Source of the DNA: Patescibacteria group bacterium | Lineage (GTDB): Bacteria > Patescibacteriota > Doudnabacteria > UBA920 > O2-02-FULL-48-8 | Assembly: GCA_036278915.1 (NCBI GenBank) | Contig: DASUKB010000002.1 | Span: 30,152 to 94,151 of the forward strand | DNA length: 64,000 nucleotides | Reading direction: 5' to 3' | Shown: positions 1-64,000 of the stretch, piece after piece | Layout of the letters: every line of letters begins with the position of its first letter | Numbering within the stretch: the stretch's first letter is position 1 | Translations under genes and position numbers: made by a program | Notes under the pieces: generated by a model | The model's database searches: none | Told to the model about the DNA's origin: nothing | Seen by the model: only the letters and a program-made list of their open reading frames with translations

Positions 1-37
1 TATAATATATTTCATTTAACTGTTGGGCTTGCTGCTT

Positions 38-1640
38 TTACTTATTTAAGCTTTCAGCAATACTATCAGCAATTTGTTGCTTTTTAATACCCATATAAGA
101 ATTTGGCACGTACATTATTTTCACATTTATTCTATTCTGTAAGTACATTGAGGCTTTATTAAGTTGCTCCGCATTCAAGTCAATATTCTGGTCTTGCATA
201 TAGAATCTTATAGCCTTCTCAGCGATTTTAAAATCGCCGTCACCATTTTCTATAAGAACATAGTAGGTTTGATCACTCGAAACAGAAGTACCTTGTAACG
301 AACTGGGCTCTTCAAGATTAGATGTACTCGCTCCTAAAATCTGAGTTCCACTAAGATCTGGCTTGGTCAATTCTTGATAAGCTATTGATATCACATCCAT
401 TGGTTCATAAGTCCGGCCAAAAGCTACTTTTTGAGCCATGCTACTCGATCCTAGCAGTACAACTACGACAACTGCAGTAATAAAGCTTACCTTCCCAAGC
501 ATTCTGTGAATATTGGCAATCCCCCAGTGGCTAACATTATTAGGATTATGTTTCATTCTAATTCTTCCGAAATTGCCACTTTTTTTAACGGTAACCACGT
601 AACGGTAAATTCCACACCAAAGTAGTACCGTTACTTGGAATAGCGCATAAATAGGAAAAATCAGCATCCATTTGCTTCTTACTTTCCAATTAGCAAAATA
701 TGTTAACACGGCGTATATCAGCATTAAAATTGGTAAAAGAATAATGTGTGATAGCAGCTCGTATAATTTAAGTGGTAACAAAAAATATATGATAAAGGTG
801 AAATAAATAAAGTGAAAGGGGTGATGTAAATTAGTATCCATGTTTATTACTGAATGCCTAAATGCACCGCACATCCAGGAAAATCTTTGTTTTATCCATT
901 TGCGAGTAGTTTCTGGGACATCGGTTTTAAAAACCATTGGAATATGTCCTACTTTATACCCCATCATATGTGCAAGCTTACCGATCTCGATGTCTCCACC
1001 GTTGAAGAACAATGAATGATTTTTCATTATACTAATCATTGTCTCTCTTTTCGCGATCATTCCGGCTCCACTAGTCAACCATGGGTAAAGCAACCTTGCT
1101 TGCATGGCAATGTCATATTCAACACCCTGTAATTTTTCGATTAAGGTCTTTCTTTTCCCGGGTAAAATTTTAACAGAAGCCAAGTCCCAATCCTTTTCGA
1201 CCATAGCCCCGCACAATTTTTTTACATCTCCTTCAACAGTAGTATCACCATCTATAAAGATGACATATTTTTCCTTAATATTGATAATACTTTCTTTCAA
1301 GACTGCATCATGTGCAAGTAGCGTTTTATTATAAATTGCCCAAGGGTTTTTAACACCCCCCCCCTAAATTAGATATAGTTATGCGGAAGCCGTACTTTTT
1401 CCGGAGTTCGTTAAGGGAATTACGGAATTCTTCAGTCTCATGGTTTGTAGTACAGAGGACTACCTTTCTTCCGAATTGCTTTATAAAATCAAGGTTCGTA
1501 AGATACTTAGTGTCGTTAAATATCGGCAAAAGAATAGCAAAATCAGTTGACTTCTTTTCAACTTTTTCTAAATCTAATGGTTTAATGAAATTGGAACGAG
1601 CAGTTCCAAAATCAAAAATTGTTAACCAAGGGAAAATCAT
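38..1640 (-). pseudogene. Processive family-2 glycosyltransferase with DxD 'DGD', a Q-R-F-S-W (QxxRW-type) motif, C-terminal TM helices and an extracytoplasmic tail. It is split into a 96-aa N-terminal ORF (1350..1640) and a 420-aa C-terminal ORF (38..1300) by a +/-1 frameshift inside a G9 run (plus-strand C9, 1356..1364).
   Basis: The N-terminal ORF ends ...ISNLGGGC* reading GGG codons through the homopolymer. The other frame continues ...GGGVKNPWAIYNKTLLAHDAVLKESIINIKEKYVIFIDGDT without a stop, so the 'TTG start' of the 420-aa ORF is an in-frame Leu. The GT2 hallmarks are ILLPIFND, FIDGDT and KQRFSWMCG. Confidence 0.6.
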
Positions 1641-1651
1641 AAATGATGCTA

Positions 1652-4531
1652 TTATTTTGCTTTAATTTTTTCTTTCAGCGCCTTGGCCAGGTACTGGCCG
1701 GTGTAGCTTTTGGAAACTTTTGCCACTTCTTCCGGTGTGCCCACGGCCACGATCTCCCCGCCCTTGTGTCCGCCTTCAGGACCCAAATCCACTATCCAGT
1801 CGGCGGATTTGATGACATCCAAGTTGTGTTCAATCACGAGCACGGTATTGCCTTTCTCCACCAGCCGATTCAAAACGCCAAGCAGCCGTTTGACGTCGTC
1901 GAAGTGCAGGCCAGTGGTGGGCTCATCCAATATGTAAAGCGTACGTCCGGTGGAGGCGCGCGAAAGTTCTGTGGCGAGCTTAATGCGCTGAGCTTCGCCG
2001 CCGGAGAGCGTAGTCGCCTGCTGGCCAAGGTGCATATAGCCCAAGCCGACCAGGGACAAAGTTTCCAGTTTGCGCGCAATCAGCGGAACGGCGCGGAAAA
2101 AAATGTGCGCCTCGTCCACTGTCATTTCCAGAACGTCAGAAATAGTTTTGCCTTTGTAGTGGATGTCCAAGGCTTCTTTGTTGTAGCGTTTGCCTTTACA
2201 TTCCTCGCAGGTGACGTAAACATCGGGCAAAAAGTGCATCTCTATTTTTATAACGCCATCGCCGCCGCAAACTTCGCAGCGCCCGCCTTTGACGTTGAAA
2301 CTGAATCGCCCGGCTTTGTACCCGCGCATTTTGGCTTCGGGAGTAGACGCAAACAGATCGCGTATATAGGTAAAGACTCCGGTGTAAGTGGCGGGGTTGG
2401 AGCGGGGCGTACGTCCGATAGGACTTTGGTCAATGTCTATGACCTTGTCTATATTTTCTATGCCGAGCAGTTTCTTGTGCGCGCCAGCCGCGTCTTTGGC
2501 ATTATAGAAATAAGCAGACAATGCCTTGGCAAGAATTTCGTTCATAAGCGTGGATTTGCCGGAGCCGGACACGCCAGTGAGCACGACAAATTTGCCCAAT
2601 GGAATATCCAAGTCCACGTTTTTGAGATTGTGCTCGGTGGCGCCTACGATGCGGATAGTCTTGCCATTGCCGCGTCGGCGCGTGGATGGCACGGGGATGT
2701 TTGCATTACCCGAAAGATACTGGCCGGTGAGCGACTTCGGGTCTTTGGCAATTTCCGAAGGCGTGCCCTCGGCCACCAGTTCCCCGCCGTGCTTGCCCGC
2801 GCCCGGACCGATGTCTATAACCCAGTCCGAGGCCTCTATGGTTTCCTGGTCATGCTCAACCACGATGACCGTGTTGCCCAGGTCGCGCAAATTTTTGAGA
2901 GTCTTAAGCAGGCGGTCGTTGTCGCGCTGGTGCAGACCGATGGATGGCTCATCCAATATGTACAGCACGCCGGTAAGGCCGGAACCGATTTGCGTGGCCA
3001 GGCGAATGCGCTGCGCTTCGCCGCCGGAGAGCGTGTCCGCGCTGCGGTCCAAAGTTAAATAATTTAAACCCACGTCCTGCAAAAATTTCAAGCGGGCCAC
3101 AATTTCTTTGAGCACCTGGTGCGAGATTTTGGCATCTTTTTCGGAAAATTTCTTGGGCAAGCCGGCGGCAAACGAGACTGTGTCGTCTATGGACAGCGAA
3201 GCCACATCAATAATTGATTTGTCGTCTATGGTCACGGCCAAAAATTCCGGCTTAAGCCTCATGCCTTTGCAAGTCGGGCAAGTTTTAACGCGCATATACT
3301 GTTCAATTTCCCCGCGCATATAGTCCGAATCCGTCTCGCGGTACTTGCGCATAAGGTTTGGAATGACGCCTTCAAAAGACGTAAACCGTTCGTAGCCGGA
3401 CTCGTCCTGTAGTTTAACTTTTTGGTCGCCGGTGCCATAGAGGATGGCGTCCACGACTTTCTTGGGCAAATCCCGCACCGGAGCATTTATGGAAAATCCA
3501 TAGTTTTTGGCAACTGAATCCAAAACCCTCATATACCAGCTCATGCGCGAAGTTGTTTTGCTCCAGGGACGCACTGCGCCCTCGGCCAGGGTCAGTTTTG
3601 GATTCGGGATCACCAGTTCCGGCACGATCTCAAGCCGGGTGCCCAAACCAGTGCAGTCGGTGCAGGCTCCGTGCGGCGAATTAAATGAAAAATTCCGCGG
3701 GTTGAGTTCCGGCAAGCTCATGTGCCCCAGTGGACAGGCAAAATTTGAGGACAAGAGGATTTCTTCATCTGTTTTATGACTTTTAACTTCTGCCTTCTCA
3801 CTTCTGACTTCCGACTTCTGAATTATTACCGTGTCATTGCCCAGATCCAAAGCCGTCTCCAGCGAATCGGCCAGGCGGGCGCGGTCGGATGAATCAAGGC
3901 TGATGCGATCCACGACAATTTCTATGGAATGTTTTTTCTTCTTATCAATATTGATGCGCAAAGCTTCCGACAAATCCATGACGGTGCCGTCAAAACGGAC
4001 GCGGGTGTAACCGGTTTTGCGCGCCTCCTCCAGGAGATGCTTGTGTTCGCCCTTCTGGTCGGAGATGACGGGTGAAAGGATTACAATTTTGGAATCCTTG
4101 GGCCAAGACAAAACCTGGTCTACCATTTGCGTCACGCTCATGCCCGCGATGCGCCGGCCGCAGACTGGACAGTGTGGCACGCCCACGCGCGCGTACAGCA
4201 GGCGCAGGTAGTCATAAATTTCCGTAACCGTACCCACGGTGGAACGGGGGTTGTGAGAAGCGCTCTTTTGGTCTATGGAAATGGCCGGCGATAAACCTTC
4301 AATCTTGTCTACGTCTGGCTTGTCCATAAGCCCGAGGAACTGCCGGGCGTAAGCCGACAAGCTCTCCACGTAACGGCGCTGGCCCTCGGCGTATATGGTA
4401 TCAAACGCCAGGGAAGATTTGCCTGAACCCGAAAGACCCGTGATGACCACGAGCTTGTCTCTAGGAATATCCACATCAATATTTTTGAGGTTGTGTACCC
4501 GCGCCCCGCGGACCACGATCTTGTCGGTCAT
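1652..4531 (-). CDS. uvrA: Excinuclease ABC subunit A (UvrA), 959 aa
   Basis: Two ABC ATPase modules ([20 protein letters not shown]), zinc-finger Cys clusters and LSGGEAQR signature motifs. Confidence 0.97.
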
Positions 4532-4624
4532 ATATGATAGTGCTTTCGGATTAGCAAATTAGTTACGGCGAGAATGCCCTCCCAAAAAAACTTTGGGAAG
4601 GCTTTAAATTAGCCAGGACAGTAT

Positions 4625-4660
4625 AAACGAAAAAAACCGCCCTGGCAAGGTACCGGGGCG
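4625..4660 (-). terminator. Rho-independent terminator for the 135-aa membrane-protein gene. On the minus strand it reads cccgcgccgccccggtaccttgccagggcgg followed by TTTTTTT.
   Basis: GC-rich imperfect hairpin with a U-run on the minus strand between 4674 and the uvrA start. Confidence 0.45.
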
Positions 4661-4673
4661 GCGCGGGTGAATT

Positions 4674-5081
4674 CTAGTGCTGCAGGCTGGCTTGGAATTT
4701 CCGGTATTCGTAGAAATGCCGGATCTTGCGCTGAATGGGTACGAGGCTCATCAGACCAAACCAGATGAGACTGGGCGCAAACCGGAACCGGAAGCAGACG
4801 GGGAACCAATGCGCCAGGCCCATCATCACAAACGGGGCCAGGATCACGAGGCTTATCTGGACGAAAGCTGGGAAGACGTTCTTGTCGTCGTCCTTGCTAT
4901 ACCAAAACCAGAGGACCGTGACCTCAGCCAGAAGCACCACACCCCAGAGGGCGGACATGGGCGGGTAAGCAAACAGCCACATGGGAGCATGGGTCAACTG
5001 AGCGTAGCCTATGGCAAGCACGGTCACCACAGCCCAGAAGAGCGCGACCACAATAATTCCCTTCACAACATGCATAATCAT
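4674..5081 (-). CDS. Hypothetical small integral membrane protein (135 aa, about 4 TM helices)
   Basis: Hydrophobic ORF with its own downstream terminator; it diverges from uvrC. The long + ORF 4677..7088 overlapping it is only the untranslated upstream extension of uvrC. Confidence 0.5.
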   Translation of the reverse strand: MIMHVVKGIIVVALFWAVVTVLAIGYAQLTHAPMWLFAYPPMSALWGVVLLAEVTVLWFWYSKDDDKNVFPAFVQISLVILAPFVMMGLAHWFPVCFRFRFAPSLIWFGLMSLVPIQRKIRHFYEYRKFQASLQH

Positions 5082-5123
5082 TCCTCCTTAGACGCAACTT
5101 ATGCAAAAAAGTATAATACTCTT

Positions 5124-7088
5124 ATGCAAAAATTGCTAGCCCAGAAAATCTCCGAGCTGCCGGCCAGACCCGGCGTGTACCGCTTTTATGATCAAGCCGG
5201 TCTTTTACTTTACGTTGGCAAAGCCAATAAGCTCAAAAACCGCGTCTCCTCTTACTTCAAACCAGACTACAGCAGCAACCGCGGGCAGAGAATCGAACTT
5301 ATGATCTCGCAGATTGCGGATTTGGACTACACTGTGGTCCGCAACGAAGTTGAAGCTTTGGTTTTGGAAAATAATTTCATCAAAAACCTCAAACCCAAAT
5401 ACAACGTCCGCATGCGCGACGACAAAAATTATATCTTTCTCAAAATTAATGCCGCAGACGAAATCCCAACTATAGACTACGAACACCAACGGTTAGACAA
5501 ATCCGCCAAATATTTCGGGCCGTACACGTCCTCACTGGCCATAAAAGACACACTGCGCCTGCTGAGGCGTGTATTCCCCTACTGCGCCAATTCCAAAGTA
5601 ACTTCCAAACCCTGTTTTTATTATCACATCGGCAAATGCCCAGGAGTCTGCTTTGGCAAAATTTCAACCGAGGATTATCGTAAAAATTATATCGGCAAAA
5701 TTGTCCAGTTCCTGGAAGGGCGGGAACAGGAAGTCCTCCAGAACCTCAAATCGGAAATGAAAATATTTGCGAAGTCTCGCCAATACGAAAAAGCTGCGCG
5801 GGTGCGGGATCAAATTTTTGCGCTTAATCGCGTCCTGGAGCGGCAAAAATTGGTTTATTCAACCAAAGTCAGCCAGGATGTATTTTCTCTGCATTGCGAA
5901 TCTGTGGCCGTGGTCAATTTATTCATAGTCCGCGAGGGCAAACTCATTCAAAAAGAAAATTTTGTCCTGGAAAACACCCGGCAAGTGCCAGCGGAGGAAA
6001 TTTTGCAAAGTTTTTTGGAAAGATACTACCTAGATGCCACGAATTTGCCGAAAGAAATTTTGGTTCCGTTCTTGATTGATGACACCGAATTAAAAACAGT
6101 TTTTATTGCTCTTGATAATAACCCCTCCCAACCTCCCCTTACATTAAGGGGAGGGGCGACCAAAACCAAACTGCAGCCTGGTTTTGATTTACCCCCTCTT
6201 ATATTAAGAGGGGGTGCGTCAGGCAAGGGTTCGCGGGGGAGTTATTTACCAAAGATCTCTGTGCCTGTGAAAGGCGAACGCCTGAAACTTCTGCAGCTCG
6301 GCACGGAAAATGCCAAACATTATCTGGAGGCCGCATCCGACAAGCACCTCCTGGAAGAGACGCGGCTTTTGGCGTCGCTTAGAGAACTGCAACGGGTGCT
6401 GGAATTGCCGGCCCTCCCCTCGCGTATGGAGTGCTTTGATATTTCAAACATTCAGGGCACAAATGCTGTGGGATCCATGGTCGTGTTTGACTACGCCCGT
6501 CCGAAAAAAAGCGACTATCGCAAATTTAAAATCCAACGGAAGAACACTCCGGACGACTTTGCGATGATGCGCGAGATGCTGGCGAGAAGGTTCAAACATT
6601 CGCTCCCGTCACCCCCGCCCGAACGACCAGGTCGGGCGGGCCTCTCCCCTCACCCCTGGCCTTTGCCTGACCTCATCATTATAGACGGCGGAAAGGGACA
6701 GCTGAGCGCGGCCACGGCGGCAATTTCGAATTCCGAATTTCCTAATTCTAAACAAATTTCTATCATTGGGCTGGCCAAAAGGCTGGAAGAAATATTTTTG
6801 CCCGGCAGAAAAGATCCGATCCGCCTGCCCGATAATTCCCCTGCTTTGTTTTTGCTGCAACGCATCCGCGATGAAGCCCACCGGTTTGCCATCACGTACC
6901 ACCGCAAACTCCGATCTAAATCCGCTGTAACCTCGGTCCTGGACCAAATCTCAGGCATCGGTCCGGCCAAAAAGAAAAAGTTGCTGGACAAATTCGGGTC
7001 AGCAGCCAAACTGAAGACAGCGAGCCTCACGGACATCGCCGAGGTCGTAGGCAGTCGTGTTGCAGAAAAAATAAAGGCCTCATTGTAA
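5124..7088 (+). CDS. uvrC: Excinuclease ABC subunit C (UvrC), about 654 aa, carrying in-frame palindromic insertions
   Basis: GIY-YIG N-terminus (GVYRFYD...LLYVGKA), UvrBC-interaction region, PDLIIIDGGKGQL endonuclease motif and C-terminal (HhH)2 (GIGPAKKKKLL). The ATG at 5124 lies in frame in the long ORF, and a TATAAT sits at 5112..5117, suggesting a leaderless start. Confidence 0.93.
   Translation: MQKLLAQKISELPARPGVYRFYDQAGLLLYVGKANKLKNRVSSYFKPDYSSNRGQRIELMISQIADLDYTVVRNEVEALVLENNFIKNLKPKYNVRMRDDKNYIFLKINAADEIPTIDYEHQRLDKSAKYFGPYTSSLAIKDTLRLLRRVFPYCANSKVTSKPCFYYHIGKCPGVCFGKISTEDYRKNYIGKIVQFLEGREQEVLQNLKSEMKIFAKSRQYEKAARVRDQIFALNRVLERQKLVYSTKVSQDVFSLHCESVAVVNLFIVREGKLIQKENFVLENTRQVPAEEILQSFLERYYLDATNLPKEILVPFLIDDTELKTVFIALDNNPSQPPLTLRGGATKTKLQPGFDLPPLILRGGASGKGSRGSYLPKISVPVKGERLKLLQLGTENAKHYLEAASDKHLLEETRLLASLRELQRVLELPALPSRMECFDISNIQGTNAVGSMVVFDYARPKKSDYRKFKIQRKNTPDDFAMMREMLARRFKHSLPSPPPERPGRAGLSPHPWPLPDLIIIDGGKGQLSAATAAISNSEFPNSKQISIIGLAKRLEEIFLPGRKDPIRLPDNSPALFLLQRIRDEAHRFAITYHRKLRSKSAVTSVLDQISGIGPAKKKKLLDKFGSAAKLKTASLTDIAEVVGSRVAEKIKASL
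6122..6156 (+). repeat. Palindromic element copy 1 inside uvrC: arms cctcccctta / taaggggagg (6132..6141 and 6145..6154, 3-nt loop), preceded by a cccctcccaacc module. It encodes NNPSQPPLTLRGGA.
   Basis: Perfect 10-bp inverted repeat read directly from the sequence; in frame. Confidence 0.8.
6192..6214 (+). repeat. Palindromic element copy 2 inside uvrC: ccccctctta-tat-taagaggggg, encoding LPPLILRGGA.
   Basis: Perfect 10-bp inverted repeat with a 3-nt loop, 37 nt downstream of copy 1; identical arms to the intergenic copy at 11576..11598. Confidence 0.8.
6613..6639 (+). repeat. Third in-frame palindrome inside uvrC: cccgcccga-acgaccagg-tcgggcggg, encoding PPPERPGRAG, within a proline-rich insert before PDLIIIDGG.
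   Basis: Perfect 9-bp inverted repeat; flanking sequence is C-rich (cacccccg, tcccctcacccctgg). Confidence 0.6.
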
Positions 7089-7278
7089 TTTATTACCCCC
7101 AACAATGAGTCTGTAAGGCGGGCAGTACGAAAATGTTTGAAGCGAGGACGGCGGTTTTTGAGGACAACTTGCGAAGACCTTCCAATGTCGAGCACTTTAG
7201 TCCCGTGCCAAGCGGGACGTGTCCGAAAAAACTGTCTGTCCGAGCGATAATATAAATGAACCGCGCCCAAAAAGCTCA

Positions 7279-7307
7279 TTGACACCTCCCTACTTTTCTG
7301 GCAGAAT
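7279..7307 (+). promoter_or_regulatory. Sigma70-like promoter upstream of secG: TTGACA-17 nt-CAGAAT
   Basis: ttgaca at 7279..7284, a 17-nt spacer, then cagaat at 7302..7307, about 60 nt before the secG ATG. Confidence 0.35.
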
Positions 7308-7366
7308 AGTTAAGCAAATTAGCCAAATTTTTTTACTTCTAACTTCTCACTTTTAACTTTCATTTT

Positions 7367-7594
7367 ATGCATATTTCACAAAACGTTCTGACATTTATCC
7401 TAATTGCCGTGGATGTGGTGCTAGTTATCTGCATCCTTGTCCAACAAAAAGAGGGCGGCCTTTCCACTGTCTTTGGCGGCGAAGGCACAGTCTTCCGCTC
7501 CAAGCGCGGACTGGCCCGCGGGTTGCACTACTTCACCATTGCCCTAGCCATCATTTTTATCGGGCTGTCCGTTTTGGTTCTGTTCATCTCCTAA
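7367..7594 (+). CDS. secG: Preprotein translocase subunit SecG (75 aa)
   Basis: Two TM helices flanking a Gly-rich loop (QQKEGGLSTVFGGEG), the typical SecG architecture and size. Confidence 0.7.
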   Translation: MHISQNVLTFILIAVDVVLVICILVQQKEGGLSTVFGGEGTVFRSKRGLARGLHYFTIALAIIFIGLSVLVLFIS

Positions 7595-7601
7595 TCTACT
7601 C

Positions 7602-9392
7602 ATGGTAAGTTTGTTCAAAAAGTTGCGAAGCTTTTTGGGATCCGCCTGGCGAGGATTGCGCGTGCTGCCGAAGCTGCGCAGCCGCCACTTGCCCCAGATC
7701 CTAGAGAGCTTCACCAAAAAAGACCTGGCCGCTGTTGCGGCTTTTGCGTTAATACTGGCATTATCCGGCACATACCTTATACGCGCGGAATTTTTCGGCT
7801 CTTCATCGGGCATCCCCGACTACGGCGGCGAGCATGTCGAAGGCCTCATCGGCCAGCCGCGATTTATAAATCCGGTGTTGGCGGCCTCATCTAGCGTGGA
7901 TTCGGATTTGTCGCGCCTGGTGTATGCGCCTCTGCTGCAGTTTGACCAAAACCTCAATCTTGTGCCGGCTTTGGCCGACGCCTTGCCTCAGATTTCCGCA
8001 GACCAAAAAACTTACACCCTGAAACTAAAAAGTAATCTCAAATGGCAGGACGGCCAGCCGATTAACGCCGACGACATCGTCTACACGATCGAGACGATAC
8101 AGGATCCGGACTACGAATCGCCTCTGGCTGCCAATTGGGAGCGGGTCAAGATTGAGAAAATTGATGATCTGACCGTGCAATTTACTCTGCACGAGGTCTC
8201 GGCTTCATTTATATCCAACTTCACGCTCGGGATTTTGCCTAAACATGTCTGGAGCAGTCTTAGTCCAAACAGTTTCCGGCTGGCTTCGCAAAACCTACAG
8301 CCAGTGGGCTCGGGTCCGTATGCTGTCCACGAGATCAAAAAAACTTCCGACGGCAAAATCACAGCGATAACGCTTATGGCCAACAGCAATTTTTATGATG
8401 GCACGCCCTACATCACCTATTTCACGTTTAAGTTTTACGATGACGAAACTTCGCTTTCGTCTGCCTACCAGGCCAAAGACATCCAAGCGATAGGCTTTGT
8501 GCCTTTTGACAGCAAAACGTTCGTACAAGACGGCAACCGAGCAAGCCAGTATCAGATAAATTTACCGCAATACCAGGCCGTGTTCTTCAACCTGCCAAAG
8601 AATTCCATCCTGGGCGATCTTTCCGTGCGCCAGGCGCTCTGGCTTGCCACAGATCGCGCGCCTATCATTGACCAGGTTTATCTCGGACTGGCCAAGCCAG
8701 CCTATGGGCCAATCCTGCCCGGGAATTTGGGATACAGCGACGCGGCCAAAAATGCCGCGCATACGAGTGTGGGTGAAGCCGCTGGCATTTTGGACAAAGC
8801 CGGCTGGATACTGGACCCATCCACCAATACTCGCTACAAAATGGTTACGACTGGTACAGGCACTAGCAAAACCCAGACTCGCGTCAATTTGGAATTCAAT
8901 CTTGCCACGAGCGTGTCGCCGTTAAATGTAAAAACCGCGGAAATTTTGGAACAGCAATGGGCGCAAATCGGCGCTACCGTGCACTCGGTGGTGGTTTCGG
9001 CCTCCGACCTGCAAGACAACTACATCCGCCCTCGCAACTTTGACGCGTTGCTGTTTTCCGAAAACACAGGGCCGGACCCCGATCCGTTTCCGTTCTGGGC
9101 CTCATCACAGGCCCATGACCCCGGTCTGAATTTGTCAGGGTTTTCCGATGCCACCGTGGACAAACTGCTCACAGACGCGCGCCAAACCAACGACACCAAT
9201 GTCCGAGCGCAGGATTATCAGCAGTTCCAGGATATCATCAACCAGCAAATTCCCGCGATATTTCTGGACAGCGCGCAGTACGTGTACACCCTGCCAAAAA
9301 AGGAACAGGGCTTTGAACTAACGACTATGATCTATCCGTCCGAACGCTTCCTGGATGTCCAACATTGGTATATAGAGACAAAAAGAAAATAA
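7602..9392 (+). CDS. Extracellular solute-binding protein, family 5 (peptide/nickel-type ABC substrate-binding protein), membrane-anchored
   Basis: N-terminal TM anchor then an SBP_bac_5-like domain (YTLKLKSNLKWQDGQPINADDIVYTIE...); translationally coupled 8 nt after secG. Confidence 0.65.
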   Translation: MVSLFKKLRSFLGSAWRGLRVLPKLRSRHLPQILESFTKKDLAAVAAFALILALSGTYLIRAEFFGSSSGIPDYGGEHVEGLIGQPRFINPVLAASSSVDSDLSRLVYAPLLQFDQNLNLVPALADALPQISADQKTYTLKLKSNLKWQDGQPINADDIVYTIETIQDPDYESPLAANWERVKIEKIDDLTVQFTLHEVSASFISNFTLGILPKHVWSSLSPNSFRLASQNLQPVGSGPYAVHEIKKTSDGKITAITLMANSNFYDGTPYITYFTFKFYDDETSLSSAYQAKDIQAIGFVPFDSKTFVQDGNRASQYQINLPQYQAVFFNLPKNSILGDLSVRQALWLATDRAPIIDQVYLGLAKPAYGPILPGNLGYSDAAKNAAHTSVGEAAGILDKAGWILDPSTNTRYKMVTTGTGTSKTQTRVNLEFNLATSVSPLNVKTAEILEQQWAQIGATVHSVVVSASDLQDNYIRPRNFDALLFSENTGPDPDPFPFWASSQAHDPGLNLSGFSDATVDKLLTDARQTNDTNVRAQDYQQFQDIINQQIPAIFLDSAQYVYTLPKKEQGFELTTMIYPSERFLDVQHWYIETKRK

Positions 9393-9420
9393 CCGACAAG
9401 TCGGTTATTTTTATATACAA
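9393..9420. terminator. Bidirectional intrinsic terminator aaccgac-aagt-cggtt followed by ATTTTTAT
   Basis: Hairpin immediately after the SBP stop, with T-runs on both sides. Confidence 0.5.
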
Positions 9421-9424
9421 ATTC

Positions 9425-9510
9425 TGGTGGGCGTGGAGAGATTTGAACTCTCAAGGACGTAAGTCCACACGCTCCTGAAGCGTGCGCGTATGCCAGTTCC
9501 GCCACACGCC
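9425..9510 (-). tRNA. tRNA-Leu(CAG), 86 nt with long variable arm and encoded CCA
   Basis: Minus-strand read: acceptor GGGCGUG/CACGCCC, anticodon stem CACGC/GCGUG with loop UUCAGGA (anticodon CAG, G37), variable arm UGGACUUACGUCCUU, T-arm GAGAG-UUCAAAU-CUCUC, A73-CCA. Confidence 0.85.
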
Positions 9511-9555
9511 CGATATGGAGGATTATAAATCAATTTCCGGACAAACGGAAGAGTC

Positions 9556-9586
9556 ATTGACAAGAGCGGCCAGGTAGTATATACTG
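9556..9586 (+). promoter_or_regulatory. Sigma70-like promoter TTGACA-17 nt-TATATA(CT), about 210 nt upstream of rnj
   Basis: ttgaca at 9556..9561, a 17-nt spacer, then tatata at 9579..9584; this implies a long rnj leader. Confidence 0.4.
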
Positions 9587-9793
9587 GCTTCACCAAGAAA
9601 TTGGCAAAATTGAAACAAAAGTGCGAAATATACCTTAATTGGCACGAAAAAGTCCGTAAATCTACTATAGATTTCTTTGTGTTAATTAAGCCTCTGGTGC
9701 CCTAAGGCCTGCCTTAGCCCAAGCTTACCAAATATTTATTTATTTCCCTGAAACACACAGGGGGAAAGTTTTTTTGCTTCGTCATCTCATTTA

Positions 9794-11560
9794 ATGAGTA
9801 CGAGCATGCGAATTATGATTAACAAACGCATCGCAGGCGTAGCTGTCCGGGAAAAACCGCAAACACAGCCACAGCCGCAACGAACCGATTCCAAAAATAC
9901 GCTCCGGGTTATTCCCTTGGGCGGTATTGAAGAAGTCGGCGAAAATATGACCATTATGGAGTATGGTGACGATATCCTGGTCATAGACATGGGTCTCGGC
10001 TTCCCCGACGAAACCATGCCCGGGATTGACTACATCATCCCCAACACCAAGTATCTGGAAGATAACAAAAAAAGGATTAAGGGCGTCATCATCACGCACG
10101 GTCACTTGGACCATATCGGCGCCATTCCTTATATCTTGCCCAAAATCGGCGATCCGCCAATTTATACCATGAAGTTAACCGGCGAGCTTATCAAAAAGCG
10201 GCTGGAGGAGTTTCATCTCCTGGGACGTTCCCAAATTCATGAACTAAATAAAGACGACGTACTGACCCTGGGTAATTTCCGCATCCGATTTTTCCGGATC
10301 AACCACAACATTCCCGATGGCGTGGGATTGGCCATCAACACCCCGGCCGGCCTGCTGGTTTACGCGACAGACTGGAAATTCGACCATACGCCTGTAGACG
10401 GACGTCCGACAGAATTTGACAAACTGGCAAAATTTGGCGGCGAAGGCGTGGCGCTTTTGATGAGCGATTCCACCAACGCCGAAAAACCCGGCTATTCCAT
10501 GTCGGAAAAAACTCTTGGCGATACCATTGACCGCATTATGCAGGACGCCAAAGGACGAGTGATCTTTGCCACCTTCTCCACGCTTATTTCCCGCGTGCAG
10601 CAGGTCATAGATGCCGCGTACAAGACCAACCGCAAAATCGTGGTTACCGGCAGATCTCTTGTAAATAACGTGGAAATCTGTCTGGCCACCAATTACCTCA
10701 AAATGCCGGCCAAGGGCATGATCATAAAAATGGAACAGGCCCGCAAACTTCCGGACAACCAGGTCGTGATCCTCACCACCGGGTCGCAAGGCGAAGAGGC
10801 TTCGGCTTTGGCCCGCATTGCGCGCAATGAGCACAAGACCATAGAAATTAAGAAGGGCGACACCTGCGTGGTGTCTGCATCTCCTATTCCGGGAAACGAA
10901 CGCGCGATTTCTTCCATACTTTCTTCTCTAGCCCGCCAAGGCGCCAAGGTTTTGTACCAGAAAATTCTGGACATCCACACCTCGGGCCACGCCTACCAGG
11001 AAGATTTGAAGCTGATGATTTCCCTGACCAAGCCCAAGTACTTTATGCCGATTCACGGCGAGCATCACATGCTTTTGGCTCACTCGGAATTGGCCAAGGC
11101 TGTGGGCGTGCCGGACCAGAACATCTTCACTCTGGACAACGGCCAGCAGCTGGAACTCACGGACCGTGGCGTGCGCGTGGCAGATGCCAAAATCCCCACT
11201 GGCTACGTGTTCGTGGACGGGCTCGGCGTGGGTGACGTAGGCGAAGTCGTATTGCGCGATCGCCAGGTTATGAGCAAAGACGGTATGTTTGTCATCATTA
11301 TGACTATCGATAAAAGAACCGGTAAACTTACTCAACAGCCTGACATTATTTCGCGCGGCTTCATCTACATGAAAGGTTCCGAAGATCTGCTTAAGGAAGT
11401 CAAGCACGAAGTGCGCAAAGTCGTGGAGACCAAATCCAAAGGGCCATCTGAACCCAACTGGGCGTTCATCCGCTCGGAAGTCCGCGATTCAGTCGGCGAA
11501 TTCCTGTTCCAAAGGACCGAACGTCGTCCAATGATTCTTCCAGTTATAATTGAGGTCTAA
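9794..11560 (+). CDS. rnj: Ribonuclease J (metallo-beta-lactamase / beta-CASP RNase)
   Basis: HGHLDH motif (ITHGHLDHIGAIPYI), beta-CASP region and C-terminal domain; about 35-aa N-terminal extension, so the true start may be an internal Met (9806). Confidence 0.9.
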   Translation: MSTSMRIMINKRIAGVAVREKPQTQPQPQRTDSKNTLRVIPLGGIEEVGENMTIMEYGDDILVIDMGLGFPDETMPGIDYIIPNTKYLEDNKKRIKGVIITHGHLDHIGAIPYILPKIGDPPIYTMKLTGELIKKRLEEFHLLGRSQIHELNKDDVLTLGNFRIRFFRINHNIPDGVGLAINTPAGLLVYATDWKFDHTPVDGRPTEFDKLAKFGGEGVALLMSDSTNAEKPGYSMSEKTLGDTIDRIMQDAKGRVIFATFSTLISRVQQVIDAAYKTNRKIVVTGRSLVNNVEICLATNYLKMPAKGMIIKMEQARKLPDNQVVILTTGSQGEEASALARIARNEHKTIEIKKGDTCVVSASPIPGNERAISSILSSLARQGAKVLYQKILDIHTSGHAYQEDLKLMISLTKPKYFMPIHGEHHMLLAHSELAKAVGVPDQNIFTLDNGQQLELTDRGVRVADAKIPTGYVFVDGLGVGDVGEVVLRDRQVMSKDGMFVIIMTIDKRTGKLTQQPDIISRGFIYMKGSEDLLKEVKHEVRKVVETKSKGPSEPNWAFIRSEVRDSVGEFLFQRTERRPMILPVIIEV

Positions 11561-11568
11561 TCGTAACT

Positions 11569-11606
11569 CCCCCTACCCCCTCTTATCCTAAGAGGGGGTT
11601 TTGTTT
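11569..11606 (+). repeat. Intergenic copy of the palindromic element: ctcccccta-ccccctctta-tcc-taagaggggg followed by TTTTGTTT. It doubles as the terminator-like hairpin after rnj.
   Basis: Arms at 11576..11585 and 11589..11598 match uvrC copy 2 exactly. The 5' module cccccta-ccccctctt parallels the valS copy cccccaa-ccccctctt. Confidence 0.7.
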
Positions 11607-11727
11607 CAATGCGGCCGCACGAAAAATAGGTTTGCGTATACGCAAACTCAATACTGAATTAAAAAATAAGAGCTACGGGTCGGTTTATCCCGACACCCGG
11701 AAAAATGTCGTCGGAATTTGACGCGAG
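11607..11727 (+). repeat. Left copy of a roughly 45-nt direct repeat (caatgcggccgcacgaaaaat ... gtcgtcggaatttgacgcgag), interrupted by a 73-nt insert (11628..11700) bounded by a gaaaaat duplication
   Basis: The uninterrupted right copy at 12549..12590 reads caatgcggccgcatgaaaaat-tta-gtcagaattcgacgcgag. The insert carries a 16-bp perfect palindrome tttgcgtatacgcaaa (11631..11646). Confidence 0.6.
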
Positions 11728-11866
11728 CTTATGTGTTGCGAAGAATGTTTTTCCCTTCGCAAATATAAGGCAGTTAGCGAGCAAGAAATTCCGGGACATT
11801 TTTCCCGTGTCGCCAATTTTTGGCGCCACCTTTTGTTTGGCACAAAAGGTGGCAAAATGGTCAACG

Positions 11867-11915
11867 CAAACTCAATAGTTAAGTATTGAGTTAAAAAATA
11901 AGACCGCGAGGTCCG
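11867..11915 (-). terminator. Intrinsic terminator for the small Cys-rich gene pair. On the minus strand it reads ccgcgcggtcctaacggacctcgcgg followed by TCTTATTTTTT.
   Basis: GC hairpin plus U-run immediately after the stop at 11916. The module acgcaaactcaata...ttaaaaaataaga also occurs at 11641..11675. Confidence 0.5.
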
Positions 11916-12250
11916 TTAGGACCGCGCGGCTTTCTTCTTCGGGTGGATCTTGCCTGAGTTGCTGTACATGAGTTTGCAGGACTTGCAGTACGTCTCGGTA
12001 CTGACTACGGCTCTCATCGGATTCGAACCACCGATACGCATCTCGTATATACTCACAGCCAATTCGTACTCAGTCCGAGTGACTCGTACCACTTCTCCGC
12101 CACAACTGCATTCGCCCACTATCTTGCGAGTGGTGCGTGGCTTGTAGCGCTCCTCTTCTTCTTTACGGCGCTTCTCCGCTGCTTTCCGAAACGCAGCATC
12201 GAATTTACCTTGAAGCTGTTTCAGTACGTCCTCAGGCAACTTCTTAGGCA
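11916..12250 (-). CDS. Hypothetical small basic zinc-ribbon protein (about 111 aa from MPKKLPEDV; CSCGG...CKSC)
   Basis: Probable start at the ATG at 12248..12250, preceded by GAGGAGG and overlapping the upstream ORF stop (TGATG). The ORF track extends it to 12287 with an alternative start. Confidence 0.45.
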
Positions 12251-12417
12251 TCACTCCTCCTCGGGATTGCAGGTCGGGCACAGGCACTCAACTTCTTTCC
12301 AAATCATAGGATCCACGGAAATTATTGCCGGAACCGTGAAGGAACAGTTGTGCTCGCCTTCCTCACAACTGTCGCATATGGCCGACTCAATTGCCGACAG
12401 TACCTCAGCTTTGTGCA
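12250..12417 (-). CDS. Hypothetical Cys-rich mini-protein, 55 aa (MHKAEVLSAIESAICDSCEEGEHNCSFTVPAIISVDPMIWKEVECLCPTCNPEEE)
   Basis: Below the 60-aa cut-off of the ORF track. It has 7 Cys in CxxC-like pairs, and its stop overlaps the start of the downstream gene, suggesting translational coupling. A 20-aa uORF with a strong AAGGAGGGGG SD lies just upstream. Confidence 0.35.
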
Positions 12418-12548
12418 TCACAATCCACTCCCTCGTGGGCTGGCCATTTTTCGCTCATTACTCTCATGCCCCCTCCTTGCGATTGAGGTAATCCTAACCA
12501 ATATTCCAGTTTGCTGTCAAAGCCCACCTTTCAAGGAAGATTTCTTTT

Positions 12549-12590
12549 GTTTTGGTCTCAATGCGGCCGCATGAAAAATTTAGTCAGAAT
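12549..12590 (+). repeat. Right copy of the roughly 45-nt direct repeat (caatgcggccgcatgaaaaat-tta-gtcagaattcgacgcgag) bracketing the Cys-rich gene pair
   Basis: Near-identical to 11607..11627 plus 11707..11727 (2-3 mismatches). Confidence 0.6.
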
Positions 12591-12687
12591 TCGACGCGAG
12601 ACGATAGGTTGCGACTTTCTTTTGATTTCTTTTCTTTCCTAGAAAGAAAAGAAATAGGAACATAAAGGAGTTATTGATTAAGTAAAA

Positions 12688-13689
12688 ATGAGCTATAATA
12701 TACCCATGTCAAAAGAACGGATTGTTTCGGGAATCCAACCCACAGGTGAACTGCATATAGGCAACTACTTGGGCAGCCTCAAGAACTTTGTCGAACTTCA
12801 GGACAAATTTGAGTGCTTCTTTTTTGTCGCAGATTTACATTCTTTGACCGAAGACTTTGAGCCTGGCAAAGCCAAAGCAGAACAGATCCGCAATTTGGTC
12901 AAAACAATGCTCGCCGCAGGCCTCAACCCGGATAAGTGCACGATATTTATACAATCCCAAGTCCCTGCCCACACGGAACTGGCTTGGATTTTCAATACCC
13001 TGCTTCCCATGGGCGAACTGGAACGCATGACCCAGTACAAAGACAAGGCCGCCAGGCAATCAACAAACGTAAACGTGGGACTTTTCGATTACCCGGTGCT
13101 CCAGGCCGCAGACATTTTAATTTATAAACCAGCTTACGTGCCGGTGGGACACGACCAAATGCAGCATCTGGAACTGACCAACACACTCGCCCGCAAATTC
13201 AACCACAAGTTCGGCGAAACTTTCACAGAAATCAAGCCTTACGTCAGTAAGCCGGTGCGGGTAATGAGTTTGTCCGATCCGACCCGCAAGATGAGTAAAT
13301 CCGAACCTGGATCTTTCATAAATATGTTTGATACACCGGAAGAAATCCACAAAAAATTATCCCGCGCAGTCACTGCCACTGATGCGCCGGAAGGTGAGAT
13401 GCCCAAAGGCGTGAAGAATTTATTTGACCTCTTGCTTGAATTCGGAAAGCAGGAGGCGTATGATGATTTCATCAAGCAATACCAAAGCGGCAGCATCAAA
13501 TACGCGGAATTGAAAGAAGCCCTAAGCCAGGCAATTGCCCTATATTTCCAACCAATGCGCGAAATGCGGAAACAGTTAGACACACAAACCAAGCAGATTG
13601 ACCAGATTATTACCGAAGGCAGCCGCAAAGCCTGCGCTTTTGCCCAATCGACAATTAACGAAGTGAAAGCAAAAATAGGGTTGGTCTAA
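12688..13689 (+). CDS. trpS: Tryptophanyl-tRNA synthetase
   Basis: Class I motifs (GELHIGNYLG ~ HIGH; KMSKSEPGS ~ KMSKS), 333 aa. Confidence 0.92.
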   Translation: MSYNIPMSKERIVSGIQPTGELHIGNYLGSLKNFVELQDKFECFFFVADLHSLTEDFEPGKAKAEQIRNLVKTMLAAGLNPDKCTIFIQSQVPAHTELAWIFNTLLPMGELERMTQYKDKAARQSTNVNVGLFDYPVLQAADILIYKPAYVPVGHDQMQHLELTNTLARKFNHKFGETFTEIKPYVSKPVRVMSLSDPTRKMSKSEPGSFINMFDTPEEIHKKLSRAVTATDAPEGEMPKGVKNLFDLLLEFGKQEAYDDFIKQYQSGSIKYAELKEALSQAIALYFQPMREMRKQLDTQTKQIDQIITEGSRKACAFAQSTINEVKAKIGLV

Positions 13690-13740
13690 AGATACCTCCA
13701 GATAACATCAAAAGGTATTTTTCATTTCCAAGGGGGGCCA

Positions 13741-14130
13741 ATGTTAATGTTTGCATTCGTGGAATTTCCGGACTGCAATGCTCAGGAGGGGCATGGCTCA
13801 TTTGTAGCACGGCAACTCAACCGCTTTCTGCACGAACCCTTCTACTATCCCGAATGGGAGCAGCGAGGCATCACGCAAAACAGATTCCGCTACAGCTGGT
13901 GGCGGCCGGAGCATCCGACCACGCTCAATCTGGGATTCGAAATCAACCCGGACTCAGAAGCCATTCGGGTGAAGCTCGTTTGGCTGCGGGAGCTGTTTCC
14001 CGGCGCACTGCGGGCCCAGATCTTTTCTCCGGAATTGGGCATTCCAACCGGAGCGGAAATACAGCCGCGCAGATCCACGCCTGCGGAGGTGATCCCGATC
14101 GCGAATTTTCGCAAACGGCAGGTTGCATAG
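13741..14130 (+). CDS. Hypothetical protein (129 aa, Trp/Arg-rich) in a locally GC-rich (about 60%) segment
   Basis: Good SD (aagggggg, 8 nt before the ATG) and a downstream bidirectional terminator. No recognisable family, and several overlapping ORFs on both strands, so coding status is uncertain. Confidence 0.35.
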   Translation: MLMFAFVEFPDCNAQEGHGSFVARQLNRFLHEPFYYPEWEQRGITQNRFRYSWWRPEHPTTLNLGFEINPDSEAIRVKLVWLRELFPGALRAQIFSPELGIPTGAEIQPRRSTPAEVIPIANFRKRQVA

Positions 14131-14143
14131 AATGCATCCAAAC

Positions 14144-14182
14144 AAAAAAAGCGGCCGTCTTCCACAGACGACCGCTTTTTTC
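14144..14182. terminator. Bidirectional intrinsic terminator: AAAAAAA-gcggccgtct-tccac-agacgaccgc-TTTTTT
   Basis: 10-bp stem (one mismatch) flanked by A- and T-runs between convergent genes. Confidence 0.6.
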
Positions 14183-14199
14183 TTATTATGAAATCTAAA

Positions 14200-15585
14200 T
14201 TATCCTATAAATCGCAGGACCTCTTCCGTCGCAGATAGCAAGACTTTGGGATTTTTGGCTTCAACATTGGTACGGATGAGCGGTTCGGTATTGGATCCGC
14301 GGATGTTTGCCCGCCAGTCCTGCCCTTCTATGGAGATGCCATCGGTTTTGTCGAGTTTGACTTTGGGGTCCGCGGCAAAGTGCTGTTCAATTTTTTCAAG
14401 CAGAGGTTTGACCTGTTCTAGGTCAGAAGCTTTCGTATTGATTTCGCCGGACACCGGGTAATTTTCAAAATATTCATCGAACAGTTCAGACACACGCACA
14501 CCTGCCTGTGAGACAATCTCAAGCATGATCAAAAATGGTATGAGACCGTTGTCGGATGAGAAATAATCGCGGAAATAATAATGACCGGAAGTTTCCGAGG
14601 CAAACACGGCATTGTCTTTGCGCATTTCGGGGTTAAAGTACGCCCGCCCCGCTTTGATAGCCATTGTTTTGCCGCCAGAGGCTTTGACTTTGTCTTCTAT
14701 AGCCCACCGCAGACGAATGTCGTGGACAATAGTTGCTCCCGGCTCGCGTTTGCAAAAATATTCGGAAAGCACAGCGCTCACATAATACGGCGGCAGAAAT
14801 CTGCCATTTTCGTCGAAGAAAAAGCAGCGGTCCGCGTCCGCGTCCCAGGCCACACCCAGATCCGGATGTTCTTTTTGAATAACCTCTTTGGTTTCTTGCT
14901 GGTTTTGGACCTGCAAAGGGTCAGGCTGGCCTTTGGGAAAATTGCCATCCGGGTTTTCGTTGAGTTCAATAAGTTTAACAGGCAAATTCATGTGCGCCAC
15001 CTGCGTGAGCGCCAGGCCGAACATGGCATTGGCCACAACTTTAAGCGGCTTTCCGCCAGAGGCGGATCCGCCTTTGGCGGAAATTTTTGCCACGTCCACA
15101 AATGACAGACATTTTTTGATATAATCATCGGCGATGTTTTTGGACGAAACAGTTCCAGGCTGATCGGCTTTGTATTCGTAACCCATGATGACCGAATTCT
15201 TGATATCACCAATGCCAGTGTCGCCGGAAATGGGAATTGCCTGCTCGCGGGTAAGCTTCATGCCGTTGTACTCTTTGGGATTGTGCGAAGCGGAAATTAT
15301 AATACCGCCGTCATAGCCATAATTGGCCACGGCAAAGTAGAGCATGTCCGTAGAGATCATGCCAATGTCCACGACATTTACCCCGTGGTCTACCAGACCC
15401 TGCTTGGCTGCCTCAAACAGCGCCGGGCTTGAGGTGCGTACGTCAAACCCCAGGGCTACTGTTTTGGGATTGAGGAATTTGGCATAGGCTTGCGCAATGC
15501 CGTAGGCCAGCTCTTCGTTGATTTCCGACGGGTAAATCCCGCGGATATCGTAAGCCTTGAAAATTTTTGGATCAACTGCACTCAT
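14200..15585 (-). CDS. Phosphoglucomutase / phosphomannomutase (alpha-D-phosphohexomutase family)
   Basis: Active-site serine loop ISASHNPKEYNGMK and four-domain PGM/PMM layout, 461 aa. Confidence 0.88.
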   Translation of the reverse strand: MSAVDPKIFKAYDIRGIYPSEINEELAYGIAQAYAKFLNPKTVALGFDVRTSSPALFEAAKQGLVDHGVNVVDIGMISTDMLYFAVANYGYDGGIIISASHNPKEYNGMKLTREQAIPISGDTGIGDIKNSVIMGYEYKADQPGTVSSKNIADDYIKKCLSFVDVAKISAKGGSASGGKPLKVVANAMFGLALTQVAHMNLPVKLIELNENPDGNFPKGQPDPLQVQNQQETKEVIQKEHPDLGVAWDADADRCFFFDENGRFLPPYYVSAVLSEYFCKREPGATIVHDIRLRWAIEDKVKASGGKTMAIKAGRAYFNPEMRKDNAVFASETSGHYYFRDYFSSDNGLIPFLIMLEIVSQAGVRVSELFDEYFENYPVSGEINTKASDLEQVKPLLEKIEQHFAADPKVKLDKTDGISIEGQDWRANIRGSNTEPLIRTNVEAKNPKVLLSATEEVLRFIG

Positions 15586-15633
15586 ACGGATACTCTACCA
15601 AAAAAAACAAACTTTTGCTAGAATGAAAACCAT

Positions 15634-16191
15634 ATGAGGCCAAATTTAGAAAATAGCTACGTTGAAAGAATAGATCGCCACCGCGAGCAAAAAGACGCAA
15701 AGCCGACTGGCGGTCCCGCCGAAGAGCTTGTGGCTAAATTTAACAACACCGTATCCGGATTGGAAACTAGATTTTCGACCAAGGAAGAAGATAAGGGTCC
15801 TGAGATTGGAGGCCGCCAAACTGTTGATCTCGTATCATATCTTGAGAAGAAACCCGCTCTAGCCATTCAAATCACAACCAATACCGAGAAAGGCGTTATC
15901 AAGAAAAAACTGGAAGAGATAAGTCAGCATCCGTTTATTCGTTTGGAAGAGATGGCCAAAGGAGATACTGCCATACCAAAAGTTTTGGTATATCTGGATG
16001 CCCAAGCCGTCCGCGATTTCGCGAATGACCCAGACTTTAGCAAACATCCGGAAGTGGCACTTCAGATTATCAAAAGCTATTATAATAGTCTAAAATTTTC
16101 ATTGACCCAAACCAAGAATCCGCTCGAACAAAAAGCGATTAAACAATTAATGGAAATGTTTGAGCAGGAAAAGAAAAAATACCTCCACTAA
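15634..16191 (+). CDS. Hypothetical protein (185 aa, charged, no recognisable domain)
   Basis: Clean ORF in a gap between flanking genes. Confidence 0.45.
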   Translation: MRPNLENSYVERIDRHREQKDAKPTGGPAEELVAKFNNTVSGLETRFSTKEEDKGPEIGGRQTVDLVSYLEKKPALAIQITTNTEKGVIKKKLEEISQHPFIRLEEMAKGDTAIPKVLVYLDAQAVRDFANDPDFSKHPEVALQIIKSYYNSLKFSLTQTKNPLEQKAIKQLMEMFEQEKKKYLH

Positions 16192-16194
16192 CTT

Positions 16195-17259
16195 ATGTCA
16201 TTTTCTGTCGGAATCGTGGGGCTGCCGAATGTCGGCAAATCCACACTATTTAACGCCCTCACCAAACAAGCTGCAGCAGCATCAAACTTTCCCTTCACCA
16301 CGATAGACCCAAACGTAGGCGTAATTAACGTACCCGACGAACGCATCGAAAAACTGGCCAAGCTCGAAAATTCCGCCAAGCTTGTGCCAGCCACCATAGA
16401 ATTTGTAGATATCGCAGGGCTGGTCAAAGGCGCAGCCGAAGGCGCGGGCTTGGGCAATAAATTCCTGTCGCACATCCGTGAGGTGGATGCAATCATCCAG
16501 GTCGTGCGATTTTTTGGAAACAAAGACATTATCCACGTGGACGGATCCGTGGATCCCTCGCGCGACATAGAAGTTATAAATACCGAACTTATGCTCGCGG
16601 ATATGTCCACGGTGGCCAAGCGTTTGGAAAGCCTGCAAAAAGAGATCAAAGGCGGCAACAAAGAAGCTGTGGTACTCAAAGGAGCTTTGGAGAAAATTAA
16701 AACAGCGCTAGATGCAGGCCAATTGGCCCGAACCGTTGCCCTGACTGATGACGAAACTAAACAAGTCAAAAATCTTTCGCTGCTTACCATGAAGCCAACT
16801 CTATATGTAGCTAACACTGAGGGCTCCAATTTTTCCCTTCCCCCTTCCCCCTTCCCCCTTGAGTTCCTGCCAATCGACGTGAAAATCGAATCCGAACTGG
16901 CAGAATTGGCAGACGAAGAGCGCGCCGAATATATGCAGGAGTTGGGCATCACCGAATCCGGCCTCGACCGTTTGGCCAAGGCTGCTTACAAACTTCTCAA
17001 CCTCATTACCTACTTTACGGCTGGCCCCATAGAATCCAAGGCTTGGACTATTACCGCTGGCACCAAAGCCCCGCAAGCCGCAGGAGTAATCCACACTGAC
17101 TTTGAAAAAGGATTTATACGCGCGGAAATCATCCAGTGGAATAAACTCCTGGAAGCTGGAAGCTACGCTTCTGCCCGCGACAAAGGCTGGCTGCGAGTGG
17201 AGGGCAAGGAATATGCCATGCAAGACGGCGACGTGGCCCATTTCCGAGTAAACGCATAA
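16195..17259 (+). CDS. ychF: Ribosome-binding ATPase YchF (Obg-like GTPase with C-terminal TGS domain)
   Basis: G1 GLPNVGKST, FTTIDPNVG, DIAGLVKGA, C-terminal TGS; contains a low-complexity (TTCCCCC)x3 insert encoding FSLPPSPFPL. Confidence 0.9.
   Translation: MSFSVGIVGLPNVGKSTLFNALTKQAAAASNFPFTTIDPNVGVINVPDERIEKLAKLENSAKLVPATIEFVDIAGLVKGAAEGAGLGNKFLSHIREVDAIIQVVRFFGNKDIIHVDGSVDPSRDIEVINTELMLADMSTVAKRLESLQKEIKGGNKEAVVLKGALEKIKTALDAGQLARTVALTDDETKQVKNLSLLTMKPTLYVANTEGSNFSLPPSPFPLEFLPIDVKIESELAELADEERAEYMQELGITESGLDRLAKAAYKLLNLITYFTAGPIESKAWTITAGTKAPQAAGVIHTDFEKGFIRAEIIQWNKLLEAGSYASARDKGWLRVEGKEYAMQDGDVAHFRVNA
16829..16858 (+). repeat. Tandem heptamer (TTCCCCC)x3 preceded by ttccc, in frame inside ychF
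   Basis: tcccttcccccttcccccttcccccttgag read directly; it may be a decayed relative of the CCCCCTCTT palindromic element. Confidence 0.6.
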
Positions 17260-17261
17260 TT

Positions 17262-17831
17262 ATGCCCTTAGATATTGGACTCGGAATCTTTGCAAGTATT
17301 CTGATCAGTAAGATTTTTGGCGTGGGCTTAAGCACCACTCTCCTCATTTTCGGAATTGTTTCTTCCCTGCTCCTCGATTTGGATTTTATAATCTTTAAAT
17401 TTAAAGCAAACCATAAAAATGAGGATGACGCCAGGCATCGGGACTTGCTTCATTACCCTATTTTCTTTTTAATCGTTGGTTTAATAATAACTCTCTTTTC
17501 TAAGTCGTTTGGTACTTTATTCCTAGTTGGTACTTTGGGGCATCTGCTGCACGACAGCGTAGGTTTAGGCTGGGGCATTCAATGGCTCTATCCGTTCAAT
17601 AAAAACTACTTTACTTTTTTCTACCGTTACCAGCCCCGAGATCGCGAACAATTCCAGAAAAAATGGTTTTACAATGATACTCCCGAAGAGCAAAGAGCTT
17701 TGGCTGAGAAATACGGCATCAAGGATTGGATGCAAGAAATATACCTTCGCATGCACCCGTATGCAATAGTCGAATTTCTGGTCTTTATTGCCGCTGTTAT
17801 CGCACTGCTTTATGTGAAAATTAAGTCTTGA
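17262..17831 (+). CDS. Membrane-bound metal-dependent hydrolase, YdjM/DUF457-like
   Basis: Multi-TM protein with HLLHDSVGLGWGIQWLYPF His motifs typical of the family. Confidence 0.55.
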   Translation: MPLDIGLGIFASILISKIFGVGLSTTLLIFGIVSSLLLDLDFIIFKFKANHKNEDDARHRDLLHYPIFFLIVGLIITLFSKSFGTLFLVGTLGHLLHDSVGLGWGIQWLYPFNKNYFTFFYRYQPRDREQFQKKWFYNDTPEEQRALAEKYGIKDWMQEIYLRMHPYAIVEFLVFIAAVIALLYVKIKS

Positions 17832-17918
17832 CCAAAAGCCTAAATCTTGCTAAAATAGCCCAGTTACAACTAAATATTAACTCATTTTCGTCCGGCAATT
17901 GACCGGGTGATAGGAAAG

Positions 17919-18386
17919 GAATTTCTTATGCCAAAATATGAGCTGATGTACATACTTTCTTCAGCCGTATCCGACAACGACGCCCCGAGCATTTCTGCGG
18001 AAGTAGATAAATTTATCACCGACAACGGCGGTAAAATTCTCTCCACCGAAATGATGGGCAAGAAAAAATTGGCGTATCCAATTAAGAAAACCCGGAACGG
18101 TTTTTATATTTTAACGACTTTCAACTTTGAAGGTCCGAAGATTGGCTCATTGGAAAACAAAATTCGCTCCCAGGAGGCGATCATTCGCTTTATCGTCGTC
18201 AACTTGGAAGAGCAGGAACGTCGCGCGGCCAAGGACTCGGCTATCCAGGCCAAAATGAAGCTCTCGCGCAAACCGCGTCCCGAAACAACACCGGATGCTC
18301 CGGCGGAAGCTCCTATAAACCTTTCGGAAACAGAGCTTGAGAAAAAAATCGAACAGGCTCTGGAATCCGAAGACCTATCAAAATAG
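17919..18386 (+). CDS. rpsF: 30S ribosomal protein S6 (start probably MPKYE at 17919)
   Basis: MPKYELMYIL...KKLAYPI...GFYILTTF S6 signature; rpsF-ssb-rpsR synteny. Confidence 0.85.
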   Translation, partial: EFLMPKYELMYILSSAVSDNDAPSISAEVDKFITDNGGKILSTEMMGKKKLAYPIKKTRNGFYILTTFNFEGPKIGSLENKIRSQEAIIRFIVVNLEEQERRAAKDSAIQAKMKLSRKPRPETTPDAPAEAPINLSETELEKKIEQALESEDLSK

Positions 18387-18457
18387 ATGATAGTTGGCAG
18401 GTGGTAGATTTTAGAGTTATACTACCAATTGCTAACTATTAATTACTAACTAATTTT

Positions 18458-18901
18458 ATGGATCTCAACAAAGTCATGATCATCGGCCGCCTCACTCGCG
18501 ACCCGGAAATCCGCTCCACGCCAAATGGCGCCAACGTCGCCTCGTTCTCCGTGGCCACAAGTTTCAACTGGGTAGACAAAAACGACGGACAAAAAAAGGA
18601 ACAGACGGAATTCCACAACGTCGTGGCCTGGCGCAAGCTCGGCGACATCGTCGGCCAGTACCTCAAGAAGGGTTCGCAAGTCTACATCGAAGGCAGGCTC
18701 ACCACCAGATCTTGGGACGACAAGACGTCCGGCCAGAAACGCTACCGCACCGAGATCGTGGCCGACAATATGATTATGCTCGGCCGCCCAGGCAGCGGGT
18801 CCGGTACGCAATCTTCATCCCAATCAACTCCGGCCGAGCAGTCGGCACCTTCCGACAATCTTCCGGAAATCCAAATCGATAACAGCGACATACCTTTTTA
18901 A
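18458..18901 (+). CDS. ssb: Single-stranded DNA-binding protein
   Basis: OB-fold N-terminus (MIIGRLTRDPEIR...EFHNVVAWRKLG), Gly/Ser-rich linker and acidic C-terminal tail ending DIPF. Confidence 0.9.
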   Translation: MDLNKVMIIGRLTRDPEIRSTPNGANVASFSVATSFNWVDKNDGQKKEQTEFHNVVAWRKLGDIVGQYLKKGSQVYIEGRLTTRSWDDKTSGQKRYRTEIVADNMIMLGRPGSGSGTQSSSQSTPAEQSAPSDNLPEIQIDNSDIPF

Positions 18902-18902
18902 A

Positions 18903-18934
18903 ATTTCTACTTGTTAGATCAATTAGAAATTAGG
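18903..18934 (+). repeat. Intercistronic element atttcta..ttagatcaattagaaattagg, shared with the rpoB-rpoC spacer (34581..34614)
   Basis: 21-nt exact match (18914..18934 = 34594..34614), with flanking similarity extending to about 35 nt. Confidence 0.7.
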
Positions 18935-18956
18935 AATTAGAAATTCTTCATCTCAT

Positions 18957-19181
18957 ATGCCTATTCCATCCAGCAATACTAAAAAACCCTGTCTTTTCTG
19001 CACTGAAAAGATCTCGTATATCGACTACAAGGACACGCAGTTTATCCGGCGGTTCATAAGTCCGCATGCCAAAATCCTGTCGTCCAAAAAAACCGGCACC
19101 TGCAGCAAGCATCAGCGCATGGTGGGCCAGGCGCTCAAGCGCGCCCGTCACATGGCGCTGATTCCATTCGTCGCAGCCTAA
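18957..19181 (+). CDS. rpsR: 30S ribosomal protein S18
   Basis: CLFCTEKISYIDYKD...IRRFIS...SKKTG...QRMVGQALKRARHMALIPF. Confidence 0.9.
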   Translation: MPIPSSNTKKPCLFCTEKISYIDYKDTQFIRRFISPHAKILSSKKTGTCSKHQRMVGQALKRARHMALIPFVAA

Positions 19182-19207
19182 TTCCCTCTACTCATCCCTC
19201 TACTCAT

Positions 19208-19783
19208 ATGTCTGTTCTAGATTTCTCCGACCTCAAAGGCACGGGACAAATTATCAAATATAACAACGAACCCTATCAGATTATCTGGTCAAATTTTATG
19301 CGCACCGCTCAGCGCAAGCCGGTCATCCAGGCCAAACTGCGCAACCTTATGACAGGCAAGGTGATGGAGTATTCGTTTAAGTACGGTGAAAAGATAGAAG
19401 AGGCAGACGTGATCAAGCGCAAGTGCCAGTACCTGTACGCTGACGACGAAGGAGCCCACTTCATGGATCCCGAGAGCTTTGAAACTATAGTCGTGCCAAA
19501 GATAATTGCAGAAGATCAGGTCAAGTTCCTCAAAGAAGGCATGGACACCACCATTATGTTTTTTGAAGAGCGTCCTATAGCTTTGGACCTGCCGGTTAAA
19601 ATCGACCTCAAAGTCACGGAAACTTCACCCGGAATCAAAGGCGACACAGCCACCGGCGGCACCAAACCCGCCACGCTTGAGACCGGACACGTCGTGAATG
19701 TGCCGCTATTTATAAAAGAAGGTGATGTCGTGCGCGTCTCCACCCAAACTGGCCAGTATGTGGAGCGCGCAAGCCAGGAATAG
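19208..19783 (+). CDS. efp: Elongation factor P
   Basis: Three-domain EF-P (KOW-like N-terminus plus two OB domains), 191 aa; start preceded by a tandem 12-nt repeat ccctctactcat x2. Confidence 0.92.
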   Translation: MSVLDFSDLKGTGQIIKYNNEPYQIIWSNFMRTAQRKPVIQAKLRNLMTGKVMEYSFKYGEKIEEADVIKRKCQYLYADDEGAHFMDPESFETIVVPKIIAEDQVKFLKEGMDTTIMFFEERPIALDLPVKIDLKVTETSPGIKGDTATGGTKPATLETGHVVNVPLFIKEGDVVRVSTQTGQYVERASQE

Positions 19784-19802
19784 AAAACAGGCATTAAATA
19801 TT

Positions 19803-19834
19803 GAAAAACCAGGATTAAATTCCTGGTTTTTTCC
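19803..19834. terminator. Bidirectional intrinsic terminator ccagga-ttaaa-ttcctgg followed by TTTTTT
   Basis: Hairpin flanked by A-run and T-run between convergent efp and the minus-strand block. Confidence 0.55.
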
Positions 19835-19854
19835 TATTTCCTTGTTCCTGTTTC

Positions 19855-20256
19855 CTACTGTACTACTGTTACCGTGCCCCCGTTTGAAGGGTTCAGGTGA
19901 TCATGGAAGCCCCAGGTCCCGACTTTGGAAAAAGTAAACTGATAGGTCTCACCCTGATTGAGTCCGTGCAAAGCATCAAACCCAGGCAGGTCGGTGTGCA
20001 CCGGGTGCGGATTGGAAGCCGGCCAATGCTGTTTGGAGTCAGTGTTTTTGAACACGACCACCGTGCCGGATTTGACGGTGATGTTGGCAGGAGAAAATCC
20101 CGACGAGGTAATATCTATTTCCGCGGTGCCGGACTGAACCTGCGCGTTGGTCTGGTCTGCACCGGAACTGGTGGCCGAGTTGGTGGAAGTTGATTTATCG
20201 CAGGCAGCAGCAATCAATGAAAGAGAGAGCGCCAAAATTAAAACTTTGTATTTCAT
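19855..20256 (-). CDS. Secreted lipoprotein with cupredoxin-like domain (133 aa)
   Basis: Lipobox (LIAAAC), then a domain with His-rich KQHWPASNPHPVHTD...WGFHDHLNP resembling cupredoxin_1-type metal-binding folds. Confidence 0.4.
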   Translation of the reverse strand: MKYKVLILALSLSLIAAACDKSTSTNSATSSGADQTNAQVQSGTAEIDITSSGFSPANITVKSGTVVVFKNTDSKQHWPASNPHPVHTDLPGFDALHGLNQGETYQFTFSKVGTWGFHDHLNPSNGGTVTVVQ

Positions 20257-20295
20257 AAAAAGTTTACAAATTAATTAAAAGAAAGCTTATGTAGC

Positions 20296-21003
20296 TTACG
20301 CGATAGAGCGTCCGCCGTCAATGTATAGAACCTGTCCGGTGACAAAGTCAGAATTGAACAAATACATTACGCCTTTGGCAATCTCTTCCCCGCCGCCCCA
20401 GCGTGCAAGTGGTGTGCCGGACAAGGCTTCCGCATTGTCCTCATCCGACAAGTCCGGCGGACGGATAATCGGGCCGGGAGCTATGGCATTGACCAAAATA
20501 TCCGGCGCCAGTTCGCGCGCCAGCGATTTGGTAAGCCCCACGACCGCGGCCTTGGCCGAGTTATACGCTAAATAATCCTTATACGGTTGGGTGAGCACGG
20601 ACCAGTCGGAAATTAATACTATCCGACCCTGCGTTTTATTTCGCAGCAATTCGTCCGCCACAAATTTGGATGTAAGAAATGCGCTTTTGGCAATTGCATT
20701 GATGCTTGAGTCCCAAGCCTTTTCATCTAATTTTTCCCAAGGCACCCGCTCGTACGTAGCAGCCATGTGAACTAACCCATCGATTTGCCCGAATTTACTT
20801 TTGGCCTCGTTTATAAGCTCTTGCACGTCGCTTGAATTGCTCAAATCCGCTTTGACGTACAAAATCTTATCTGACCCAAAATCCGGCTGGGTGGTGCGAT
20901 AGCTCACTACCAAATTCGCACCTGCAGAAAGCAGATCCGCTGCCACGAATTTGCCAATCCTCGCCGCCCCCGTGAGTATAATTGTTTTTCCTTTGATGTC
21001 CAT
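20296..21003 (-). CDS. Short-chain dehydrogenase/reductase (SDR) family oxidoreductase
   Basis: TGAARIGK Rossmann motif, NAIAP, catalytic YxxxK region (YNSAKAA). Confidence 0.8.
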   Translation of the reverse strand: MDIKGKTIILTGAARIGKFVAADLLSAGANLVVSYRTTQPDFGSDKILYVKADLSNSSDVQELINEAKSKFGQIDGLVHMAATYERVPWEKLDEKAWDSSINAIAKSAFLTSKFVADELLRNKTQGRIVLISDWSVLTQPYKDYLAYNSAKAAVVGLTKSLARELAPDILVNAIAPGPIIRPPDLSDEDNAEALSGTPLARWGGGEEIAKGVMYLFNSDFVTGQVLYIDGGRSIA

Positions 21004-21015
21004 ATAATTTCTTAA

Positions 21016-21939
21016 TTAAGCCTCGTCCATTCCCAAATATTTTTCCGCATCCATGGCGGCCATGCAGCCCATGCCCGAGGCAGTGATTGCCTGGCGGTAG
21101 CGATAATCGCGTACGTCCCCGCCGACAAAGATTCCAGGAATATTCGTTTTGGTCTGATCTATGGAATTAATGTAGCCTTTGGCGTCTAAATCTATTTGTC
21201 CCTTAAAGACTTCCGTGTTCGGCTTGTGGCCAATGGCAATAAACACGCCGTCAATTTTGCGCTCATCAACTTTGCCAGTTGTAATATCTTTAACTTTTAC
21301 GGCTGTGAGTTTGCCGTTGCCCAAAAATTCTTCAATCGTCTTGCTGGTTTCAAAACTAATTTTGGGATTGGCCTTGGCGCGATCCAGCATAATCTTACTG
21401 GCGCGAAAACTGTCGCTGCGATTTAAGACAGTAACTTTGCTGGCAAACTTTGTAAGATATGTAGCCTCCTCCATGGCGCTATCGCCGCCGCCCACGACTA
21501 TAATTTCCTTGCCCTTGAAGAAAAATCCGTCGCATGTGGCGCAGGACGACACGCCCTTGCCGCGAAATTTTTCCTCGCTCGGCAATCCCAGCCACATGCT
21601 GGACGCGCCAGTGGAAATAATGACGGATTCAGCTAAGTATTCATGATCGCCAGTAGAAAGTTTAAAAGGTTTTGATGAGAAATCAACCTTAACCACGTCT
21701 TCGTAAACTATTTGCGCGCCGAAGCGCTCGGATTGTTTTATAAAGTTTTGCATTAAATCCGGGCCCAGGATACCTTCTGGGAATCCAGGGAAATTTTCCA
21801 CTTCCGTAGTCAGCATCAGTTGGCCGCCAAACGTAAGGCCTGCCAAAATGACGGGTTTAAGTCCGGCCCGCGCAGCGTAAATACCGGCAGTTAATCCTGC
21901 CGGCCCCGAACCAATGATGATAAGTTTGTGAGTTGCCAT
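21016..21939 (-). CDS. trxB: Thioredoxin-disulfide reductase (start at MATHK; the ORF-track 5' extension to 22002 is probably untranslated)
   Basis: IIGSGPAG FAD motif, redox-active SCATCDG, NADPH motif VVGGGDSA, C-terminal GIFVGGD. Confidence 0.88.
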   Translation of the reverse strand: MATHKLIIIGSGPAGLTAGIYAARAGLKPVILAGLTFGGQLMLTTEVENFPGFPEGILGPDLMQNFIKQSERFGAQIVYEDVVKVDFSSKPFKLSTGDHEYLAESVIISTGASSMWLGLPSEEKFRGKGVSSCATCDGFFFKGKEIIVVGGGDSAMEEATYLTKFASKVTVLNRSDSFRASKIMLDRAKANPKISFETSKTIEEFLGNGKLTAVKVKDITTGKVDERKIDGVFIAIGHKPNTEVFKGQIDLDAKGYINSIDQTKTNIPGIFVGGDVRDYRYRQAITASGMGCMAAMDAEKYLGMDEA

Positions 21940-22009
21940 AAAGTTAGTTGGTAGTTTGTAGTGAGTAGGTGGTAGTGGAATTCTACTTCTACAACCTATC
22001 ACCTACAAC

Positions 22010-22966
22010 CTACTTAATTCGTTTAATTTGGGTCCAATCTGATGTCAGTCCTGTTCTCCCAGAAAGTCGCGCCAGATAATCATAGCACGCCAGGGCTGCG
22101 GCCGCGCCCTCGCCCGCGGAAATAGCTGCCTGTTTGTAGGGCCTATTCGTGCAGTCCCCGGCTGCAAATACCCCGGGCGTACTGGTGGATTGGTCCGCCC
22201 CCACGACAACCTGCGAGTTATCGTCCAGTGCTACCAAATCTTTTACAAATTCGGCATTGACCACGTATCCTAATTCTACAAACAATCCGTCCACAAGTAA
22301 ATCCTTCCTGGTTCCAGTGTTTCGTTCCAGAAGTTTAAGTTTTTCGATCCGGGATTGGCCGGTAATTTCCTGAATTTCCACAAACGGTACGAGTTCGACA
22401 TTGGATTTTTTGACCACGGATTTAAGCAACATCGGGTGGCCGAAAAGTTTATCGGTCTTGGACAGCGCGTATATATGTTTAGCGTATTTGCTCAAAAGGA
22501 GAATGGCATCCAAGCTTACGTCGCCAAACCCGGCCACGGCCACGGTCTGGCCTTTATGAAGTGGCGCGTCGCAATTGGCGCAATAGCTTATTCCCCGTCC
22601 TTTGAATTCCGATTCGCCCGGAACTTCCAAATCCCGCGGAGTTTTGCCAAACGCCAAAATCAGACTCTGAGATTTGTACTGATTGCCGAAAGCCTCAACC
22701 ACAAACCCATTCTCCACCGGTTTGACTTTGGAAACTTCGGCTTCTATAAACTCCAGCCCCCACTTTTCGGCCTGTCTGCGGATTGAAGACACCAATTCAA
22801 ACCCGCCGGATTCTTCTAGACCCGGATAATTTTCTATGGTGTCAGTAGAGTTGGCCTGGCCTCCTACATCTTTGCCAATAACCAAGACTTTGAGTCCGCG
22901 GCGGCCGGAAAATAAAGCCGCACTAAAGGCTGCGACTCCCCCGCCGATTATAATAACGTCGTACAT
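22010..22966 (-). CDS. Thioredoxin-reductase-like pyridine-nucleotide-disulfide oxidoreductase paralogue (CANC redox motif, divergent NAD(P)H site)
   Basis: IIGGGVAA, SYCANCDA, VAVAGFGD, C-terminal GVFAAGD; sits directly upstream of trxB in the same orientation. Confidence 0.75.
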   Translation of the reverse strand: MYDVIIIGGGVAAFSAALFSGRRGLKVLVIGKDVGGQANSTDTIENYPGLEESGGFELVSSIRRQAEKWGLEFIEAEVSKVKPVENGFVVEAFGNQYKSQSLILAFGKTPRDLEVPGESEFKGRGISYCANCDAPLHKGQTVAVAGFGDVSLDAILLLSKYAKHIYALSKTDKLFGHPMLLKSVVKKSNVELVPFVEIQEITGQSRIEKLKLLERNTGTRKDLLVDGLFVELGYVVNAEFVKDLVALDDNSQVVVGADQSTSTPGVFAAGDCTNRPYKQAAISAGEGAAAALACYDYLARLSGRTGLTSDWTQIKRIK

Positions 22967-22976
22967 AGATTACTAC

Positions 22977-23807
22977 TCACTTGTTTTTTTCTTTCGCAAT
23001 CTTTACCGTGTTTTCCAAAAGTTTGGCTACGGTGACAGGACCCACGCCTCCGGGCACCGGAGTTATAAGCGAGGCTTTCTTGGATACTGGAAGAAAATCT
23101 ACGTCGCCGCGCATATGACCTCCCACAAATGACACGCCCGCGTCTATGACCGCGGCGCCAGGACGGATCATATCAGCTCGTATCAAACCGGCTCGGCCGG
23201 TGCCGGAAATTAAAATATCTGCCTGCTTAGTAATTTCGCGTAAATTTTTCGTATCTTTGTTGCAGGTCGTCACTGTTACCGGCATATGCATCAAAATGTT
23301 CGCCAAAGGCTTGCCTATGAGATCCCCTTGCCCGACCAGCACAATGTGTTTGCCTTTGAGTGCAACTTTGTGGACCTTGAGGATTTCCAAAACTGCGCCA
23401 GGGCTAGGCGGCACCAGGCTGTTGTCGCGGATCACAAGCTTACCCAAAGAGACCCAGGACAGACAGTCCACATCCAGGTTTGGGTCCAGCTCGTTGAGGA
23501 TTAATTTTTTATCCAAACCCGCCGGCAGAGGCAGCTGCACGATAATACCGTCTAATTTTTGTTTCTGAATAGCGCGAACTGCGCGAATGAGAGCCGCTTC
23601 CTTAATTTTTGAGGGGAATTTATACAATAAAAATTCAATACCTACAGCCGCGGCTGCCTGCTGTTTGTTGCGCACGTAAGTTTGTGAGGGTTTATCATCC
23701 CCGACTAGCACCACTGCGAGCTTAGGAGTGCGCCCAAGTTTGGCCACTTGGATTTTGAGCCGCTCCAAAATGCCGTTTGCGATTTGTCTTCCGTCTACGA
23801 TTGACAT
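22977..23807 (-). CDS. folD: Bifunctional methylenetetrahydrofolate dehydrogenase/cyclohydrolase
   Basis: KPSQTYVRNK and GIIVQLPLP motifs, 276 aa. Confidence 0.9.
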   Translation of the reverse strand: MSIVDGRQIANGILERLKIQVAKLGRTPKLAVVLVGDDKPSQTYVRNKQQAAAAVGIEFLLYKFPSKIKEAALIRAVRAIQKQKLDGIIVQLPLPAGLDKKLILNELDPNLDVDCLSWVSLGKLVIRDNSLVPPSPGAVLEILKVHKVALKGKHIVLVGQGDLIGKPLANILMHMPVTVTTCNKDTKNLREITKQADILISGTGRAGLIRADMIRPGAAVIDAGVSFVGGHMRGDVDFLPVSKKASLITPVPGGVGPVTVAKLLENTVKIAKEKNK

Positions 23808-23814
23808 AGAATTG

Positions 23815-24603
23815 TTAATTGGTCAAATGTTGCAAGAGTCCTGCCAAAAAATCGCGGCGGATCTGAAATTCGCGTGACACGCCCTGCCAGATTAGCTCTT
23901 TGTTGCCCGGGTCAAACACAATTTTTTCCAAAATGTGTCCAGTATTGATGACATATTTGAAATCTACGCCCGCATGCCAAGTTAAAACTTCCAGATCCGA
24001 GTCGGAAACTTGGGTTTGTGAACGCAAAAACGCAGTCAGTGCGCTGTATTCCTCGGGAATTGCCCGCTCGTGCGCAGAAAACGCACCTGCTACTTCCTGC
24101 CATTCGCCATTTGAATACAGATCCGAAAGCTCGGCGATATAATTTCTGGTCCATTCCTTGGGCTCGGCGCGGGAAATTTCTTCGTCCGTTGCACCTAAGG
24201 CATGCAAAAGTTTCTGCCACAGCTGTTTGTGGTGGTCATGACGGCCGGTGGGCTTGGTCTGGCCGCCAACTTCTTCTTCCAATTTTTTTTCTAAAATTTC
24301 CAAGGCGGATTCGGCTTCCGGGTCGTCGGACTCGGACAGGTTGGCTATGGCAAATCCCAAAAATCCGGGCTCGCCCTCATGGCCCACGAAGGCATTGGCC
24401 GCGATGTAGCGCTGCAGCATAAATTTGCGCACCTTCTCCGGCCGGGCCGTAATTTTTTGCAATGTCTCAAGTTCGGGGAAGGCGCGCGCCTGCGCTCCAA
24501 CATAGTCCATAAGCCATTCGATAAACTGCTCACCGACAAATTCAGCAATCGCGTCCTTCGGCGTGCTGATTGGTTTAACTTCGTTGGGAGAATCTAAGTT
24601 CAT
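23815..24603 (-). CDS. Haem-oxygenase-like fold protein (TenA/PqqC/CADD superfamily candidate)
   Basis: All-helical 262-aa protein with conserved His/Glu/Trp spacing; assignment by resemblance only. Confidence 0.35.
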   Translation of the reverse strand: MNLDSPNEVKPISTPKDAIAEFVGEQFIEWLMDYVGAQARAFPELETLQKITARPEKVRKFMLQRYIAANAFVGHEGEPGFLGFAIANLSESDDPEAESALEILEKKLEEEVGGQTKPTGRHDHHKQLWQKLLHALGATDEEISRAEPKEWTRNYIAELSDLYSNGEWQEVAGAFSAHERAIPEEYSALTAFLRSQTQVSDSDLEVLTWHAGVDFKYVINTGHILEKIVFDPGNKELIWQGVSREFQIRRDFLAGLLQHLTN

Positions 24604-24632
24604 GTCAGTAGTTTAATTAAGCTGGGGAAATT

Positions 24633-24806
24633 ATGCAACCAGACAAACTTCCGTTTGCAACCATTCCTGTGAGAATCTGCTATAATTGGTGTATGAAAGA
24701 TATCTGGGATGGAATAATCAATATCATCTTAAGCGGGCTGCTCGTCATCTATGAGGGAATAGCCAAGCTTTTTAAATCCAAAAAAAGCGATCACGATCAT
24801 CATTAG
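24633..24806 (+). CDS. Possible small membrane protein (57 aa), below the ORF-track cut-off
   Basis: GGGG SD 7 nt upstream; MQPDKLPFATIPVRICYNWCMKDIWDGIINIILSGLLVIYEGIAKLFKSKKSDHDHH with one TM segment. Confidence 0.25.
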   Translation: MQPDKLPFATIPVRICYNWCMKDIWDGIINIILSGLLVIYEGIAKLFKSKKSDHDHH

Positions 24807-24809
24807 GGC

Positions 24810-24838
24810 TTGAAAAAGCACGGGAATTCGGATATAAT
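24810..24838 (+). promoter_or_regulatory. Consensus sigma70 promoter for tRNA-Glu: TTGAAA-17 nt-TATAAT
   Basis: ttgaaa at 24810..24815, a 17-nt spacer, then tataat at 24833..24838; the tRNA 5' end lies 19 nt downstream. Confidence 0.55.
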
Positions 24839-24856
24839 ACGAGGGCTAAAATTTTT

Positions 24857-24931
24857 GGTCCCATCGTCTAACGGTTAGGACACCAGGTTTTCATCCTGGC
24901 AATTCGGGTTCGATTCCCGGTGGGATCACCA
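24857..24931 (+). tRNA. tRNA-Glu(UUC), 75 nt, CCA encoded
   Basis: Acceptor GGUCCCA/UGGGAUC (G2-U71 wobble), anticodon stem CCAGG/CCUGG with loop UUUUCAU (anticodon UUC), T-loop GGUUCGAUUCC, discriminator A. Confidence 0.9.
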
Positions 24932-24936
24932 CAAAG

Positions 24937-24962
24937 AAGGCCTCATACCGAGGTCTTTTTTG
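24937..24962 (+). terminator. Intrinsic terminator aaggcctc-atacc-gaggtctt followed by TTTTTG after tRNA-Glu
   Basis: 8-bp stem with one G-U pair, followed by a T-run. Confidence 0.5.
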
Positions 24963-24983
24963 TTTGGGAATTCGTTTGGTTAA

Positions 24984-25406
24984 TTGCACGATTGTGCTAA
25001 GAATTTAAAAGCGCCAGACTGGAATGGAATCATTAACCTCAAATTTATGCCAAGAGAAATTATTACCGATGACGGGGACCGCGTGCTGGTGGATGATCCC
25101 TCATATGTTTCCTACTATTCGCCCATCGCGCGTGTAGTCTGGACCATCCTTGGGATTATCAACGCCTTGCTGGCCATAAGATTTATCCTGCGGCTGTTTG
25201 GCGCCAACCCAGGCGCTGGATTCGTCAACTTTATGTACAGCATCACGGCACCTCTCGTTGCCTGGTTTACCGGTTCAATCCGTGCCACGTCCGTGGGCAC
25301 CGGCATCATCGAATGGTCAACGCTTCTGGCTATCGCCGTGTATTGGATTATTGCCTGGATCATCACTCGCTTGGTCACCATGAGTCGGCCGGTGGCCAGA
25401 TACTAA
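24984..25406 (+). CDS. YggT/Ycf19-family membrane protein (true start probably an internal Met near 25045)
   Basis: ILRLFGANP...FVNFMYSITAPLVAWF motif and two to three TM helices. Confidence 0.5.
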   Translation: MHDCAKNLKAPDWNGIINLKFMPREIITDDGDRVLVDDPSYVSYYSPIARVVWTILGIINALLAIRFILRLFGANPGAGFVNFMYSITAPLVAWFTGSIRATSVGTGIIEWSTLLAIAVYWIIAWIITRLVTMSRPVARY

Positions 25407-25474
25407 ATCTGTTTTAAGAAAACTTATAAATAACCCTTGGATTTTTTCCCAGGGTTATTTATAATGTCCAGGTT

Positions 25475-26515
25475 ATGATCAAAAAAATCTCTGCAATTCT
25501 GGCTATTGAAACCTCTTGTGATGAGACCGCGGCCGCGGTCATTGTCGAAGGCCAAGCGAGCCAAATCAGGTCATCAGTCATCGCATCCCAGGCCTCACTG
25601 CACGCCAAATTTGGCGGCGTGGTGCCGGAAGTGGCTGCGCGCGAGCACGTCACCGCAATTCTGCCAACTATTGACCTGGCGCTCAAACAAGCCCGGCTTA
25701 AGCTTCCCGAAATAGGCAGCATAGCGGTCACACAAGGCCCCGGCCTTATGACGTCCTTGCTGGTAGGCATTGAAACAGCCAAGACCTTGGGCCAAGTCCT
25801 GCAAATTCCAGTGCTGCCCATCAATCATTTGGAAGCGCATATTTACGCCAACTTTGTAAAAAGTGATAAGTTAAAAGTTAAAAGTCAAAAGTTCCCGGCA
25901 TTGATACTCATAGTTTCCGGTGGCCACACGCTGCTGGTACTTATGACTGCTCATGGCAAATATAAAATTTTAGGCGAGACTGTGGATGATGCCGCGGGTG
26001 AAGCGTTCGACAAGACCGCAAAACTCCTGGGTCTTTCTTATCCAGGCGGACCAGCCTTGTCCAAACTCGCCGAAGGCGGCAATCCTGTCAAATTTAATTT
26101 TCCCAGACCTATGATGAATTCGCAAAATCTAAATTTCAGTTTTTCCGGACTTAAAACCGCGGTACTCTATAAAGTCCAGGAACATAAATCTTTAAACTTA
26201 CAACTTAAATCTGATTTTGCCGCGTCAATCCAAACTGCAATAGTAGATGTTCTGATTGCCAAAACCGAAAACGCTATCAAAAAATATCACCCGAAAACCA
26301 TAATGCTCGGCGGCGGCGTAGCAGCTAACAAACTTCTGCGCGAAGAATTCAAGCGATTGGCTACAACCTACAAACTACAACCTAGTATTCCCAAATTAGA
26401 ATTCTGCACGGACAACGCCGCAATGATCGGCCTGGCCGCTTATTATAAATTGAAAAACTCCGACCCTAAATTCCCCAAAGCCTTTTTTGCTGATCCGAAT
26501 CTGGGACTGAAATAA
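25475..26515 (+). CDS. tsaD: tRNA N6-adenosine threonylcarbamoyltransferase TsaD (Kae1/Gcp)
   Basis: IETSCDETAAAV..., metal-binding His/His/Asp pattern, 346 aa. Confidence 0.93.
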   Translation: MIKKISAILAIETSCDETAAAVIVEGQASQIRSSVIASQASLHAKFGGVVPEVAAREHVTAILPTIDLALKQARLKLPEIGSIAVTQGPGLMTSLLVGIETAKTLGQVLQIPVLPINHLEAHIYANFVKSDKLKVKSQKFPALILIVSGGHTLLVLMTAHGKYKILGETVDDAAGEAFDKTAKLLGLSYPGGPALSKLAEGGNPVKFNFPRPMMNSQNLNFSFSGLKTAVLYKVQEHKSLNLQLKSDFAASIQTAIVDVLIAKTENAIKKYHPKTIMLGGGVAANKLLREEFKRLATTYKLQPSIPKLEFCTDNAAMIGLAAYYKLKNSDPKFPKAFFADPNLGLK

Positions 26516-26537
26516 AAAAGAAGCGCCGCCTGATAAA

Positions 26538-27377
26538 TCAGGACAGCGCCTCGTCGGATAGACATACCTCCACTTCGGGCGGATCAACGTCCATGTTCGG
26601 CAAGACCTGCGCCTTGCCAGTATGCACTCGCCCCTCCTCCTTGGACTTATACATGAGCTGGTCGGCCAAATGGAACAGCTTTTCAGCTAACACATTCACG
26701 GCCAACAGCTGCTGTTGCGGCTGGTGCAGCGTGAAAGCCAAACCGCCCACGGCCGCAGAATACGGCAAGCTGCCCGTATAGCCATGTTGTCGCTGACGTT
26801 TAGGATCGTCGATGGCGTCTTTGAGGCGCTCAGCGACGATTTTGATTTCATCCAGCCGCTTGAGTTCCACTGCGGCCAAAAATTCATCTCCGCCCCAGCG
26901 GCCAGCGTCCACGACCTCTTCTTTTTTCGAAACCCGCTCAAAGAAATCAGTGTCTCGGCTGGTCCGTATAGTTTCGCTGATGATCTCCGCCGTGGCTTGG
27001 ATCGCCTGGTCTCCAATTTTGTGCCCCAGCTTATCGTTGAGGGGCTTAAAATTATTGAGATCAATAAACACCAAGCCCAGAGCCGTAATGTCCGGCGTCT
27101 CCTCCGGCGTTTTTTCCAGGATGCCGCGCACGTGATTTTCGAACAGTTCCCGCAGCGGCAGCTTCGTCAGCTTGTCTCTGCCGGACTGCCGCTCCTTTTC
27201 CAGTATGTGTCGCTCCAGCACGCGAATGGCAGTTTCGTACTCGTCGGCTACTATATTCCAGTCATGGATGAATTCCAGCTGCTCATCTGCCGGAATACGC
27301 GTCAGCCATTTGCGGATACGGTCTGCCAGCTTTTCCTTAAAGGAGAGCTGGCCCGGTATTTCGGTGCCGTTCTCCAT
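26538..27377 (-). CDS. Diguanylate cyclase (GGDEF domain protein)
   Basis: LVFIDLNNFKPLND, the RWGGDEFL GG(D/E)EF motif, and a short N-terminal coiled-coil region. Confidence 0.8.
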   Translation of the reverse strand: MENGTEIPGQLSFKEKLADRIRKWLTRIPADEQLEFIHDWNIVADEYETAIRVLERHILEKERQSGRDKLTKLPLRELFENHVRGILEKTPEETPDITALGLVFIDLNNFKPLNDKLGHKIGDQAIQATAEIISETIRTSRDTDFFERVSKKEEVVDAGRWGGDEFLAAVELKRLDEIKIVAERLKDAIDDPKRQRQHGYTGSLPYSAAVGGLAFTLHQPQQQLLAVNVLAEKLFHLADQLMYKSKEEGRVHTGKAQVLPNMDVDPPEVEVCLSDEALS

Positions 27378-27447
27378 TGACTCCTCCTTAGCTTCCCTTT
27401 GCTCGTCTGATTGACTCCAAAATGCTTCCTAATATATAATACGAGCA

Positions 27448-27695
27448 AGTTAGGGAACATATTACAGCCAACTAGAGAAAAGCGTTTGGGTTGTCCACCC
27501 ATTCCTGGCCGTTGCTAGGCGCTGCGAGTAGAAATTAGCTGTTGCTAAGAGTAGAACCCGCCGGACGCAAACCGTGATTTGCAAATCAAGTGTCCAGCCC
27601 CAGTTTAATGGAACTGGGGATGGAAATCAAGATGGTACCGTCCCGCATTAATCGGGACTCTTGAACACCAAATATTTAAGGTGTTTTTTATTTTT
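27448..27695 (+). promoter_or_regulatory. Long valS leader with a T-box-like element (AAUCAAGAUGGUACCGUCCCG) and a downstream hairpin able to occlude the SD; candidate tRNA-sensing riboswitch, tentative
   Basis: A TTGACT-18-TATAAT promoter at 27406..27441 predicts a leader of about 250 nt. UGGUACCG (27632..27639) matches the T-box core AGGGUGGNACCGCG in 8 of 8 central positions. The hairpin aacacc..ggtgtt (27664..27685) overlaps the SD aaggtg. Confidence 0.25.
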
Positions 27696-29891
<2,196 letters not shown>

Positions 29892-29896
29892 GTTGT

Positions 29897-29928
29897 AAAA
29901 AACCCCAGGATAAGTTCCTGGGGTTTTT
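29897..29928. terminator. Bidirectional terminator aaaaa-ccccagga-taagt-tcctgggg-ttttt
   Basis: 8-bp GC-rich stem flanked by A- and T-runs after the valS stop. Confidence 0.6.
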
Positions 29929-29954
29929 AAAACCTAAAATCTACTATCTACTAA

Positions 29955-30530
29955 CTATTTAAATCTCACCGGCACTTCAAAGGATTTATCATTTGCCGGA
30001 TCGCCGGACGGGTTGTCGTTGTGGATCACAAGCTTGCCATAATCCGTAGTCGGCGCAGGAAATTTGAGAGTGGTATTGACGTCAACATAATCCGAAGTCA
30101 TCCAATTCTCGTCCGTATGATACCCCGTTTGCGCTAAGACATTACCATCTTCGTCCTCCAACTCGATCGGAAGATTTGCTTCAAAAAACCAGGTTCCCCG
30201 GACCTTGCCGGAAATAGTCATGGGACTTGTAACTATGTCGGCAATCTTGGGTGTGGTTATAATTACGTCCTGGTTTGTGACCGCGCTTTGATCGGTGAAA
30301 GTCTGGCCCTGCGGGGTGGTGCAGGTCGGCGGATTGGTCTGCTCTATCGGATAGCCAGCCAGAGCGCAAGAAGCATAATCAGTAGCTGTTTGGGTGTTGT
30401 TGTTCGTAGTCGGAGCTTGGCTTTTTTCCGGCATGAAGCTTAATAAAGCTATAACCACGGCCAGTACCACCACGCCGATTATAATATTACGGGTGTTATG
30501 AGCAGGCGGTTGGGGAATATTTTCATCCAT
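29955..30530 (-). CDS. Membrane-anchored extracytoplasmic protein with Gmad2-like immunoglobulin-fold domain
   Basis: N-terminal MDENIPQPP, one TM helix, Thr/Asn-rich linker, then a beta-rich domain (SPMTISGKVRGTWFFEANLPIELEDEDGNVL...). Confidence 0.45.
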   Translation of the reverse strand: MDENIPQPPAHNTRNIIIGVVVLAVVIALLSFMPEKSQAPTTNNNTQTATDYASCALAGYPIEQTNPPTCTTPQGQTFTDQSAVTNQDVIITTPKIADIVTSPMTISGKVRGTWFFEANLPIELEDEDGNVLAQTGYHTDENWMTSDYVDVNTTLKFPAPTTDYGKLVIHNDNPSGDPANDKSFEVPVRFK

Positions 30531-30598
30531 AAGTTTTTGAGAGGATTAATGCAACCTCATTCTAATATTAATCCAAAAATTAGACAAGGCGATGTTGA

Positions 30599-30616
30599 GT
30601 CGACTCATGAGTCGAC
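30599..30616. promoter_or_regulatory. 18-bp perfect palindrome GTCGACTCATGAGTCGAC, 70-85 bp upstream of the Gmad2-like gene start; candidate dimeric-regulator operator
   Basis: Read directly; sits between the rpoC terminator and the downstream gene. Confidence 0.3.
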
Positions 30617-30623
30617 GTATTTC

Positions 30624-30650
30624 AAAACCAGGCTCATAGAGCCTGGTTTT
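30624..30650. terminator. Bidirectional terminator aaaa-ccaggctc-ata-gagcctgg-tttt downstream of rpoC
   Basis: Perfect 8-bp stem with flanking A- and T-runs. Confidence 0.6.
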
Positions 30651-30670
30651 CTGATTACTGTATTATTTTA

Positions 30671-33600
30671 CTAGATGGCGTTGTCTGCGGCTTCAGCTGC
30701 TTCTTTCTCGGCCAGCGCGTCTTGGCGGTAGCCAGTGCCGGCGGGAATAAGTTTGCCAATAATGACATTCTCCTTGAGACCCCGCAAATAATCTGTCTTG
30801 GCGGTCACAGCCGCTTCGATAAGCACGCGGGTAGTTTCCTGGAAACTTGCCGCGGCCAGGAACGACTCGGTGTTGAGCGATGACTTGGTAATGCCCATAA
30901 GCAGTTGTTCAACTTCTGCTTTGCGGCCAGCTTCCCCAACTTTGGCATTAGACAGAGCCAAACGGGATTTGTCTATAAGGTCTCCGGACAAAAGTTCGGT
31001 ATCGCCGGCTTCCGTGACCCGGACTTTGGAAAACATCTGCCGGACAATAATTTCAATGTGCTTTTCGTTGACGTTCTGTCCCTGGGAGGCGTAAATTTCC
31101 TGAACTTCTTTAATGATGTAATCCTGACAGGCTTCAATCCCCCGCAATTCAAACAACTGATGCAAATTAAGGTTGCCTTCGGTTAGAGGCTGGCCCTTGT
31201 AAACCAATTCATTTTCTTTGACGATGAGCGAGAATCCAGCCGGAATTGTGTACTCTTTGAAATTCTCGGAGTCACGGATGACCACCAGTTTATCTTTTTC
31301 AATTTTAACCACGCCAGCGTTGTTGGCCTTAACAGTCGCGCCTTCGGTATCCACAAACAGCGGATCGCCTGCCGCTACAGTTTCTCCGTCTTTAATCTCG
31401 GTCTTGGGACTGGGCAGCGCGTATTCATCTTTGGAAATATCTTTGGCTTCAATGCGGATGACTGACTCCTTGTTGGAAGTTTTAATCGACGCCACATAAC
31501 CATTGATTTCCGAAATTGAAGCCTGGCCTTTAGGCTCACGCGCTTCAAGCAGTTCCTCCACGCGCGGCAAACCTTGAGTAATATCTAGTCCCGCGATACC
31601 GCCGGTATGGAATGTACGCATAGTCAGCTGGGTGCCTGGTTCGCCGATGGCCTGCGCCGCCACAATTCCTACGGCCGCGCCCAATTCCACGGGCCGGTTG
31701 AAACCCAAATCGTAGCCATAGCATTTAATGCACACGCCGCGCGTGAGGGTGCAGCGCAAGACCGTACGGACCTCGACTTCGGATACCCCAGATTTATCTA
31801 TTTTTTCGGAAAGTTTGTCGTCAATGTAAGTGCCCGCTTCGGCCACCATCTGTCCGTGCTCGTCTTTAATATCGGAGGCTAGCACCCGGCCAAAAATCCG
31901 GCGAGCCAAAGGCCGGCCAAGCGCTTCGCTTGAGGCGCGGGTGATAACTCGACCATCGTGAGCACCGCAATCTTCGGCGTTAACCACTAAATCCTGGGCC
32001 ACGTCCACCAGCCGCCTCGTCAAATAGCCTGCGTCGGCTGTGCGGAGCGCGGTATCTGTCATACCTTTTCTGGATCCGTGCGTAGAAATGAAATATTCCA
32101 AAATGTTCAGGCCCTCTTTGAATGAATCCCTGGCCGGCAGTTCGATAACTTCTCCGGCCGGATTGGTAACCAAGCCTTTCATGCCTGCCATCTGCGCAAT
32201 CTGCGATACGGATCCGCGCGCGCCGGAGTTGACCATCTGGTAAACCGTACCGTACTCGTCTAGAGTCGTGGTCACGGCTTCCGTGACTTTGTCGCGGACT
32301 TCGGCCCAAATTTCTATAACGCGATTTTGACGCTCCTTGGCTGTAAGCAATCCTTGCTGGTATTGTTCGAATGTACGTAAAACTTCGGCGTCTGCTTCCT
32401 TAAGCAACTGCGCTTTGATTTCCGGAACTTTCAAATCTGCCATACCCCAGGAGATGCCGGACTTTGTAACGTAATGGAAACCGACACGCTTGATGTCGTC
32501 CAGGAGTTGAGCCGTGCGCTCTATGCCAAAGTCGCGATAACAAATCTGCACGACTTTCTGCAGCATCTTTTTGTCCATGGTCTCGTTGACGAAGCGCATG
32601 TCTTCGGGCAAAACTTCATTAAACAGCACGCGTCCGACGCAAGTTTCCACCAACCCTTGATTGCCCCAGTTCTCACCCATGCGGATTTTGACGCGGGCCT
32701 TAAGCGTGATGATTTCTGATGCGTAAGCCAACATTGCCTCAGCAGGAGAGGAGAAAACCCGGCCTTCGCCTTTTTCATTTGGGTGAATGCGCGTCAGCCA
32801 ATAGCAACCCAGCACCATGTCCTGGTTTGGACCCATAATCGGTTCGCCGGATGCCGGTTTGAGCAAATTTTTGGCAGAAAGCATTATAGTTTTGGCCTCT
32901 TCCTGTGCTGCGGCAGTCAGTGAAACGTGGACAGCCATTTGGTCGCCGTCAAAGTCGGCGTTGAACGCCGGACAAACCAACGGATGGATTTGGATAGCCT
33001 TGCCTTCTATGAGCACGGGTAAAAACGCCTGAAACCCGAGACGGTGCAAGGTGGGGGCTCGGTTGAGTAAAACATAGTGATCTTTGGTCACTTCTTCTAA
33101 AATATCGTAGACTTCGGTCCGGCCTTGTTCAATTAATCGATTAGCCGAACGGACATTGTGCGCGTATTCGCGCAAAATCAATTTAGAAATAACAAACGGT
33201 TTGAACAGTTCCAAAGCCATTTTCTTGGGCAGGCCGCATTGGTGCAGTTTCAAATTCGGACCGCCGACGATGACCGACCGGCCGGAATAATCCACGCGTT
33301 TGCCGAGCAGGTTTTGGCGGAACCGGCCTTGTTTGCCTTTGAGCATGTCAGCCAAGGATCGCAGTTTGCGCTTCTGGCCAGTGGAGGCAGTCACCTCTTT
33401 GCCGTGGCGGATAGAGTTGTCGATGAGGGCATCCACCGCTTCCTGAAGCATGCGCTTTTCGTTGCGGGTAATAACTTCCGGCGCGCCGATTTCCAAAAGC
33501 TTTTTGAGACGGTTGTTGCGGTTGATAACGCGGCGGTAAAGGTCATTTAAGTCGGATGCGGCAAACCGGCCGCCGTCTAACTGCACCATCGGCCGCAGAT

Positions 33601-34558
33601 CCGGCGGAATCACCGGGAGATTTGAAATAATCATCCATTCCGGTCGGATGCCGGCGCGAATCATAGACTTCACTAATTTCAGGCGCTTGGTAAGCTTGCG
33701 CTTGTTCACACCCTCGGCAGTATTTATCTCTTCCTGCAACTCCTGGAATAATTTTTCCAAATCTAGTTCTTCCACCAGCTGCTGAATGGCAGCCGCGCCA
33801 ATACTTGCTGCAAACACGGGGCCATATTTAAGCGACAGGTCGCGATATTCCAATTCCGAAATTATCTGGTATTTTTTAATGGACTTGAGTTCTGAACGGG
33901 CCAGGTCACGAATCGACTCTAAATGTTCCAATTCGTGGCTTAATAGATCGCGGACGCGCATGGTCTCAGCATCTTCCTTTGCCGCCTTAAGATCTTTGTC
34001 TTCTGTTTCCGGCTTACCGGTTTCCGCTTTCTGTTTGGCTTGCTTAATCAGCGATTCATAACGAGCTTCAATTTCTTTCTTCTTGCTTTTAAATTCGCGC
34101 TCAATTTGTTCCATAGTTGAAGCTCTGGCATCTTCGTCCACGGACGTAATTATATACGCGGCAAAGTACACGACTTTCTCCAATTCCTGCACGGACAAGT
34201 CGAGCACCAATCCCAGCCGGGATGGCACGCCGCGCAAAAACCAGATATGCGCCACGGGTGCCGACAACGCTATGTGCCCCATGCGTTCGCGCCGCACGGC
34301 TGCGCGAGTCACCTCAACGCCGCACTTATCGCAAACTATGCCTTTATAGCGGATGCGCTTGTATTTACCGCAGTAGCATTCCCAGTCCTTAATCGGACCG
34401 AAAATTTTCTCGTCGAAAAGCCCGTCTTTTTCCGGGCGCTGAGTGCGGTAATTGATAGTCTCAGGCTTAGTAACTTCACCGTAGGACCAATTCAGAATAT
34501 CCTGCGGCGAGGCAAGCTTGAGACGAACCGCCTTAAATTCTTCTGTCTGCGTAGGCAT
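30671..34558 (-). CDS. rpoC: DNA-directed RNA polymerase subunit beta'
   Basis: Zinc-binding [18 protein letters not shown] catalytic motif, bridge helix, trigger loop; 1295 aa. Confidence 0.97.
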
Positions 34559-34580
34559 ATAAATGAACTTCCTCGGTCTA

Positions 34581-34614
34581 ATTTCTAAACTGTTTAGATC
34601 AATTAGAAATTAGG
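34581..34614 (+). repeat. Second copy of the shared intercistronic element (atttcta..ttagatcaattagaaattagg) in the rpoB-rpoC spacer
   Basis: 21-nt exact match with 18914..18934. Confidence 0.7.
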
Positions 34615-34625
34615 TCAATTAAAAA

Positions 34626-37600
34626 TTATTTTTTTGCCTTTTTCTTTTTGGCTTTGCCGTCTGCGGCCACAAGTTCGGTTTCGGCAAATTTTTCGTCTGT
34701 AGTCGCTAATTCGCGAATCTCACCGGCCGTATCGGGGATAACCTCGTCTGGTGTTTCTACCAAAGCCTCACCCACCAATTCAACATTCAGGCACAGTGAT
34801 TGTAATTCTTTAACCAGCACGCGGAAAGATTCCGGCACATTCGGTTTTTTAATTGGCTCGCCTTTGACTATGGATTCGTATGTTTTGGCGCGCCCGACCA
34901 CATCGTCGGATTTGATGGTCAGCATTTCCTGCAGAGTATGCGCCGCGCCATATCCTTCCAGCGCCCAGACTTCCATTTCGCCAAAGCGCTGGCCGCCAAA
35001 CTGGGCTTTGCCGCCCAAAGGCTGTTGGGTAATAAGCGAGTAAGGCCCGGTGGAACGGGCGTGCATCTTGTCGTCCACTAAATGATGAAGTTTAAGCATG
35101 TAAATAATGCCAACTGTGACTTTTTCCACGAACTGAATGCCGCTCTTGCCATCATAGAGACGGACCTTGCCGTCCTCAGGATACCCGGCGCGCTTAAGCT
35201 CGGAGCGGATGATTTCTTCTGGCACGCCATCCAGGGCAGGAGACGCCACGGTGTAGCCGAGTTTGAGTCCGGCCAAGCCCAGGTGTGTTTCTAAAATCTG
35301 CCCGATGTTCATACGTGAAGCCACGCCCAAGGGGTTGAGAATAATATCGACCTGCCGGCCGTCTTCCATAAACGGCATATCTTCCACTGGAATGACCTGG
35401 GAAATAACGCCTTTGTTGCCGTGCCGGCCGGCCATTTTGTCGCCGACTTGAATTTTGCGCAGTACTGCAACTGAAACTTGAATAGATTTAATGACTCCAG
35501 ACGGGAGCTTGTCGCCCTGTTCGCGGCTAAATTCTCGAATGTGCACTACTTTGCCGTACTCGCCGTGAGGCAAAGTCAATGAAGTATCTTTTACATCGCG
35601 GGATTTTTCGCCAAAAATTACGCGGAGCAGTTTCTCTTCGGCCGTAAGGTCAGTTTCACCTTTCGGAGTAATCTTGCCGACCAAAATATCGCCCGCGGAA
35701 ACCTGCGCCCCGATCCGGATGACTCCATTTTCATCCAAATCCTTGAGTTTTTCTTCGCCGACATTCGGAATGTCGCGGGTTATAATCTCCGGCCCGAGTT
35801 TAGTGTCGCGCACGTCAATTTTGAAATCTTCTATATGAATCGATGAATAACGGTCATCCTGCACGACTTTGGATGAGATCAAAATCGCATCTTCGTAATT
35901 GCCGCCTTCCCAAGACATAAAAGCCACGAGCATATTCTGCCCCAGCGCCAGTTCGCCATGGTCAATGGATGCGCCGTCGGCTAGTGGGTCCCCGGCCTTA
36001 ATCGCCTGTCCTTTTTGGACCATTGGATGCTGGTTGATGGAAGTGGAAGTATTCGAACGGATAAATTTAAGCAGCGGGTATTCGCGCTTTTTGCCGTTTT
36101 TCTCAAGCAATACTACGCGTTCGGACGTGACGGAGGATACCACGCCGTCTTCTTCGGCTATCAAGACTTGTCCGGAGTCATAAGCAGCTTTGCCTTCGAC
36201 TCCCGTGCCTACGATTGGCGCTTCCGGCTTAATGCACGACACAGCCTGGCGTTGCATGTTGGAACCCATGAGCGCGCGGTTGGCGTCATCGTGTTCCAAA
36301 AACGGAATTAAAGATGTCGTCACGGAAATAATCTGCTTCGGTGAGATTTCGAGATAATTTATTTCGGAAGTTTCGGCAATTGAAGGCTCGCCATGGACCC
36401 GGACGCTGGTGCGCTCATCTGCGAAGTAGCCGTCCTCGTTAATTTTGGTCGTGGCCTGGCCGATAATAACAAATTGCTCTTCGTAAGCGTCAAGGTACTC
36501 CACATCATCAGTGACGTTCGGTTTAATTCGAATCGAAATTAAAGATTTGTTGGCAGCAAGTTTGCTGGCTTGGTCTTTGGAAATTGTTTCTCCGGCATGC
36601 ACCACAATCTGTCCCTTTTCGTCATTCAAATCAAAAAGCGCGATGTGCCCGGCGGCTTCCTTGCCGTCATTTGCAACCTCATTGAGGACTTTACGATATG
36701 GTGTTTCTATAAACCCGAAGTCATTGATGCGGGCAAAGCTTGCTAAATGTGCAACGAGACCGATGTTCGGACCTTCCGGCGTGGTAATTGGACACAACCG
36801 GCCGTAGTGGGAGCGGTGCACGTCGCGGACTTCAAATCCTGCGCGTTCGCGCGAAAGACCACCAGGACCAAGCGCAGAGAGGCGGCGCTTGTGTTCCAGT
36901 TCTGCTAAAGGATTGGTCTGGTCCATAAACTGCGAAAGCTGGGAGGATGAGAAAAATTCCTGAATGACCGCAACAATCGGGCGGACGTGTATAAGCTGGG
37001 CCGGAGTTACGGTTTCTATGTCCGCCAAACTCATGCGGTCTTTGGCAATGCGGCTCATACGCGCCAATCCCACGCGGAATTTGGCCTGAATAAGTTCGCC
37101 CACGGACTTCACGCGGCGGTTAGAAAGATGATCAATGTCGTCCCATGGCCCTTGGGTGTTGTTGAGACGGATAATTTCGCGGATAATACCTGTGAGATCG
37201 GCCTTCGTGAGAATTTTATCCTCGCGGTCGTCAACATTGAGGCGCTGGTTGAGCTTGTATCGTCCGACTTCAGACAAATCATACCGATCGGCATGGAAAA
37301 ACATAGCTTCAATCAAAGATCGAGCATTATCTACGGTCGCCAAATCACCTGGACGGATGCGCTTGTAAACTTCCTTAAAACCTTCATCAGCGGACTTGGA
37401 AGGGTCCTTGTCCAAAGTATTTTGGATGTAGCGCATGTCAGGGTTGGTATCGATGTCAGACACCGCGGAAAGCATTTCTTCCTCCGAAGCATAGCCAAAC
37501 ACGCGCATGAGCGCGGTCACAGGAATTCGACGCTTGCGGTCAATTTTCACGGACATGACGCCATTGGCATCGGTGTCTATTTCAAGCCAGGCGCCGCGGT

Positions 37601-38123
37601 TAGGAATAATTTTGGCACCGTACCAATTGCGGCCGCGGGCCATTTCCCCTGTAAAAAACACGCCCGGAGACTTTACCAACTGAGATACGACCACGCGCTC
37701 CACGCCGTTTATGACAAACGTGCCGCGCGGAGTCATCAATGGAAAGTCACCCAGATACACGTCCTGGGTTTTGGTCTTGCCTGTAACTTTGTTGACCAGC
37801 TTTACCGAAACGTAAAGCGGTGCTTCAAAGGTCGTGTTTCGTTCCTTGGCCAGCTTTTCGTTGTATTTGGGTTTATCTAAGTAGTATTCTCCGAAAAACA
37901 ATTCTAGGTTTTTACCAGTGAAGTCTTTAATAGAATTGATTTCCGCAAACAGTTCAGCTAATCCCTTATCCAAAAACCACTTGTAGGATCGCAGCTGCGA
38001 TTCAATCAAATTTGGCATCTCCAAAACTTCGGAGAAGCCGGTAAAATATTTCCTAACCCCCCGATGGCGGGTAGGAACACTTAATTTAAGGCTTAGGTTA
38101 GCCGTTTTCACTTTTTGAGACAT
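34626..38123 (-). CDS. rpoB: DNA-directed RNA polymerase subunit beta
   Basis: Rifampicin-cluster region, GEMEVWALE, 1165 aa; the N-terminus is about 12 aa longer than usual and contains an imperfect palindrome cctaacccc-ccgatgg-cgggtagg (38041..38064). Confidence 0.97.
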   Translation of the reverse strand: MSQKVKTANLSLKLSVPTRHRGVRKYFTGFSEVLEMPNLIESQLRSYKWFLDKGLAELFAEINSIKDFTGKNLELFFGEYYLDKPKYNEKLAKERNTTFEAPLYVSVKLVNKVTGKTKTQDVYLGDFPLMTPRGTFVINGVERVVVSQLVKSPGVFFTGEMARGRNWYGAKIIPNRGAWLEIDTDANGVMSVKIDRKRRIPVTALMRVFGYASEEEMLSAVSDIDTNPDMRYIQNTLDKDPSKSADEGFKEVYKRIRPGDLATVDNARSLIEAMFFHADRYDLSEVGRYKLNQRLNVDDREDKILTKADLTGIIREIIRLNNTQGPWDDIDHLSNRRVKSVGELIQAKFRVGLARMSRIAKDRMSLADIETVTPAQLIHVRPIVAVIQEFFSSSQLSQFMDQTNPLAELEHKRRLSALGPGGLSRERAGFEVRDVHRSHYGRLCPITTPEGPNIGLVAHLASFARINDFGFIETPYRKVLNEVANDGKEAAGHIALFDLNDEKGQIVVHAGETISKDQASKLAANKSLISIRIKPNVTDDVEYLDAYEEQFVIIGQATTKINEDGYFADERTSVRVHGEPSIAETSEINYLEISPKQIISVTTSLIPFLEHDDANRALMGSNMQRQAVSCIKPEAPIVGTGVEGKAAYDSGQVLIAEEDGVVSSVTSERVVLLEKNGKKREYPLLKFIRSNTSTSINQHPMVQKGQAIKAGDPLADGASIDHGELALGQNMLVAFMSWEGGNYEDAILISSKVVQDDRYSSIHIEDFKIDVRDTKLGPEIITRDIPNVGEEKLKDLDENGVIRIGAQVSAGDILVGKITPKGETDLTAEEKLLRVIFGEKSRDVKDTSLTLPHGEYGKVVHIREFSREQGDKLPSGVIKSIQVSVAVLRKIQVGDKMAGRHGNKGVISQVIPVEDMPFMEDGRQVDIILNPLGVASRMNIGQILETHLGLAGLKLGYTVASPALDGVPEEIIRSELKRAGYPEDGKVRLYDGKSGIQFVEKVTVGIIYMLKLHHLVDDKMHARSTGPYSLITQQPLGGKAQFGGQRFGEMEVWALEGYGAAHTLQEMLTIKSDDVVGRAKTYESIVKGEPIKKPNVPESFRVLVKELQSLCLNVELVGEALVETPDEVIPDTAGEIRELATTDEKFAETELVAADGKAKKKKAKK

Positions 38124-38225
38124 AAAATAATCCCTCTTTTTGCCATATGCAAAAAGAGCCGCGGCAGGCTACTTCTTTATAATGTTGTATATCACATCCG
38201 TATATTAAACCATCCAAAAACTTTG

Positions 38226-39458
38226 TCAAGTTGCACTTTCTTGCAAGTGCCTATGAAAAGGTTTAAGTAGTATTCCCAGGCCAATCAACAATAACCCGAC
38301 CACTGCAATCAAAATCGATAGCGGCAGCACATCTGCGATAATCCCTACGATAATCGTGGGCAGCGTGGCGGCCGCGTGCTGTAGCACGTAGAGCGAACCA
38401 TAGACCCGGCCGCGGATGTCCGAGGCGGCATGAGTCTGCAAAATTGAGTGGCTTGGGGCGAATATATGCGAATTAAAATATCCGGCGCCAATTGCGATAA
38501 TCGCATAATAAAATAGCTTATAAGGCAGGTTGTTGACCAACGACAGCAGCACCACCGCCACGCCCATGCCATAGAAACCCACGGTCACGAGCTGCACGCG
38601 CGACCGCCTTCGCTCCTCCGTGCCCAAAAGCAGAGCCCCGGCCAAAATTCCTAACCCCAGTGGCAAGATGGCCAGAAACGATCCCCGATCCAAATCCAAA
38701 CCCAAACTTTTTTCTATAAACGCCGGGGCAATCGTAATAAGCGTGCCGTTTATAAATTGCACGGAAAGCAAAGCCAAAAGAGGAAAATGCAGTTTGTTGT
38801 TGTCCCAAAAATGCTGAATCCCTACCAGGAACTCGCCCCAAATATTTTTGATCAAATGACGAGTTTGACCCAAGCCCATCCGCAGGTTTGGCAGAAGCGA
38901 CGTAGCAATGGTGGCGATTATAAGAAGCGCAAATCCAGCCAAAAATGGCGCGCGCGGTCCAAACCACGCCACCAAAGGCCCGGCCGCGGCAAAGCCCGCG
39001 ATAAGAGCAAAGCTCCCGGTGAATGAAAAGTAGCTGTTGGCCACAAGCAGATCTTTTTTGTCCACCAAATTGGGAATCGAAGGCGCTTCAGCCGGCAGAT
39101 AAAATTGATTAAGCGATGAATAAATAAAAGTAACAACCACCAACCCCCAAAAATTATTGAGGAATGGAATATAAAGAGCTACGGCCAAGGCCTGCAAAAA
39201 ATTAATAATAGTTAGAAGCCATTTGCGATCAAACCGGTCGGCGTAAACTCCAGCCAAAGCGCCGAAGACCATGGTTGCTAGTCCGAACGCAAACACCAAA
39301 ATACCAACCGAAGCTGAAGATTTGGTCAGGTCAAAAACCTTAAGCAGTACGGCAAAGCTTAGAAGATAATTGGTAAGCTGGGATGCAACCTGTGAGATCC
39401 AAAGCTTGGTAAAGTTGGTATTTTTGAGAACCTCCAAATACGAACCTAGGGTAGCCAT
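38226..39458 (-). CDS. MFS transporter
   Basis: 12 predicted TM helices with the GALAGVYADRFDRK MFS motif. Confidence 0.8.
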   Translation of the reverse strand: MATLGSYLEVLKNTNFTKLWISQVASQLTNYLLSFAVLLKVFDLTKSSASVGILVFAFGLATMVFGALAGVYADRFDRKWLLTIINFLQALAVALYIPFLNNFWGLVVVTFIYSSLNQFYLPAEAPSIPNLVDKKDLLVANSYFSFTGSFALIAGFAAAGPLVAWFGPRAPFLAGFALLIIATIATSLLPNLRMGLGQTRHLIKNIWGEFLVGIQHFWDNNKLHFPLLALLSVQFINGTLITIAPAFIEKSLGLDLDRGSFLAILPLGLGILAGALLLGTEERRRSRVQLVTVGFYGMGVAVVLLSLVNNLPYKLFYYAIIAIGAGYFNSHIFAPSHSILQTHAASDIRGRVYGSLYVLQHAAATLPTIIVGIIADVLPLSILIAVVGLLLIGLGILLKPFHRHLQESAT

Positions 39459-39832
39459 TGACGTTTTTTGGGTTTAGTGATATGCGGTCCGCTGCTGTAT
39501 ATAGGCTTGAGCATGCCCTGGCCTTTTTGGGCCATAATCTTTTGGAAATTAAAATTCGAAGTAGGCACAATTGGCACCTTCAGTGCGAAAGCCAAGGCGT
39601 TTGCGGCCACTACTCCCTGCCGAATGGCGCTGAAAAAGCTGCCACCTGTGCGTACTGCAAGCTTTTCCACGTCAGAAAATTTTAATTTATGTTTCCGCAG
39701 GAATGCCGCGATTACATTGGGCAAATCTTCGGCGCGTGCATTGGAAATCTGCTGCCGAAAAATTTTATCCGCAGAAATAGCAGCCGCTATTTCCGGCTTG
39801 TCTTGATTGGTCGTATCCAGGTAAAGCAACAT
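39446..39832 (-). CDS. tsaB: tRNA threonylcarbamoyladenosine biosynthesis protein TsaB (YeaZ), N-terminal domain only (128 aa)
   Basis: MLLYLDTTNQD...VRTGGSFFSAIRQGVVAANALAFALKVPIV matches the YeaZ dimerisation core; its 3' end overlaps the MFS gene start by 13 nt. Confidence 0.65.
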   Translation of the reverse strand: MLLYLDTTNQDKPEIAAAISADKIFRQQISNARAEDLPNVIAAFLRKHKLKFSDVEKLAVRTGGSFFSAIRQGVVAANALAFALKVPIVPTSNFNFQKIMAQKGQGMLKPIYSSGPHITKPKKRQWLP

Positions 39833-40405
39833 CTAAGCGGTTTCCTTGTGCTGCGGGGGATTTTTGATTTTATCATTTATTCGGATCAGTCTAACGACTT
39901 CCGCCACCAAGCGCTTTGGGTCTGAGTCAAACACAATCCGTTTGCGTCCTCGATGGGCGATTTTGAGGATTTTATCAATTTCCGTTTCAGCGCCACCTGT
40001 GCCAGTGAGCACACCCATAACGCGCTTATCCTCAAAAGCCGTGGTGAATTCATTAAGCGTGCCGATGCGGCCGCAGATGGTAATGACTGCATCCGCGGAC
40101 CGGGTCATAAGCATATTACGACCGGAATAATCAAAGCCGGTATAAATAATTAAATCCATGTATCTCGTGGGCAGATGATAGGTTTTTATGTGAGCTTGCT
40201 TGGACACCGCCGGTGACAGGCCAATCGAAATGCCTCCCGCCGCCTTGGCGCCGCGCGTAGCCCACTCCGGCACGCCAATAGTAGCGCCGGTTATGAGCAC
40301 GCAATTGTGTTTGGCGATTTGTCTGCCAACTTCATAGGCCTTTTTAAATGCGCCGGGAGCGCAATTGTTGATGGCCGAACCGGAAACTGCGATTTTGTAT
40401 TGCAT
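39833..40405 (-). CDS. TIGR00725/LOG-like Rossmann-fold (SLOG) protein
   Basis: GxGxxG-type motifs (ITGATIGVPEW, GGISIGLSP, TGTGGAETE); function uncertain. Confidence 0.5.
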   Translation of the reverse strand: MQYKIAVSGSAINNCAPGAFKKAYEVGRQIAKHNCVLITGATIGVPEWATRGAKAAGGISIGLSPAVSKQAHIKTYHLPTRYMDLIIYTGFDYSGRNMLMTRSADAVITICGRIGTLNEFTTAFEDKRVMGVLTGTGGAETEIDKILKIAHRGRKRIVFDSDPKRLVAEVVRLIRINDKIKNPPQHKETA

Positions 40406-40425
40406 GATCGTTATTTTATTTCCGT

Positions 40426-41361
40426 TTATCTAATTAGGTTTCTTAAAGCTCTGGCATTCTTATAAACATTATACCAAAGCGGTGAATAAATGATATCAAA
40501 CGCACCCGGCGAGGCGAGCTCAAACCCACCGAATGATTTTTTAAATCGCGTAATGCCGTTCCACGCGTGGTCTGTGGCAGCTCCTTCCGGTGCAATGCCG
40601 CCGAAATCGTAATACTTATAACCCAGACTTTGCGAAAGCTTTATGGCTTCCCAGTGCAGAGCAAACGGTGCCATCGCATCTTTCAGACGACTAGACGAGC
40701 CCCCATGCAAATAAGTTGCCGTGCTCCCAAACAAAGTCAAAAGCATGCAAGCCAAGGGCTCGCCTTGGTATTCGGCAATTAGGATTTTAATGTTCGGCCC
40801 TAAAGTTTCGAACATCTGCCAATAATAATTCTGCGGATGCAGCCGAAATTTGTTGCGTCCAGAGGTCTCAAGCAACAATTTGTAAACTGTGAGCAAATCG
40901 GATGCTCCCCCCTGCCGGACGGTAACCCCTTTGCGTGTAGCAAGCCCAATATTGTAGCGGGTTTTTGGTTTCATCCCGGCCAAGATCTGGTCTTCCGAAA
41001 CCTCCAAATCCAAAAGCCAACTGTGGTTGGGCTGGGTATCCTTCACAGCGCGAGGCAAACTTTGCTCAAGCTCCGGTTCGATGCGCGCAAACACGATCGA
41101 ATGGTTCAGACGTGACTGCTCAGCGAGATCTTTTCGCGCCGACTCAACATTGCCTAAGGGTCCGCGCGGGCAATAGACATAGCTTTTGCCGGCCATGAGC
41201 GGAATTTCCACGGCCTGATTGATGTAATCGGACCCTGCGAACCGGAACAGGCTAAACCCCAAGCTCTTTTGGAATTCGCCCCACTGCCACGACTGCAAAA
41301 TCGAGCCGTTAAGCTCGATGGTTTTTTTATCCCATGCATCTTGGCCTAAATTTGAAATCAT
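40426..41361 (-). CDS. FemAB-family peptidoglycan interpeptide-bridge aminoacyltransferase
   Basis: Two GNAT-like halves, TYLHGGSS and GITRFKKSFGG motifs; translationally coupled to ruvA (ATGA overlap). Confidence 0.65.
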   Translation of the reverse strand: MISNLGQDAWDKKTIELNGSILQSWQWGEFQKSLGFSLFRFAGSDYINQAVEIPLMAGKSYVYCPRGPLGNVESARKDLAEQSRLNHSIVFARIEPELEQSLPRAVKDTQPNHSWLLDLEVSEDQILAGMKPKTRYNIGLATRKGVTVRQGGASDLLTVYKLLLETSGRNKFRLHPQNYYWQMFETLGPNIKILIAEYQGEPLACMLLTLFGSTATYLHGGSSSRLKDAMAPFALHWEAIKLSQSLGYKYYDFGGIAPEGAATDHAWNGITRFKKSFGGFELASPGAFDIIYSPLWYNVYKNARALRNLIR

Positions 41362-41921
41362 TTTTGCAAATTTTTTAAGGCCAGTTTAATTTTATCCTGC
41401 ACTGATTTTGATTCGGGGACATTCTTTAATGCTTCGCGAGCCTGCTGTTCCCTATAACCCAGTGTCATAAGCGCTTCCAGCGCGTCCGAGTGCTCAGCCG
41501 CAATTGGGGTGGCATTGCCTTGGCTCTTAAGTTTTTCGCGCAGCTCAACAATAACTCTTTCGGCAGTTTTTGTCCCAATCCCTGAAACTTTCTTAAATAA
41601 TCCGGCATCGCCGGAGGCAATCGCAGACTTAATCATATCCAATGATGAGACTGACATAATACCGAGCGCGGACTTGGGCCCAACTCCGGATACGGTGAGC
41701 AGCAACTCAAAAAATTCAAGCTCATTTATATTGGAGAAGCCATAAAGAGTGATCTGGTCTTCTCTGACATAAGTATGGATGACAAAACTTGCTGCGCTGC
41801 CCACTTTGGCTTCAAAGTGCTGCGGCGGCGTGACAAAAACCTTATATCCCACCCCGCCTGTTTCCACAATAAGAAACCCGGTGCCTTTGTGTTGAATTTT
41901 CCCCGCAATTGAACCTATCAT
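41358..41921 (-). CDS. ruvA: Holliday junction DNA helicase RuvA
   Basis: OB domain plus two HhH motifs (VSGVGPKSALGI, VSGIGTKTAERV) and C-terminal RuvB-interaction domain. Confidence 0.9.
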   Translation of the reverse strand: MIGSIAGKIQHKGTGFLIVETGGVGYKVFVTPPQHFEAKVGSAASFVIHTYVREDQITLYGFSNINELEFFELLLTVSGVGPKSALGIMSVSSLDMIKSAIASGDAGLFKKVSGIGTKTAERVIVELREKLKSQGNATPIAAEHSDALEALMTLGYREQQAREALKNVPESKSVQDKIKLALKNLQK

Positions 41922-42011
41922 AAATGGATTATATCATTTTCAAGCATATCGCTCTATACAGAGCTTGGGTGAATTTGTTACAATACAATTTAGTTTAAAT
42001 CTCAATTATTT

Positions 42012-44012
42012 ATGCCATTCAAACTTCACTCTCCATTCCAACCCTCCGGTGATCAGCCGCAGGCCATAGAGAAACTCGTCAAAGGTCTGGGAAAAAAATA
42101 CCGCTACCAGACGCTTTTGGGCGTGACCGGCTCGGGCAAAACTTTCACCATGGCCAATATCGTGGCACAAATCCAGCGGCCGACTTTGGTGATTTCCCAC
42201 AACAAAACTTTAGCCGCGCAGCTGGCGAGCGAATTCCAGGATTTTTTTCCGGACAACGCAGTCCACTACTTCGTATCTTATTACGATTATTACCAACCGG
42301 AGGCTTACATTCCCCGCTCCGACACTTACATCGAAAAGGAAACGGAAATCAACGAGGAGATAGACAAACTTCGCAACGCCGCCACCCAAAGCCTGCTTTC
42401 CCGGTCCGATGTGCTCATCGTGGCTTCGGTTTCATGCATTTATGGTTTGGGTAATCCGGGCAATTACCTGGAACTGTCGATTCCCCTGAAAGTCGGAATG
42501 TCGATTAAGCGCGACAAGTTCCTTCGCCGACTGACCGACCTGCAATTTGGACGAAACGATATAAATCTGACGCGCGGCGCCTTTCGCGTGCGCGGCGATA
42601 CTATTGAACTCATCCCTTCCTCCGCGGACAAAATCTTGCGCATCAATTTTTTTGGCGACGAAATTGAAAAAATTTCCGAGCACGACCCGCTCACCGGCGA
42701 AGATTTTGGCACGCGCGAGGAGCTGACGATTTTTCCGGCCAAACATTTCGTAACCCCGCGCGAGAAGATGCTCTCGGCCATAGAAAACATCCGCTCCGAA
42801 ATGGCCGCCCAGGTCAAATTTTTCAAATCACAGGGAAAAGAAATAGAAGCACAGCGCATAGAACAGCGCACCAACTTTGATATCGAGATGATGCTTGAGA
42901 CGGGCTACGTCAACGGCATTGAAAACTATTCGCGCCACTTGGACTCCCGCAAGCCCGGCGAGCCGCCCAGCACGCTGCTTGATTATTTTCCGGATGATTT
43001 TCTGCTGTTTATCGACGAGTCGCATATGACCCTGCCGCAAATTTCCGGCATGTACTTTGGCGACAAATCGCGCAAAGATACGCTCATCAATTACGGTTTC
43101 CGACTACCAAGTGCTGCCGACAATCGCCCGCTGCAATTTTCCGAATTTGAGAAAAAAATTGACCAGACAATCTTTGTCTCCGCCACTCCGTCCAAAGAAC
43201 GTGAACTGGCTATCTCCAAACAGGTTGCCGAGCAGCTCATCCGTCCGACTGGCCTGCTGGATCCGGAAATTGAAATTCGGCCGACCAAAAATCAGGTCGA
43301 CGACCTGATGGAAGAAATCCGCAAGCGCGTGACCAAAAAGCAAAGAGTGCTAGTGACTACTCTTACCAAAAACATGGCGGAAGAACTGTCGAATTATTTG
43401 AGTGAATACCGCATTCGCGTACACTACCTGCACTCGGAAGTGGACACGCTTAAGCGCCTGGAAATTTTACGCGATCTGCGCCTCGGCGTGTACGACGTGG
43501 TCGTGGGCATAAACCTTTTGCGCGAAGGTTTGGATTTACCCGAAGTCTCACTCGTGGCGATTCTCGACGCGGACAAAGAAGGTTTCCTGCGTTCCGAAAC
43601 GTCTTTGGTTCAGACTATGGGCCGGGCCGCCCGGCACGTTGACGGCCATGTGATAATGTACGCGGACAGAATCACGGGCTCTATGCAGCGGGCCATAGAT
43701 GAAGTCGCCCGCCGGCGCAAAATCCAGAAAAAATACAACCTTGACCACGGCATTACGCCCAAGGGAATTGAAAAAGCCATCAAAGAAACAAGACTGGCCG
43801 GCAAAAAACTGGAAGAAGAAAAAATGCAGGCGGTCAAAGACTTGGATCTGGCCAAAATGAGCAAACAGGATATCGCCTACGCCATCGAAGAGCTGCGCGA
43901 CCAGATGGATATGGCTTCAAAAAATTTAGATTTTGAAAAAGCCGGAGAGCTGCGCGACCAAATCGCGGCCATCCGCGCCAAAACCCGCATGAAGAAACAC
44001 AAATTTAGTTAG
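42012..44012 (+). CDS. uvrB: Excinuclease ABC subunit B
   Basis: Helicase motifs [10 protein letters not shown] and DESH, beta-hairpin, C-terminal UVR domain ([13 protein letters not shown]). Confidence 0.97.
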
Positions 44013-44051
44013 GAAATAGTAAAGAGTAACGAGGAAGTAGGATTGACTTTG

Positions 44052-44080
44052 AAACGACGTCGTGCTACTATTTTTAAGCT
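44052..44080 (+). promoter_or_regulatory. Candidate rpsT promoter TTGACT-17 nt-TACTAT, lying inside an inverted repeat that encloses the leader
   Basis: ttgact at 44052..44057; tactat at 44075..44080. Confidence 0.3.
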
Positions 44081-44147
44081 TTGATAAGTTTTCGTGTCGC
44101 GAGACCTATCATTCTCATTACTATTTACTCGTTACTAATTACTATTT

Positions 44148-44411
44148 ATGCCAAATACAAAGTCGGCCATGAAGGCCATGCGGCAAAATCTCAAACGCCG
44201 CCAAATCAACCTCAAAGTTTTGGATTCAGTTAAGAAAACATCCAAAGCTGCACGCAAAGCCATTGCCGGAGGCAAGAAAGGCGACCTTAATAAGGCGCTA
44301 TCCGCCGCGTACTCCGCGCTCGATAAGGCTGCCAAGAAAAACGTCATCCACAAAAACACCGCCTCCCGCAAAAAATCCAGACTGGCAGCCATGGTTGCCA
44401 AAGTCAAATAA
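44148..44411 (+). CDS. rpsT: 30S ribosomal protein S20
   Basis: MPNTKSAMKAMRQNLKRR...Lys/Ala-rich, 87 aa. Confidence 0.9.
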   Translation: MPNTKSAMKAMRQNLKRRQINLKVLDSVKKTSKAARKAIAGGKKGDLNKALSAAYSALDKAAKKNVIHKNTASRKKSRLAAMVAKVK

Positions 44412-44413
44412 AA

Positions 44414-44445
44414 TTACCCCGGATTCATTCCGGGGTTTTTATTTG
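44414..44445. terminator. Intrinsic terminator ccccgga-ttcat-tccgggg followed by TTTTTATTTG
   Basis: Perfect 7-bp GC stem plus T-run after rpsT. Confidence 0.6.
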
Positions 44446-44479
44446 TATAAAAACAGCACGTCACAAGTCCTCTTAGGCG

Positions 44480-45181
44480 TTACGGTTCGAGGACAATTTG
44501 GTTGTCTACAATTTTGAATTTAAATACCCCTAACTTACCCGTATACGGATAACTGAATGTGAACTCAGTTAAATCTGGCGGTACTATAAAATTAAGTTTT
44601 TGGTCCATGTAAGTAACATCGGCCTGCATCGAACAGCCACCCGAAGCAACGAAATAAAATTGCCGATTGTTGGGTCCAAAAAAATCATTTTGAGCATCGA
44701 CGCGCCTCAATTGTGGCAGCGATGCACAGCCCGCTGTAGGTGAAAAGATTTTTAACCCGAATGACACACCAGGCACAATATCGCCAACTTTATAATTAGT
44801 GCTCTCAGGAGAAATAAGAGCATTTAATTTATACTTGCCATAACTGATACTAGTAATCGTATATTGGACATCCTGCTCTTTCCAAGTAATTGCTTGACTG
44901 GGATTCAAATTCAAAGTGACAACCGACTGAGGCGATAAAGTATTTACATTATAGTCATAATCATTGTTACTGAGTTGAACAGGAGCAGAGACATTGTGGG
45001 CTGTGGTCTGCATGGTCGCTTGATCAGCAAGTTTAGTCTGGTACGTTGGAATATTTCCAAAGTAAAAAATTCCTGCCACCAAAAGCGCGGTCAGAATGTT
45101 AGTTAGAATCATTAACCGTATGGTGTGGAACCTTGCCGTTGATTGTAAATCTGGTTTCGGGGGCTGTGGAATATTTTCCAT
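44480..45181 (-). CDS. Hypothetical membrane-anchored extracytoplasmic protein (233 aa); its N-terminus MENIPQPP is shared with the 29955..30530 gene
   Basis: N-terminal tail plus one TM helix, Gln/Thr/Asn-rich beta-rich ectodomain, two Cys. Confidence 0.45.
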   Translation of the reverse strand: MENIPQPPKPDLQSTARFHTIRLMILTNILTALLVAGIFYFGNIPTYQTKLADQATMQTTAHNVSAPVQLSNNDYDYNVNTLSPQSVVTLNLNPSQAITWKEQDVQYTITSISYGKYKLNALISPESTNYKVGDIVPGVSFGLKIFSPTAGCASLPQLRRVDAQNDFFGPNNRQFYFVASGGCSMQADVTYMDQKLNFIVPPDLTEFTFSYPYTGKLGVFKFKIVDNQIVLEP

Positions 45182-45247
45182 AAACTCATTATAGCATCAG
45201 CGATTGCTAGTGTTTACTAAAAATTAATTCAAGCATATGATTACGAC

Positions 45248-45781
45248 ATGGGAATAATTGCTATATTATTTTTGTGGCCATTCTTAATCATTGCCCTGGG
45301 CTTAGTCTTTGTAGCTTTCGGCAGCTTATTTAACATCGGACTTGCTTGGCTCTTTATATTTTTGGCATTGATCTTGTTGTTTATCTTAATTTCACAACAG
45401 AACAATCATCATTTCGCCAGTACAAAAACCCGCATGACTAGTTGGGAGGAATTGCACGTTTTACGGGAGATGGTTATTACTATGTCCATCAGCCTGCTGA
45501 TTCCTATCTTTACTCGGTATTTGCTTGATAGTTTTCATAAAAACCTTATTTCAGTAATTGCTGGATTAATCATCGGCTTTAGTCTTACCACTTGGGGTAT
45601 GTTTATTAAGAACAATAAGGTGTTAATGTACAGCAACATCTTCGGCGGCTCACTCACAATCATTTATGTTTATGTTCAACTCTGGGAATTAGGCTCGTTG
45701 GCTAGAGTTATTGCTGCGGCGTTTGGTTTAATTGCAGCAGTGACCATCTCCACGATTAAGTTAAAAGAGAAACTTTCATGA
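45248..45781 (+). CDS. Hypothetical integral membrane protein (177 aa)
   Basis: 5-6 TM helices; first gene of a two-gene operon (ATGA overlap with the next gene). Confidence 0.45.
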   Translation: MGIIAILFLWPFLIIALGLVFVAFGSLFNIGLAWLFIFLALILLFILISQQNNHHFASTKTRMTSWEELHVLREMVITMSISLLIPIFTRYLLDSFHKNLISVIAGLIIGFSLTTWGMFIKNNKVLMYSNIFGGSLTIIYVYVQLWELGSLARVIAAAFGLIAAVTISTIKLKEKLS

Positions 45782-46167
45782 CAACAGACAAAAACAGCCT
45801 TAAATTTATTTTTGGTCTAATTATTTTCATGTTTAGTTTGGCCTTGGCCTACTTTACTGCCTCTTATCTCTCCAAAGCATACACTATTGACTACTGGGGT
45901 GCACTTCTGATTTTTGGAGTTGTCTATATAGTCATTGGAATTATCATTTACCAGGTGTATGCAGTTAGTTTGGGTTTTTTGTTTGCCGCCTCAGTATTGG
46001 TTCTACATTTACTACTCGAAAATTTTGGCAATATCCCGAGTCCGGCCAAAACTCTCATCATTGGCGCTGTATTGGTTGTCCTCTATCTGGTCGCTTGGGA
46101 GAAGTTGGATGAAACCCAATCAGATAATCTTCCCCCAACTCCCCCTCCGACATCTCCAGTGAACTAA
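45778..46167 (+). CDS. Hypothetical integral membrane protein (129 aa) with proline-rich C-terminal tail (LPPTPPPTSPVN)
   Basis: 4 TM helices; the tail is encoded by cttcccccaactccccctcc, resembling the 5' module of the palindromic element. Confidence 0.45.
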   Translation: MTTDKNSLKFIFGLIIFMFSLALAYFTASYLSKAYTIDYWGALLIFGVVYIVIGIIIYQVYAVSLGFLFAASVLVLHLLLENFGNIPSPAKTLIIGAVLVVLYLVAWEKLDETQSDNLPPTPPPTSPVN

Positions 46168-46190
46168 ACCGCCGATCCGGCGGTTTTAAT
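46167..46190. terminator. Bidirectional terminator aaccgccg-atc-cggcggtt followed by TTAATTT
   Basis: Perfect 8-bp stem between convergent genes. Confidence 0.55.
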
Positions 46191-46649
46191 TTATGTAATC
46201 TTAAATTTTTTCAGATGTTTGAGGTCTTCCGAAAAGTAAAAATCTCCCGTGACTTTTTGCCCGGCTAAAACTTTGGGCAGCCAATGCCTATCATCGACCC
46301 ACATTTGATCATAGGGAATATCGGAAAGCGCAAACCACTGCGGACGCATCTCTTCGGTTTCCACAGGATCCTCTTGCCAATGGCGGCAAATAAACACTGA
46401 CACTTCCTGATTCCATTCGTGTTTCTGGTCAAAATAAAAATTTAACGTGGCCACGAATTCCAGATCGGATAATTGCGCCGTTACTCCAATTTCTTCCGAC
46501 ATCTCGCGAAGCGCCGTCTGCCCGATTACTTCGTTCGGCAATTGTTTGCCGCCATAACCATTCCACTTGCCGGCTCCAAACCCGCGCTTCTTCATGGCCA
46601 AAAGAATCTTGCTTTCCGAAAGCAGAAAGCACAGACTGGATCGCCTCAT
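46191..46649 (-). CDS. NUDIX hydrolase (MutT/8-oxo-dGTPase-like)
   Basis: Nudix box GGKQLPNEVIGQTALREMSEEIGV; overlaps the polA stop by 4 nt. Confidence 0.85.
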   Translation of the reverse strand: MRRSSLCFLLSESKILLAMKKRGFGAGKWNGYGGKQLPNEVIGQTALREMSEEIGVTAQLSDLEFVATLNFYFDQKHEWNQEVSVFICRHWQEDPVETEEMRPQWFALSDIPYDQMWVDDRHWLPKVLAGQKVTGDFYFSEDLKHLKKFKIT

Positions 46650-48970
46650 TTAATCTTTTCCATTTCATTCCAATTGTCCCCGGCTTTGACCTCGGCCACA
46701 ATTGGGACCTTCAATTTGAATACCGATTCCATAATTTCTTTAATCTTGGGCGCGTACTGTTTGATCTTATCGGCTTTGATTTCGAACACCAGTTCGTCGT
46801 GCACCTGCAGCAGCATCTTGCAGTCGTTATCGGTCACCTTTTTGTCAATTTCAAGCATGGCCATTTTGATGATGTCCGCAGACAGCGACTGGATGGGCGC
46901 ATTTACAGCCTGCCGCTCGGCCGCTGCGCGAATGGCAAAGATGGGCGAATTGATATCCGGATAAAAACGAAGTCGCCCAAGCAAATTTTTTGTGTGGCCC
47001 TTGCTGTGTGCTTGCTCAATTTGTCTATCAATATACTTTTTGAGTCCGGCAAAGACCTGGTAGTAGCGTTTAATGAAGTCCGCGGCCTCGGCCCGCGCCA
47101 TTTGCGAACGCGACGACAGGCCAAACGCGGACACGCCATAGAGCACTGAAAAATTTATAGTCTTGGCGTCGCGCCGCTGGTCAGGTGTTACCTGCGACTC
47201 CATGCAATTGAAAATCCTCGCGGCAGTGGCGGCGTGGAAATCCTTGCCAGATTTAAAAATTTTAAGCATTTCGGCATCCCCCGAAAGCGACGCGGCAATC
47301 CGCAGTTCAATCTGCGAATAGTCCACGGACAAAAGTTTCCAGCCGGCATCGGCGATAAATGCTTTGCGCACTTCCCGCCCGAGTTCCGTTCGAATGGGAA
47401 TGTTCTGCAAATTAGGGTTAGTAGAAGACAGTCGGCCCGTGGCTGCGATTGTCTGGCTGTATGTGGTGTGCACCCGCCCGTCGGCGGACGCTAGCTGCGG
47501 CAGAGCCTCAACGTAAGTTGACTGAAGCTTCGTCAGTTCGCGATATTCAAAAATAAGATCAATTATCGGATGTAGGCCTCGCATTTTTTCCAATTCCCCG
47601 GCGGCAGTCGAGAACCCACCCGACTTTTTATTTTTCTTTAAATTCTCCGCCGGGATATGCAATTTTTCAAACAAAACTTCCTGCAGCTGCTTGGGTGAAG
47701 AGATGTTAAACTCTCCGCCGAGCTTGTGGATTTGCTTGGTGATTTTTTGAATCCGCGTGTTTAACTGCTGCTTAAGTTCTGCCAGCCACAGCAGATCCAG
47801 TTTAACTCCGTAGCCGGTCATGCGAACCAGGACATCCGTGAGCGGCAGTTCAATTTTGGTAAAGATTTCAAGTAATTTTTGGTCCCGCAATTCCTGTTCC
47901 AAAATTTTCCAGTCAGAATTGACCCGGTCTTCATAGTCGCGCATGCCGGGGTTGAGTAGATACGCGGCTAACACGGCCTGCTCTCGGGTTTGTACAAGCT
48001 TTGAGGTTTGAGTGATTACCTTTGGGGGCAAACTTTGGATTTTTTCAGCTGCAGCGGCTGATAATTTTGGCAGTTTGGGAATCAAAGATTTGATATTGAG
48101 CTCGCTGAAAAGTTCCAAAACTTTGGCCTGATCGTAATCGGAAAGTTTGGTAGCTGCAAAATCAAACTCTCCGCCAGAGGCGGATCCGCCTACGGCGGAC
48201 AGACTCCCATTCGTGTCGATGTGCCCCAATTTTTTGGACAGATACGCGTAGTGCTCCCCTGCCGCCAGTTTCCCAAGCACTCCGGCGCGGATGCCTTTGT
48301 CGTTTTTGTGCACCGCGGCATAAAGTTTGTCCAAAGTACTGTAGTTTTGGATAAGCTCGAGTGCGGTTTTCTCACCAATGCCAGGCACCCCCGGAATATT
48401 GTCGGAGGCATCGCCTTTGAGCGCCTTAAGATCCACCCACTGGTCGGGGCGCAGGCCAAATTGTTTTTTCATTTCCGTTTCGTCATAAATAATGACGTCG
48501 GTAAAGCCCTTTTTGAACCGGTAGACTACCGTGTTGGAGTTTATCAACTGCAGCAAATCCATATCGCCAGTGGCGATGATATTTTGGATATCGTTTGGGG
48601 TTTTACGCGAAATTATCCCAAGTAAATCATCTGCCTCAAATCCAGGCTTTTCGTATACTGGCACTTTTAGCGCCTGTAAAATTTCTTTGACCCGAGGGAG
48701 CTGCAGCATCAAATCATCGGGCGTGGGTTTACGGTGCGCCTTGTAGTCGCCAGAAAGTTTGTCACGGAATGTCGGACCGCGCACGTCAAAAGTCACGAGC
48801 ACGTGCGTGGGCTTTTCATCCTCCAAGGCCTTAAGGAACATGCTGAAAAATCCAAAAATCGCGCCTGTGGGAAAGCCGCGGGAATTAGAAAGGTTCGGCA
48901 GCGCGTGGTAGGCGCGGTACAAAAGTGCATGCCCGTCAAACATCAATAATTTCTTTTTAGGTTGAGACAT
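46646..48970 (-). CDS. polA: DNA polymerase I (5'-3' exonuclease plus polymerase; 3'-5' exonuclease region degenerate)
   Basis: FEN N-terminus (LLMFDGHALLYRAYHA), Pol A motifs (DYSQIELR, RRDAKTINFSVLYG, QVHDELV), 774 aa. Confidence 0.93.
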   Translation of the reverse strand: MSQPKKKLLMFDGHALLYRAYHALPNLSNSRGFPTGAIFGFFSMFLKALEDEKPTHVLVTFDVRGPTFRDKLSGDYKAHRKPTPDDLMLQLPRVKEILQALKVPVYEKPGFEADDLLGIISRKTPNDIQNIIATGDMDLLQLINSNTVVYRFKKGFTDVIIYDETEMKKQFGLRPDQWVDLKALKGDASDNIPGVPGIGEKTALELIQNYSTLDKLYAAVHKNDKGIRAGVLGKLAAGEHYAYLSKKLGHIDTNGSLSAVGGSASGGEFDFAATKLSDYDQAKVLELFSELNIKSLIPKLPKLSAAAAEKIQSLPPKVITQTSKLVQTREQAVLAAYLLNPGMRDYEDRVNSDWKILEQELRDQKLLEIFTKIELPLTDVLVRMTGYGVKLDLLWLAELKQQLNTRIQKITKQIHKLGGEFNISSPKQLQEVLFEKLHIPAENLKKNKKSGGFSTAAGELEKMRGLHPIIDLIFEYRELTKLQSTYVEALPQLASADGRVHTTYSQTIAATGRLSSTNPNLQNIPIRTELGREVRKAFIADAGWKLLSVDYSQIELRIAASLSGDAEMLKIFKSGKDFHAATAARIFNCMESQVTPDQRRDAKTINFSVLYGVSAFGLSSRSQMARAEAADFIKRYYQVFAGLKKYIDRQIEQAHSKGHTKNLLGRLRFYPDINSPIFAIRAAAERQAVNAPIQSLSADIIKMAMLEIDKKVTDNDCKMLLQVHDELVFEIKADKIKQYAPKIKEIMESVFKLKVPIVAEVKAGDNWNEMEKIK

Positions 48971-49085
48971 AAAGTGACCTTATCATACCAAAAATCACTT
49001 GAGCTGTCCCCGATTGGGCAATCCGCCGATTGAACGAAAGTTTGGCAACATTTACCATTGATCTATTATCATTAATCTTAAATAT

Positions 49086-49655
49086 ATGCCGCAAGAATCA
49101 GTAGAAAACTTACAAGATCTTCTGGTTATAAAACTGCAAGCGCTCTACGACACGGAGCAGCAGCTTGTGGAGGCGCTGCCGAAAATGGCCACCGCCGCAA
49201 CGGACGAGGATCTCAAAAAAGCTTTCGAAAGCCATTTGGAAGAAACCCGCATGCACGTCAAAAACCTGGAACAGGCCTTTAGTGAACTCGAGCTTACACC
49301 CGAAGCGCTTCCGGGAAATGCTATCCGCGGTTTGGTTTCGGATACAGAATGGTGTATCGACCATATCAAAAATGCCAAAACCCTGGATGCGGCGTTGGTA
49401 GCCGCCGGCCAAACAGCCGAGCACTATGAAATGGCTGAGTACGCCGCAGCCCAAGGCTTTGCGGTTACTATGGGGCACACGCAAGTCGAGACCCTGCTTT
49501 CCGAAAACTACCTGTCGGAAAAAGAAGCATCTGAAAAACTCAAGGGCCTGGCTATGGCCAAACTCAATGATGCAGCCAACGACGTGGTTGAAGAAGAAAG
49601 CGTAATTGACAAAGGCAAGGAATTTTTGGGCAAACTGGAAACAGGAAGCGTTTAG
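49086..49655 (+). CDS. Ferritin-like YciE/DUF892-family protein
   Basis: LQDLLVIKLQALYDTEQQLVEALPKMA and a second helical repeat typical of DUF892. Confidence 0.7.
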   Translation: MPQESVENLQDLLVIKLQALYDTEQQLVEALPKMATAATDEDLKKAFESHLEETRMHVKNLEQAFSELELTPEALPGNAIRGLVSDTEWCIDHIKNAKTLDAALVAAGQTAEHYEMAEYAAAQGFAVTMGHTQVETLLSENYLSEKEASEKLKGLAMAKLNDAANDVVEEESVIDKGKEFLGKLETGSV

Positions 49656-49660
49656 ACATA

Positions 49661-49688
49661 AAAAGCTCCGGACAGGAGCTTTTTTAAT
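49661..49688. terminator. Bidirectional terminator aaaa-gctcc-ggaca-ggagc-tttttt
   Basis: Hairpin with flanking A- and T-runs between convergent yciE-like and pilB. Confidence 0.55.
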
Positions 49689-49697
49689 CTTGATATT

Positions 49698-51335
49698 TTA
49701 TTCTTCTGTGACTCGGAAAACCTCTTCGATATCGGTAATTCCCTGCAAGGTTTTCAGAATGCCATCTTGGGCCATGGTCAGCATACCATCGGAAATGGCT
49801 TGGTTTCGAACGTCCGACGTCGTAGCTTCTTTGTGGATGAGCGACTCTATCGCGTCATTGACGGTGAAAATTTCATAAACGCCAATCCGCCCTTTGTAGC
49901 CCAGGCCGTTGCATTCAGGACATCCGGGAGAATGGTAAAACGATAAATCTTTAGGCACTTTTACTTTGGCAGCGGCAGGGATAGCCTTGAGGATCATCTG
50001 CACATGCGCCACGGCGCGGGCGTTCGGCTCGTAGGTAGTTTTGCAGTGCGGGCAGAGCCGCCGGACTAACCGCTGGGCAATAATGGCGTTCACGGCGGGT
50101 GCCAACACAAATGGCTTAACGCCTAGATCAAGCAGGCGCGGGATCGCGGATGGCGCGTCGTTGGTGTGCAAAGTCGAGAGCACGATGTGTCCGGTCAGCG
50201 CGGCCTGGCTTGCAGTTTCCGCGGTTTCCAAATCGCGCATTTCACCGACCATAACGATGTCAGGGTCCTGTCGCAAGATCGAACGCAGCGCGTCGGCAAA
50301 CGTTAAACCAGTAGATGCACCAACCGGCGTCTGGGTAATGCCGTCAATTTTGTATTCCACCGGATCTTCAATCGTAATAATTTTCACACCCGGCTCATTG
50401 AGTTTGTTTAGAATAGCGTACAAAGTCGTGGTCTTGCCCGAACCCGTCGGTCCGGTGGTGAGAATCATGCCGTTCGGCTTTTGCATTTCGGACAAAAGCT
50501 TCTCGCTTGCCGAACCCGTAATCCCCAGGTCTTCAAATTTAAGGCTGCCTTTGTCCTGTCGTAAAATTCTCATCACAATTGACTCGCCATAAGCTGAGGG
50601 CAGAACCGAAACGCGGATATCGACGTGGGTGCCGCCTGAAGTTAAGCTAAACGATCCGTCCTGCGGCGTATTTGTAATATTAAGTTTGAGTTTGGATAAA
50701 ATTTTGATGCGCGAAACTAGCTGATGGTGCTGCTCTTTGGGCAAGATTGCCACATCCTGCAGCACGCCGTCGAGCCGGAAACGAATTTTGAGCCCTTGCT
50801 GTTCCGGTTCGATGTGGATGTCCGAAGCGTTTATGGATAATCCCGCGGAAAGCAAAGCTTCCATCATTTCGGTCACAGATACACCTTGCAGCTTTTCTGA
50901 TAAATCCTTGAGGGACTCAATCTGGACCTTGCCGGTTGCGGCAAGTTTGATTTCGGAGGATTTGCGTTCGACGTGAATGACTTTGGAATATGATTCCATT
51001 GCGCGCTTAAAGCTTGAATCGGAAATGAGATAAACCTCCATAAAGTAACTCTGCTTTTTAAAATCCGAGACAAGAGTGGCGATGGCCGATGAGGGTTCCA
51101 GCATGCCGATTTTGAGGTTGCGTCCTTCCTTGTAGAATACCACAACTCCCAGCTGTTCGGCTTGGATTTTGGGCACCAAAGCCAAAGCCGCCGCATCAAT
51201 TGGAAATCCGTAAAGGTTGATGTACGCGAGTTTGAGATCTTTGGCGCGTCTTTGTGTTTCTTCTTCTTCAAATTTCCGGTCCAGTTCCGAATAGACTTGC
51301 TTAATCCGGACAGACCGATCTATGGGATTGAGCAT
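49698..51335 (-). CDS. pilB: Type IV pilus / type II secretion assembly ATPase (PilB/GspE family)
   Basis: N-terminal GSPII_E_N-like region, Walker [15 protein letters not shown], Asp and His boxes, C-terminal tetracysteine (CPHC...CPEC). Confidence 0.9.
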
Positions 51336-51373
51336 AACTGATATAAGTATACCAGTTTTGCAAAAAAACGCAT

Positions 51374-52516
51374 TTATGCCGCTTGTCTTGCCGCTTCTTC
51401 CTTGATTTTAGCCAATATTTCCGCCTGGACGTCGGACAAACCCTTGGGGATTTTAAATTTAACAACTTGAGTATCCAAAACTTCCGGCGAGTAAGAGGCA
51501 AACACATCGGACGGCTCGAGACTGCCGGTGCTGCCTAGATAAACATTGACGCCCATGCTTGATTCGGCCAAAAACAAGAATACTTTGGCAAATTTCAGCT
51601 GCTGCTTCATCTCAAAAATAATTTCCTCCACATCGGAATCCAAAGCCTGCGAGGAAGCCACGTCAGTGGAAGACAAACTTGAATACACAAGATTTGTTTC
51701 GGGCTCGTGCTGGAGGTTTTCCAAAACTCTGCCCCAAAGCCTAAGCAGCCCCAGAGATTTGGTACGGTAAAGATTGGAAATTATATCTTGCTGCCGCGCG
51801 CCCGCATCCACAAGCCTGGAAGCCTTAAAAAATGCGGCAGGAGAAGCCTTTTGATTTTGAAAACCGTCAGTTGCACTCATAAGTCCGGACAAAAGCAGTG
51901 TTGCTGTGATTTCGTCAACAAAACTTGCGTCTATACCGAACAAAAGATCGAATACAATTTCTGAAACACTGCCAGAAGTTAAATCAACGAGGTTGACTTG
52001 GCCAAAAGACTCATTCTGCGGCCGGAAATCAATATTAATTTTTGGCGTGTTAAAAAATAACGGCGCGTGCGATGCGTAAAGCGGTCCTAAATCCGAAAGT
52101 CTCGCTACACCCAAAGTCACAACCAAATCATAGGGGTAAGCGGAGGGGTCAATGCTTACGTCGGATGGCTCAAACTGTCCGGATTTGGGAGCAACCACAA
52201 TCCGTAACTTATCGCTCATTTTTTCGTAAGATAATTCAGCAACTTCCGTATTTTTAAAACCAATATCCAAAACCAAGCTCCGGACAATTTGAGTCTGAAC
52301 CGCTATGCCTGATTCGGGCAAAAACGACAATTTTTTTGACAGTTCCTTGGGGCTCAATACTGCAGTCTTTTTCCCTTGACGGTTAAGGAAATGCCGGAGT
52401 GCCAAGCCCGCGGCCGCGGAATCAGGGTTACTGCCTGAGCCTAGCACCAGCAGAATATTTCCCGCGGCAGTGAGCAGGCGTTTGGCTTGATTTAATTTTT
52501 CAGCATCTGTTGGCAT
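51374..52516 (-). CDS. DHH/DHHA1-family (NrnA-like) protein with degenerate catalytic motifs, directly upstream of pilB
   Basis: Motif order matches NrnA, but motif I H..H..D.D reads LGSGSNPDS, the DHH motif reads DFR (NIDFRPQNE), and the GGGH region is altered. Motif IV-like SGLMSATDGF is retained. Confidence 0.45.
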   Translation of the reverse strand: MPTDAEKLNQAKRLLTAAGNILLVLGSGSNPDSAAAGLALRHFLNRQGKKTAVLSPKELSKKLSFLPESGIAVQTQIVRSLVLDIGFKNTEVAELSYEKMSDKLRIVVAPKSGQFEPSDVSIDPSAYPYDLVVTLGVARLSDLGPLYASHAPLFFNTPKINIDFRPQNESFGQVNLVDLTSGSVSEIVFDLLFGIDASFVDEITATLLLSGLMSATDGFQNQKASPAAFFKASRLVDAGARQQDIISNLYRTKSLGLLRLWGRVLENLQHEPETNLVYSSLSSTDVASSQALDSDVEEIIFEMKQQLKFAKVFLFLAESSMGVNVYLGSTGSLEPSDVFASYSPEVLDTQVVKFKIPKGLSDVQAEILAKIKEEAARQAA

Positions 52517-52593
52517 AATATTGTGTTAAATCTAGATATCGTAACGGCTTTGCGGTTTCTTGTCAATTTGGGTGTAAATGTTAGAATAAAGCC

Positions 52594-53058
52594 ATGAATC
52601 CCGCCAGAAATAAATCTCAAACGAAGTCCTCTGCTGGTACTAAGTTTAACTTAAATCTGGATGGGGTTAAGCATTTGGCCACAAAGCTTGCGCGGCAATA
52701 TCGGACCCGCGACGCAGCCATTGGACTGGTGGGACCGCTAGGCGCTGGTAAAACGGCGTTCGCCAAAGAATTTGCCAAATTTTTTGGCGTCAAAAAAGTC
52801 AAAAGTCCGACCTTTATGGTTTCCGCTCGGTACGAAATCGGCAAACGCACGCTATTCCACTTCGATCTGTATCGCATAGACAATCCGGGTAAACTTAAAG
52901 CCCTGGATCTGGAAGAAATTCTAGCCAGTAAAAACCGCATCGTGCTCATTGAGTGGGCGGATAAATTTCCAAAGCTCCATCCCAAGCTTAATCTCCTGCT
53001 CAAATTTGAAGTCACTGGTAAAAATCTACGCCATGTCACACTCCACAAAAAACTCTAA
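52594..53058 (+). CDS. tsaE: tRNA threonylcarbamoyladenosine biosynthesis ATPase TsaE (YjeE)
   Basis: P-loop GPLGAGKTAFAK, SPTFMV motif, 154 aa with a 30-aa N-terminal extension. Confidence 0.8.
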   Translation: MNPARNKSQTKSSAGTKFNLNLDGVKHLATKLARQYRTRDAAIGLVGPLGAGKTAFAKEFAKFFGVKKVKSPTFMVSARYEIGKRTLFHFDLYRIDNPGKLKALDLEEILASKNRIVLIEWADKFPKLHPKLNLLLKFEVTGKNLRHVTLHKKL

Positions 53059-54214
53059 CCATACTCTCTATATTCGCGCCGCAGTCCTTGCGTCCGTCTT
53101 GATTTTCGGCGCATTTTTATTTATTCCAAAAAGTTCCTTGGCTAAAACTTTCACTTACCAAACGCAGAGCTTTGACGTTGATTCGGTCTTGACTAAAGAT
53201 AGCCAAAACACAATCGGCCGCCAAGTCGATCTTTTAAGCCTTGCCCGCCACCAGCTCCTACAGCAATCCTACAGTCAAACAGTTGCAGTGCCTGCCGCTC
53301 AAACGCAAACCCAGATTGCAGCAATCGAACAGGCGGTCAATCACCCGATGCAAAACGCCCGGCTTTCCATAAAAGATAACTGGGCCACGACCTTTGTCCC
53401 AAATCAGGACGGCCTAACCCTGGATACTTTTGCGCTGATAAATGAACTGCCCGAAAACAGCGATGGACAATTGCCGCTCGTAACTTCCAAACCCGAAGTA
53501 ACGCTGGCGGATCTGAATAACCTCGGAATTACAGAATTGGTGGCCACGGGCGAATCGGATTTTACGGGATCCACAGCCAACCGCCTGACCAACATCAAAG
53601 TTGGAGCTGCCAAATACAATGGCCTCATAGTGGCACCGGGTGCGGAATTTAGTTTCAACCAGATTTTGGGAGACGTGGACGCGGCCCACGGGTTCAAACC
53701 GGAGTTAGTCATCAAAGCATCCGGAGTGGTGCCGGAATTCGGTGGTGGCTTGTGCCAAGTCTCAACCACAGTCTTCCGCGCGGCCATGAATGCCGGCTTC
53801 CCTGTCACCGAACGGCGCAACCATTCGTTTGCCGTTAAGTTTTACGCGCCCCAGGGCACGGACGCCACCATTTACCCGGGCGTTTCGGATTTTAAATTCG
53901 TCAACAATATGGCTGGCAACATCCTGATCTGGACGCGAATCGAAGGCAATAAACTTTACTTTGATATTTATGGCACCAAGGACGACCGGCAAGTCACGTT
54001 TGAGGGCCCATATACTTATGATCGCAAGTCAAACGGCGCGCTCAAGGCCGTGTGGACGCGAGATGTTATAATTGATGGACAGAAAACCGAACAAGTGTTC
54101 AACAGCAACTATCTGCCTCCATCAGAATTTGAGGGCAGTGAAAAGGAAGTTTCCTCCACTCCTAATCCGCAGGCCACGCCTACTCCGGCCAATAATCCAG
54201 TTCCTGCGACTTAA
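53033..54214 (+). CDS. VanW-family protein with N-terminal membrane anchor
   Basis: GGGLCQVSTTVFRAAMNAG VanW core; probable start MSHSTK at 53033, overlapping the tsaE 3' end. Confidence 0.7.
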   Translation: MSHSTKNSNHTLYIRAAVLASVLIFGAFLFIPKSSLAKTFTYQTQSFDVDSVLTKDSQNTIGRQVDLLSLARHQLLQQSYSQTVAVPAAQTQTQIAAIEQAVNHPMQNARLSIKDNWATTFVPNQDGLTLDTFALINELPENSDGQLPLVTSKPEVTLADLNNLGITELVATGESDFTGSTANRLTNIKVGAAKYNGLIVAPGAEFSFNQILGDVDAAHGFKPELVIKASGVVPEFGGGLCQVSTTVFRAAMNAGFPVTERRNHSFAVKFYAPQGTDATIYPGVSDFKFVNNMAGNILIWTRIEGNKLYFDIYGTKDDRQVTFEGPYTYDRKSNGALKAVWTRDVIIDGQKTEQVFNSNYLPPSEFEGSEKEVSSTPNPQATPTPANNPVPAT

Positions 54215-54232
54215 ATTCCGATCGCAAAAATT

Positions 54233-55264
54233 ATGATCACCACCGATGAAGAAGAAATAAATATTGCAAACCCCCAAGCCGACGCATCCGAGACGCTGTT
54301 TGAGGCCACGCTTCGGCCGCAAACTCTTTCAGATTATATCGGCCAAACTAAAATCAAATCCAATCTTCAGATTTTGATTGACGCTGCCTCCGGCCGACAC
54401 GAATCCTTGGACCACATACTACTGTATGGCCCGCCAGGCCTGGGTAAAACGACACTCGCGCATATTATCGCGCGCGAAGTCGGAGCGGGAATTAAGATTA
54501 CCTCCGGTCCGGCCATTGAAAAGGCCGGCGACTTGGCTGCGCTTCTAACCAACCTCCAAGAAAACGATATTTTGTTTATCGATGAGGTTCACCGGCTCAA
54601 CAAAGTCGTGGAGGAGATCCTTTACCCGGCTATGGAAGATTACGCGCTGGACATTGTGCTGGGCAAGGGCGCGGGCGCCAAGGCCGTGCGCATTGACCTG
54701 CCAAAATTCACGCTCATCGGGGCGACCACGCGCGTCGGACTGCTTTCCGCGCCTCTGCGCGACCGGTTTGGCATGACTTACCGCTTGGAATTTTACGAAC
54801 CAGAAGAAATTGAAAAAATCCTCGACCGCGCAGCCAGAATTCTCAAAATCCAAATCGATGACCCTGGCAAAAAAGAGATTGCCACCCGCTCTCGAGCCAC
54901 TCCTCGGATAGCCAACCGCCTGCTTAAGCGCGTGCGCGACTACGCCCAGGTTAAGGAACGCGGACAAATCACCAAGGACGTAGCAGAAACCGCGCTTAAA
55001 CTCTTGGAGGTGGACCTTTTGGGGCTGGATGCCGGAGACCGCATGATTTTGGAAACCATGATTGATAAATTCAACGGCGGTCCCGTGGGGATTTCAACAC
55101 TGGCCGCGGCCACATCCGAGGACTCGGGGACGATTGAAGACATTTACGAACCTTACCTGCTGCGCCTGGGCTTGATTGCCCGCACACCCAAAGGCCGCGT
55201 AGCCACGCCCGCGGCGTACGATCACCTCAAACGTGATAAACCAAAACCGAACACTCTACTATAA
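54233..55264 (+). CDS. ruvB: Holliday junction branch-migration ATPase RuvB
   Basis: Walker [10 protein letters not shown], Walker [11 protein letters not shown], sensor motifs, winged-helix C-terminus. Confidence 0.95.
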
Positions 55265-55290
55265 AAACCGCCCATCAGGCGGTTTTTATT
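55264..55290. terminator. Bidirectional terminator aaaa-aaccgcc-catca-ggcggtt-tttt, shared by ruvB and recF (overlaps the last recF codons)
   Basis: Perfect 7-bp stem with A- and T-runs. Confidence 0.55.
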
Positions 55291-56342
55291 TGATTATCAG
55301 ATACATTGAGTACTTTAATATTATCCTTAAAGTCAGGCAGATGGTGTTCTTCCGTGGTGGTAATAAATATTTGGTGGCCATGCAAACTTTCGATCAGCCG
55401 CGTGCGGCGAGTTTCATCCAGTTCCGAAAACACATCGTCCAGAAGAATTACCGTCTCCAGCTTGTGCTGTGCCAAAAATTTGGCTTGCAGCAGTTTGAGC
55501 GTCAAAATTTGGGCGCGCAGCTCACCTCTGGAAGAATTGTAAATATTTTCCACCCCGTCTTTTTGGATTGTAAAATCATCCCGGTGCGGGCCGTAAAGGT
55601 TTTGCCCCGAACGAATCTCAGCCTCATCGTACTTTTTAAGCTTTATCAGAAATTCATCTTCAGTTTCTGCGCCTACTCCCTTATAAATAATATCGAGCCG
55701 GTTTTGGAAATCAGATAAACTTGCGTAAGTTTTATATAAGTCTAGACTTATATATTCTAAAAAGGCCCTTCTTTGTTTATTTATGTTTACAGAAACGCGC
55801 GCCAGCTCATGGTTCCAAATTTCCAAATCGGAAGCTCCGGCCCGGCCCTCCTGAATCCGGAGGAAAAGCGCGCTCTTCTGTTTGAGCACGTGCTCCAAAG
55901 TCACAAGGTCCAGCGCATAATTCAAATCGACCTGCGACAAAATCTGATTTAGGAATTTTCGGCGAAGGGCTGGACCCAAATCAAACAGATTCAAATCCTG
56001 CGGCACAAACAAGACGGTCGCAAATGTCTTCCAGTTTAATTTCCGAATTTTTTGTTCGTCTATTTTCTGCTGGCGCGCAAGTTTAGGCGAAATCTGGACC
56101 ACCACTTCTAAATCCTTTTCGCTAAATTTTGCCGCAATTTTAAAATAATCTTCCTGTGATTTCACAAGAAGATTATCGGGCGCCCGGAACGATTTTAAAC
56201 GAGACAAGTAGTAAATACTCTCCAGAAAATTAGTTTTTCCCGAAGCATTCGGGCCTAAAACTAAAACCAAATCCGCGGCAGTATCGGCTGAAACGTTCTG
56301 ATAATTCCGGAAATTTGTAAGGGAAACTTCTTTGATCATCAA
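55275..56342 (-). CDS. recF: DNA replication and repair protein RecF
   Basis: Walker A GPNASGKTN, SMC-like signature, Walker B LLDDVFSELD. Confidence 0.92.
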   Translation of the reverse strand: MMIKEVSLTNFRNYQNVSADTAADLVLVLGPNASGKTNFLESIYYLSRLKSFRAPDNLLVKSQEDYFKIAAKFSEKDLEVVVQISPKLARQQKIDEQKIRKLNWKTFATVLFVPQDLNLFDLGPALRRKFLNQILSQVDLNYALDLVTLEHVLKQKSALFLRIQEGRAGASDLEIWNHELARVSVNINKQRRAFLEYISLDLYKTYASLSDFQNRLDIIYKGVGAETEDEFLIKLKKYDEAEIRSGQNLYGPHRDDFTIQKDGVENIYNSSRGELRAQILTLKLLQAKFLAQHKLETVILLDDVFSELDETRRTRLIESLHGHQIFITTTEEHHLPDFKDNIKVLNVSDNQIKTA

Positions 56343-57433
56343 ATCTTAATTGGCATCACAATATAAAGGTAGTTATCGCGTTTTTCCGGAACAATAGCCG
56401 CGGGAGATGTATCAGAAATCATTTTCAATGAAATATTGGCTTCCGTGAGGTTGTTGAGACAGTCCAAAAGGTAGCGGAAATTAAATACGGCGCCGTTCTC
56501 GGGTCCTGCGACTTGCGATTTTATCTGGGTTTGATTTTCTCCGGCCGCGGCAGAGGAAGCGCTCGCGCGAATCGATCCCGGTAGAATATCCATCTGGATA
56601 TTATTTGTATCCGGCGCAAATAACGCCGTGGCCTTAATGGCATGCAAGAGTTCCTGTTTGGACACCTGGGCTTGAGTTTTAAATTCCTTTGGAATAATCG
56701 CGCGGTAGTCCGGGTAGGTGCCATCAATGAGCCGAGATATGATTTCCGTTTCTTCAAATTTGAACAAGATTTGTGATTCAGAAAAATAAATTCCAACTTC
56801 GGACCGCACTGGGGATAAAATTTTATATAGTTCCGTAATCGTTCTAGACGGAACAATCACCTCTTTGGTTTCGGCCACAGCTTCTGAAAGTGCACAAATG
56901 CGTTCCGCCAGCCGATAGCGGTCCGTGGCAGCCAAACGGAGCTTATCGCCTTCAAATGACATATAAATTCCCGAGATTTCCGGTTGAGTTTCATTTACAG
57001 CGGCCGCCCAGATGGTTTCCGAAAGCGCATTTTTTAATTCATCGCTGTCAATTTTGGCAAACGGTTCATCCGCAACCTGGGGAATAAGAGGGAAGTCATC
57101 CGCTGGCAGGCCTTTAATATTCGTGTGGTAGTTTTCCGACTCAATATTAAGCGTGGTGTCCTTGGATTCAAGCACAATTTTATCTGTCGGCAGATTATTA
57201 ATGTATTCATTAACCAATCGGGCCGGCACGGTTAACGACCCCTCTTCATCAATTTTACCGCCAATCCAGGTATTAACCCCGATTTCTAAGTTCGTGGAGG
57301 AAAGCTTTATTCGGCCTTGGTCGGTTTTGATCAAAATATTGTTTAACACTTGAAGTGGATTTCCTACACCCACTACTCTGCTGACAGTTGAAAGACCTTT
57401 TTTCAAATTATCTTTGGTGCATATTAACTTCAT
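56339..57433 (-). CDS. dnaN: DNA polymerase III beta sliding clamp
   Basis: Three-domain clamp, 364 aa, dnaA-dnaN-recF synteny. Confidence 0.92.
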   Translation of the reverse strand: MKLICTKDNLKKGLSTVSRVVGVGNPLQVLNNILIKTDQGRIKLSSTNLEIGVNTWIGGKIDEEGSLTVPARLVNEYINNLPTDKIVLESKDTTLNIESENYHTNIKGLPADDFPLIPQVADEPFAKIDSDELKNALSETIWAAAVNETQPEISGIYMSFEGDKLRLAATDRYRLAERICALSEAVAETKEVIVPSRTITELYKILSPVRSEVGIYFSESQILFKFEETEIISRLIDGTYPDYRAIIPKEFKTQAQVSKQELLHAIKATALFAPDTNNIQMDILPGSIRASASSAAAGENQTQIKSQVAGPENGAVFNFRYLLDCLNNLTEANISLKMISDTSPAAIVPEKRDNYLYIVMPIKI

Positions 57434-57650
57434 ATATTTTTAAAAACAATAATGATAATAGAAACAGTGGGTTTGTTTATAACCTCCTAAAAACCTTTGT
57501 TTGAACGGCGACCGTTTGGACTTTTTGACTAACTATCTGTTTGGATCTTGTGGGGAAGGCTAGGATAAAAATAAGTTTTCAAAAATTTCCATCTCACTCT
57601 CAACAGTTATTCTCCTTATGCCCCACACCCAACCCACAACTTAAACACAG

Positions 57651-59000
57651 TCATGTGAGGTATAACCGATCCTTAATAAGCTCAATTTCTTGTTTGAGAT
57701 TATTTTTTTCTTTGATGTTGCGTTCGATTTTATCAATGGCGTGGATGACTGTCGTGTGGTCGCGGCCGCCAAAAAATTCACCAATGGAAGGCAGGGAGGT
57801 TTCCAGCTCGCGGCGGATAATGTACATGGCAATCTGCCTCGGGTTAACATATTCCTTTTTGCGCGACTGTTTAAGCAGGTCTTCTATGGAAACGTTGTAA
57901 AAATCCGCCACCACTTCAATGATTTTTTTGGCGGAAACCCCGCGTCGCTTCGGCGGCGTGATGACATTGACCAAAATGCTCTTAACTTGCTCAATGCTGG
58001 GTCTGGTATTGTTGAGTTGGCAATAAACCATGAGCCGGTTGAGCGCGCCCTCAAGCTCGCGGATATTGCTTTGGATAGTTTCAGCGATATAATTCAAAAT
58101 CTCGGGTTCAATGCTGTAATTTTTTTCACGAGCCTTGGTCCGCAAAATAGCAATTCTGGTTTCCAAATCCGGAGGTTGGATATCTGCAATCATCCCCCAC
58201 TCAAAACGCGAAACCAGCCGGTCTTCAATGGCCGGGATTTCCTTGGGCAGGCGGTCCGAGGTCATGACAACCTGCTTATTGTTTTGGTGCAAAGCATTAA
58301 AAGTATGAAAAAATTCTTCTTGCGTTCCCTCACGTCCCGCCAAAAACTGGATATCATCTACCAGCAGGACATCCACGGTGCGGTATTGGTTTTTGAATTG
58401 GTCGGTGCGTCCGGTTTGGAGCGCGGTCACAAACTCATTCGTGAATTTTTCGCTGGTGACATACAAAACTTTGGCATTCGGATCTTTTTTTAGAGCTTCG
58501 GCACCCACGGCTTGCATAAGATGAGTTTTACCTAAGCCTACGCCTCCATAAATAAACAGCGGATTATAAGCCTGGCCTGGTTTTTTGCTCACGGCAAGGC
58601 TTGCAGCATGGGCCAGCTGGTTGTGGGAACCAACAATGAACGTGTTGAAGGTGTATTTAGGATTTAACGTTTGATTTTCAGAAGGTTTCGGATGGCTCCG
58701 CGCGACCTCCTTGGCTGCGGGCGCGGTTGGGTTAAACGTGGGGCTTACTATTTGATATTTGATTTCTTTTATCTCGGGGGCGATCTGTTTTAGGGCTTTG
58801 GCAATTTCGGTATGGTACTTGTTTTGAAGCCATTCGCGGGAAAATGCGCTTGGCACTCCAACGACAATCCCAGTGTCACTTTTTTCTATAATAGAAGTAT
58901 TTTTAAACCATGTTGTAAAATTTGCTTTGCTTAGGCTCAGTTCTAGATTCCCTAAGATTGTCTGCCATAATTGTTGGTTGGTCATGTCGTCGCGAGTCAA
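57651..59000 (-). CDS. dnaA: Chromosomal replication initiator DnaA (start possibly MTNQQ at 58985)
   Basis: AAA+ Walker A GGVGLGKTHL, box VII, C-terminal HTH (domain IV). Confidence 0.95.
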   Translation of the reverse strand: MTRDDMTNQQLWQTILGNLELSLSKANFTTWFKNTSIIEKSDTGIVVGVPSAFSREWLQNKYHTEIAKALKQIAPEIKEIKYQIVSPTFNPTAPAAKEVARSHPKPSENQTLNPKYTFNTFIVGSHNQLAHAASLAVSKKPGQAYNPLFIYGGVGLGKTHLMQAVGAEALKKDPNAKVLYVTSEKFTNEFVTALQTGRTDQFKNQYRTVDVLLVDDIQFLAGREGTQEEFFHTFNALHQNNKQVVMTSDRLPKEIPAIEDRLVSRFEWGMIADIQPPDLETRIAILRTKAREKNYSIEPEILNYIAETIQSNIRELEGALNRLMVYCQLNNTRPSIEQVKSILVNVITPPKRRGVSAKKIIEVVADFYNVSIEDLLKQSRKKEYVNPRQIAMYIIRRELETSLPSIGEFFGGRDHTTVIHAIDKIERNIKEKNNLKQEIELIKDRLYLT

Positions 59001-59220
59001 TAAAATTTCTTCTTATCTATTCTAACAGATAAGTTATCAACATGTAAATCAATAAAAACTGGCTAACCTTAGCCAATTTTTGTAATTCATGTGTATAAGC
59101 TGTGGATTGCTGGTGCAAAGTATGTTCGCGCTTTTTTCCCAGGTGACAAAAAAGCAAAATTCAAGTATAATGTGGCAGTACATTAATTGCCGTGCAAGGT
59201 GAATCGTGGATTAAAAAATT
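59001..59220. promoter_or_regulatory. dnaA upstream region with clustered DnaA-box-like 9-mers (TTATCAACA 59052..59060; TGTGTATAA 59092..59100; TGTGGATTG 59101..59109; CGTGGATTA 59206..59214); candidate oriC or dnaA autoregulatory region
   Basis: Matches to TTATCCACA with 1-2 mismatches, in the classical rpmH / dnaA divergent intergenic region. Confidence 0.4.
59143..59171 (+). promoter_or_regulatory. Promoter for rpmH-rnpA-yidD-yidC-jag: GTGACA-17 nt-TATAAT
   Basis: gtgaca at 59143..59148; tataat at 59166..59171. Confidence 0.45.
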
Positions 59221-59252
59221 AATTTACGGTCCAAGCTTTACGGTTTTCGACT

Positions 59253-59387
59253 ATGAAGCCAACATATAATCCTAAAAAGCTTCGCCGCAAGCGGGTTCAT
59301 GGATTTCTCAAACGCATGCGCACCAGCAATGGACGACAAGTTCTGGCCCGCCGACGAGCCAAAGGCCGGGCGAAACTTACAGTCTAA
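59253..59387 (+). CDS. rpmH: 50S ribosomal protein L34 (44 aa), missed by the ORF track
   Basis: [44 protein letters not shown], a textbook L34. Confidence 0.9.
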
Positions 59388-59391
59388 ATTT

Positions 59392-59724
59392 GTGAAACCG
59401 GAATTCTTAAGGCAAGAAGCTGATTTCGCGCATCACAGGTTCCGACGCTCTGTTTCCTCCCCGAGCATGCGTATTCGAATGGCGGTTCCGAGCCAAAACA
59501 TCACCCGTTTTGGTTTTATTGTCCCAAAAAAAGTTTTTGCCAATGCAACTGATCGCAATCTTATCCGGCGGCGGCTTAAATCGTGCGCTTCGAAAAATAT
59601 TGAGCACGTCAAGCCTTCCGATATCCTACTTCTGCCGCAGAAAGGAAGCCTTAGACTAACTTTTCGCGAGCTGGAAACGGAATTTATTGCAAACCTCAAA
59701 CGATTAAATCTATGGCGACCCTAA
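59392..59724 (+). CDS. rnpA: Ribonuclease P protein component (GTG start 4 nt after the rpmH stop)
   Basis: RnpA-like RFRRS...GFIVPKK...NRIRRRLK basic motifs. The ORF-track ATG at 59299 would overlap rpmH by 89 nt in another frame and is unlikely. Confidence 0.75.
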   Translation: MKPEFLRQEADFAHHRFRRSVSSPSMRIRMAVPSQNITRFGFIVPKKVFANATDRNLIRRRLKSCASKNIEHVKPSDILLLPQKGSLRLTFRELETEFIANLKRLNLWRP

Positions 59725-59969
59725 ATAAAATCAATATTTTTCTAGCCCAGCCGCTTATTTGGCTTGTGACTGGATATCAGAAAACCATATCTCCGGACCA
59801 CGGGCTACTTAAATCCTTGCATCCGCAAGGGTACTGCCATTTTTATCCGAGCTGTTCGGAATATGCCAGGCTCTCTTTGCGGAAATCCGGACTTACGGCT
59901 TTGCCGGCGATAGTTATAAGAATTATTAAATGCGGCCCCTGGACGGCGCCGGCTGTTGACCTTCCATGA
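59712..59969 (+). CDS. yidD: Membrane protein insertion efficiency factor YidD
   Basis: CHFYPSCSEYA motif, 85 aa. Confidence 0.88.
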   Translation: MATLNKINIFLAQPLIWLVTGYQKTISPDHGLLKSLHPQGYCHFYPSCSEYARLSLRKSGLTALPAIVIRIIKCGPWTAPAVDLP

Positions 59970-60676
59970 ATTTCATAACCCACTACTTTCGCGACTTTTT
60001 AACTTACCCGCTCATCAATCTTATGGTGTTTGCGTACCATTATATTCCGGACGTGGGCCTGGTTATTATTTTGCTGACTGTCATAATCCGACTGTTGCTC
60101 TTGCCGTCATTCCATAAATCTTTGAAGCACCAGCGCGCTTTGCAAAAACTCCAGCCCAAAATGGATGAGATTAAGGAGAAATATAAAGACGACAAAGAAG
60201 CCCAAAGCAAGGCCATTATGGAACTTTACTCAATTCATAAGGTTAATCCCCTAAGCTCTTGTCTGCCGCTTATAATCCAGATTCCAATACTAATTGCCTT
60301 ATACGAAGTTTTTATCCAGAGTCTCAACGGCAAACCCTTGCAAGGTCTGTACCATTTCGTACCCAATCCCGGCCAAATCAACCCGATGTTTTTGCATTGG
60401 ATTAATCTCGGTTCGCATAATATATATATGGCAATCATTGCCGCAGTGTCCCAATATTTCCTCGGCCGCATGCAGCAGCCGACCCGGTCCAAAGACCCTA
60501 TGGCCAATATGATGCGCACCCAAATGCTCTACCTTTTTCCGGCAGTGACATTGTTTATCGGGTTCAGGCTGCCGGCCGGCCTGGTTTTATACTGGATTGT
60601 CACGACTCTTTTCGGCCTAGGGCAGCAATATTATATTTTAAGGAAAGAGGCGCGCGAAGCGTTGCACGAAGTCTAA
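59966..60676 (+). CDS. yidC: Membrane protein insertase YidC (short Oxa1-like form)
   Basis: 5 TM helices, RLLLLP...KMDEIKEKYKDD...ELY...NPLSSCLP conserved core. Confidence 0.9.
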   Translation: MNFITHYFRDFLTYPLINLMVFAYHYIPDVGLVIILLTVIIRLLLLPSFHKSLKHQRALQKLQPKMDEIKEKYKDDKEAQSKAIMELYSIHKVNPLSSCLPLIIQIPILIALYEVFIQSLNGKPLQGLYHFVPNPGQINPMFLHWINLGSHNIYMAIIAAVSQYFLGRMQQPTRSKDPMANMMRTQMLYLFPAVTLFIGFRLPAGLVLYWIVTTLFGLGQQYYILRKEAREALHEV

Positions 60677-60680
60677 GCTT

Positions 60681-61175
60681 ATGTCAGATTTGGAATCAGT
60701 CAAAGCCAAAATTCTAGAACTCTTTTCCCACATGGGTATCCGAGTGGAAATTTTTGAACGCGTGGAAGAAGGCCGGACCGTGCTGAACCTTAAAACCTCA
60801 GACGCTCAGATCTTAATTGGCAAACAAGGGGCAAACCTTGAGGCTCTCCAGCATATTGTGAGGCTTTTGTCGCGCACTGACTCCGAAGACCGAGTGTCGT
60901 TTGCCTTGGATATTGATGACTACAGGCAGCAGCGCCAAATCTATCTCAAAGAGATGGCGCGCAAGGCCGCAAACCAGGCCAGAACTTCCGGCCGATCCGT
61001 GGCATTGCCGCCCATGCCGCCTTCGGAGCGGCGTGTCGTGCATAACTATCTTTCGTTATTTTCTGATCTACATTCCGAATCCCAAGGACAGGATCCCCAT
61101 CGCAGGATTATCATCCGGATACAAAAAAAGCCGAAAAAATCCGGCGATGACTTCAACTTTATAGAAAATTCGTAA
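60681..61175 (+). CDS. khpB: Jag/KhpB RNA-binding protein (KH plus R3H domains)
   Basis: Follows yidC as in most bacteria; KH-like ILIGKQGANLEALQHIV and C-terminal R3H (ERRVVHNYL). Confidence 0.8.
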   Translation: MSDLESVKAKILELFSHMGIRVEIFERVEEGRTVLNLKTSDAQILIGKQGANLEALQHIVRLLSRTDSEDRVSFALDIDDYRQQRQIYLKEMARKAANQARTSGRSVALPPMPPSERRVVHNYLSLFSDLHSESQGQDPHRRIIIRIQKKPKKSGDDFNFIENS

Positions 61176-61207
61176 AAAAGTAAGTACTAAAGCACTTACT
61201 TTTTAAA
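61174..61207. terminator. Bidirectional terminator (gtaagt..acttac hairpin with A- and T-runs) between jag and the O-antigen-ligase gene
   Basis: Hairpin flanked by AAAAAA and TTTTTT. Confidence 0.4.
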
Positions 61208-62393
61208 TATAGAAAATAGAAATTACAAACCAAAACAAAATCGAGAGATCGTTTTTGAAGTATGGCACGTCCACCAGACCGTGGATGAAAAGTGCTAGCA
61301 GATAGACGAGCGCCGCGGTTTTAAACCAGGCCGGGTTTATGTTCCAGCGCGCGATCGCCGCAATCATAACTGCAAAAAAACTTATGAGTCCAAGCGCGCC
61401 CATTTCAATCCAAAAATTAAAGAATATGTTATGCGGATAATTGAGGATTTCGCCGTGAAAATTTTGCTGTTCTAAAGTCGTTCGGAATCCAGCCAGGCCA
61501 TTGCCCAGAATCGGATTCCGCTCAAGTCTGACCTCTGCCGCTTGCATCAAATCAATTCGTGCTTCCGAGGATGGATCATGTGCCGTAAGAGCAAGTCTTT
61601 GGCGGCTCTGGGGAATAATCAGGAGCACGGCGGCTATGGCCGCGGCGGCGAGTGCCACTTTTTTGATTGGGTATTTGGGCGCCAATATTACCAAAACGCT
61701 GACGGCAAACGCCAGCCAAGCGCCGCGCGAATAAGTCAGGGCCAAAGCGGCGATCATAATTAGGAGCCCTATAAATAAGTTTTTTCGGTTGAGGACGCGT
61801 CCTCCAAACACAAATCCAGCAAAAAAGAAACTGCATAAAGGGGCTAGGTACAATGCAAGTGCATTGGGGTAATCAAAAACCGAAGTGATGCGCTCGACTT
61901 CCGCGCCCGTGCCCCAAAACCTAAGCGGCAGGTGGATGAATGTAGCATACTGCAGGATACCGGCCAGGCTTATGAGAATTGCGCTTAGAAACATAAGATT
62001 GAGCGGTGTGGTAAGATCCTGGATTTTGCGGAGAGTCAGACGCAACGCATAGAAAAAAAGCACCGGTTCTAGAATAAAAGCTTTTAGAATCCCCAGGGCT
62101 GCGTGCCGGTCCGGGGAAATAGCCGCAGAAATAATCCCGGCCAGCACAAAAGCCGCAATAAACCAATTGAGCTTTCCTAAATTTTTAAGCTCAGCAAGCC
62201 TCCAGAAGTTTTTGGCCAAAGTTACCGCTAGAAAAACTATCAATAATAATTCCAGCAATGTCGTGGGGAGTGCGCCGAATTGAAATCGTACTAGGTACGT
62301 TGGCAGAAGTGCCAAAATTAAGCCGACTGCAAACGTCGGCTTAAAATAAGCTATAAGTGCAAACCCTAGAAGTGAAATAGCCAGAATTGTCAT
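61203..62393 (-). CDS. O-antigen ligase / Wzy_C-domain membrane protein
   Basis: About 10 TM helices with the YSRGAWLAF Wzy_C signature and a periplasmic loop. Confidence 0.7.
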   Translation of the reverse strand: MTILAISLLGFALIAYFKPTFAVGLILALLPTYLVRFQFGALPTTLLELLLIVFLAVTLAKNFWRLAELKNLGKLNWFIAAFVLAGIISAAISPDRHAALGILKAFILEPVLFFYALRLTLRKIQDLTTPLNLMFLSAILISLAGILQYATFIHLPLRFWGTGAEVERITSVFDYPNALALYLAPLCSFFFAGFVFGGRVLNRKNLFIGLLIMIAALALTYSRGAWLAFAVSVLVILAPKYPIKKVALAAAAIAAVLLIIPQSRQRLALTAHDPSSEARIDLMQAAEVRLERNPILGNGLAGFRTTLEQQNFHGEILNYPHNIFFNFWIEMGALGLISFFAVMIAAIARWNINPAWFKTAALVYLLALFIHGLVDVPYFKNDLSILFWFVISIFYI

Positions 62394-64000
62394 TTCGGAA
62401 TATTAACGTGGATGCGGATACTGGTCGTTATGCTGCTGGTATCCGAAAGTTTGACCGTGGCAGTGAGAGTCTGCCAGCCTTTTTTGGCGGAATCAATAGT
62501 GAACGTGTATGGCGCGGAATTTTTTGAGCCTTCCGGAATACCATCCAAATCCAGATCGATTTCCGAGACATTACTTGCCCCCGGATCGACCTGCACGTTT
62601 AAAGGCAGGGATGTTATTTCTTGGTTTGACGTCGGCGTAATAAATTTCACCTGGTTGGTTATGAAGTTTTGGTCAACGGATCCGTTATCCTGCTGTGTTG
62701 GAGGATAACTGTAACCGGCGGCTTTGGCCCAAGCTTCAACCGGGTTTTCCCAGGCTGGGTCATTAGGCTTTTCCGAATGGATTACGGTGTAGACCTTGGT
62801 CTCTACCAGATCTGGCGGGGTCTGATCGGTGGCCAACAGACCATTTTGTTTATTGATTTGTACTGGCACATGTACGTCATCGGTTTCTAATTTAGCAAAG
62901 CTTGAAAAAACCTCTTCTTTGGTTGATGGACTGTATTGGGTCGGCAATTTTCCGGAGAGCGAGTCTACGAGTATGTGTTGAATGCCTGCTGGTTCTTGAA
63001 ACTGTTCAACAGGCGTGTCTTTTAGGGCGCTGGCCATAAACTCATGCCAGATCGGGCCGGCTGTAACTACGCCGTCGGCTCCGGCGCGCATAGGCGTGCC
63101 GTCTGTGTTGCCGGTCCAGACGCCAGCCACGAGTGATGGCGTGTAGCCGAGCGTCCAGCCGTCCTTCCAAGATTGTGTGGTGCCGGTTTTGGCAGCCACG
63201 GGCCGGCCGGGAAGGGTCAGCGGTGAATTGGATCCGAACACGAAGGCTCGAGCGTTATTGTCTGAGAGCACGTTGTTAATTTCGTAGGCTACTTGAGGGT
63301 CCAAAACCTGGGTGCCTTCGTCTGCCTGCCATTGCTGGAGGATGTTCCCTTGGGGATCGGTTACGGACAGGATATCGGCGACATTGTGCCGGACGCCTGT
63401 ATTTGCAAAGACGCCCATGGCAGACGTATGGTCTAAAAGTTCAATTTCACAACCGCCCAAGACCAATGACAGACCGCATTTGTCGGCGCTAATGTCCGCG
63501 GTAATACCCATGTCCTTCATGGTATCAATGGCATTTTGAACTCCAACTAAATCCAAAGTTTTGACCGCTGGGACATTCAATGATCCGTCCAGAGCCGTGC
63601 GGATGCTAACCACGCCGTGACTTGAATTGTCGTAGTTGTGCGGTATGTAATCCTTGCCGCCGTAGGTGCCAAAGTCTGTGACTACATCAGTGAGCATGGT
63701 GGCCGGACCCATGCCTTGTTTGAATGCGGTGGCGTAGACATATGGTTTGATTGATGATCCGGGCTGCAGCGGCCGAAGCGTGACATTGACCTGGCCGTCG
63801 ATGTCATCATTAAAGTAGTCGGCCGAACCAACCATGGCCAAGAGCTTGCCCGTTTTTGGGTCAATGGCAATCAAGCCGGCATTATCTGCCTTATTGGATT
63901 TGGTATTGCGCGCCACGCCGTCATCCACAGCTTGTTGCGCCAGTTGCTGGAGGTTCCAGTCTAGAGTCGTGATTACAGTGAGACCGCCTTCCTCAAGCGT
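62390..64000 (-). CDS. Class A penicillin-binding protein (transpeptidase domain plus C-terminal extension); N-terminal part with the transglycosylase domain continues beyond the window edge
   Basis: SxxK (GSSIKP), SxN (SLN) and KTG (KTGTT) motifs. The reading frame stays open from 63928 to 64000 (...TLEEGGLTVITTLDWNLQQLAQQAV...), so the GTG at 63928 is not the real start. Confidence 0.85.
   Translation of the reverse strand, partial: TLEEGGLTVITTLDWNLQQLAQQAVDDGVARNTKSNKADNAGLIAIDPKTGKLLAMVGSADYFNDDIDGQVNVTLRPLQPGSSIKPYVYATAFKQGMGPATMLTDVVTDFGTYGGKDYIPHNYDNSSHGVVSIRTALDGSLNVPAVKTLDLVGVQNAIDTMKDMGITADISADKCGLSLVLGGCEIELLDHTSAMGVFANTGVRHNVADILSVTDPQGNILQQWQADEGTQVLDPQVAYEINNVLSDNNARAFVFGSNSPLTLPGRPVAAKTGTTQSWKDGWTLGYTPSLVAGVWTGNTDGTPMRAGADGVVTAGPIWHEFMASALKDTPVEQFQEPAGIQHILVDSLSGKLPTQYSPSTKEEVFSSFAKLETDDVHVPVQINKQNGLLATDQTPPDLVETKVYTVIHSEKPNDPAWENPVEAWAKAAGYSYPPTQQDNGSVDQNFITNQVKFITPTSNQEITSLPLNVQVDPGASNVSEIDLDLDGIPEGSKNSAPYTFTIDSAKKGWQTLTATVKLSDTSSITTSIRIHVNIPK

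Follow-up and report, generated by a model that had tools for sequence, protein, structure and literature searches.

A nine-base G tract splits a putative processive-type glycosyltransferase gene in an AT-rich island beside uvrA of a Doudnabacteria-like Patescibacterium

The closest described counterparts of the locus analyzed here are the LOS, capsule and flagellar-glycan genes of Campylobacter jejuni and the pgtA and lgt genes of Neisseria, in which an intragenic G tract of 8-9 bases lies in the opening fifth of the ORF of a sugar transferase and a one-base change in its length toggles the reading frame. Such tracts are found many times per genome, are conserved between strains, and are polymorphic within populations. 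In C. jejuni, G8 tracts are biased to insertions, and indels in simple repeats arise at 1e-4 to 1.6e-3 per division (PMC8355987). A second counterpart is the poly(A) of Listeria inlA, an instance of reversible inactivation at homopolymeric tracts, which are mainly poly(A)/poly(T) (PMC2831843); in homopolymer pseudogenes of this type an otherwise intact gene is cut short by a single indel close to its 5' end and can revert. On the side of the enzyme, class I hyaluronan synthases (HAS), BcsA, chitin synthase and PgaC/NodC share a GT-A domain that is followed by transmembrane helices and carries a DxD motif (DGD).

Our locus has the same intragenic tract and one-base toggle as the C. jejuni and Neisseria genes, whereas it differs from them in having one tract, which is absent from the homologues examined, one allele, and a gene that was recently acquired. 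It shares the single truncating indel with the inlA type, and differs from that type in that the run is of G and lies in an AT-rich, horizontally acquired gene. The encoded protein has the domain order of the synthases, with GGDIE at the place of the catalytic (T/G)ED motif of processive GT2 synthases, but it is only 12-16% identical in sequence to those that have been solved, carries an additional extracytoplasmic domain at its C-terminus, and has Ser for Arg in the motif QRFSW. The best explanation that we can offer, and to which we give an even chance, is that a real and recent slippage mutation, a gain of one G in a tract that derives from a GGG-spelled Gly-Gly-Gly, has silenced a recently acquired, dispensable synthase gene.

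Reading frames across the tract and the repaired protein

The window (the whole 64-kb stretch of DNA that we analyzed) has exactly nine consecutive C on its plus strand at 1356..1364, which in the minus-strand gene form a run of nine G (G9; other tract lengths are named likewise). On the upstream side of this frameshift site, the ORF listing and the homologue alignment define an N-terminal ORF of 96 aa (1350..1640, minus strand) that runs from an ATG at 1640 to a TAA at 1350-1352 and reads MIFPWL...ILLPIFND...FRITISNLGGGC, its last residues being ...SNLGGGC. This fragment aligns colinearly with the intact homologues over their residues 1-95 and comprises the first three beta strands of a GT-A domain (ILLPIFND, VVLCTT and FRITIS), which are seen in the N-terminal part of the structure model as E34-39, E60-65 and E86-90. 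The downstream (+1) frame, delimited by frame translation and alignment, occupies 38..1363 on the same strand; a TAG in this frame overlaps the first G of the tract, and from 1363 the frame is open for 441 codons up to a stop at 38..40 (the probability that at least 437 codons stay open by chance, at this composition, is about 1e-15). It starts with GGGVKNPWAIYNKTLLAHDAV... and contains the KNPW...LLAHD loop, DGD (residues 130-132, within FIDGDT), GGDIE (214-218, within GGDIEIG), QRFSW (251-255), the hydrophobic transmembrane helices and the C-terminal extracytoplasmic domain. The longest ORF called in this frame has 420 aa and begins with a TTG at 1300; it is the sole piece annotated at NCBI (HEX5429904.1, 'glycosyltransferase family 2 protein'), and its product is without the invariant residues K97 to L114. 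HEX5429904.1 thus represents only a truncated part of a gene broken by a frameshift, and the public annotation deserves a flag to this effect.

A preliminary description of this DNA had read the C9 run as splitting one GT2 gene, with ILLPIFND in the 96-aa ORF and FIDGDT and QRFSW in the 420-aa ORF, and our analysis bears this out. Its further statement that a change of a single base would fuse the two frames is correct for a deletion (G8) but not for an insertion (G10); a two-base insertion (G11) also fuses them. When the tract was rebuilt in silico, G8 and G11 each gave a single ORF of 533 aa and G7, G9 and G10 gave truncated products, and the gene in this respect behaves as phase-variable genes do when their tracts change length. 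In the G8 version the tract reads GGG GGG GGT and encodes Gly93-Gly94-Gly95 of the 533-codon gene (18% of the ORF), and the G9 at codons 93-95 has the length and position of hypermutable repeats (about 7-8 or more G/C bases in the 5' part of an ORF). On the plus strand, a promoter-like match at 1350-1379 (TTAACA-18 nt-TATAGT) has the C9 in its spacer and a 94-aa antisense ORF downstream of it (1381..1665); we rejected this candidate antisense promoter, which had no other support, and AT-rich DNA yields many such matches (10 found, 5.8 expected).

The protein encoded by the G8 version matches the Pfam family Glyco_trans_2_3 (PF13632) with E = 2e-13, and it has sub-threshold NCBIfam matches to TIGR03937 PgaC/IcaA and to NodC (28.6 bits against a 422-bit cut-off). 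A search of the PDB gave no relative at the level of sequence, and a search of 5.8 billion protein clusters gave 131 relatives. The intact members closest to the repaired protein share 54-65% identity with it, have lengths of 460-550 aa, and nearly all come from metagenome-assembled genomes (MAGs) of Patescibacteria and DPANN. Aligned in a set of 24 sequences, the repaired protein runs colinear with its family across the junction and keeps every residue that is invariant in the family: K97, N98 and P99 directly after the tract, DGD at 130-132, G214-G215-D216-x-E218, and Q251-R252-x-S254-W255. The junction of the G8 product, NLGGGVKNPWAIYNK, fits the family pattern VGxGxKNPWAIYNK. The Val at the junction position is also present in three homologous proteins (P0017, P0018 and P0026) and at four homologous loci (L008, L012, L014 and L015), and its GTT codon was therefore read ancestrally in the downstream frame.

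An AlphaFold2 model built from the family alignment has a mean pLDDT of 81.9 and a pTM of 0.70, with low confidence in the invariant junction loop (residues 94-109). The PF13632 match, the invariant D130-G-D132 and the alternating beta/alpha pattern of the model point to a GT-A fold with a DxD motif, and the model places transmembrane helices after the GT domain, at residues 245-425. Compared with the PDB by Foldseek, the model finds hyaluronan synthases at the top (8smn, 7sp8 and others; E = 2e-12 to 1e-10), and the top 16 matches are HAS and BcsA (E 2e-12 to 6e-8, with TM-scores of about 0.4-0.5); later matches include BcsA and the yeast and oomycete chitin synthases (Chs1), and the matches to GtrB and ArnC, which are non-processive, are weaker. 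The Q(Q/R)xRW site reads QRFSW, that is, the canonical Arg before the Trp is replaced by a Ser, which is invariant throughout the family. The earlier assignment to the processive type of glycosyltransferase is in keeping with PF13632 and with the model's likeness to hyaluronan, cellulose and chitin synthases, and we regard the gene as encoding a putative processive-type membrane GT2 synthase, supported at the level of the fold, with QRFSW rather than QxxRW. The break falls within the GT-A domain, between the third strand and the DxD motif, and either fragment alone should be inactive. The intact enzyme would presumably act in the formation of a surface polysaccharide.

Reality of the ninth G and translation across it

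The locus is present in a second, independently built assembly, on the Logan contig SRR25158533_27853 (5,882 bp). This contig matches 3,033 bp of the window at 100% identity, the G9 among them (contig positions 1670-1678), and both pieces of the gene are called on it, the 96-aa fragment and a C-terminal product of 388 aa (P0001). Because the two assemblies agree on G9, an artefact of the assembler is unlikely, and the suggestion of an assembly error that accompanied the first description of the tract is weakened in this form. A miscall in the reads is a different matter: both assemblies may share one read set, and systematic sequencing error therefore keeps some weight. On this account the true genome would have G8 (or G11) and an intact gene, the extra G being a homopolymer miscall in the MAG, which is a third-party assembly given without platform or coverage; homopolymers are the commonest sites of indel errors, the rest of the gene is perfect, and the Logan contig possibly derives from identical reads. 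Against this account, different assemblers arrived at the same G9 within 3,033 bp of complete identity, the neighboring genes have no noticed frameshifts (uvrA, rpoB and dnaA are full length), and a perfect 5.9-kb k-mer contig suggests accurate reads, with which a majority miscall at a 9-mer would be unlikely. We consider a consensus error improbable. When the strain was sought in other assemblies, the 96-aa fragment and P0001 had exact matches on this Logan contig alone, the exact UvrA and RpoB sequences were absent from the gene-position index (RpoB of this genome is 100% identical to HEX5429935.1), and the genome was not among the species representatives covered by a GTDB scan. Very probably the frame break is both real and recent.

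A real G9 might still allow a full-length enzyme to be made, by +1 ribosomal frameshifting or by slippage of RNA polymerase; the ribosome could shift within GGG GGG GGG or, in the manner of prfB, at UGU UAA with the G run as a Shine-Dalgarno-like stimulator. The overlap of the two frames is exactly the tract, with the TAG of the +1 frame at its start and the TAA of the 0 frame two codons after it, and the RNA:DNA hybrid is as long as the nine-base run. In addition, GGGGGG-GGG-UGU-UAA superficially resembles the prfB site, the layout of which is AGGGGG-UAU-CUU-UGA. The stop and the G-rich stretch of a prfB-type site are thus present, but the other features of such a site are not: a shift of tRNA-Cys from UGU to GUU would re-pair poorly, RNA downstream of the tract forms no stable structure (z = +0.98), and the tract or a comparable signal is found at none of the 27 homologous loci (18 from species-representative genomes, 3 from JGI metagenomes, 3 from exact protein look-ups and 3 from uvrA relatives, the last of which carry no GT and are counted for context). 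The Cys of the 0 frame is found at the junction in no homologue, whereas the Val encoded by GTT in the downstream frame is common. Shine-Dalgarno motifs are moreover missing from many genes in the window, and known cases of productive transcriptional slippage use runs of A/T and not of G/C. Given the missing downstream structure, the missing conservation and the poor re-pairing of the tRNA, we rejected recoding as a very improbable explanation.

A low-GC cassette beside uvrA

The synthase gene begins 11 nt after the stop codon of uvrA, which lies directly upstream on the same strand (1652..4531, minus strand), encodes a product 100% identical to P0243 of the NCBI MAG and served as our synteny anchor. 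Composition and comparison with relatives place the gene in a low-GC island that occupies 1..1651 of the window and continues beyond position 1 to a total of about 3.35 kb, at 31-46% GC against about 50-60% in the flanks (31-40% for the GT gene and the gene next to it). That next gene starts at an ATG (15..13, minus strand), runs off the window edge with only 1..15 inside, and is complete on the Logan contig (3019-4047), where it encodes 342 aa. The insertion separates uvrA from a DUF5671 gene, the order after uvrA being GT, the 342-aa partner, a 137-aa ORF and then, 3.35 kb on, the DUF5671 gene.

The three closest relatives (UvrA 88-89% identical, near Candidatus Doudnabacteria) retain the upstream synteny SBP - SecG - UvrC - UvrA and have no GT after uvrA; in one of them (L027) a DUF5671 gene, 60% identical to that of this genome, follows uvrA after 90 bp. 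The foreign composition of the cassette and its absence from the relatives identify it as a recent insertion; no convincing direct or inverted repeats flank the boundaries of the island. The partner adjoins the GT at nine other loci, with 28-43% identity, and this recurrent adjacency marks the two genes as a conserved cassette. The partner itself has no Pfam match. A profile of nine members of its family weakly matches a putative GH97-like TIM-barrel protein in the PDB (10yv_A, E = 0.004) around an FDIE motif, and single members of the family have weak matches to GH18 or GH97, which, at the level of sequence, suggests a putative glycoside-hydrolase-like protein. The locus thus records the recent arrival beside uvrA, by horizontal transfer, of a polysaccharide cassette of two genes.

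Contingency locus or null allele

The assemblies could also show the majority OFF state of a selected, phase-variable contingency locus, in which cells with G8 (ON) and with G9 or G10 (OFF) coexist, and in which the switching of a surface polysaccharide synthase would benefit an episymbiont, for example in host attachment or phage evasion; we judge this reading, its proposed benefit included, to be possible though unlikely. Its anatomical part stands as the preliminary description had it, with a G/C tract of at least 8 bases 18% into the ORF (codons 93-95 of 533) of a membrane GT2 synthase, and the otherwise intact state of the gene is equally expected if frequent ON/OFF switching is combined with selection on the ON state. 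The same description's phase-variation claim did not fare as well in the comparison with related genomes that it had asked for, which came out against it: no homopolymer occupies the site in any of the 27 homologous loci, and in the three nearest relatives the gene itself is missing after uvrA. The codons of homologues at the site are ordinary (for example, GGA ACT AAG, GGC TCG GGT and GGA GGT ACG), and the one homologue with Gly-Gly-Gly at this place (P0009) spells it GGT GGA GGT. A contingency locus is also disfavored by the recent acquisition of the gene and by the single allele length on record, with no ON allele. No G8 protein of high identity was found among about 15 billion proteins, no same-strain DNA with the flank pattern and any tract length of 6-12 bases was found in the JGI metagenomes, and a protein-guided metagenome scan gave nothing closer than 62% identity. 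Tract-length polymorphism was not seen in the two assemblies that carry the locus, both of which have G9, although a comparison of assemblies is a weak test of heterogeneity. The literature that we searched contains no report that ties phase variation or homopolymer frameshifts to Patescibacteria/CPR, which also counts against this reading.

How far the tract exceeds chance expectation bears on the same question, and the verdict varies with the null model. When the entire 64-kb window is shuffled with its dinucleotides preserved, G8 matches arise 2.4 times on average, and we therefore claim no significance from composition alone. A first-order model of the 36% GC gene, by contrast, predicts about 0.002 runs of at least nine, and among synonymous-codon permutations (given the Gly-Gly-Gly and the codon usage of the gene) 4% contain a G/C run of at least eight, a frequency that is not negligible and that weighs against the need for selection. 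The tract is an outlier against the real distribution of run lengths, which favors phase variation: the window contains 159 G/C runs of 4 bases, 38 of 5, 4 of 6, none of 7 or 8, and one of 9 (the G9 is the only run there of more than 6), and the corresponding counts in 255 kb of related DNA from Patescibacteria and DPANN loci are 130 for 5 bases, 14 for 6 and 3 for 7, with no run of more than 7. The use of GGG at two of the three Gly codons of the tract points in the same direction, GGG being used for a minority (5 of 29) of the gene's Gly codons outside the tract. The lack of a second long G/C tract in the window argues the other way, although one such tract per 64 kb is not below the density in C. 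jejuni, where there are about 30 G/C tracts per 1.6 Mb. A tract of this length is attainable without selection, though it is unusual.

The explanation that we prefer, a recent null mutation, would run as follows. An accessory GT2 resembling hyaluronan, cellulose and chitin synthases would have arrived with its partner on the AT-rich island of about 3.35 kb after uvrA, and a lineage-specific G8 (GGG GGG GGT) in it would have grown by one G through replicative slipped-strand mispairing, an event with which the insertion bias of C. jejuni G8 tracts (PMC8355987) agrees. The organism's DNA would then truly have G9 as its consensus; a ribosome that starts at the ATG at 1640 would terminate after 96 residues (...GGGC, stop), and the catalytic and membrane part would either not be made or be made only in an N-terminally truncated form that is without invariant residues, with the synthase presumably OFF. 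Because the remainder of the gene is undecayed, the mutation should be recent or often reverted, and because a nine-base G tract slips easily, a reversion from G9 to G8 is physically possible. Decayed copies of the family elsewhere (one, L013, with about 24 residues missing and a change of frame; another, L020, with only residues 110-218 left) suggest that the gene is dispensable and prone to loss. Together with the recent low-GC island, these copies lend weight to a true pseudogene, to which the first account of the tract had given little. On present evidence we see in the locus a potential stochastic switch, for which a recent null allele is a better reading than an evolved contingency locus; nothing that we found shows an evolved on/off switch, and selected phase variation is unproven. 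Explanations beyond the four considered here (null mutation, contingency locus, consensus error and recoding) keep a small residual probability.

The stronger proposal, that the tract functions as a contingency locus in this Doudnabacteria-like Patescibacterium and that switching between G8 and G9 controls a horizontally acquired, hyaluronan/chitin-synthase-like exopolysaccharide system (the synthase and its glycoside-hydrolase-like partner), is in our view doubtful. If it were true, the switching would alter the cell surface that an episymbiont shows to its host and to phages, and surface polysaccharide would be a variable trait in episymbiotic life. The Candidate Phyla Radiation would also gain its first described case of simple-repeat phase variation at a contingency locus, and uncultured, ultra-small bacteria would share a mechanism of which nearly all known examples are in host-adapted pathogens. 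Apart from the tract, the synthase family is uncharacterized, and with its QRFSW motif, its KNPW...LLAHD loop and its spread across Patescibacteria and DPANN, it may merit a study of its own.

The low-GC island and the partner of the glycosyltransferase gene

Between uvrA and the gene for a DUF5671 protein lies a low-GC island of about 3.35 kb, which on L001, the Logan contig that extends beyond window position 1, occupies 1390-4740 (corresponding to window 1-1651 plus about 1.7 kb past the window start). It contains the glycosyltransferase (GT) gene, the gene for its 342-amino-acid (aa) partner and a 137-aa open reading frame (ORF). In the relative L027, uvrA and the DUF5671 gene are adjacent, with no island between them; the island is an insertion between these two genes. 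A search of the island flanks for repeats found none.

The partner is an uncharacterised protein and a conserved neighbour of the GT in Patescibacteria loci; its gene adjoins the GT gene in loci L003, L005, L006, L007, L009, L018, L024, L025 and L026, as well as at L001 3019-4047, and was not found beside the archaeal GT copies. The protein has an N-terminal transmembrane segment and an invariant D165-I166-E167 (the FDIE motif). It matched no Pfam family, and a weak profile match points to a putative GH97-like TIM barrel.

Distribution and decay of the GT family

At 49-61% identity, the GT family is found both in Patescibacteria MAGs and in DPANN/other archaeal MAGs (Woesearchaeota, Pacearchaeota, Nanoarchaeia and one 'Bathyarchaeia'; loci L004, L012, L014-L016 and L019 compared with L003, L005-L011 and L013), and this distribution suggests cross-domain transfer among ultra-small symbionts. 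For several MAGs the taxon label (Gammaproteobacteria, Pleurocapsa) seems to reflect mis-binning or mislabelling. Two other GT copies are decayed: that of a Portnoybacteria MAG (L013 262-1700) has about 24 residues missing and a frame change near L013 1089-1098, where there is no homopolymer, and that of an 'Actinomycetota'-labelled MAG (L020 5001-5327) retains residues 110-218 alone.

Annotation and a promoter-like match at the split GT gene

In the NCBI annotation, the 420-aa C-terminal piece is HEX5429904.1 (window 38-1300, minus strand), labelled 'glycosyltransferase family 2 protein' as if ordinary; no annotation covers the 96-aa piece. The record lacks the first 113 residues of the frame-restored GT, among them the invariant K97-L114, and a frameshift flag is warranted.

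A promoter-like match (TTAACA-18 nt-TATAGT; window 1350-1379, plus strand) lies antisense to the GT gene with the C9 run in its spacer, which would shrink to 17 nt in a C8 allele. We rejected it as an antisense promoter, because such matches arise frequently by chance in AT-rich DNA (10 found, compared with 5.8 expected) and it had no other support.

Other features of the window

The uvrC gene (about 5124-7088) contains a 41-aa in-frame insertion, NPSQPPLTLRGGATKTKLQPGFDLPPLILRGGASGKGSR (6117-6246, plus strand), which three relatives with 88-89% UvrA identity do not have. The inserted DNA consists of nested palindromes: an outer inverted repeat (6117-6128/6235-6246) encloses hairpins at 6132-6154, 6161-6186 and 6191-6215. 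The insertion resembles a small MITE/REP-like element that has entered the gene in frame.

The chromosomal origin region is probably inside the window, because a recF-like gene (55275-56342, minus strand), dnaN (56339-57433, minus), dnaA (57651-59000, minus) and yidC (59966-60676, plus) are grouped together at 55275-60676; an origin here could account for the reduced GC content at 56-59 kb. A second low-GC patch (44480-45781; 38-41% GC), with two ORFs (233 aa and 177 aa) that had no Pfam match, may be another small acquired island.

Follow-up and report, generated by a model that had tools for sequence, protein, structure and literature searches.

The short palindrome that follows the RNase J gene (rnj) in the 64,000-nt stretch of DNA analysed here, called the window, is, as judged from its sequence, the solo B-end of a dispersed nested-palindrome repeat, lying in inverted orientation relative to the B-end of the copy in uvrC. 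Together with the T-tract TTTTGTTT, the segment 11564-11599 would form a canonical Rho-independent terminator of rnj, a reading to which we assign a probability of about 0.68. We infer that the element was recruited to this role after its insertion, rather than having arisen as a terminator. The positions of the features discussed below are collected in Table 1.

Table 1. Features of the rnj 3' end and of the repeat copies in uvrC and valS (positions in the window).
Feature	Positions	Strand	Basis
Full composite in uvrC, 126 nt = 42 codons, in frame	6119..6244	+	profiles, module scan
uvrC composite, module TAACCCCTCC	6119-6128		
uvrC composite, hairpin A	6132-6154		
uvrC composite, hairpin B	6191-6215		
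uvrC composite, module GGGGGAGTTA	6235-6244		
rnj (RNase J) ORF; start in the public annotation 9815	9794..11560	+	Pfam RNase_J_b_CASP and RNase_J_C
Terminal module TAACTCCCCC (reverse complement of right-end module GGGGGAGTTA)	11564..11573	+	B-end profile, module scan
Hairpin B after rnj: stem 11575-11585 / 11589-11599, loop TCC 11586-11588	11575..11599	+	pattern match, folding
T-tract TTTTGTTT, its first T being the last stem base	11599..11606	+	sequence, terminator scan
Terminator-like hairpin and T-run serving the convergent ORF 11916-12251	11901..11914	-	terminator-like site scan
Degenerate single-hairpin copy in valS, in frame, with both end modules	29483..29552	+	profile, module scan
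valS copy, TAAC..AACGCCCCCC			
valS copy, hairpin	29498-29522		
valS copy, GGGGGAGTTG	29543-29552		

The two RNase J domains of the rnj ORF are recognised by Pfam with E values of 4e-44 and 2e-31. Its product is 100% identical to P0001, annotated as 'MAG TPA: ribonuclease J [Patescibacteria group bacterium]'. The RNase J matches at 82-94% identity include many named Doudnabacteria, and the source of the window is an uncultured member of the Patescibacteria (CPR) close to Candidatus Doudnabacteria. The stop codon TAA occupies 11558-11560; three bases (TCG) separate it from the module TAACTCCCCC, and the stem begins 14 nt past the stop. The gene on the 3' side is small and convergent and has its own terminator-like site, which indicates that the transcription unit ends with rnj. 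On the plus strand, no second terminator-like site was found between rnj and this convergent gene.

Two further observations were made at this locus. If the rnj frame is read on past two stops (TAA TCG TAA) through 11558-11599, the element appears in the phase ..PPLILRGG.., as in the second hairpin copy of uvrC; since the chance of such an agreement is one in three, the shared codon phase is probably meaningless. Also, a 29-nt direct repeat (TTTTGTTTCAATGCGGCCGCACGAAAAAT) has 90% identical copies at 11599-11627 and 12551-12579, the first of which starts at the T-tract. The pair brackets about 0.95 kb between rnj and trpS, and the enclosed stretch (11628-12550) has the appearance of a cassette insertion or of a duplication that arose locally. 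It holds two minus-strand ORFs of 111 and 55 aa, neither with a Pfam match, as well as small internal repeats (11642-11685 resembles 11866-11917). No hairpin was found upstream of the direct-repeat copy at 12551.

Past the rnj stop the parts follow each other in the order TCG, TAACTCCCCC, TA, ACCCCCTCTTA-TCC-TAAGAGGGGGT and TTTTGTTT. The hairpin consists of 11 bp, six of which are GC pairs, and a 3-nt loop, with a folding energy of -17.8 kcal/mol (z=-3.6) that was reached in none of 200 shuffles. It has thus the stable GC-rich stem-loop of intrinsic terminators (5-14 bp, loop of 3-8 nt), and the other two characteristics, a U-tract directly 3' of the stem and a location behind the last gene of a transcription unit, are present as well. 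The stretch TTTGTTTC comes directly after the hairpin, and the T-tract TTTTGTTT is broken by one G. In a scan of positions 4000-14000 (10 kb) the rnj hairpin is the first-listed terminator-like site. Among the T-tracts of the relatives, TTTTTGGTTTC at locus L248 is suggestive of homology with the one in the window, a relationship that is unprovable.

The first-pass annotation had placed the element at 11569-11606; the string that it quoted is indeed present, but at 11567-11607, that is, 1-2 nt away from the coordinates given. Its statement that the arms are identical to those of the second copy in uvrC is borne out (the uvrC counterpart lies at 6192-6214), and so is the likeness of the 5' module to the valS copy, AACTCCCCC-TA at rnj resembling AACGCCCCCCAA in valS. 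The arm pattern has three matches in the window as compared to none in 100 shuffles. In total, the window contains exactly four such C-rich/G-rich hairpins, namely two in uvrC, one after rnj and one in valS. The rnj hairpin is itself palindromic, and it is the flanking module that marks it as a B-end, in the orientation opposite to that of the B-end in uvrC.

The full repeat has the order (N)TAACCCCTCC, 2-4 nt, hairpin A, spacer, hairpin B, 2-3 nt, GGGGGAGTTA(N), where hairpin A is CCTCCCCTTA-NNN-TAAGGGGAGG, hairpin B is CCCCCTCTTA-NNN-TAAGAGGGGG, and the spacer varies between 3 and 70 nt. The ends are imperfect inverted repeats, each beside a sub-terminal hairpin, with TAACCCCTCC and GGGGGAGTTA being complementary at 8 of 10 positions, or at 9 when a G-T wobble is counted. 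Single-hairpin and solo versions also occur, and copies with one or two hairpins measure about 50-130 nt. The rnj copy shows the parts of a B-end, that is, TAACYCCYCC, 2-4 nt and a 10-bp C-rich/G-rich hairpin with a TTA-NNN-TAA tip. Neither a hairpin A nor a GGRGGRGTTA module was found downstream of 11599, and the copy is therefore taken to be solo.

To represent the two ends, profiles were built from foreign copies alone. These match the window's own copies and nothing else in the window, and the B-end profile covers 11564-11598 (+) at full length with E=2e-11. At 34 of 35 positions, the rnj copy is identical to a copy from Geobacter (locus L025). The stem shows strong covariation among the copies, with Fisher p values of 1.6e-18, 8e-24 and 6e-9 for the three pairs left free by the search pattern, where copies and not independent events are counted, and eight perfect stem types were seen. 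The stem is evidently kept by compensatory changes.

The family is widely distributed. A genome scan with a degenerate hairpin pattern, using one genome per species and matching type A only, gave at least 120 loci. Among the matches listed, these loci belong to Desulfuromonadota, Nitrospirota, Gammaproteobacteria, Bacillota, Bacteroidota and several CPR lineages, with a second Doudnabacteria genome also present, and type B recurrently adjoins type A in them. At least 120 loci were likewise obtained in a metagenome scan with a 30-nt B-end pattern (TAACTCCCCC-N2-3-hairpin B). Exact hairpins with proper TAAC../..GTTA modules were also found on predicted viral contigs of IMG/VR, those of type A on 9 contigs and those of type B on 25 (L251-L282). 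The near-identity of the CPR and Geobacter copies together with the exact hairpins on viral contigs points to horizontal spread, for which viral contigs are a possible vehicle across phyla.

Several known classes were considered for the element. Rfam gave no family at the gathering score for the window and 14 foreign loci; PyrR appeared below the threshold (28 vs 54 bits), which reflects the CCCTCT/AGAGGG arms. An integron attC site was rejected, as the flanks, judged by eye, do not fit RYYYAAC/GTTRRRY, and so was a hammerhead-like three-way junction, the junctions being 2-3 nt long and the catalytic core absent. A full-text literature search for 10-mers of the element gave nothing relevant, and a search of the literature on MITEs in Patescibacteria found no description of the element.

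We now consider what is found behind rnj in related organisms. The rnj neighbourhoods of eight distinct Doudnabacteria-like relatives, with 85-94% RNase J identity, were compared, and the synteny of uvrA, uvrC, secG, a solute-binding protein gene, rnj and trpS is kept in them. Six of the eight have a stem-loop and a T-run right after rnj, with sequences that are unrelated both to each other and to the window hairpin (examples are AAAACCGCCA..TGGCGGTTTTTTG, GCCTCTGGC..GCCAGAGGTCTTTTTTT and CCGCTCC-GAAA-GGGGCGGTTTTCTTTTT). One of the remaining relatives has a hairpin without a T-run and the other has no evident terminator, which means that a terminator at this 3' end is not universal. For three of the relatives the hairpin energies are -14 to -18.6 kcal/mol, a range that covers the window hairpin. 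The C-rich element was found near rnj in none of the eight, anywhere in the flanks fetched. A terminator is thus expected at this position, and in the window it is the repeat that supplies the hairpin.

That this organism uses ordinary intrinsic terminators is indicated by the window itself, in which a hairpin with a T-run stands at 13 of 52 gene ends, vs 25 of 500 intragenic control windows. The intrinsic-terminator form that the first-pass annotation had ascribed to the rnj site is in good agreement with these results, considering the stem-loop with its T-run, the end of the transcription unit and the unrelated hairpins at the same place in the relatives. The terminator is accordingly conserved by position, with a hairpin that in the window's lineage comes from a repeat; termination itself we infer from these sequence comparisons.

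In the proposed mechanism, RNA polymerase would copy first the C-rich and then the G-rich arm, after which the 11-bp hairpin would fold in the exit channel. With a weak rU:dA hybrid in the active site, the transcript would then be released. Termination at the end of rnj would mean that there is no read-through into the downstream convergent cassette.

A different possibility is that the rnj copy is the remnant of a selfish repeat without a role in termination, in which case the T-run would be leftover spacer or a chance AT-rich flank, and rnj would end elsewhere or by Rho. The family is indeed not built for termination: if a T-run is defined as six or more T among the 9 nt that follow the hairpin, 3 of 146 foreign one-sided B-ends (2%) have one, and the other 98% are without it. 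Two of these three copies, at L132 (after gyrB) and L244, have the left flank TCG-TAACTCCCCC as at rnj, and in both of them the T-rich stretch past hairpin B belongs to a full composite, whose internal spacer it is. The T-tract at rnj may therefore be element-borne and incidental rather than ancestral. Also in favour of a remnant, the element at L244 lies just downstream of an ordinary terminator. The geometry of hairpin and T-tract at rnj is, however, canonical, six of the eight relatives have a terminator at the same position, and no other plus-strand terminator-like site is present from rnj to the convergent gene. A mere remnant is thus considered unlikely. We also regard it as rather unlikely that the element is mainly a 3' stabiliser, that is, a REP-like stem-loop that shields the rnj mRNA from 3'-to-5' exonucleases irrespective of whether the transcript is released there. 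REP elements are established 3' stabilisers of mRNA, and the rnj hairpin is very stable and located in the 3' UTR. The T-tract, on the other hand, is unneeded for stabilisation. The two roles are compatible, and the present evidence does not separate stabilisation from termination.

The first-pass annotation had further suggested that the family originated from terminator hairpins, the coding copies having shed the U-tract to avoid premature termination. One copy, that at rnj, does have the terminator form, and a terminator-like repeat family, SPRITE, is known in S. pneumoniae (PMC10969869). Against such an origin stand the T-run counts, which are low at foreign B-ends and also at foreign A hairpins (about 6 of 133), the conserved flank of the hairpin, which is a terminal module of the family's own and not a T-tract, the arrangement of the elements in inverted pairs and around DUF559 genes, and the occurrence of the repeat across phyla. 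With T-runs at about 2% of the foreign copies, a derivation of the family from terminators is not supported, and we consider it highly improbable. As to the coding copies, a T-run is in fact absent from all three coding hairpins, but there is no need to see an adaptation in this, as copies of the family are by default without a U-tract. Co-option as a terminator, which had also been proposed, is reasonable for the rnj copy, which looks like a local exaptation. The gene context of the foreign copies (106 tandem, 19 convergent, 18 divergent and 28 inside long ORFs, against background gene-pair shares of 64% tandem, 17% convergent and 20% divergent) shows a weak, not a strong, preference for gene 3' ends. 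Another option is a role at the DNA level, where hairpin and module would be recognised by a nucleoid protein, or be recognised or cleaved by a nuclease (e.g. DUF559), and transcription would be affected, if at all, as a by-product. The bracketing of DUF559 genes by elements in other genomes speaks for this, as do the stem mismatches, which are without strand bias. With the DUF559 gene absent from the window and from the relatives' loci, we judge this role to be distinctly unlikely, and an RNA-level role of the rnj copy would still be compatible with it.

Returning to the copies within genes, the full composite in uvrC is matched by the A-end profile at 6119-6154 (+) with E=9e-13 and by the B-end profile at 6244-6192 (-) with E=1.5e-7. 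Relative to four relatives, UvrC has an insertion of 36-43 aa in a variable linker (..NNPSQPPLTLRGG..LPPLILRGG..), and the RNA of the copy folds with -62 kcal/mol (z=-5). The valS copy is more weakly matched, at 29488-29521 with E=0.02, and its RNA has a folding energy of -35 kcal/mol (z=-5.6). In ValRS it corresponds to about 15 extra aa (APQPPLYQSGG..GEL) in the variable linker before the anticodon domain, which are absent in 10 of 11 relatives. At the same place in the linker, another Doudnabacteria ValRS (P0133) carries a longer insert that also belongs to the family (NSPQPPLKLRE..RRGLG..; alignment A2, columns 615-650); the two either go back to one old insertion that is shared or mark a hot spot for insertion. 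A different insertion, 'VILSGAKDLPKDSSAAERHNLPAPQNDKK', was noticed in the UvrC of one relative (L005 4424-6298) at another variable site (alignment A1, columns 507-530), and may represent a further repeat family, unrelated to the first, with in-frame copies in CPR genomes.

The genes in the vicinity of the foreign elements were also analysed, by clustering the ORFs within 1.5 kb of elements over 1.45 Mb of element-selected loci. The top recurrent neighbour family is a protein of about 125 aa that belongs to Pfam DUF559 (E about 1e-34). Of the 14 DUF559 genes found, 11-12 are bracketed by elements in a fixed geometry; the 13 clustered ones were inspected, at the foreign loci L018, L024, L029, L031, L032, L086, L140, L154, L181, L185, L244, L283 and L286. 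Upstream of the gene there is a hairpin B, then 2-3 nt, then GGGGGAGTT and ATG, an order that makes the start codon overlap the GTTA end. At the other side, the last codons and the stop are provided by the TAACCCCTCC module and the first hairpin arm of the next element, and the protein ends in '..KVTPPxLPLT*'. This element-encoded tail ('..VTPPxLPL') is present in 82 of the best 120 proteins from a search with the DUF559 core, and two 'tail-less' genes, when checked as DNA, have elements on both sides. One locus in Desulfuromonadaceae (L031, 2700-4120) has an array of eight element copies in 1.4 kb, with a spacing of about 220 nt between the first four. What separates the composites resembles the 5' region of a DUF559 gene, and one intact DUF559 gene lies inside this array.

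Together with Vsr and the homing endonuclease of a group I intron, DUF559 has been placed in the PD-(D/E)xK superfamily (PMC3424549), and its nearest solved structure is 3hrl. It is important to stress that neither the window nor the loci from relatives and viral contigs contain a DUF559 gene. Its link to the window's genome is, because of its absence from the window, an indirect one. No RAYT-like cluster was identified among the neighbour clusters listed, no transposase was seen next to elements, and, at the level of titles and abstracts, no link of DUF559 to repeats was found among the papers listed. A tentative overall picture, to which we would give somewhat less than even odds, is that of a repeat system, for which we found no description, across phyla and viral contigs, with a DUF559 partner that spreads or maintains the repeats, and with copies that have been fixed in frame in essential CPR genes and recruited as terminators.

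For the rnj locus itself the result is modest: it suggests how a dispersed repeat can take the place of a gene's own terminator hairpin without loss of the function, an ordinary job being done by an unusual part. The wider value lies in the repeat family, which in a reduced CPR genome has in-frame copies in both uvrC and valS. The bracketing of DUF559 genes in other genomes leads in addition to testable suggestions as to what a large protein family 'of unknown function' does and how the repeats move.

It is instructive to compare these elements with known systems. REP, BIME and REPIN sequences with their RAYT genes are similar in being short GC-rich dispersed palindromes, often in inverted pairs, with a nuclease gene bracketed, and DUF559 between elements is analogous to RAYT with REPs, an arrangement for which no describing paper was found. 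The REP-type sequences are known as 3' stabilisers and attenuators, and REP roles are summarised in PMC3733652. The present elements lack, however, the GTAG/CGTC tag of these sequences and end instead in TAAC...GTTA, with the TAAC flank conserved in the foreign copies inspected. Furthermore, the bracketed gene identified is a DUF559 gene (PD-(D/E)xK, Vsr-like) and not a Y1 HUH RAYT, and the present family occurs also in frame inside genes, and with the same sequence in many phyla. The terminal inverted repeats and the small size of MITEs are seen in the family. TA is conserved at both outer ends of the element and an empty site was not found; since the linkers that contain the uvrC and valS copies are variable, there is no clean empty site from which a TA duplication could be read.

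With the Rickettsia palindromic elements (RPE) the family shares the occurrence of in-frame palindromes in housekeeping genes, where a peptide is added in a tolerant loop, here in uvrC and valS. These two copies, inserted in frame at variable loops, match the behaviour reviewed for RPE in PMC10969869, a comparison that does not apply to the intergenic copy. The family is nevertheless unrelated to RPE in sequence, C/G-rich and cross-phylum, whereas RPE are confined to one genus. SPRITE (PMC10969869) is similar in being a repeat family whose hairpin can resemble a terminator, but there the terminator-like form is a feature of the element; in the present family the T-tract is not part of the repeated unit, as the count of 3 in 146 foreign B-ends demonstrates. 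The Geobacter 'class 4' CCYTC-based multicopy sequences (Aklujkar 2009, PMC2700814 Fig. S6) are similar in style, with a different consensus (CCCTCACCC...CCCTCTCCC-NNN-GGGAGAGGG), and among the palindromic multicopy families of G. bemidjiensis (PMC2996986) one enters genes without causing frameshifts. Those 9- and 10-mers of our element that were searched for are absent from the main text and text supplements of both PMC2700814 and PMC2996986, and the unnamed multicopy sequences of these two papers are the nearest published descriptions. Finally, the rnj site resembles ordinary intrinsic terminators in having a GC-rich stem-loop followed by a U-tract, right behind the last stop codon of a transcription unit, and differs from them in that its hairpin is a copy of a dispersed repeat that is found also inside uvrC and valS.

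Follow-up and report, generated by a model that had tools for sequence, protein, structure and literature searches.

The described systems closest to the locus analysed here are elements bounded by attL/attR sites and integron-type cassettes, type II toxin-antitoxin modules, MITE/REP-like palindromic elements, and the small single-domain zinc-ribbon or zinc-finger proteins of prokaryotes; one-domain zinc-finger micro-proteins have been surveyed in Haloferax (PMC6562870). The locus lies between rnj (RNase J, 9794-11560) and trpS in a 64,000-nucleotide stretch of Patescibacteria DNA (the window), and has a likeness to each of them. With attL/attR elements and integron cassettes it shares direct repeats around a short segment of small open reading frames (ORFs) and a relative in which the site is unoccupied; with type II modules, small, translationally coupled genes of opposite charge; with the palindromic elements, a 72-nt insert with a 7-nt duplication, a 122-nt imperfect palindrome and perfect spacer hairpins; and with the zinc-finger proteins, a small product with basic flanks. 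An earlier note on this DNA had proposed a small mobile or recombined cassette, possibly phage-derived. The reading that we prefer, at a probability of roughly 0.6, is a lineage-specific small operon, vertically inherited, that a group of Patescibacteria has long carried between rnj and trpS, with repeats that are local duplications of spacer DNA.

The rnj-trpS spacer spans 1145 nt, and its neighbours are tRNA-Leu, RNase J, TrpRS, a 129-aa ORF and PMM. A putative leader ORF, p55 and p111 are all that it holds, and the minus-strand operon runs in the order promoter, leader ORF, p55, p111, terminator:

12520 to 12491, minus strand: operon promoter, sigma-70-type and near-consensus, TTGACA-18-TAGGAT (10/12 matches).
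12467 to 12405, minus strand: putative leader ORF of 20 codons, MRVMSEKWPAHEGVDCDAQS, 4 nt after AAGGAGG (12478 to 12472).
12418 to 12251, minus strand: p55, 55 aa, acidic, CxxC-x4-H-x-C ... CxCxxC.
12251 to 11916, minus strand: p111, 111 aa, basic; AF2 pLDDT 87.5.
11929 to 11893, minus strand: operon terminator T2, a hairpin and T-run; the 5' stem arm is the last p111 codons (A-A-R-S-stop), then TCTTATTTTTT.
12694 to 12708, plus strand: trpS -10 box and start, TATAAT at 12694-12699 and ATG at 12706.

The translational coupling of the minus-strand pair, as described in the earlier note, is borne out: the stop of p55 and the start of p111 share the string TGATG, and because of this overlap the two proteins are probably made together. 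The pair has its own promoter, located within the repeat-bracketed segment, and the dedicated terminator that had been described is T2; in the relative L081, an analogous hairpin lies over the A-A-K-S-R-stop codons of the p111 homologue. The micro-ORF with a strong Shine-Dalgarno sequence likewise stands, as a putative coding sequence of 20 codons behind AAGGAGG. Its end falls 14 nt into p55, in another reading frame, and the AAGGAGGGGG box is also found in L081. We also weighed a programmed frameshift that would fuse the leader ORF to p55, and set it aside for want of any similarity in its support. On the other side of the locus, comparison with orthologues places the true TrpRS start at ATG 12706; the arrangement of TATAAT, 6 to 8 nt and ATG is shared by L001, L002 and L081, and the trpS mRNA is probably leaderless.

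Both p111 and p55 are real genes, and p111 is under constraint. Their ORFs are annotated in GenBank, in this Patescibacteria MAG, as hypothetical proteins VFX17_02410 and VFX17_02405. Between p111 and its L081 homologue P0037, pN is 0.30 and pS 0.80, compared to 0.13 and 0.75 for trpS. For p55 and p62, its homologue in L001, which was located by synteny and tblastn and has the same Cys/His pattern, pN/pS is about 0.63, a sign of fast evolution. A word-index search for p55 homologues returned p55 itself only, and L081 retains just the last 16 codons of the gene. The size and Cys-rich nature first ascribed to p55 are correct, with six cysteines (15, 18, 25, 45, 47 and 50) in place of the seven counted earlier, together with His2 and His23.

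The p111 protein is composed of a K/E/R-rich helix (residues 7-35), a 4-Cys zinc ribbon (C48, C50, C89 and C92) and a basic tail. The four cysteines are invariant in 31 aligned family sequences, and in the AF2 model the Cys pairs stand at the ends of the strands 39-47, 53-64 and 79-89. In agreement with the earlier statement that neither protein belongs to a recognised family, searches of p55, p111 and 31 members of the p111 family against Pfam, PHROGs, NCBIfam, PADLOC and PDB sequences gave nothing above threshold. Two distant members reached 15.4 and 14.8 bits (E 0.017-0.026) against the YgiT-type finger TIGR03831, below its cut-off of 20.2; p111 itself did not match this model, and an hhalign comparison of the family with E. 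coli MqsA, usable as a lead only, returned a probability of 25%. What p111 shares with this zinc-ribbon fold (TIGR03831, MqsA N-terminal type) is two invariant Cys pairs separated by beta-strands. The family amounts to 34 clusters among 1.84 billion representatives, and p111 belongs to a rare, undescribed and unnamed zinc-ribbon family without a solved relative. A metagenome scan with the p111 alignment gave no confirmed loci; in a scan with TrpRS the best match stood at 55%, too distant for a close relative, and none of the loci that it returned contained a p55 or p111 homologue. The earlier suggestion that both Cys-rich proteins bind metal is probably right, through a predicted Cys6His set in p55 and the 4-Cys ribbon in p111. 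From its sequence and model, p111 would bind nucleic acid, RNA or DNA, in a zinc-dependent manner by way of the charged N-terminal helix, the ribbon and the basic tail, and p55 may be a dispensable, fast-evolving metal-binding partner of p111 or a translational leader for it.

The direct repeats that bracket the operon are real, with a length of 64 nt and not the 45 nt given earlier:

11599 to 11627, no strand: left half of repeat copy A, TTTTGTTTCAATGCGGCCGCACGAAAAAT; 26/29 (90%) identical to 12551-12579.
11700 to 11741, no strand: right half of copy A; 33/42 (79%) identical to 12573-12614.
12551 to 12614, no strand: repeat copy B, between the divergent operon and trpS promoters.
12625 to 12655, no strand: perfect 14-bp AT-rich hairpin between copy B and the trpS promoter.

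Copy B is intact, as had been noticed, although the interval first assigned to it, 12549-12590, should be shifted up by 10 nt. The interruption of copy A, also noticed earlier, consists of 72 nt (11628-11699) between its two halves, and the T-tail of the rnj terminator runs over the left edge of this copy. Each of two core strings has exactly two occurrences in the window, the first at 11607-11627 and 12559-12579 (chance expectation 0.01) and the second at 11710-11727 and 12583-12600 (chance expectation 0.18). Copy B contains a perfect 12-nt palindrome, ATGCGGCCGCAT (12561-12572), matched at 11/12 in copy A, and the motif of the right half has three instances, the third of them inverted in the palindrome at 11691-11812. 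Further copies in the genome and in metagenomes, for which the earlier note proposed a search, did not turn up: there was none in the window beyond A and B, none in 156 fetched loci that include about 7 kb more of the same genome on the right side, and none (0 matches) in a scan of viral contigs. Within the genome itself the search covered about 71 kb. The organism is also represented in Logan run SRR25158533 of the source sample.

An unusually structured spacer of 334 nt separates the convergent rnj and p111 genes, and its predicted fold (331 nt) has z = -7.95. Its elements are:

11575 to 11606, plus strand: rnj intrinsic terminator, an 11-bp stem (11575-11599), then the T-tail TTTGTTT.
11628 to 11699, minus strand: the 72-nt insert in copy A (T1), a diverged duplicate of the operon terminator module.
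11691 to 11812, no strand: long imperfect palindrome of 122 nt, from self reverse-complement alignment (E 2e-4).
11825 to 11853, no strand: perfect 12-bp hairpin, GCCACCTTTTGT/ACAAAAGGTGGC, also in the predicted fold.

The palindrome type of the rnj terminator recurs at 6130, 6190 and 29497, and an in-frame 30-nt palindrome is found in two unrelated genes of the same genome. In T1 a hairpin is followed by TCTTATTTTTTAA..TTGAGTTTGCGT, and this in turn by an 18-nt perfect palindrome, GTTTGCGTATACGCAAAC; T1 aligns with T2 (11640-11685 vs 11864-11917) at 70% with one 8-nt gap (E 6e-4). The string GAAAAAT stands on both sides of the insert (11621-11627 and 11700-11706) and is single in copy B. The left arm of the 122-nt palindrome includes the right half of copy A, the right arm is the inverted third copy of the motif, and the apex hairpin is TTGCGAAG..CTTCGCAA; in the predicted fold the whole becomes a long hairpin. 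Unlike MITE/REP-like elements, the 72-nt insert is without terminal inverted repeats, its source being evidently the operon's own terminator, and here there are just two related copies, T1 and T2, 230 nt apart. No dispersed family of the module was found in the 64 kb, T2 being its sole related copy. Palindromic and duplicated DNA seems to build up in this streamlined genome, in the rnj/trpS spacers as well as inside genes, a process that may merit separate study.

As to whether rnj is directly followed by trpS in other genomes, a comparison proposed in the earlier note, the answer is divided. In L002 it is, with a spacer of 80 nt from which the operon is completely absent, and the L002 RNase J is 93% identical to that of the window; four other contigs, on the other hand, carry operon genes at the locus. 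P0037 of L081 (58% identity to p111) is divergent to trpS and 118 nt away from it, P0002 on a JGI contig (52% identity) is likewise divergent to trpS, and so is the p55 homologue of L001. P0004, a distant member of the p111 family (E 1e-19), lies on a 40-kb contig with the order RNase J - adh_short - 78 aa - P0004 / 87 aa - TrpRS - 120 aa - PGM/PMM, which mirrors rnj / p111 p55 / trpS - 129 aa - PMM in the window, with identical relative strands. The P0002 and P0004 contigs are known from gene tables only, without DNA. Since the family gene shares its locus across these four contigs at 28-58% protein identity, the occupancy is old. No copy of the repeat lies in the spacers of L081 and L001 on the trpS side; conserved genes without flanking repeats, which the earlier note had said would speak against a cassette, are largely what the relatives have. 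The four available TrpRS sequences are 77-82% identical pairwise and their distances are star-like, so that the state of L002 may reflect either loss in that lineage or gain in the others.

According to the cassette reading, the operon is an integrated or excisable unit, the 64-nt repeats are attL/attR-like or recombination substrates, and L002 shows the empty site. A segment bracketed by direct repeats, with its own promoter and terminator, fits this picture, as does the direct junction of rnj and trpS in L002: repeats that flank exactly the variable segment are the remnant expected of excision or integration, and at its left edge copy B reads TTTTGTTTTGGT, which agrees 12/12 with the T-tail that follows the rnj terminator of L002. 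However, this match is a T-rich terminator tail (E 1.3), and the repeat core is absent from the L002 spacer; an empty site with a single repeat was thus not seen there, a weak negative at this divergence, where dS is saturated. The repeats are just 79-90% identical, one is disrupted, and they are unique to the locus among the sequences searched. Neither the 1145-nt spacer nor the neighbouring genes (rnj, trpS, tRNA-Leu and PMM) include an integrase or recombinase. Foreign composition and varying position were not seen: operon GC is 0.51-0.54 vs 0.45-0.55 in the flanks, and the position at rnj/trpS is constant across the diverged L081, L001, P0002 and P0004 contigs. In the uniqueness of its repeats, the lack of an integrase, its native composition and constant position, and in having its own promoter, the locus differs from attL/attR elements and integron cassettes. 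We therefore consider the mobile, recombined or phage-derived cassette of the earlier note unlikely. The repeats could instead be regulatory sites, with the ATGCGGCCGCAT palindrome and a GGAATTT motif as operators of a regulator that is possibly p111, controlling the divergent operon and trpS promoters as well as termination or read-through on the rnj side. Copy B does lie between the divergent promoters, about 30-95 nt upstream of the operon -35 box; the palindrome is perfect in B and nearly so in A, the right-half motif is threefold, and p111 is basic with a zinc ribbon. Yet the motif is absent from the shorter trpS-p111 spacer of L081 (118 nt) and from that of L001, where the genes are conserved, and copy A is disrupted and lies downstream of the terminator; we consider this reading unlikely as well.

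The two small co-transcribed genes, with stop/start overlap and opposite net charge, also invite comparison with toxin-antitoxin pairs, as in the earlier note: acidic p55 would neutralise basic p111, or the reverse, and the coupling would keep the balance. The sub-threshold YgiT/MqsA-type matches of two distant family members point the same way, but the partner is cut to its last 16 codons in L081, and, in contrast to type II modules, neither protein matches a family, the two are not conserved together, and the locus keeps a fixed, syntenic position. The proposal is weakened to the point of being very unlikely. The same low standing is given to a small structured RNA gene at 11700-11863, ended by T1 and with the repeat within the gene or its promoter. 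Its very stable predicted structure, the second terminator T1, 230 nt after T2, and a plus-strand promoter-like site at 11718-11746 would suit such a gene; an Rfam 15 covariance-model search of 11300-12900 (E <= 10), on the other hand, gave chance-level matches only (best 24.6 bits vs a threshold of 59), homologous sequences were not found in relatives, the stretch from T2 to the palindrome showed no good promoter on the minus strand, and palindromic duplication explains the structure equally. More far-reaching, and rather improbable in our estimate, is the idea that p111 founds an unrecognised zinc-ribbon family serving the translation or RNA-processing machinery of small-genome bacteria, for example as a ribosome-, tRNA- or synthetase-associated factor, with p55 as a metal-delivering or inhibitory partner and the duplicated palindromic repeat as its operator. 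Because it is fixed between RNase J and TrpRS in the clade, p111 is a candidate lineage-specific housekeeping factor. Other family members stand in chromosomal housekeeping contexts (secA, RNase H, thrS and leuS), with neighbours unrelated to p55 and to one another; in one lineage the family is retained next to rnj/trpS, in others next to thrS and leuS. Many genes are unassigned in this kind of organism.

In the preferred reading, a vertically inherited resident operon, the near-consensus promoter would drive the leader ORF, then p55, then p111, and the hairpin formed partly from the last p111 codons would end the transcript. The direct repeats would not be attachment sites; they would have arisen as spacer DNA was duplicated locally, step after step, in this lineage alone. 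A 64-nt piece starting in the T-tail of the rnj terminator would have come to lie on both sides of the operon, a copy of the operon terminator module would then have gone into copy A, with 7 nt duplicated at its flanks, and half of copy A would have been duplicated in inverted orientation, giving the 122-nt palindrome. The resulting 334-nt spacer may at most serve as back-up terminators or insulators, and L002 would be a lineage that lost the operon. A tandem duplication of the whole operon with decay of one copy was rejected, T1 being inside copy A and not after it. The main value of these results is to correct a first impression: a small operon flanked by repeats within a core region resembles a mobile cassette, but in the preferred reading the repeats are duplications of local spacer DNA and the genes old residents. 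For the p111 family, the locus provides a member of a rare group of zinc-ribbon proteins, with a confidently predicted fold and no solved relative.

The two small ORFs between the genes for RNase J (rnj) and TrpRS (trpS), which encode the Cys-rich proteins p55 and p111, lie on a 206-kb contig of a Patescibacteria metagenome-assembled genome, and GenBank annotates both as hypothetical (VFX17_02405 and VFX17_02410). Because RNase J ends at 11560 and TrpRS starts at ATG 12706, as placed by comparison with orthologues, the spacer is 1145 nt. The start at 12688 given by the ORF finder was rejected, as it would place the TATAAT box within trpS.

Features of the rnj-trpS interval
11599-11627 and 11700-11741: copy A of the direct repeat
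11630-11647, 11825-11853 and 12625-12655: further perfect hairpins
11929 to 11893, minus strand: operon terminator, its 5' stem arm formed by the final p111 codons
12251 to 11916, minus strand: p111, its ATG having one base in common with the p55 stop (TGATG)
12418 to 12251, minus strand: p55
12467 to 12405, minus strand: 20-codon ORF
12478 to 12472, minus strand: AAGGAGG, 4 nt before the 20-codon ORF
12520 to 12491, minus strand: sigma-70-type promoter, TTGACA-18-TAGGAT
12551-12614: copy B of the direct repeat

The order of these predicted signals shows a single putative transcription unit, running from its own promoter to its own terminator, in which the three ORFs overlap or abut, an arrangement that would couple their translation, and in which the predicted terminator sits inside conserved C-terminal codons of p111. 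On the other side of the spacer, a perfect TATAAT lies 6–8 nt before the trpS ATG in the window (12694-12708) and in three trpS-bearing relatives, i.e., L001 (413-428), L002 (~3556-3572) and L081 (1049-1066, minus strand), and no Shine-Dalgarno sequence precedes this ATG in any of the four. Given this short distance and the missing Shine-Dalgarno sequence, the trpS mRNA is probably leaderless. The p55 homologue of L001 has a similar layout (TACAAT, 8 nt, ATG).

A genome scan with TrpRS found the close relatives L001 and L002. In L002, whose RNase J and TrpRS are 93% and 81% identical to those of the window, trpS comes directly after rnj with 80 nt between them, a terminator and then a promoter, and the spacer holds no trace of the operon. 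In L001 (TrpRS 80% identical), a 62-aa ORF divergent from trpS carries the pattern CxxC-x4-H-x-C ... CxCxxC as in p55 (E 5e-5, pairwise BLASTP), and the contig ends 86 nt past it. Between this ORF and trpS (L001 300-400) lies a GC hairpin on the plus strand that carries a T-tail (CCAGGCCGCAGCCTGG TTTTGGTTT) and has no plus-strand gene before it. This orphan terminator immediately precedes the trpS promoter, in a position similar to that of copy B and of the AT-rich hairpin in the window. A p111-family gene stands beside trpS on three other contigs. In L081, P0037 (58% identical to p111) is divergent from trpS at 118 nt; p55 is not intact there, and DNA similarity to the window (11926-12299) covers p111 and only the last 16 p55 codons. 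In L081 they make up a mini-ORF that begins with TTG, MKRVLCKCPTCHSKEE, and ends in a stop overlapping the P0037 start (TAATG); the window counterpart is ...KEVECLCPTCNPEEE with TGATG, and a AAGGAGGGGG box precedes both versions. P0002 (52% identical), on a 3-kb JGI contig, is divergent from trpS with two other small ORFs between them in the gene table. For P0004, a family member from the profile search described below (E 1e-19), the gene table of a 40-kb contig gives RNase J (588 aa), a short-chain dehydrogenase, a 78-aa gene and P0004, followed on the other strand by an 87-aa gene, TrpRS, a 120-aa gene and PGM/PMM, matching the window in gene order and strand pattern.

Since the TrpRS proteins are ~80% identical with saturated synonymous sites, and the P0004 lineage lies even further away, these comparisons indicate that the rnj-trpS interval has held a p111-family gene since long before these lineages split. 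The locus nevertheless does vary: L002 lacks the operon, and relatives differ in the genes that lie upstream of p111. Because four other lineages have the gene here, we read its absence from L002 as loss, a reading that is unrooted since the four TrpRS are mutually equidistant. At its left edge, copy B agrees at 12/12 positions with the T-tail that follows the L002 rnj terminator; as a T-rich terminator tail with E 1.3, this match carries little weight.

The flanking repeats described in the earlier note are real: each of its two core strings is present in exactly two places in the 64 kb (chance expectation 0.01 and 0.18), its second interval being 10 nt too low. Identity to copy B is 90% for the left half and 79% for the right half of copy A, which is split by 72 nt (11628-11699), a diverged duplicate of the operon terminator region (11640-11685 vs 11864-11917, 70% identity, one gap, E 6e-4). 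Because the heptamer GAAAAAT flanks this stretch in copy A and is single in copy B, the stretch resembles an insertion that was accompanied by a short duplication on its flanks. As the right half of copy A doubles as the left arm of an imperfect 122-nt palindrome (11691-11812), its motif is present in three copies, one inverted. A terminator palindrome, ACCCCCTCTTA...TAAGAGGGGGT, recurs at 6130-6155, 6190-6215, 11574-11599 and 29497-29522, common to several genes including rnj, and CCCCTCC/GGAGGGG hairpins upstream of trpS in L001 resemble it.

These observations bear on the proposal of a mobile or phage-derived cassette. No recombinase lies within the operon segment, which has no room for one, or adjoining it; the GC content of the operon equals that of its neighbours; and the repeat is absent from the trpS-side spacers of L081 and L001. 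Further copies of the repeat, which the earlier note had suggested seeking, and of the insert, palindrome and hairpin motifs described with it were found neither elsewhere in the 64-kb window, nor in 156 fetched loci (including ~7 kb more of the same organism), nor in a viral contig collection, and the repeat is not a dispersed element. Old occupancy, native GC, the missing recombinase, the non-dispersed repeat and the repeat-free spacers thus leave the mobile or phage-derived reading not supported. The earlier observation stands with minor corrections, and its interpretation was only partly right. The main alternatives to the reading given here are that the segment is an excisable cassette, that the repeat, with its palindrome, acts as an operator, that p55 and p111 form a toxin-antitoxin pair, and that the spacer contains a small RNA gene. 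As RNA, 11600-11930 folds far better than shuffled controls (z = -7.95). No Rfam family came near its threshold for the region.

Consistent with the earlier failure to recognise a family, Pfam, PHROGs, NCBIfam and PADLOC returned nothing over threshold for the small proteins. The nearest matches were sub-threshold YgiT-type zinc-finger hits of two distant p111-family members and an hhalign match of the family to MqsA at 25% probability. A profile search of 1.84 billion representatives gave 34 clusters for p111, and the alignment (n=31) has four invariant Cys (C48, C50, C89, C92) after a Lys/Glu/Arg-rich N-terminus. In p111 and its close homologues the first pair is spaced as CxC, in other members as CxxC; between the pairs, a GDPMxMIIGPGSRNQ motif is common, diverged in p111 to MRIGGSNPMR. 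AlphaFold2 with the 31-member alignment predicted three long strands after a long helix at 7-35 (pLDDT 87.5). Substitution rates indicate that p111 is under purifying selection (pN 0.30, pS 0.80 against P0037); p55, with six Cys, rather than the seven first counted, and two His, evolves faster (pN 0.53, pS 0.85 against its L001 homologue). Other contexts are chromosomal: after secA, before RNase H, adjoining thrS (L150) and upstream of leuS (L151). Across the other family contexts, no partner gene is conserved. With trpS in L081, the window and two JGI contigs, aminoacyl-tRNA synthetase adjacency was seen in three separate lineages among seven distinct contexts examined, which may hint at function or may reflect chance in small genomes rich in translation genes. 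In L083, the family member P0030 shares 4 nt with a 228-aa gene. After P0030 come a dNMP-kinase-like gene and one for a DHHA1 protein, and a ThyX-like gene (RHRR motif) lies at a greater distance. As this gene set looks phage-like, the cluster may be viral, and with it part of the wider family.

Elsewhere in the window, a 30-nt double palindrome (TCCGCCnnnGGCGGA twice) lies in frame within two unrelated minus-strand genes (15052-15081 and 48170-48199), where phosphomannomutase (PMM) gains SAKGGSASGG and DNA polymerase I SAVGGSASGG; zero such matches are expected by chance. All fetched PMM homologues, including the 78%-identical L001 orthologue, are without exactly these 10 residues. The insertion resembles the in-frame palindromic elements known from Rickettsia (RPE).

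The repeats may have arisen by local duplication or template switching. Any role of theirs would be no more than secondary, as additional terminators or insulators that separate convergent rnj and p111 on one side and the diverging promoters of the operon and trpS on the other. We propose that p111 is a zinc-dependent nucleic-acid-binding protein and that p55 would be its accessory metal-binding partner or a leader, and we conclude that the locus is not a mobile element but an orphan operon whose zinc-ribbon protein belongs to an undescribed family.

Follow-up and report, generated by a model that had tools for sequence, protein, structure and literature searches.

Our analysis points to a clade-specific, NrnA-type pseudoenzyme that may act as a non-catalytic partner of the adjoining orphan PilB/GspE-family ATPase, a reading whose chances we rate as about even. 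The two proteins are encoded on the minus strand of the window, by which we mean the whole stretch of 64,000 nucleotides of Patescibacteria DNA that was analysed: the pseudoenzyme, which we term DHHL (a catalytically degenerate DHH/DHHA1 protein of 380 aa), at 51374..52516, and the ATPase, hereafter window PilB, a hexameric secretion ATPase of 545 aa, at 49698..51335. The original prediction had described the first of them as a catalytically degenerate, NrnA-like DHH/DHHA1 protein, and alignment, a phmmer search of the PDB and Foldseek searches with an AF2 model all bore this out. It is the gene context that suggests partnership with the ATPase, which we consider the most likely role. The association had been put forward as undescribed, and indeed no description of it was found in the searched literature.

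The DHHL open reading frame, taken from the ORF listing of the window, starts with ATG, and its product is identical to the NCBI MAG protein P0001, annotated 'hypothetical protein [Patescibacteria group bacterium]'. A word-indexed search retrieved 54 homologues, the best of them at E=1e-108 with 49-51% identity. The Pfam scan of DHHL gave no DHH/DHHA1 match (PF01368/PF02272), even at E<=1, and with the NCBIfam NrnA model NF053633 the protein scored 16 bits (E=0.0044), below the equivalog cut-off of 350 bits. Some members of the DHHL clade carry a precomputed PF01368 match. The phmmer search of the PDB matched DHHL to the NrnA-type structure 4ls9 (E=1.4e-10) and to 13 further NrnA/RecJ-like chains. 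Using the AF2 model (pLDDT 90.7), Foldseek matched TM1595, Rv2837c and the Bacteroides/Bacillus NrnA proteins at E=1e-22 to 1e-18, the best E-value being 1.5e-22, with a probability of 1.00 for TM1595, Rv2837c, NrnA and GdpP. The DHH/DHHA1 homology of DHHL is remote yet genuine. The DHH domain covers approximately residues 1-200 and has a beta-rich segment of some 50 residues inserted into it (~72-127); it is followed by a linker (~200-265) and by the DHHA1 domain (~268-380). Inspection of the N-terminus ruled out both a signal peptide and a membrane anchor, and DHHL is a cytoplasmic, well-folded protein with the nanoRNase DHH/DHHA1 fold. Its closest matches, in sequence (E=1e-10) as in structure (E=1e-22 by Foldseek), are the NrnA-type stand-alone phosphodiesterases, which include B. 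subtilis NrnA/YtqI, M. tuberculosis Rv2837c/CnpB, M. smegmatis MSMEG_2630 (4ls9), T. maritima TM1595 and Bacteroides fragilis Nrn. DHHL shares with these enzymes the two-domain fold, the motif order, a similar length and the cytoplasmic location, but it differs from them in its active site, in failing the Pfam and NCBIfam thresholds, in adjoining a PilB-family ATPase gene, and in the beta-rich insertion, which is placed between motifs I and II and is common to the intact Patescibacteria sister clade.

Active-site residues were mapped from NrnA_Bs to the window protein in a multiple alignment that included intact relatives and, separately, in the alignment that phmmer made to 4ls9. Seven residues make up the active site of NrnA_Bs: H20, D24, D26, D80, H103, H104 and D156 (PMC9757072). 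Only one of the seven is retained in DHHL. In motif I, H20 corresponds to G26 and D24 to N30, while D26 is kept as D32; D80 corresponds to G136, H103 to F164, H104 to R165 and D156 to A215. The prediction that the metal-binding residues are lost held for six of the seven positions but not for one motif-I Asp, and the predicted degeneration of DHH was seen again on realignment, where GGGH was not intact either. The motifs for substrate recognition in DHHA1 are GGGH-xx-ASG and RxRxR (PMC9757072); at the GGGH site DHHL reads P-E-V-L (344-347) and at the RxRxR site YLGST. The stretch SGLMSATDGF, thought at the outset to be a preserved substrate-binding motif, proved to be a metal-ligand motif instead: its G, T and F are retained, its canonical Asp is replaced by A215, and the motif is therefore not functionally retained. 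Double mutation of D80 and D156 abolishes NrnA activity (PMC9757072), and the equivalents of these two residues in DHHL are Gly and Ala. From its residues, DHHL is predicted to have lost two-metal phosphodiester hydrolysis.

DHHL is under strong purifying selection, with dN/dS values of 0.03-0.07 in orthologue pairs, the same as for PilB; these values rule out that the gene is a decaying pseudogene. In an NJ tree of 80 species-level Patescibacteria loci the degenerate, pilB-linked proteins are monophyletic, and the catalytically intact Patescibacteria proteins form their sister clade. Positions D30, D136, H164, H165, D215, D301 and GGGH are invariant in the intact clade and varied in the linked clade, where the fold residues remain conserved, so that relaxed selection appears to be limited to the catalytic positions. 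With its catalytic residues lost, its fold retained and purifying selection acting on it, DHHL has the hallmarks of a pseudoenzyme, the loss of activity itself being predicted.

The downstream gene had been called pilB, and its product does belong to the PilB/GspE family: it matches PF00437 (T2SSE) at E=3e-123 and Geobacter PilB (5zfr) at E=1.5e-111 in a PDB search, and its Walker A, Asp box, Walker B, His box and CxxC...CxxC zinc motif are intact by regular-expression search. In NCBIfam it scored 511 bits with the GspE model TIGR02533 and 488 bits with the PilB model TIGR02538, both sub-equivalog (cut-offs of 630 and 675.65 bits, respectively). Neither pilC/M/N/O/T nor any other pil gene was found within the 64 kb of the window or over some 8 kb past its right edge, and by score as well as by location the protein falls outside the type IV-A PilB equivalog. 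Nor did other pil genes figure in the gene families that recur across 80 related loci, whose flanks extended up to 6 kb. With no other pil gene within ~70 kb, the connection of DHHL to a pilus is indirect, and to assign DHHL an accessory role in type IV pilus machinery, as was originally suggested, would take two inferential steps, because the pilB here is an orphan. The N-terminus of window PilB is short and lacks an MshEN-type c-di-GMP motif. Control by c-di-GMP through this N-terminus was considered and rejected, as the Pfam MshEN match (23.3 bits) spans the generic GspE N1 part only, and the RLGxxLLxxGLI motif is absent from window PilB and from the linked PilBs (0/61).

DHHL and pilB have the features of an operon: they lie on one strand, the gap between them is short, it holds no terminator, and the arrangement is kept across species. 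The spacer from the DHHL stop to the pilB ATG (51336..51373, minus strand) measures 38 nt, not the 39 nt first given, the common strand being as predicted. The terminator scan found no terminator-like hairpin in it, which is compatible with co-transcription of the two genes. On its other side DHHL is separated by a divergent intergenic region of 77 nt (52517..52593) from tsaE (52594..53058, plus strand; PF02367, E=2e-29), which encodes the t6A ATPase. This region contains a sigma-70-like pair on the minus strand, TTGACA-17-TACGAT at 52566..52538, pointing into DHHL, and a second such pair on the plus strand pointing into tsaE; both come from consensus matching only, in a scan in which the number of sites was not above that in shuffled sequences. 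The three genes form a conserved block in which tsaE diverges from DHHL and DHHL leads into pilB. Around DHHL lie housekeeping genes, namely dnaA, dnaN, recF, ruvB, tsaE, polA, uvrB and ruvA.

Conservation of the gene pair in related genomes, one of the checks named in the original prediction, which its absence would have refuted, proved strong across Patescibacteria. Our survey drew on 80 species-level loci; 68 loci of the degenerate clade were evaluable, and 10 intact relatives served for comparison. Of the 68 evaluable loci, 57 have a pilB gene downstream on the same strand within 400 nt, and 63 have one within 3.2 kb; four loci have no pilB nearby and one has it on the opposite strand. None of the 10 genes of the intact sister clade has pilB near it. 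The median spacer between DHHL and pilB is 78 nt (54 related loci), and the genes found inserted between the two are mobile-element genes, a reverse transcriptase and 23S-IVP. ORF clustering of the 80 loci gave TsaE, PilB, RuvB, VanW, a bPH-domain protein and PolA as recurrent neighbours, and no further conserved partner gene beyond these.

Such conservation might also reflect synteny without coupling, DHHL having an independent, non-enzymatic housekeeping role within an origin-proximal block that is inherited intact in genomes that are small and seldom rearranged. We regard this as rather unlikely, although several results are in its favour. The housekeeping block is long, and tsaE is kept beside DHHL no less frequently than pilB (of 79 related loci, 62 have tsaE divergent upstream and 61 have pilB), which leaves room for other causes of the block's conservation. 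A mirror-tree comparison of DHHL and PilB in 31 loci gave a raw r of 0.77 and a partial r of 0.09 given RuvB, that is, no co-evolution beyond shared phylogeny. No DHHL-PilB fusion was present among the best 150 representatives, the long proteins among which have low-complexity C-terminal tails, none matching PilB, TsaE, PolA, VanW or RuvB; and adjacency is lost in four to five loci. Against synteny alone stands the behaviour of the pair when its surroundings change: RuvB, VanW and PolA are placed and oriented differently in the Doudnabacteria-like group and the Moranbacteria-like group, whereas DHHL and pilB stay adjacent and co-directional, with short spacers. The pair is kept, moreover, at a depth where PilB proteins share 41-44% and DHHL proteins 31-35% identity, and gene pairs conserved at such depth are usually functionally linked. 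Loss of catalysis also coincides with linkage to pilB.

If DHHL is indeed a partner of the ATPase, the two genes would be co-transcribed from the promoter region common to the divergent tsaE, and DHHL, probably dimeric like NrnA, would serve as an adaptor, scaffold or regulator. It could bind the hexameric motor or the motor's N-terminal domain and thereby control the assembly, localisation or activity of the ATPase, which might itself drive a type IV pilus, a competence pilus or a secretion process. A dedicated interface would predict residues strongly conserved in the linked clade alone, and no such residue was found. There may be a precedent for such an arrangement. Cdc45 and the archaeal RecJ-like/GAN-type CMG subunits are DHH-fold proteins that have lost nuclease activity and are non-catalytic partners of a hexameric ATPase motor; by analogy, DHHL may serve a hexameric ATPase in the same manner. 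The parallel consists in an inactive DHH fold beside a hexameric ATPase, but the complex is established for those proteins and only inferred for DHHL. The RecJ-Cdc45 structure 7bih is among the Foldseek matches of DHHL, at rank 49. The proteins differ also in descent and partner, Cdc45 and its RecJ-like relatives being of the RecJ branch, from another domain of life, and acting with MCM, while DHHL is of the NrnA branch and adjoins PilB/GspE. Known regulators of PilB/GspE, such as the c-di-GMP-binding MshEN domain, PilZ-FimX and the cytoplasmic domains of GspL/PilM, act from the cytoplasm and control the extension ATPase by binding to its hexamer or to its N-terminal region. DHHL is proposed to fill the same niche, but their folds are unrelated to its own and none is a DHH protein. 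In a stronger and more doubtful version, DHHL would be an obligate, lineage-specific subunit of the PilB motor across much of the Patescibacteria, a dimeric scaffold seated on the ATPase hexamer or on the N-terminal domain of the ATPase and gating pilus extension, DNA uptake or secretion; its gating might then respond to nucleotide status, replacing the missing MshEN/c-di-GMP input.

The dead site might, on the other hand, still bind a dinucleotide, nanoRNA or cyclic dinucleotide and signal its presence to PilB, which we think distinctly unlikely. The NrnA D80N/D156N mutant still binds dinucleotides, but this binding needed a divalent metal (PMC9757072), and DHHL is without six of the seven metal/active-site residues. 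Several residues around the old active site are strongly conserved in the linked clade (D32, N161, D163, T216, S218, F219 and Q220), and in 35 of 63 sequences position 165 has Arg or Lys, a basic side chain that could take the place of a metal in contacting phosphate. Sensing would also fit with linked PilBs that have no MshEN c-di-GMP motif and with a window that encodes a GGDEF protein whose GGDEF motif is intact. Other features of DHHL speak against it. Loss of the motif-IV Asp, a metal ligand, makes a canonical nucleotide-binding site unlikely, and with GGGH and RxRxR gone as well, the suggestion that DHHL senses nucleotides or oligonucleotides in the canonical way finds no backing in the sequence. 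DHHA1 is the least conserved part of the protein in the linked clade, with no position beyond 285 reaching 85% conservation. D32 lies at the N-terminus of helix 31-46 in the AF2 model, and its conservation may therefore be structural.

That DHHL is still an enzyme, with reduced or alternative catalytic residues or another substrate, and is merely co-transcribed with pilB, seems to us very improbable. Some linked-clade members (e.g. L034-L048) do retain DHH and the motif-II Asp and have Glu in place of the motif-IV Asp, and the JGI annotation of several members is nanoRNase/pAp phosphatase. Nor was a further member of the family, able to provide the activity in its place, found in the genomes behind the 80 loci: each of these loci has a WGS prefix of its own, and a profile of the intact members, which had more than 3,900 matches, gave none assigned to a known DHHL contig among the 120 matches listed. 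DHHL, however, lacks both of the Asp residues that NrnA needs for activity (PMC9757072). The GGGH His is retained in only 2% of the linked clade, and the substitutes at each catalytic position vary widely from species to species, which indicates relaxed constraint and not a new conserved active site. Least likely of all is that DHHL works with TsaE in the t6A tRNA-modification pathway and not with PilB: tsaE is its immediate divergent neighbour in most loci, across short shared intergenic regions, and persists in L051, where pilB is absent, but the two genes are divergent and not co-directional, DHHL-pilB occurs without tsaE in L056 and L073 (more than 5 kb upstream inspected), and no connection of DHH proteins with t6A synthesis is known to us.

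In another bacterium with a reduced genome an NrnA homologue heads an operon for surface attachment or motility: Mycoplasma pneumoniae MPN140 (M. genitalium MgpA) is encoded by the first gene of the P1 adhesin operon. MPN140 differs from DHHL in being an active nanoRNase/pAp phosphatase, and it shares its operon with adhesins, where DHHL adjoins a secretion ATPase. The ultrasmall, host-dependent Patescibacteria are believed to depend centrally on type IV pili for host attachment, movement and DNA uptake, and these bacteria often lack the regulators familiar from model bacteria. A dead-enzyme gene tied to a PilB-family ATPase offers a concrete candidate for a pilus-motor control factor. If DHHL does partner the ATPase, it would provide a bacterial example of the DHH nuclease fold reused, without catalysis, in the service of a hexameric ATPase; if it were an obligate subunit, it would represent a new class of accessory protein for type IV filaments and correspond, in bacteria, to Cdc45 on MCM. 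At present, members of the family carry the annotation 'DHH family phosphoesterase' or 'nanoRNase/pAp phosphatase', which probably overstates the capacity for RNA turnover and c-di-AMP hydrolysis in metabolic reconstructions of Patescibacteria genomes. The degenerate family is large: about 115 of the best 150 50%-identity cluster representatives keep at most four of eight catalytic positions.

The open reading frame at 51374..52516 on the minus strand (ATG start, 380 aa), here termed DHHL, encodes a protein identical to P0001, a 'hypothetical protein [Patescibacteria group bacterium]' of an NCBI metagenome-assembled genome, and has dozens of full-length homologues with identities of 31-51% (top E ~1e-108). 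The Pfam DHH and DHHA1 models did not match it, even at E<=1, and the NCBIfam NrnA equivalog reached 16 bits (cut-off 350). Although these curated models fail, NrnA-type homology is solid, in line with the original prediction. In a phmmer search of PDB sequences the top match was 4ls9, the M. smegmatis NrnA homologue (E=1.4e-10), with further matches to Bacteroides Nrn, TM1595, Rv2837c and the Bacillus and Staphylococcus NrnA proteins, and Foldseek recovered the same proteins (E=1e-22 to 1e-17) from an AlphaFold2 model with a mean pLDDT of 90.7 (26 sequences as input). TM-scores were modest (0.48-0.57) and the rmsd large, which may reflect domains set at another angle and an extra segment of about 50 residues. 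This beta-rich insertion (~72-127, four strands in the model) separates DHH motifs I and II. The degenerate clade has it, as do the catalytically intact Patescibacteria proteins of the sister clade, and a canonical 327-aa NrnA (P0054) lacks it; the sole Pfam signal of the insertion is a weak AMIN match (E=0.16). By fold DHHL belongs to the NrnA branch of the DHH/DHHA1 superfamily, and it stands outside the functional NrnA family, as none of the defining catalytic features tested was found intact.

The active site of B. subtilis NrnA comprises H20, D24, D26, D80, H103, H104 and D156, RNase activity is undetectable once both D80N and D156N are introduced, and GGGH-xx-ASG and RxRxR in DHHA1 are likely substrate-recognition elements (PMC9757072). 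We assigned the corresponding motifs of DHHL by alignment with its motif-complete relatives P0054, P0049 and P0045, cross-checked by pairwise alignment to 4ls9. The seven active-site positions read G26, N30, D32, G136, F164, R165 and A215, leaving one of seven and neither Asp of the inactivating double mutant, while GGGH is replaced by P-E-V-L (344-347) and RxRxR by YLGST. The predicted loss of the metal-binding residues was thus borne out on realignment, with neither DHH nor GGGH intact. The part of the prediction that did not stand concerns SGLMSATDGF, taken for a retained substrate-binding motif: its G, T and F are kept, but the Asp that serves as metal ligand is Ala. The remaining D32 sits in the first part of helix 31-46 of the model, and so its conservation may be structural.

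DHHL is not a decaying gene, as this is ruled out by dN/dS values of 0.074, 0.032 and 0.065 in orthologue pairs unsaturated at synonymous sites (0.040 and 0.042 for PilB of the same genomes). We compared 63 sequences of the linked clade (degenerate relatives with pilB nearby) with 11 intact ones, and the positions invariant in the intact set yet variable in the linked set were the catalytic and substrate positions. Retention in the linked sequences was 10% for D30, 35% for D136, 44% for H164, 24% for H165, 0% for D215 and 6% for D301, and in GGGH it was 40% for the first Gly and 2-3% at each of the other three positions. Both sets share the fold-core residues N161, D163, N168, N175, G211, T216, F219, LWGR 260-263 and D285. 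The substitutes at the lost catalytic positions vary between species, and DHHA1 is the least conserved portion of the protein in the linked clade. When 1.84 billion cluster representatives were searched exhaustively with a profile, 2,948 clusters matched at E<=1e-30; among the best 150 of these, about 115 keep at most four of eight catalytic positions and 28 keep seven or eight. Taken together, this pattern marks a pseudoenzyme family that is both maintained and large. Several degenerate homologues (among P0004, P0005, P0014, P0021-P0025 and P0027) carry enzyme names, 'nanoRNase/pAp phosphatase (c-di-AMP/oligoRNAs hydrolase)' at JGI and 'DHH family phosphoesterase' at NCBI, which are probably wrong given the loss of catalytic residues.

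In the window, DHHL is followed on the same strand by pilB (49698..51335) after an operon-like spacer of 38 nt, in which a terminator scan found no terminator-like hairpin. The order tsaE (divergent), DHH-like gene, T2SSE ATPase recurred in all four degenerate homologues looked up (34-47% identity), whereas two homologues with intact motifs had unrelated gene contexts. A survey with a single genome for each GTDB species gave 80 loci, which we examined by tblastn, ORF clustering and a table of motifs; 70 belong to the degenerate clade, and 68 of those were evaluable. In 57 of the 68, pilB follows in the same direction within 400 nt (median spacer 78 nt), and in six it follows 0.6-3.2 kb downstream, behind inserted genes; it adjoins on the opposite strand in one, and in four it was not found within 4.2 kb or more. 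Neither pilB nor tsaE occurred within flanks of ~5 kb in any of the eight surveyed loci with fully intact motifs. When the two intact homologues from the look-ups are added to these eight, pilB is near 64/68 degenerate and 0/10 intact genes (Fisher's exact test, p=8e-10), and as the sequences are non-independent this amounts to a single ancient event followed by long maintenance. The initial observation of a degenerate DHH-like gene beside pilB is thereby confirmed and much strengthened; the interpretation first attached to it finds partial support. The pair is kept in Moranbacteria-like genomes despite PolA and RuvB switching side and strand. The genes inserted between its members include a reverse transcriptase (PF00078, L037:9021-10139, +) and a 23S-rRNA-intervening-sequence protein (PF05635, L042:7248-7643, +), typical mobile-element cargo. 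An NJ tree groups the degenerate pilB-linked proteins together in a single clade, with the intact clade as its sister. The proteins of two loci, L088 and L092, group with the intact clade, are partly degenerate (e.g., GGGH changed to HGRGT or SGTEE) and have no pilB nearby, so DHH/DHHA1 degeneration has taken place without pilB linkage as well.

Among 79 loci, tsaE neighbors the DHH-like gene in 62 and pilB in 61; what is conserved is a triad, tsaE <-> DHHL -> pilB. The block stops at pilB, since the next position is variable: the window has a DUF892 (ferritin-like) gene (49086..49655, +) that converges on pilB and separates it from polA, and relatives have a 301-aa unknown protein (L007), a PaaX_M protein (L009), no gene of at least 60 aa (L002) or just a 44-aa ORF call (L001).

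The window ATPase (PF00437, E=3e-123) matches the Geobacter and Myxococcus PilB structures (E ~1e-111 to 1e-107) and has intact Walker A, Asp box, Walker B, His box and tetracysteine motifs. It is an orphan: no pilC, pilM, pilN, pilO, pilT or pilin gene was found in the 64 kb, whose genes are those of replication, repair and translation (dnaA, dnaN, recF, ruvB, polA, uvrA/B/C, ruvA, rpoB/C and others), nor any other pil gene in the next ~8 kb past the right edge, and none of these pil families recurs beside DHHL among the 80 related loci. As CPR type IV pilus genes, PilB included, co-localise in numerous genomes (Méheust et al., PMC6744442), the window ATPase may be a second, specialised PilB paralogue. 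Linked PilBs have short N-termini, and the MshEN c-di-GMP-binding motif was present in 0/61; a weak Pfam 'MshEN' match in the window protein spans the generic N1 domain only and was rejected. The same genome encodes a diguanylate-cyclase-like protein of 279 aa (26538..27377, -) whose GGDEF domain (PF00990, E=2e-22) has its GGDEF motif intact ('GRWGGDEFLAAV'). The ATPase ORF that follows the DHH-like gene in two Moranbacteria-like genomes (L071:9631-12663, + and L083:7801-10821, +) is 1,006-1,010 aa long with two T2SSE stretches (PF00437, 754-760 bits), and resembles two PilB/GspE-type ATPase modules fused in tandem.

DHHL thus appears to be a pseudoenzyme derived from a known family of enzymes; its genomic partnership is new and conserved, and we read the functional meaning of that partnership from gene context. 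The retained fold, the lost catalytic and substrate residues, the purifying selection and the conserved co-directional adjacency to an intact ATPase suggest, at about an even chance, that DHHL and pilB are transcribed together and that the dead NrnA-type protein, possibly dimeric like NrnA, would serve the ATPase without catalysis as an adaptor, scaffold or regulator. Inactive DHH proteins that serve a hexameric ATPase include Cdc45 and the archaeal RecJ-like CMG subunits, the nearest precedent for this likely way of working. Conserved synteny without functional coupling is doubtful by comparison and keeps weight because no DHHL-PilB fusions were found among the best 150 of the 2,948 cluster representatives, no co-evolution was seen beyond phylogeny in 31 loci, no interface-like residues were conserved solely in the linked clade (63 vs 11 sequences), and tsaE is equally well conserved. 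A ligand sensor, as first proposed, is improbable, since dinucleotide binding by an NrnA mutant requires metal (PMC9757072), whereas the metal ligands of DHHL are gone and DHHA1 is its least conserved domain. That DHHL is still an enzyme is very unlikely, and that it functions with TsaE slightly more so.

A genomic-context precedent is MPN140 of M. pneumoniae, an active NrnA whose gene leads the P1 adhesin operon and which has no assigned adherence role (PMC7156367). In the full-text literature searched, with most subscription journals outside its coverage, no description of this association of a DHH/NrnA protein with PilB or type IV pili in CPR/Patescibacteria was found, and the widespread and clean association is, as had been supposed, apparently undescribed. 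Papers on CPR pili and genetics do not mention DHH (10.64898/2026.03.03.709456, PMC12206443, PMC10187176, PMC6744442), and NrnA and phosphoesterase are also absent from the first three.

Two segments of the window, 1..2000 and 44001..46000, are low in G+C (0.39-0.40 vs ~0.49 elsewhere), and the two ORFs of the latter (44480..45181, - and 45248..45781, +) have no Pfam match. On the far side of tsaE (52594..53058, +), a VanW ORF listed mechanically at 52949..54214 (+) from a TTG start shares 110 nt with its end, and VanW probably begins downstream of 52949, although tsaE/VanW overlaps of 20-50 nt were also called in related loci.
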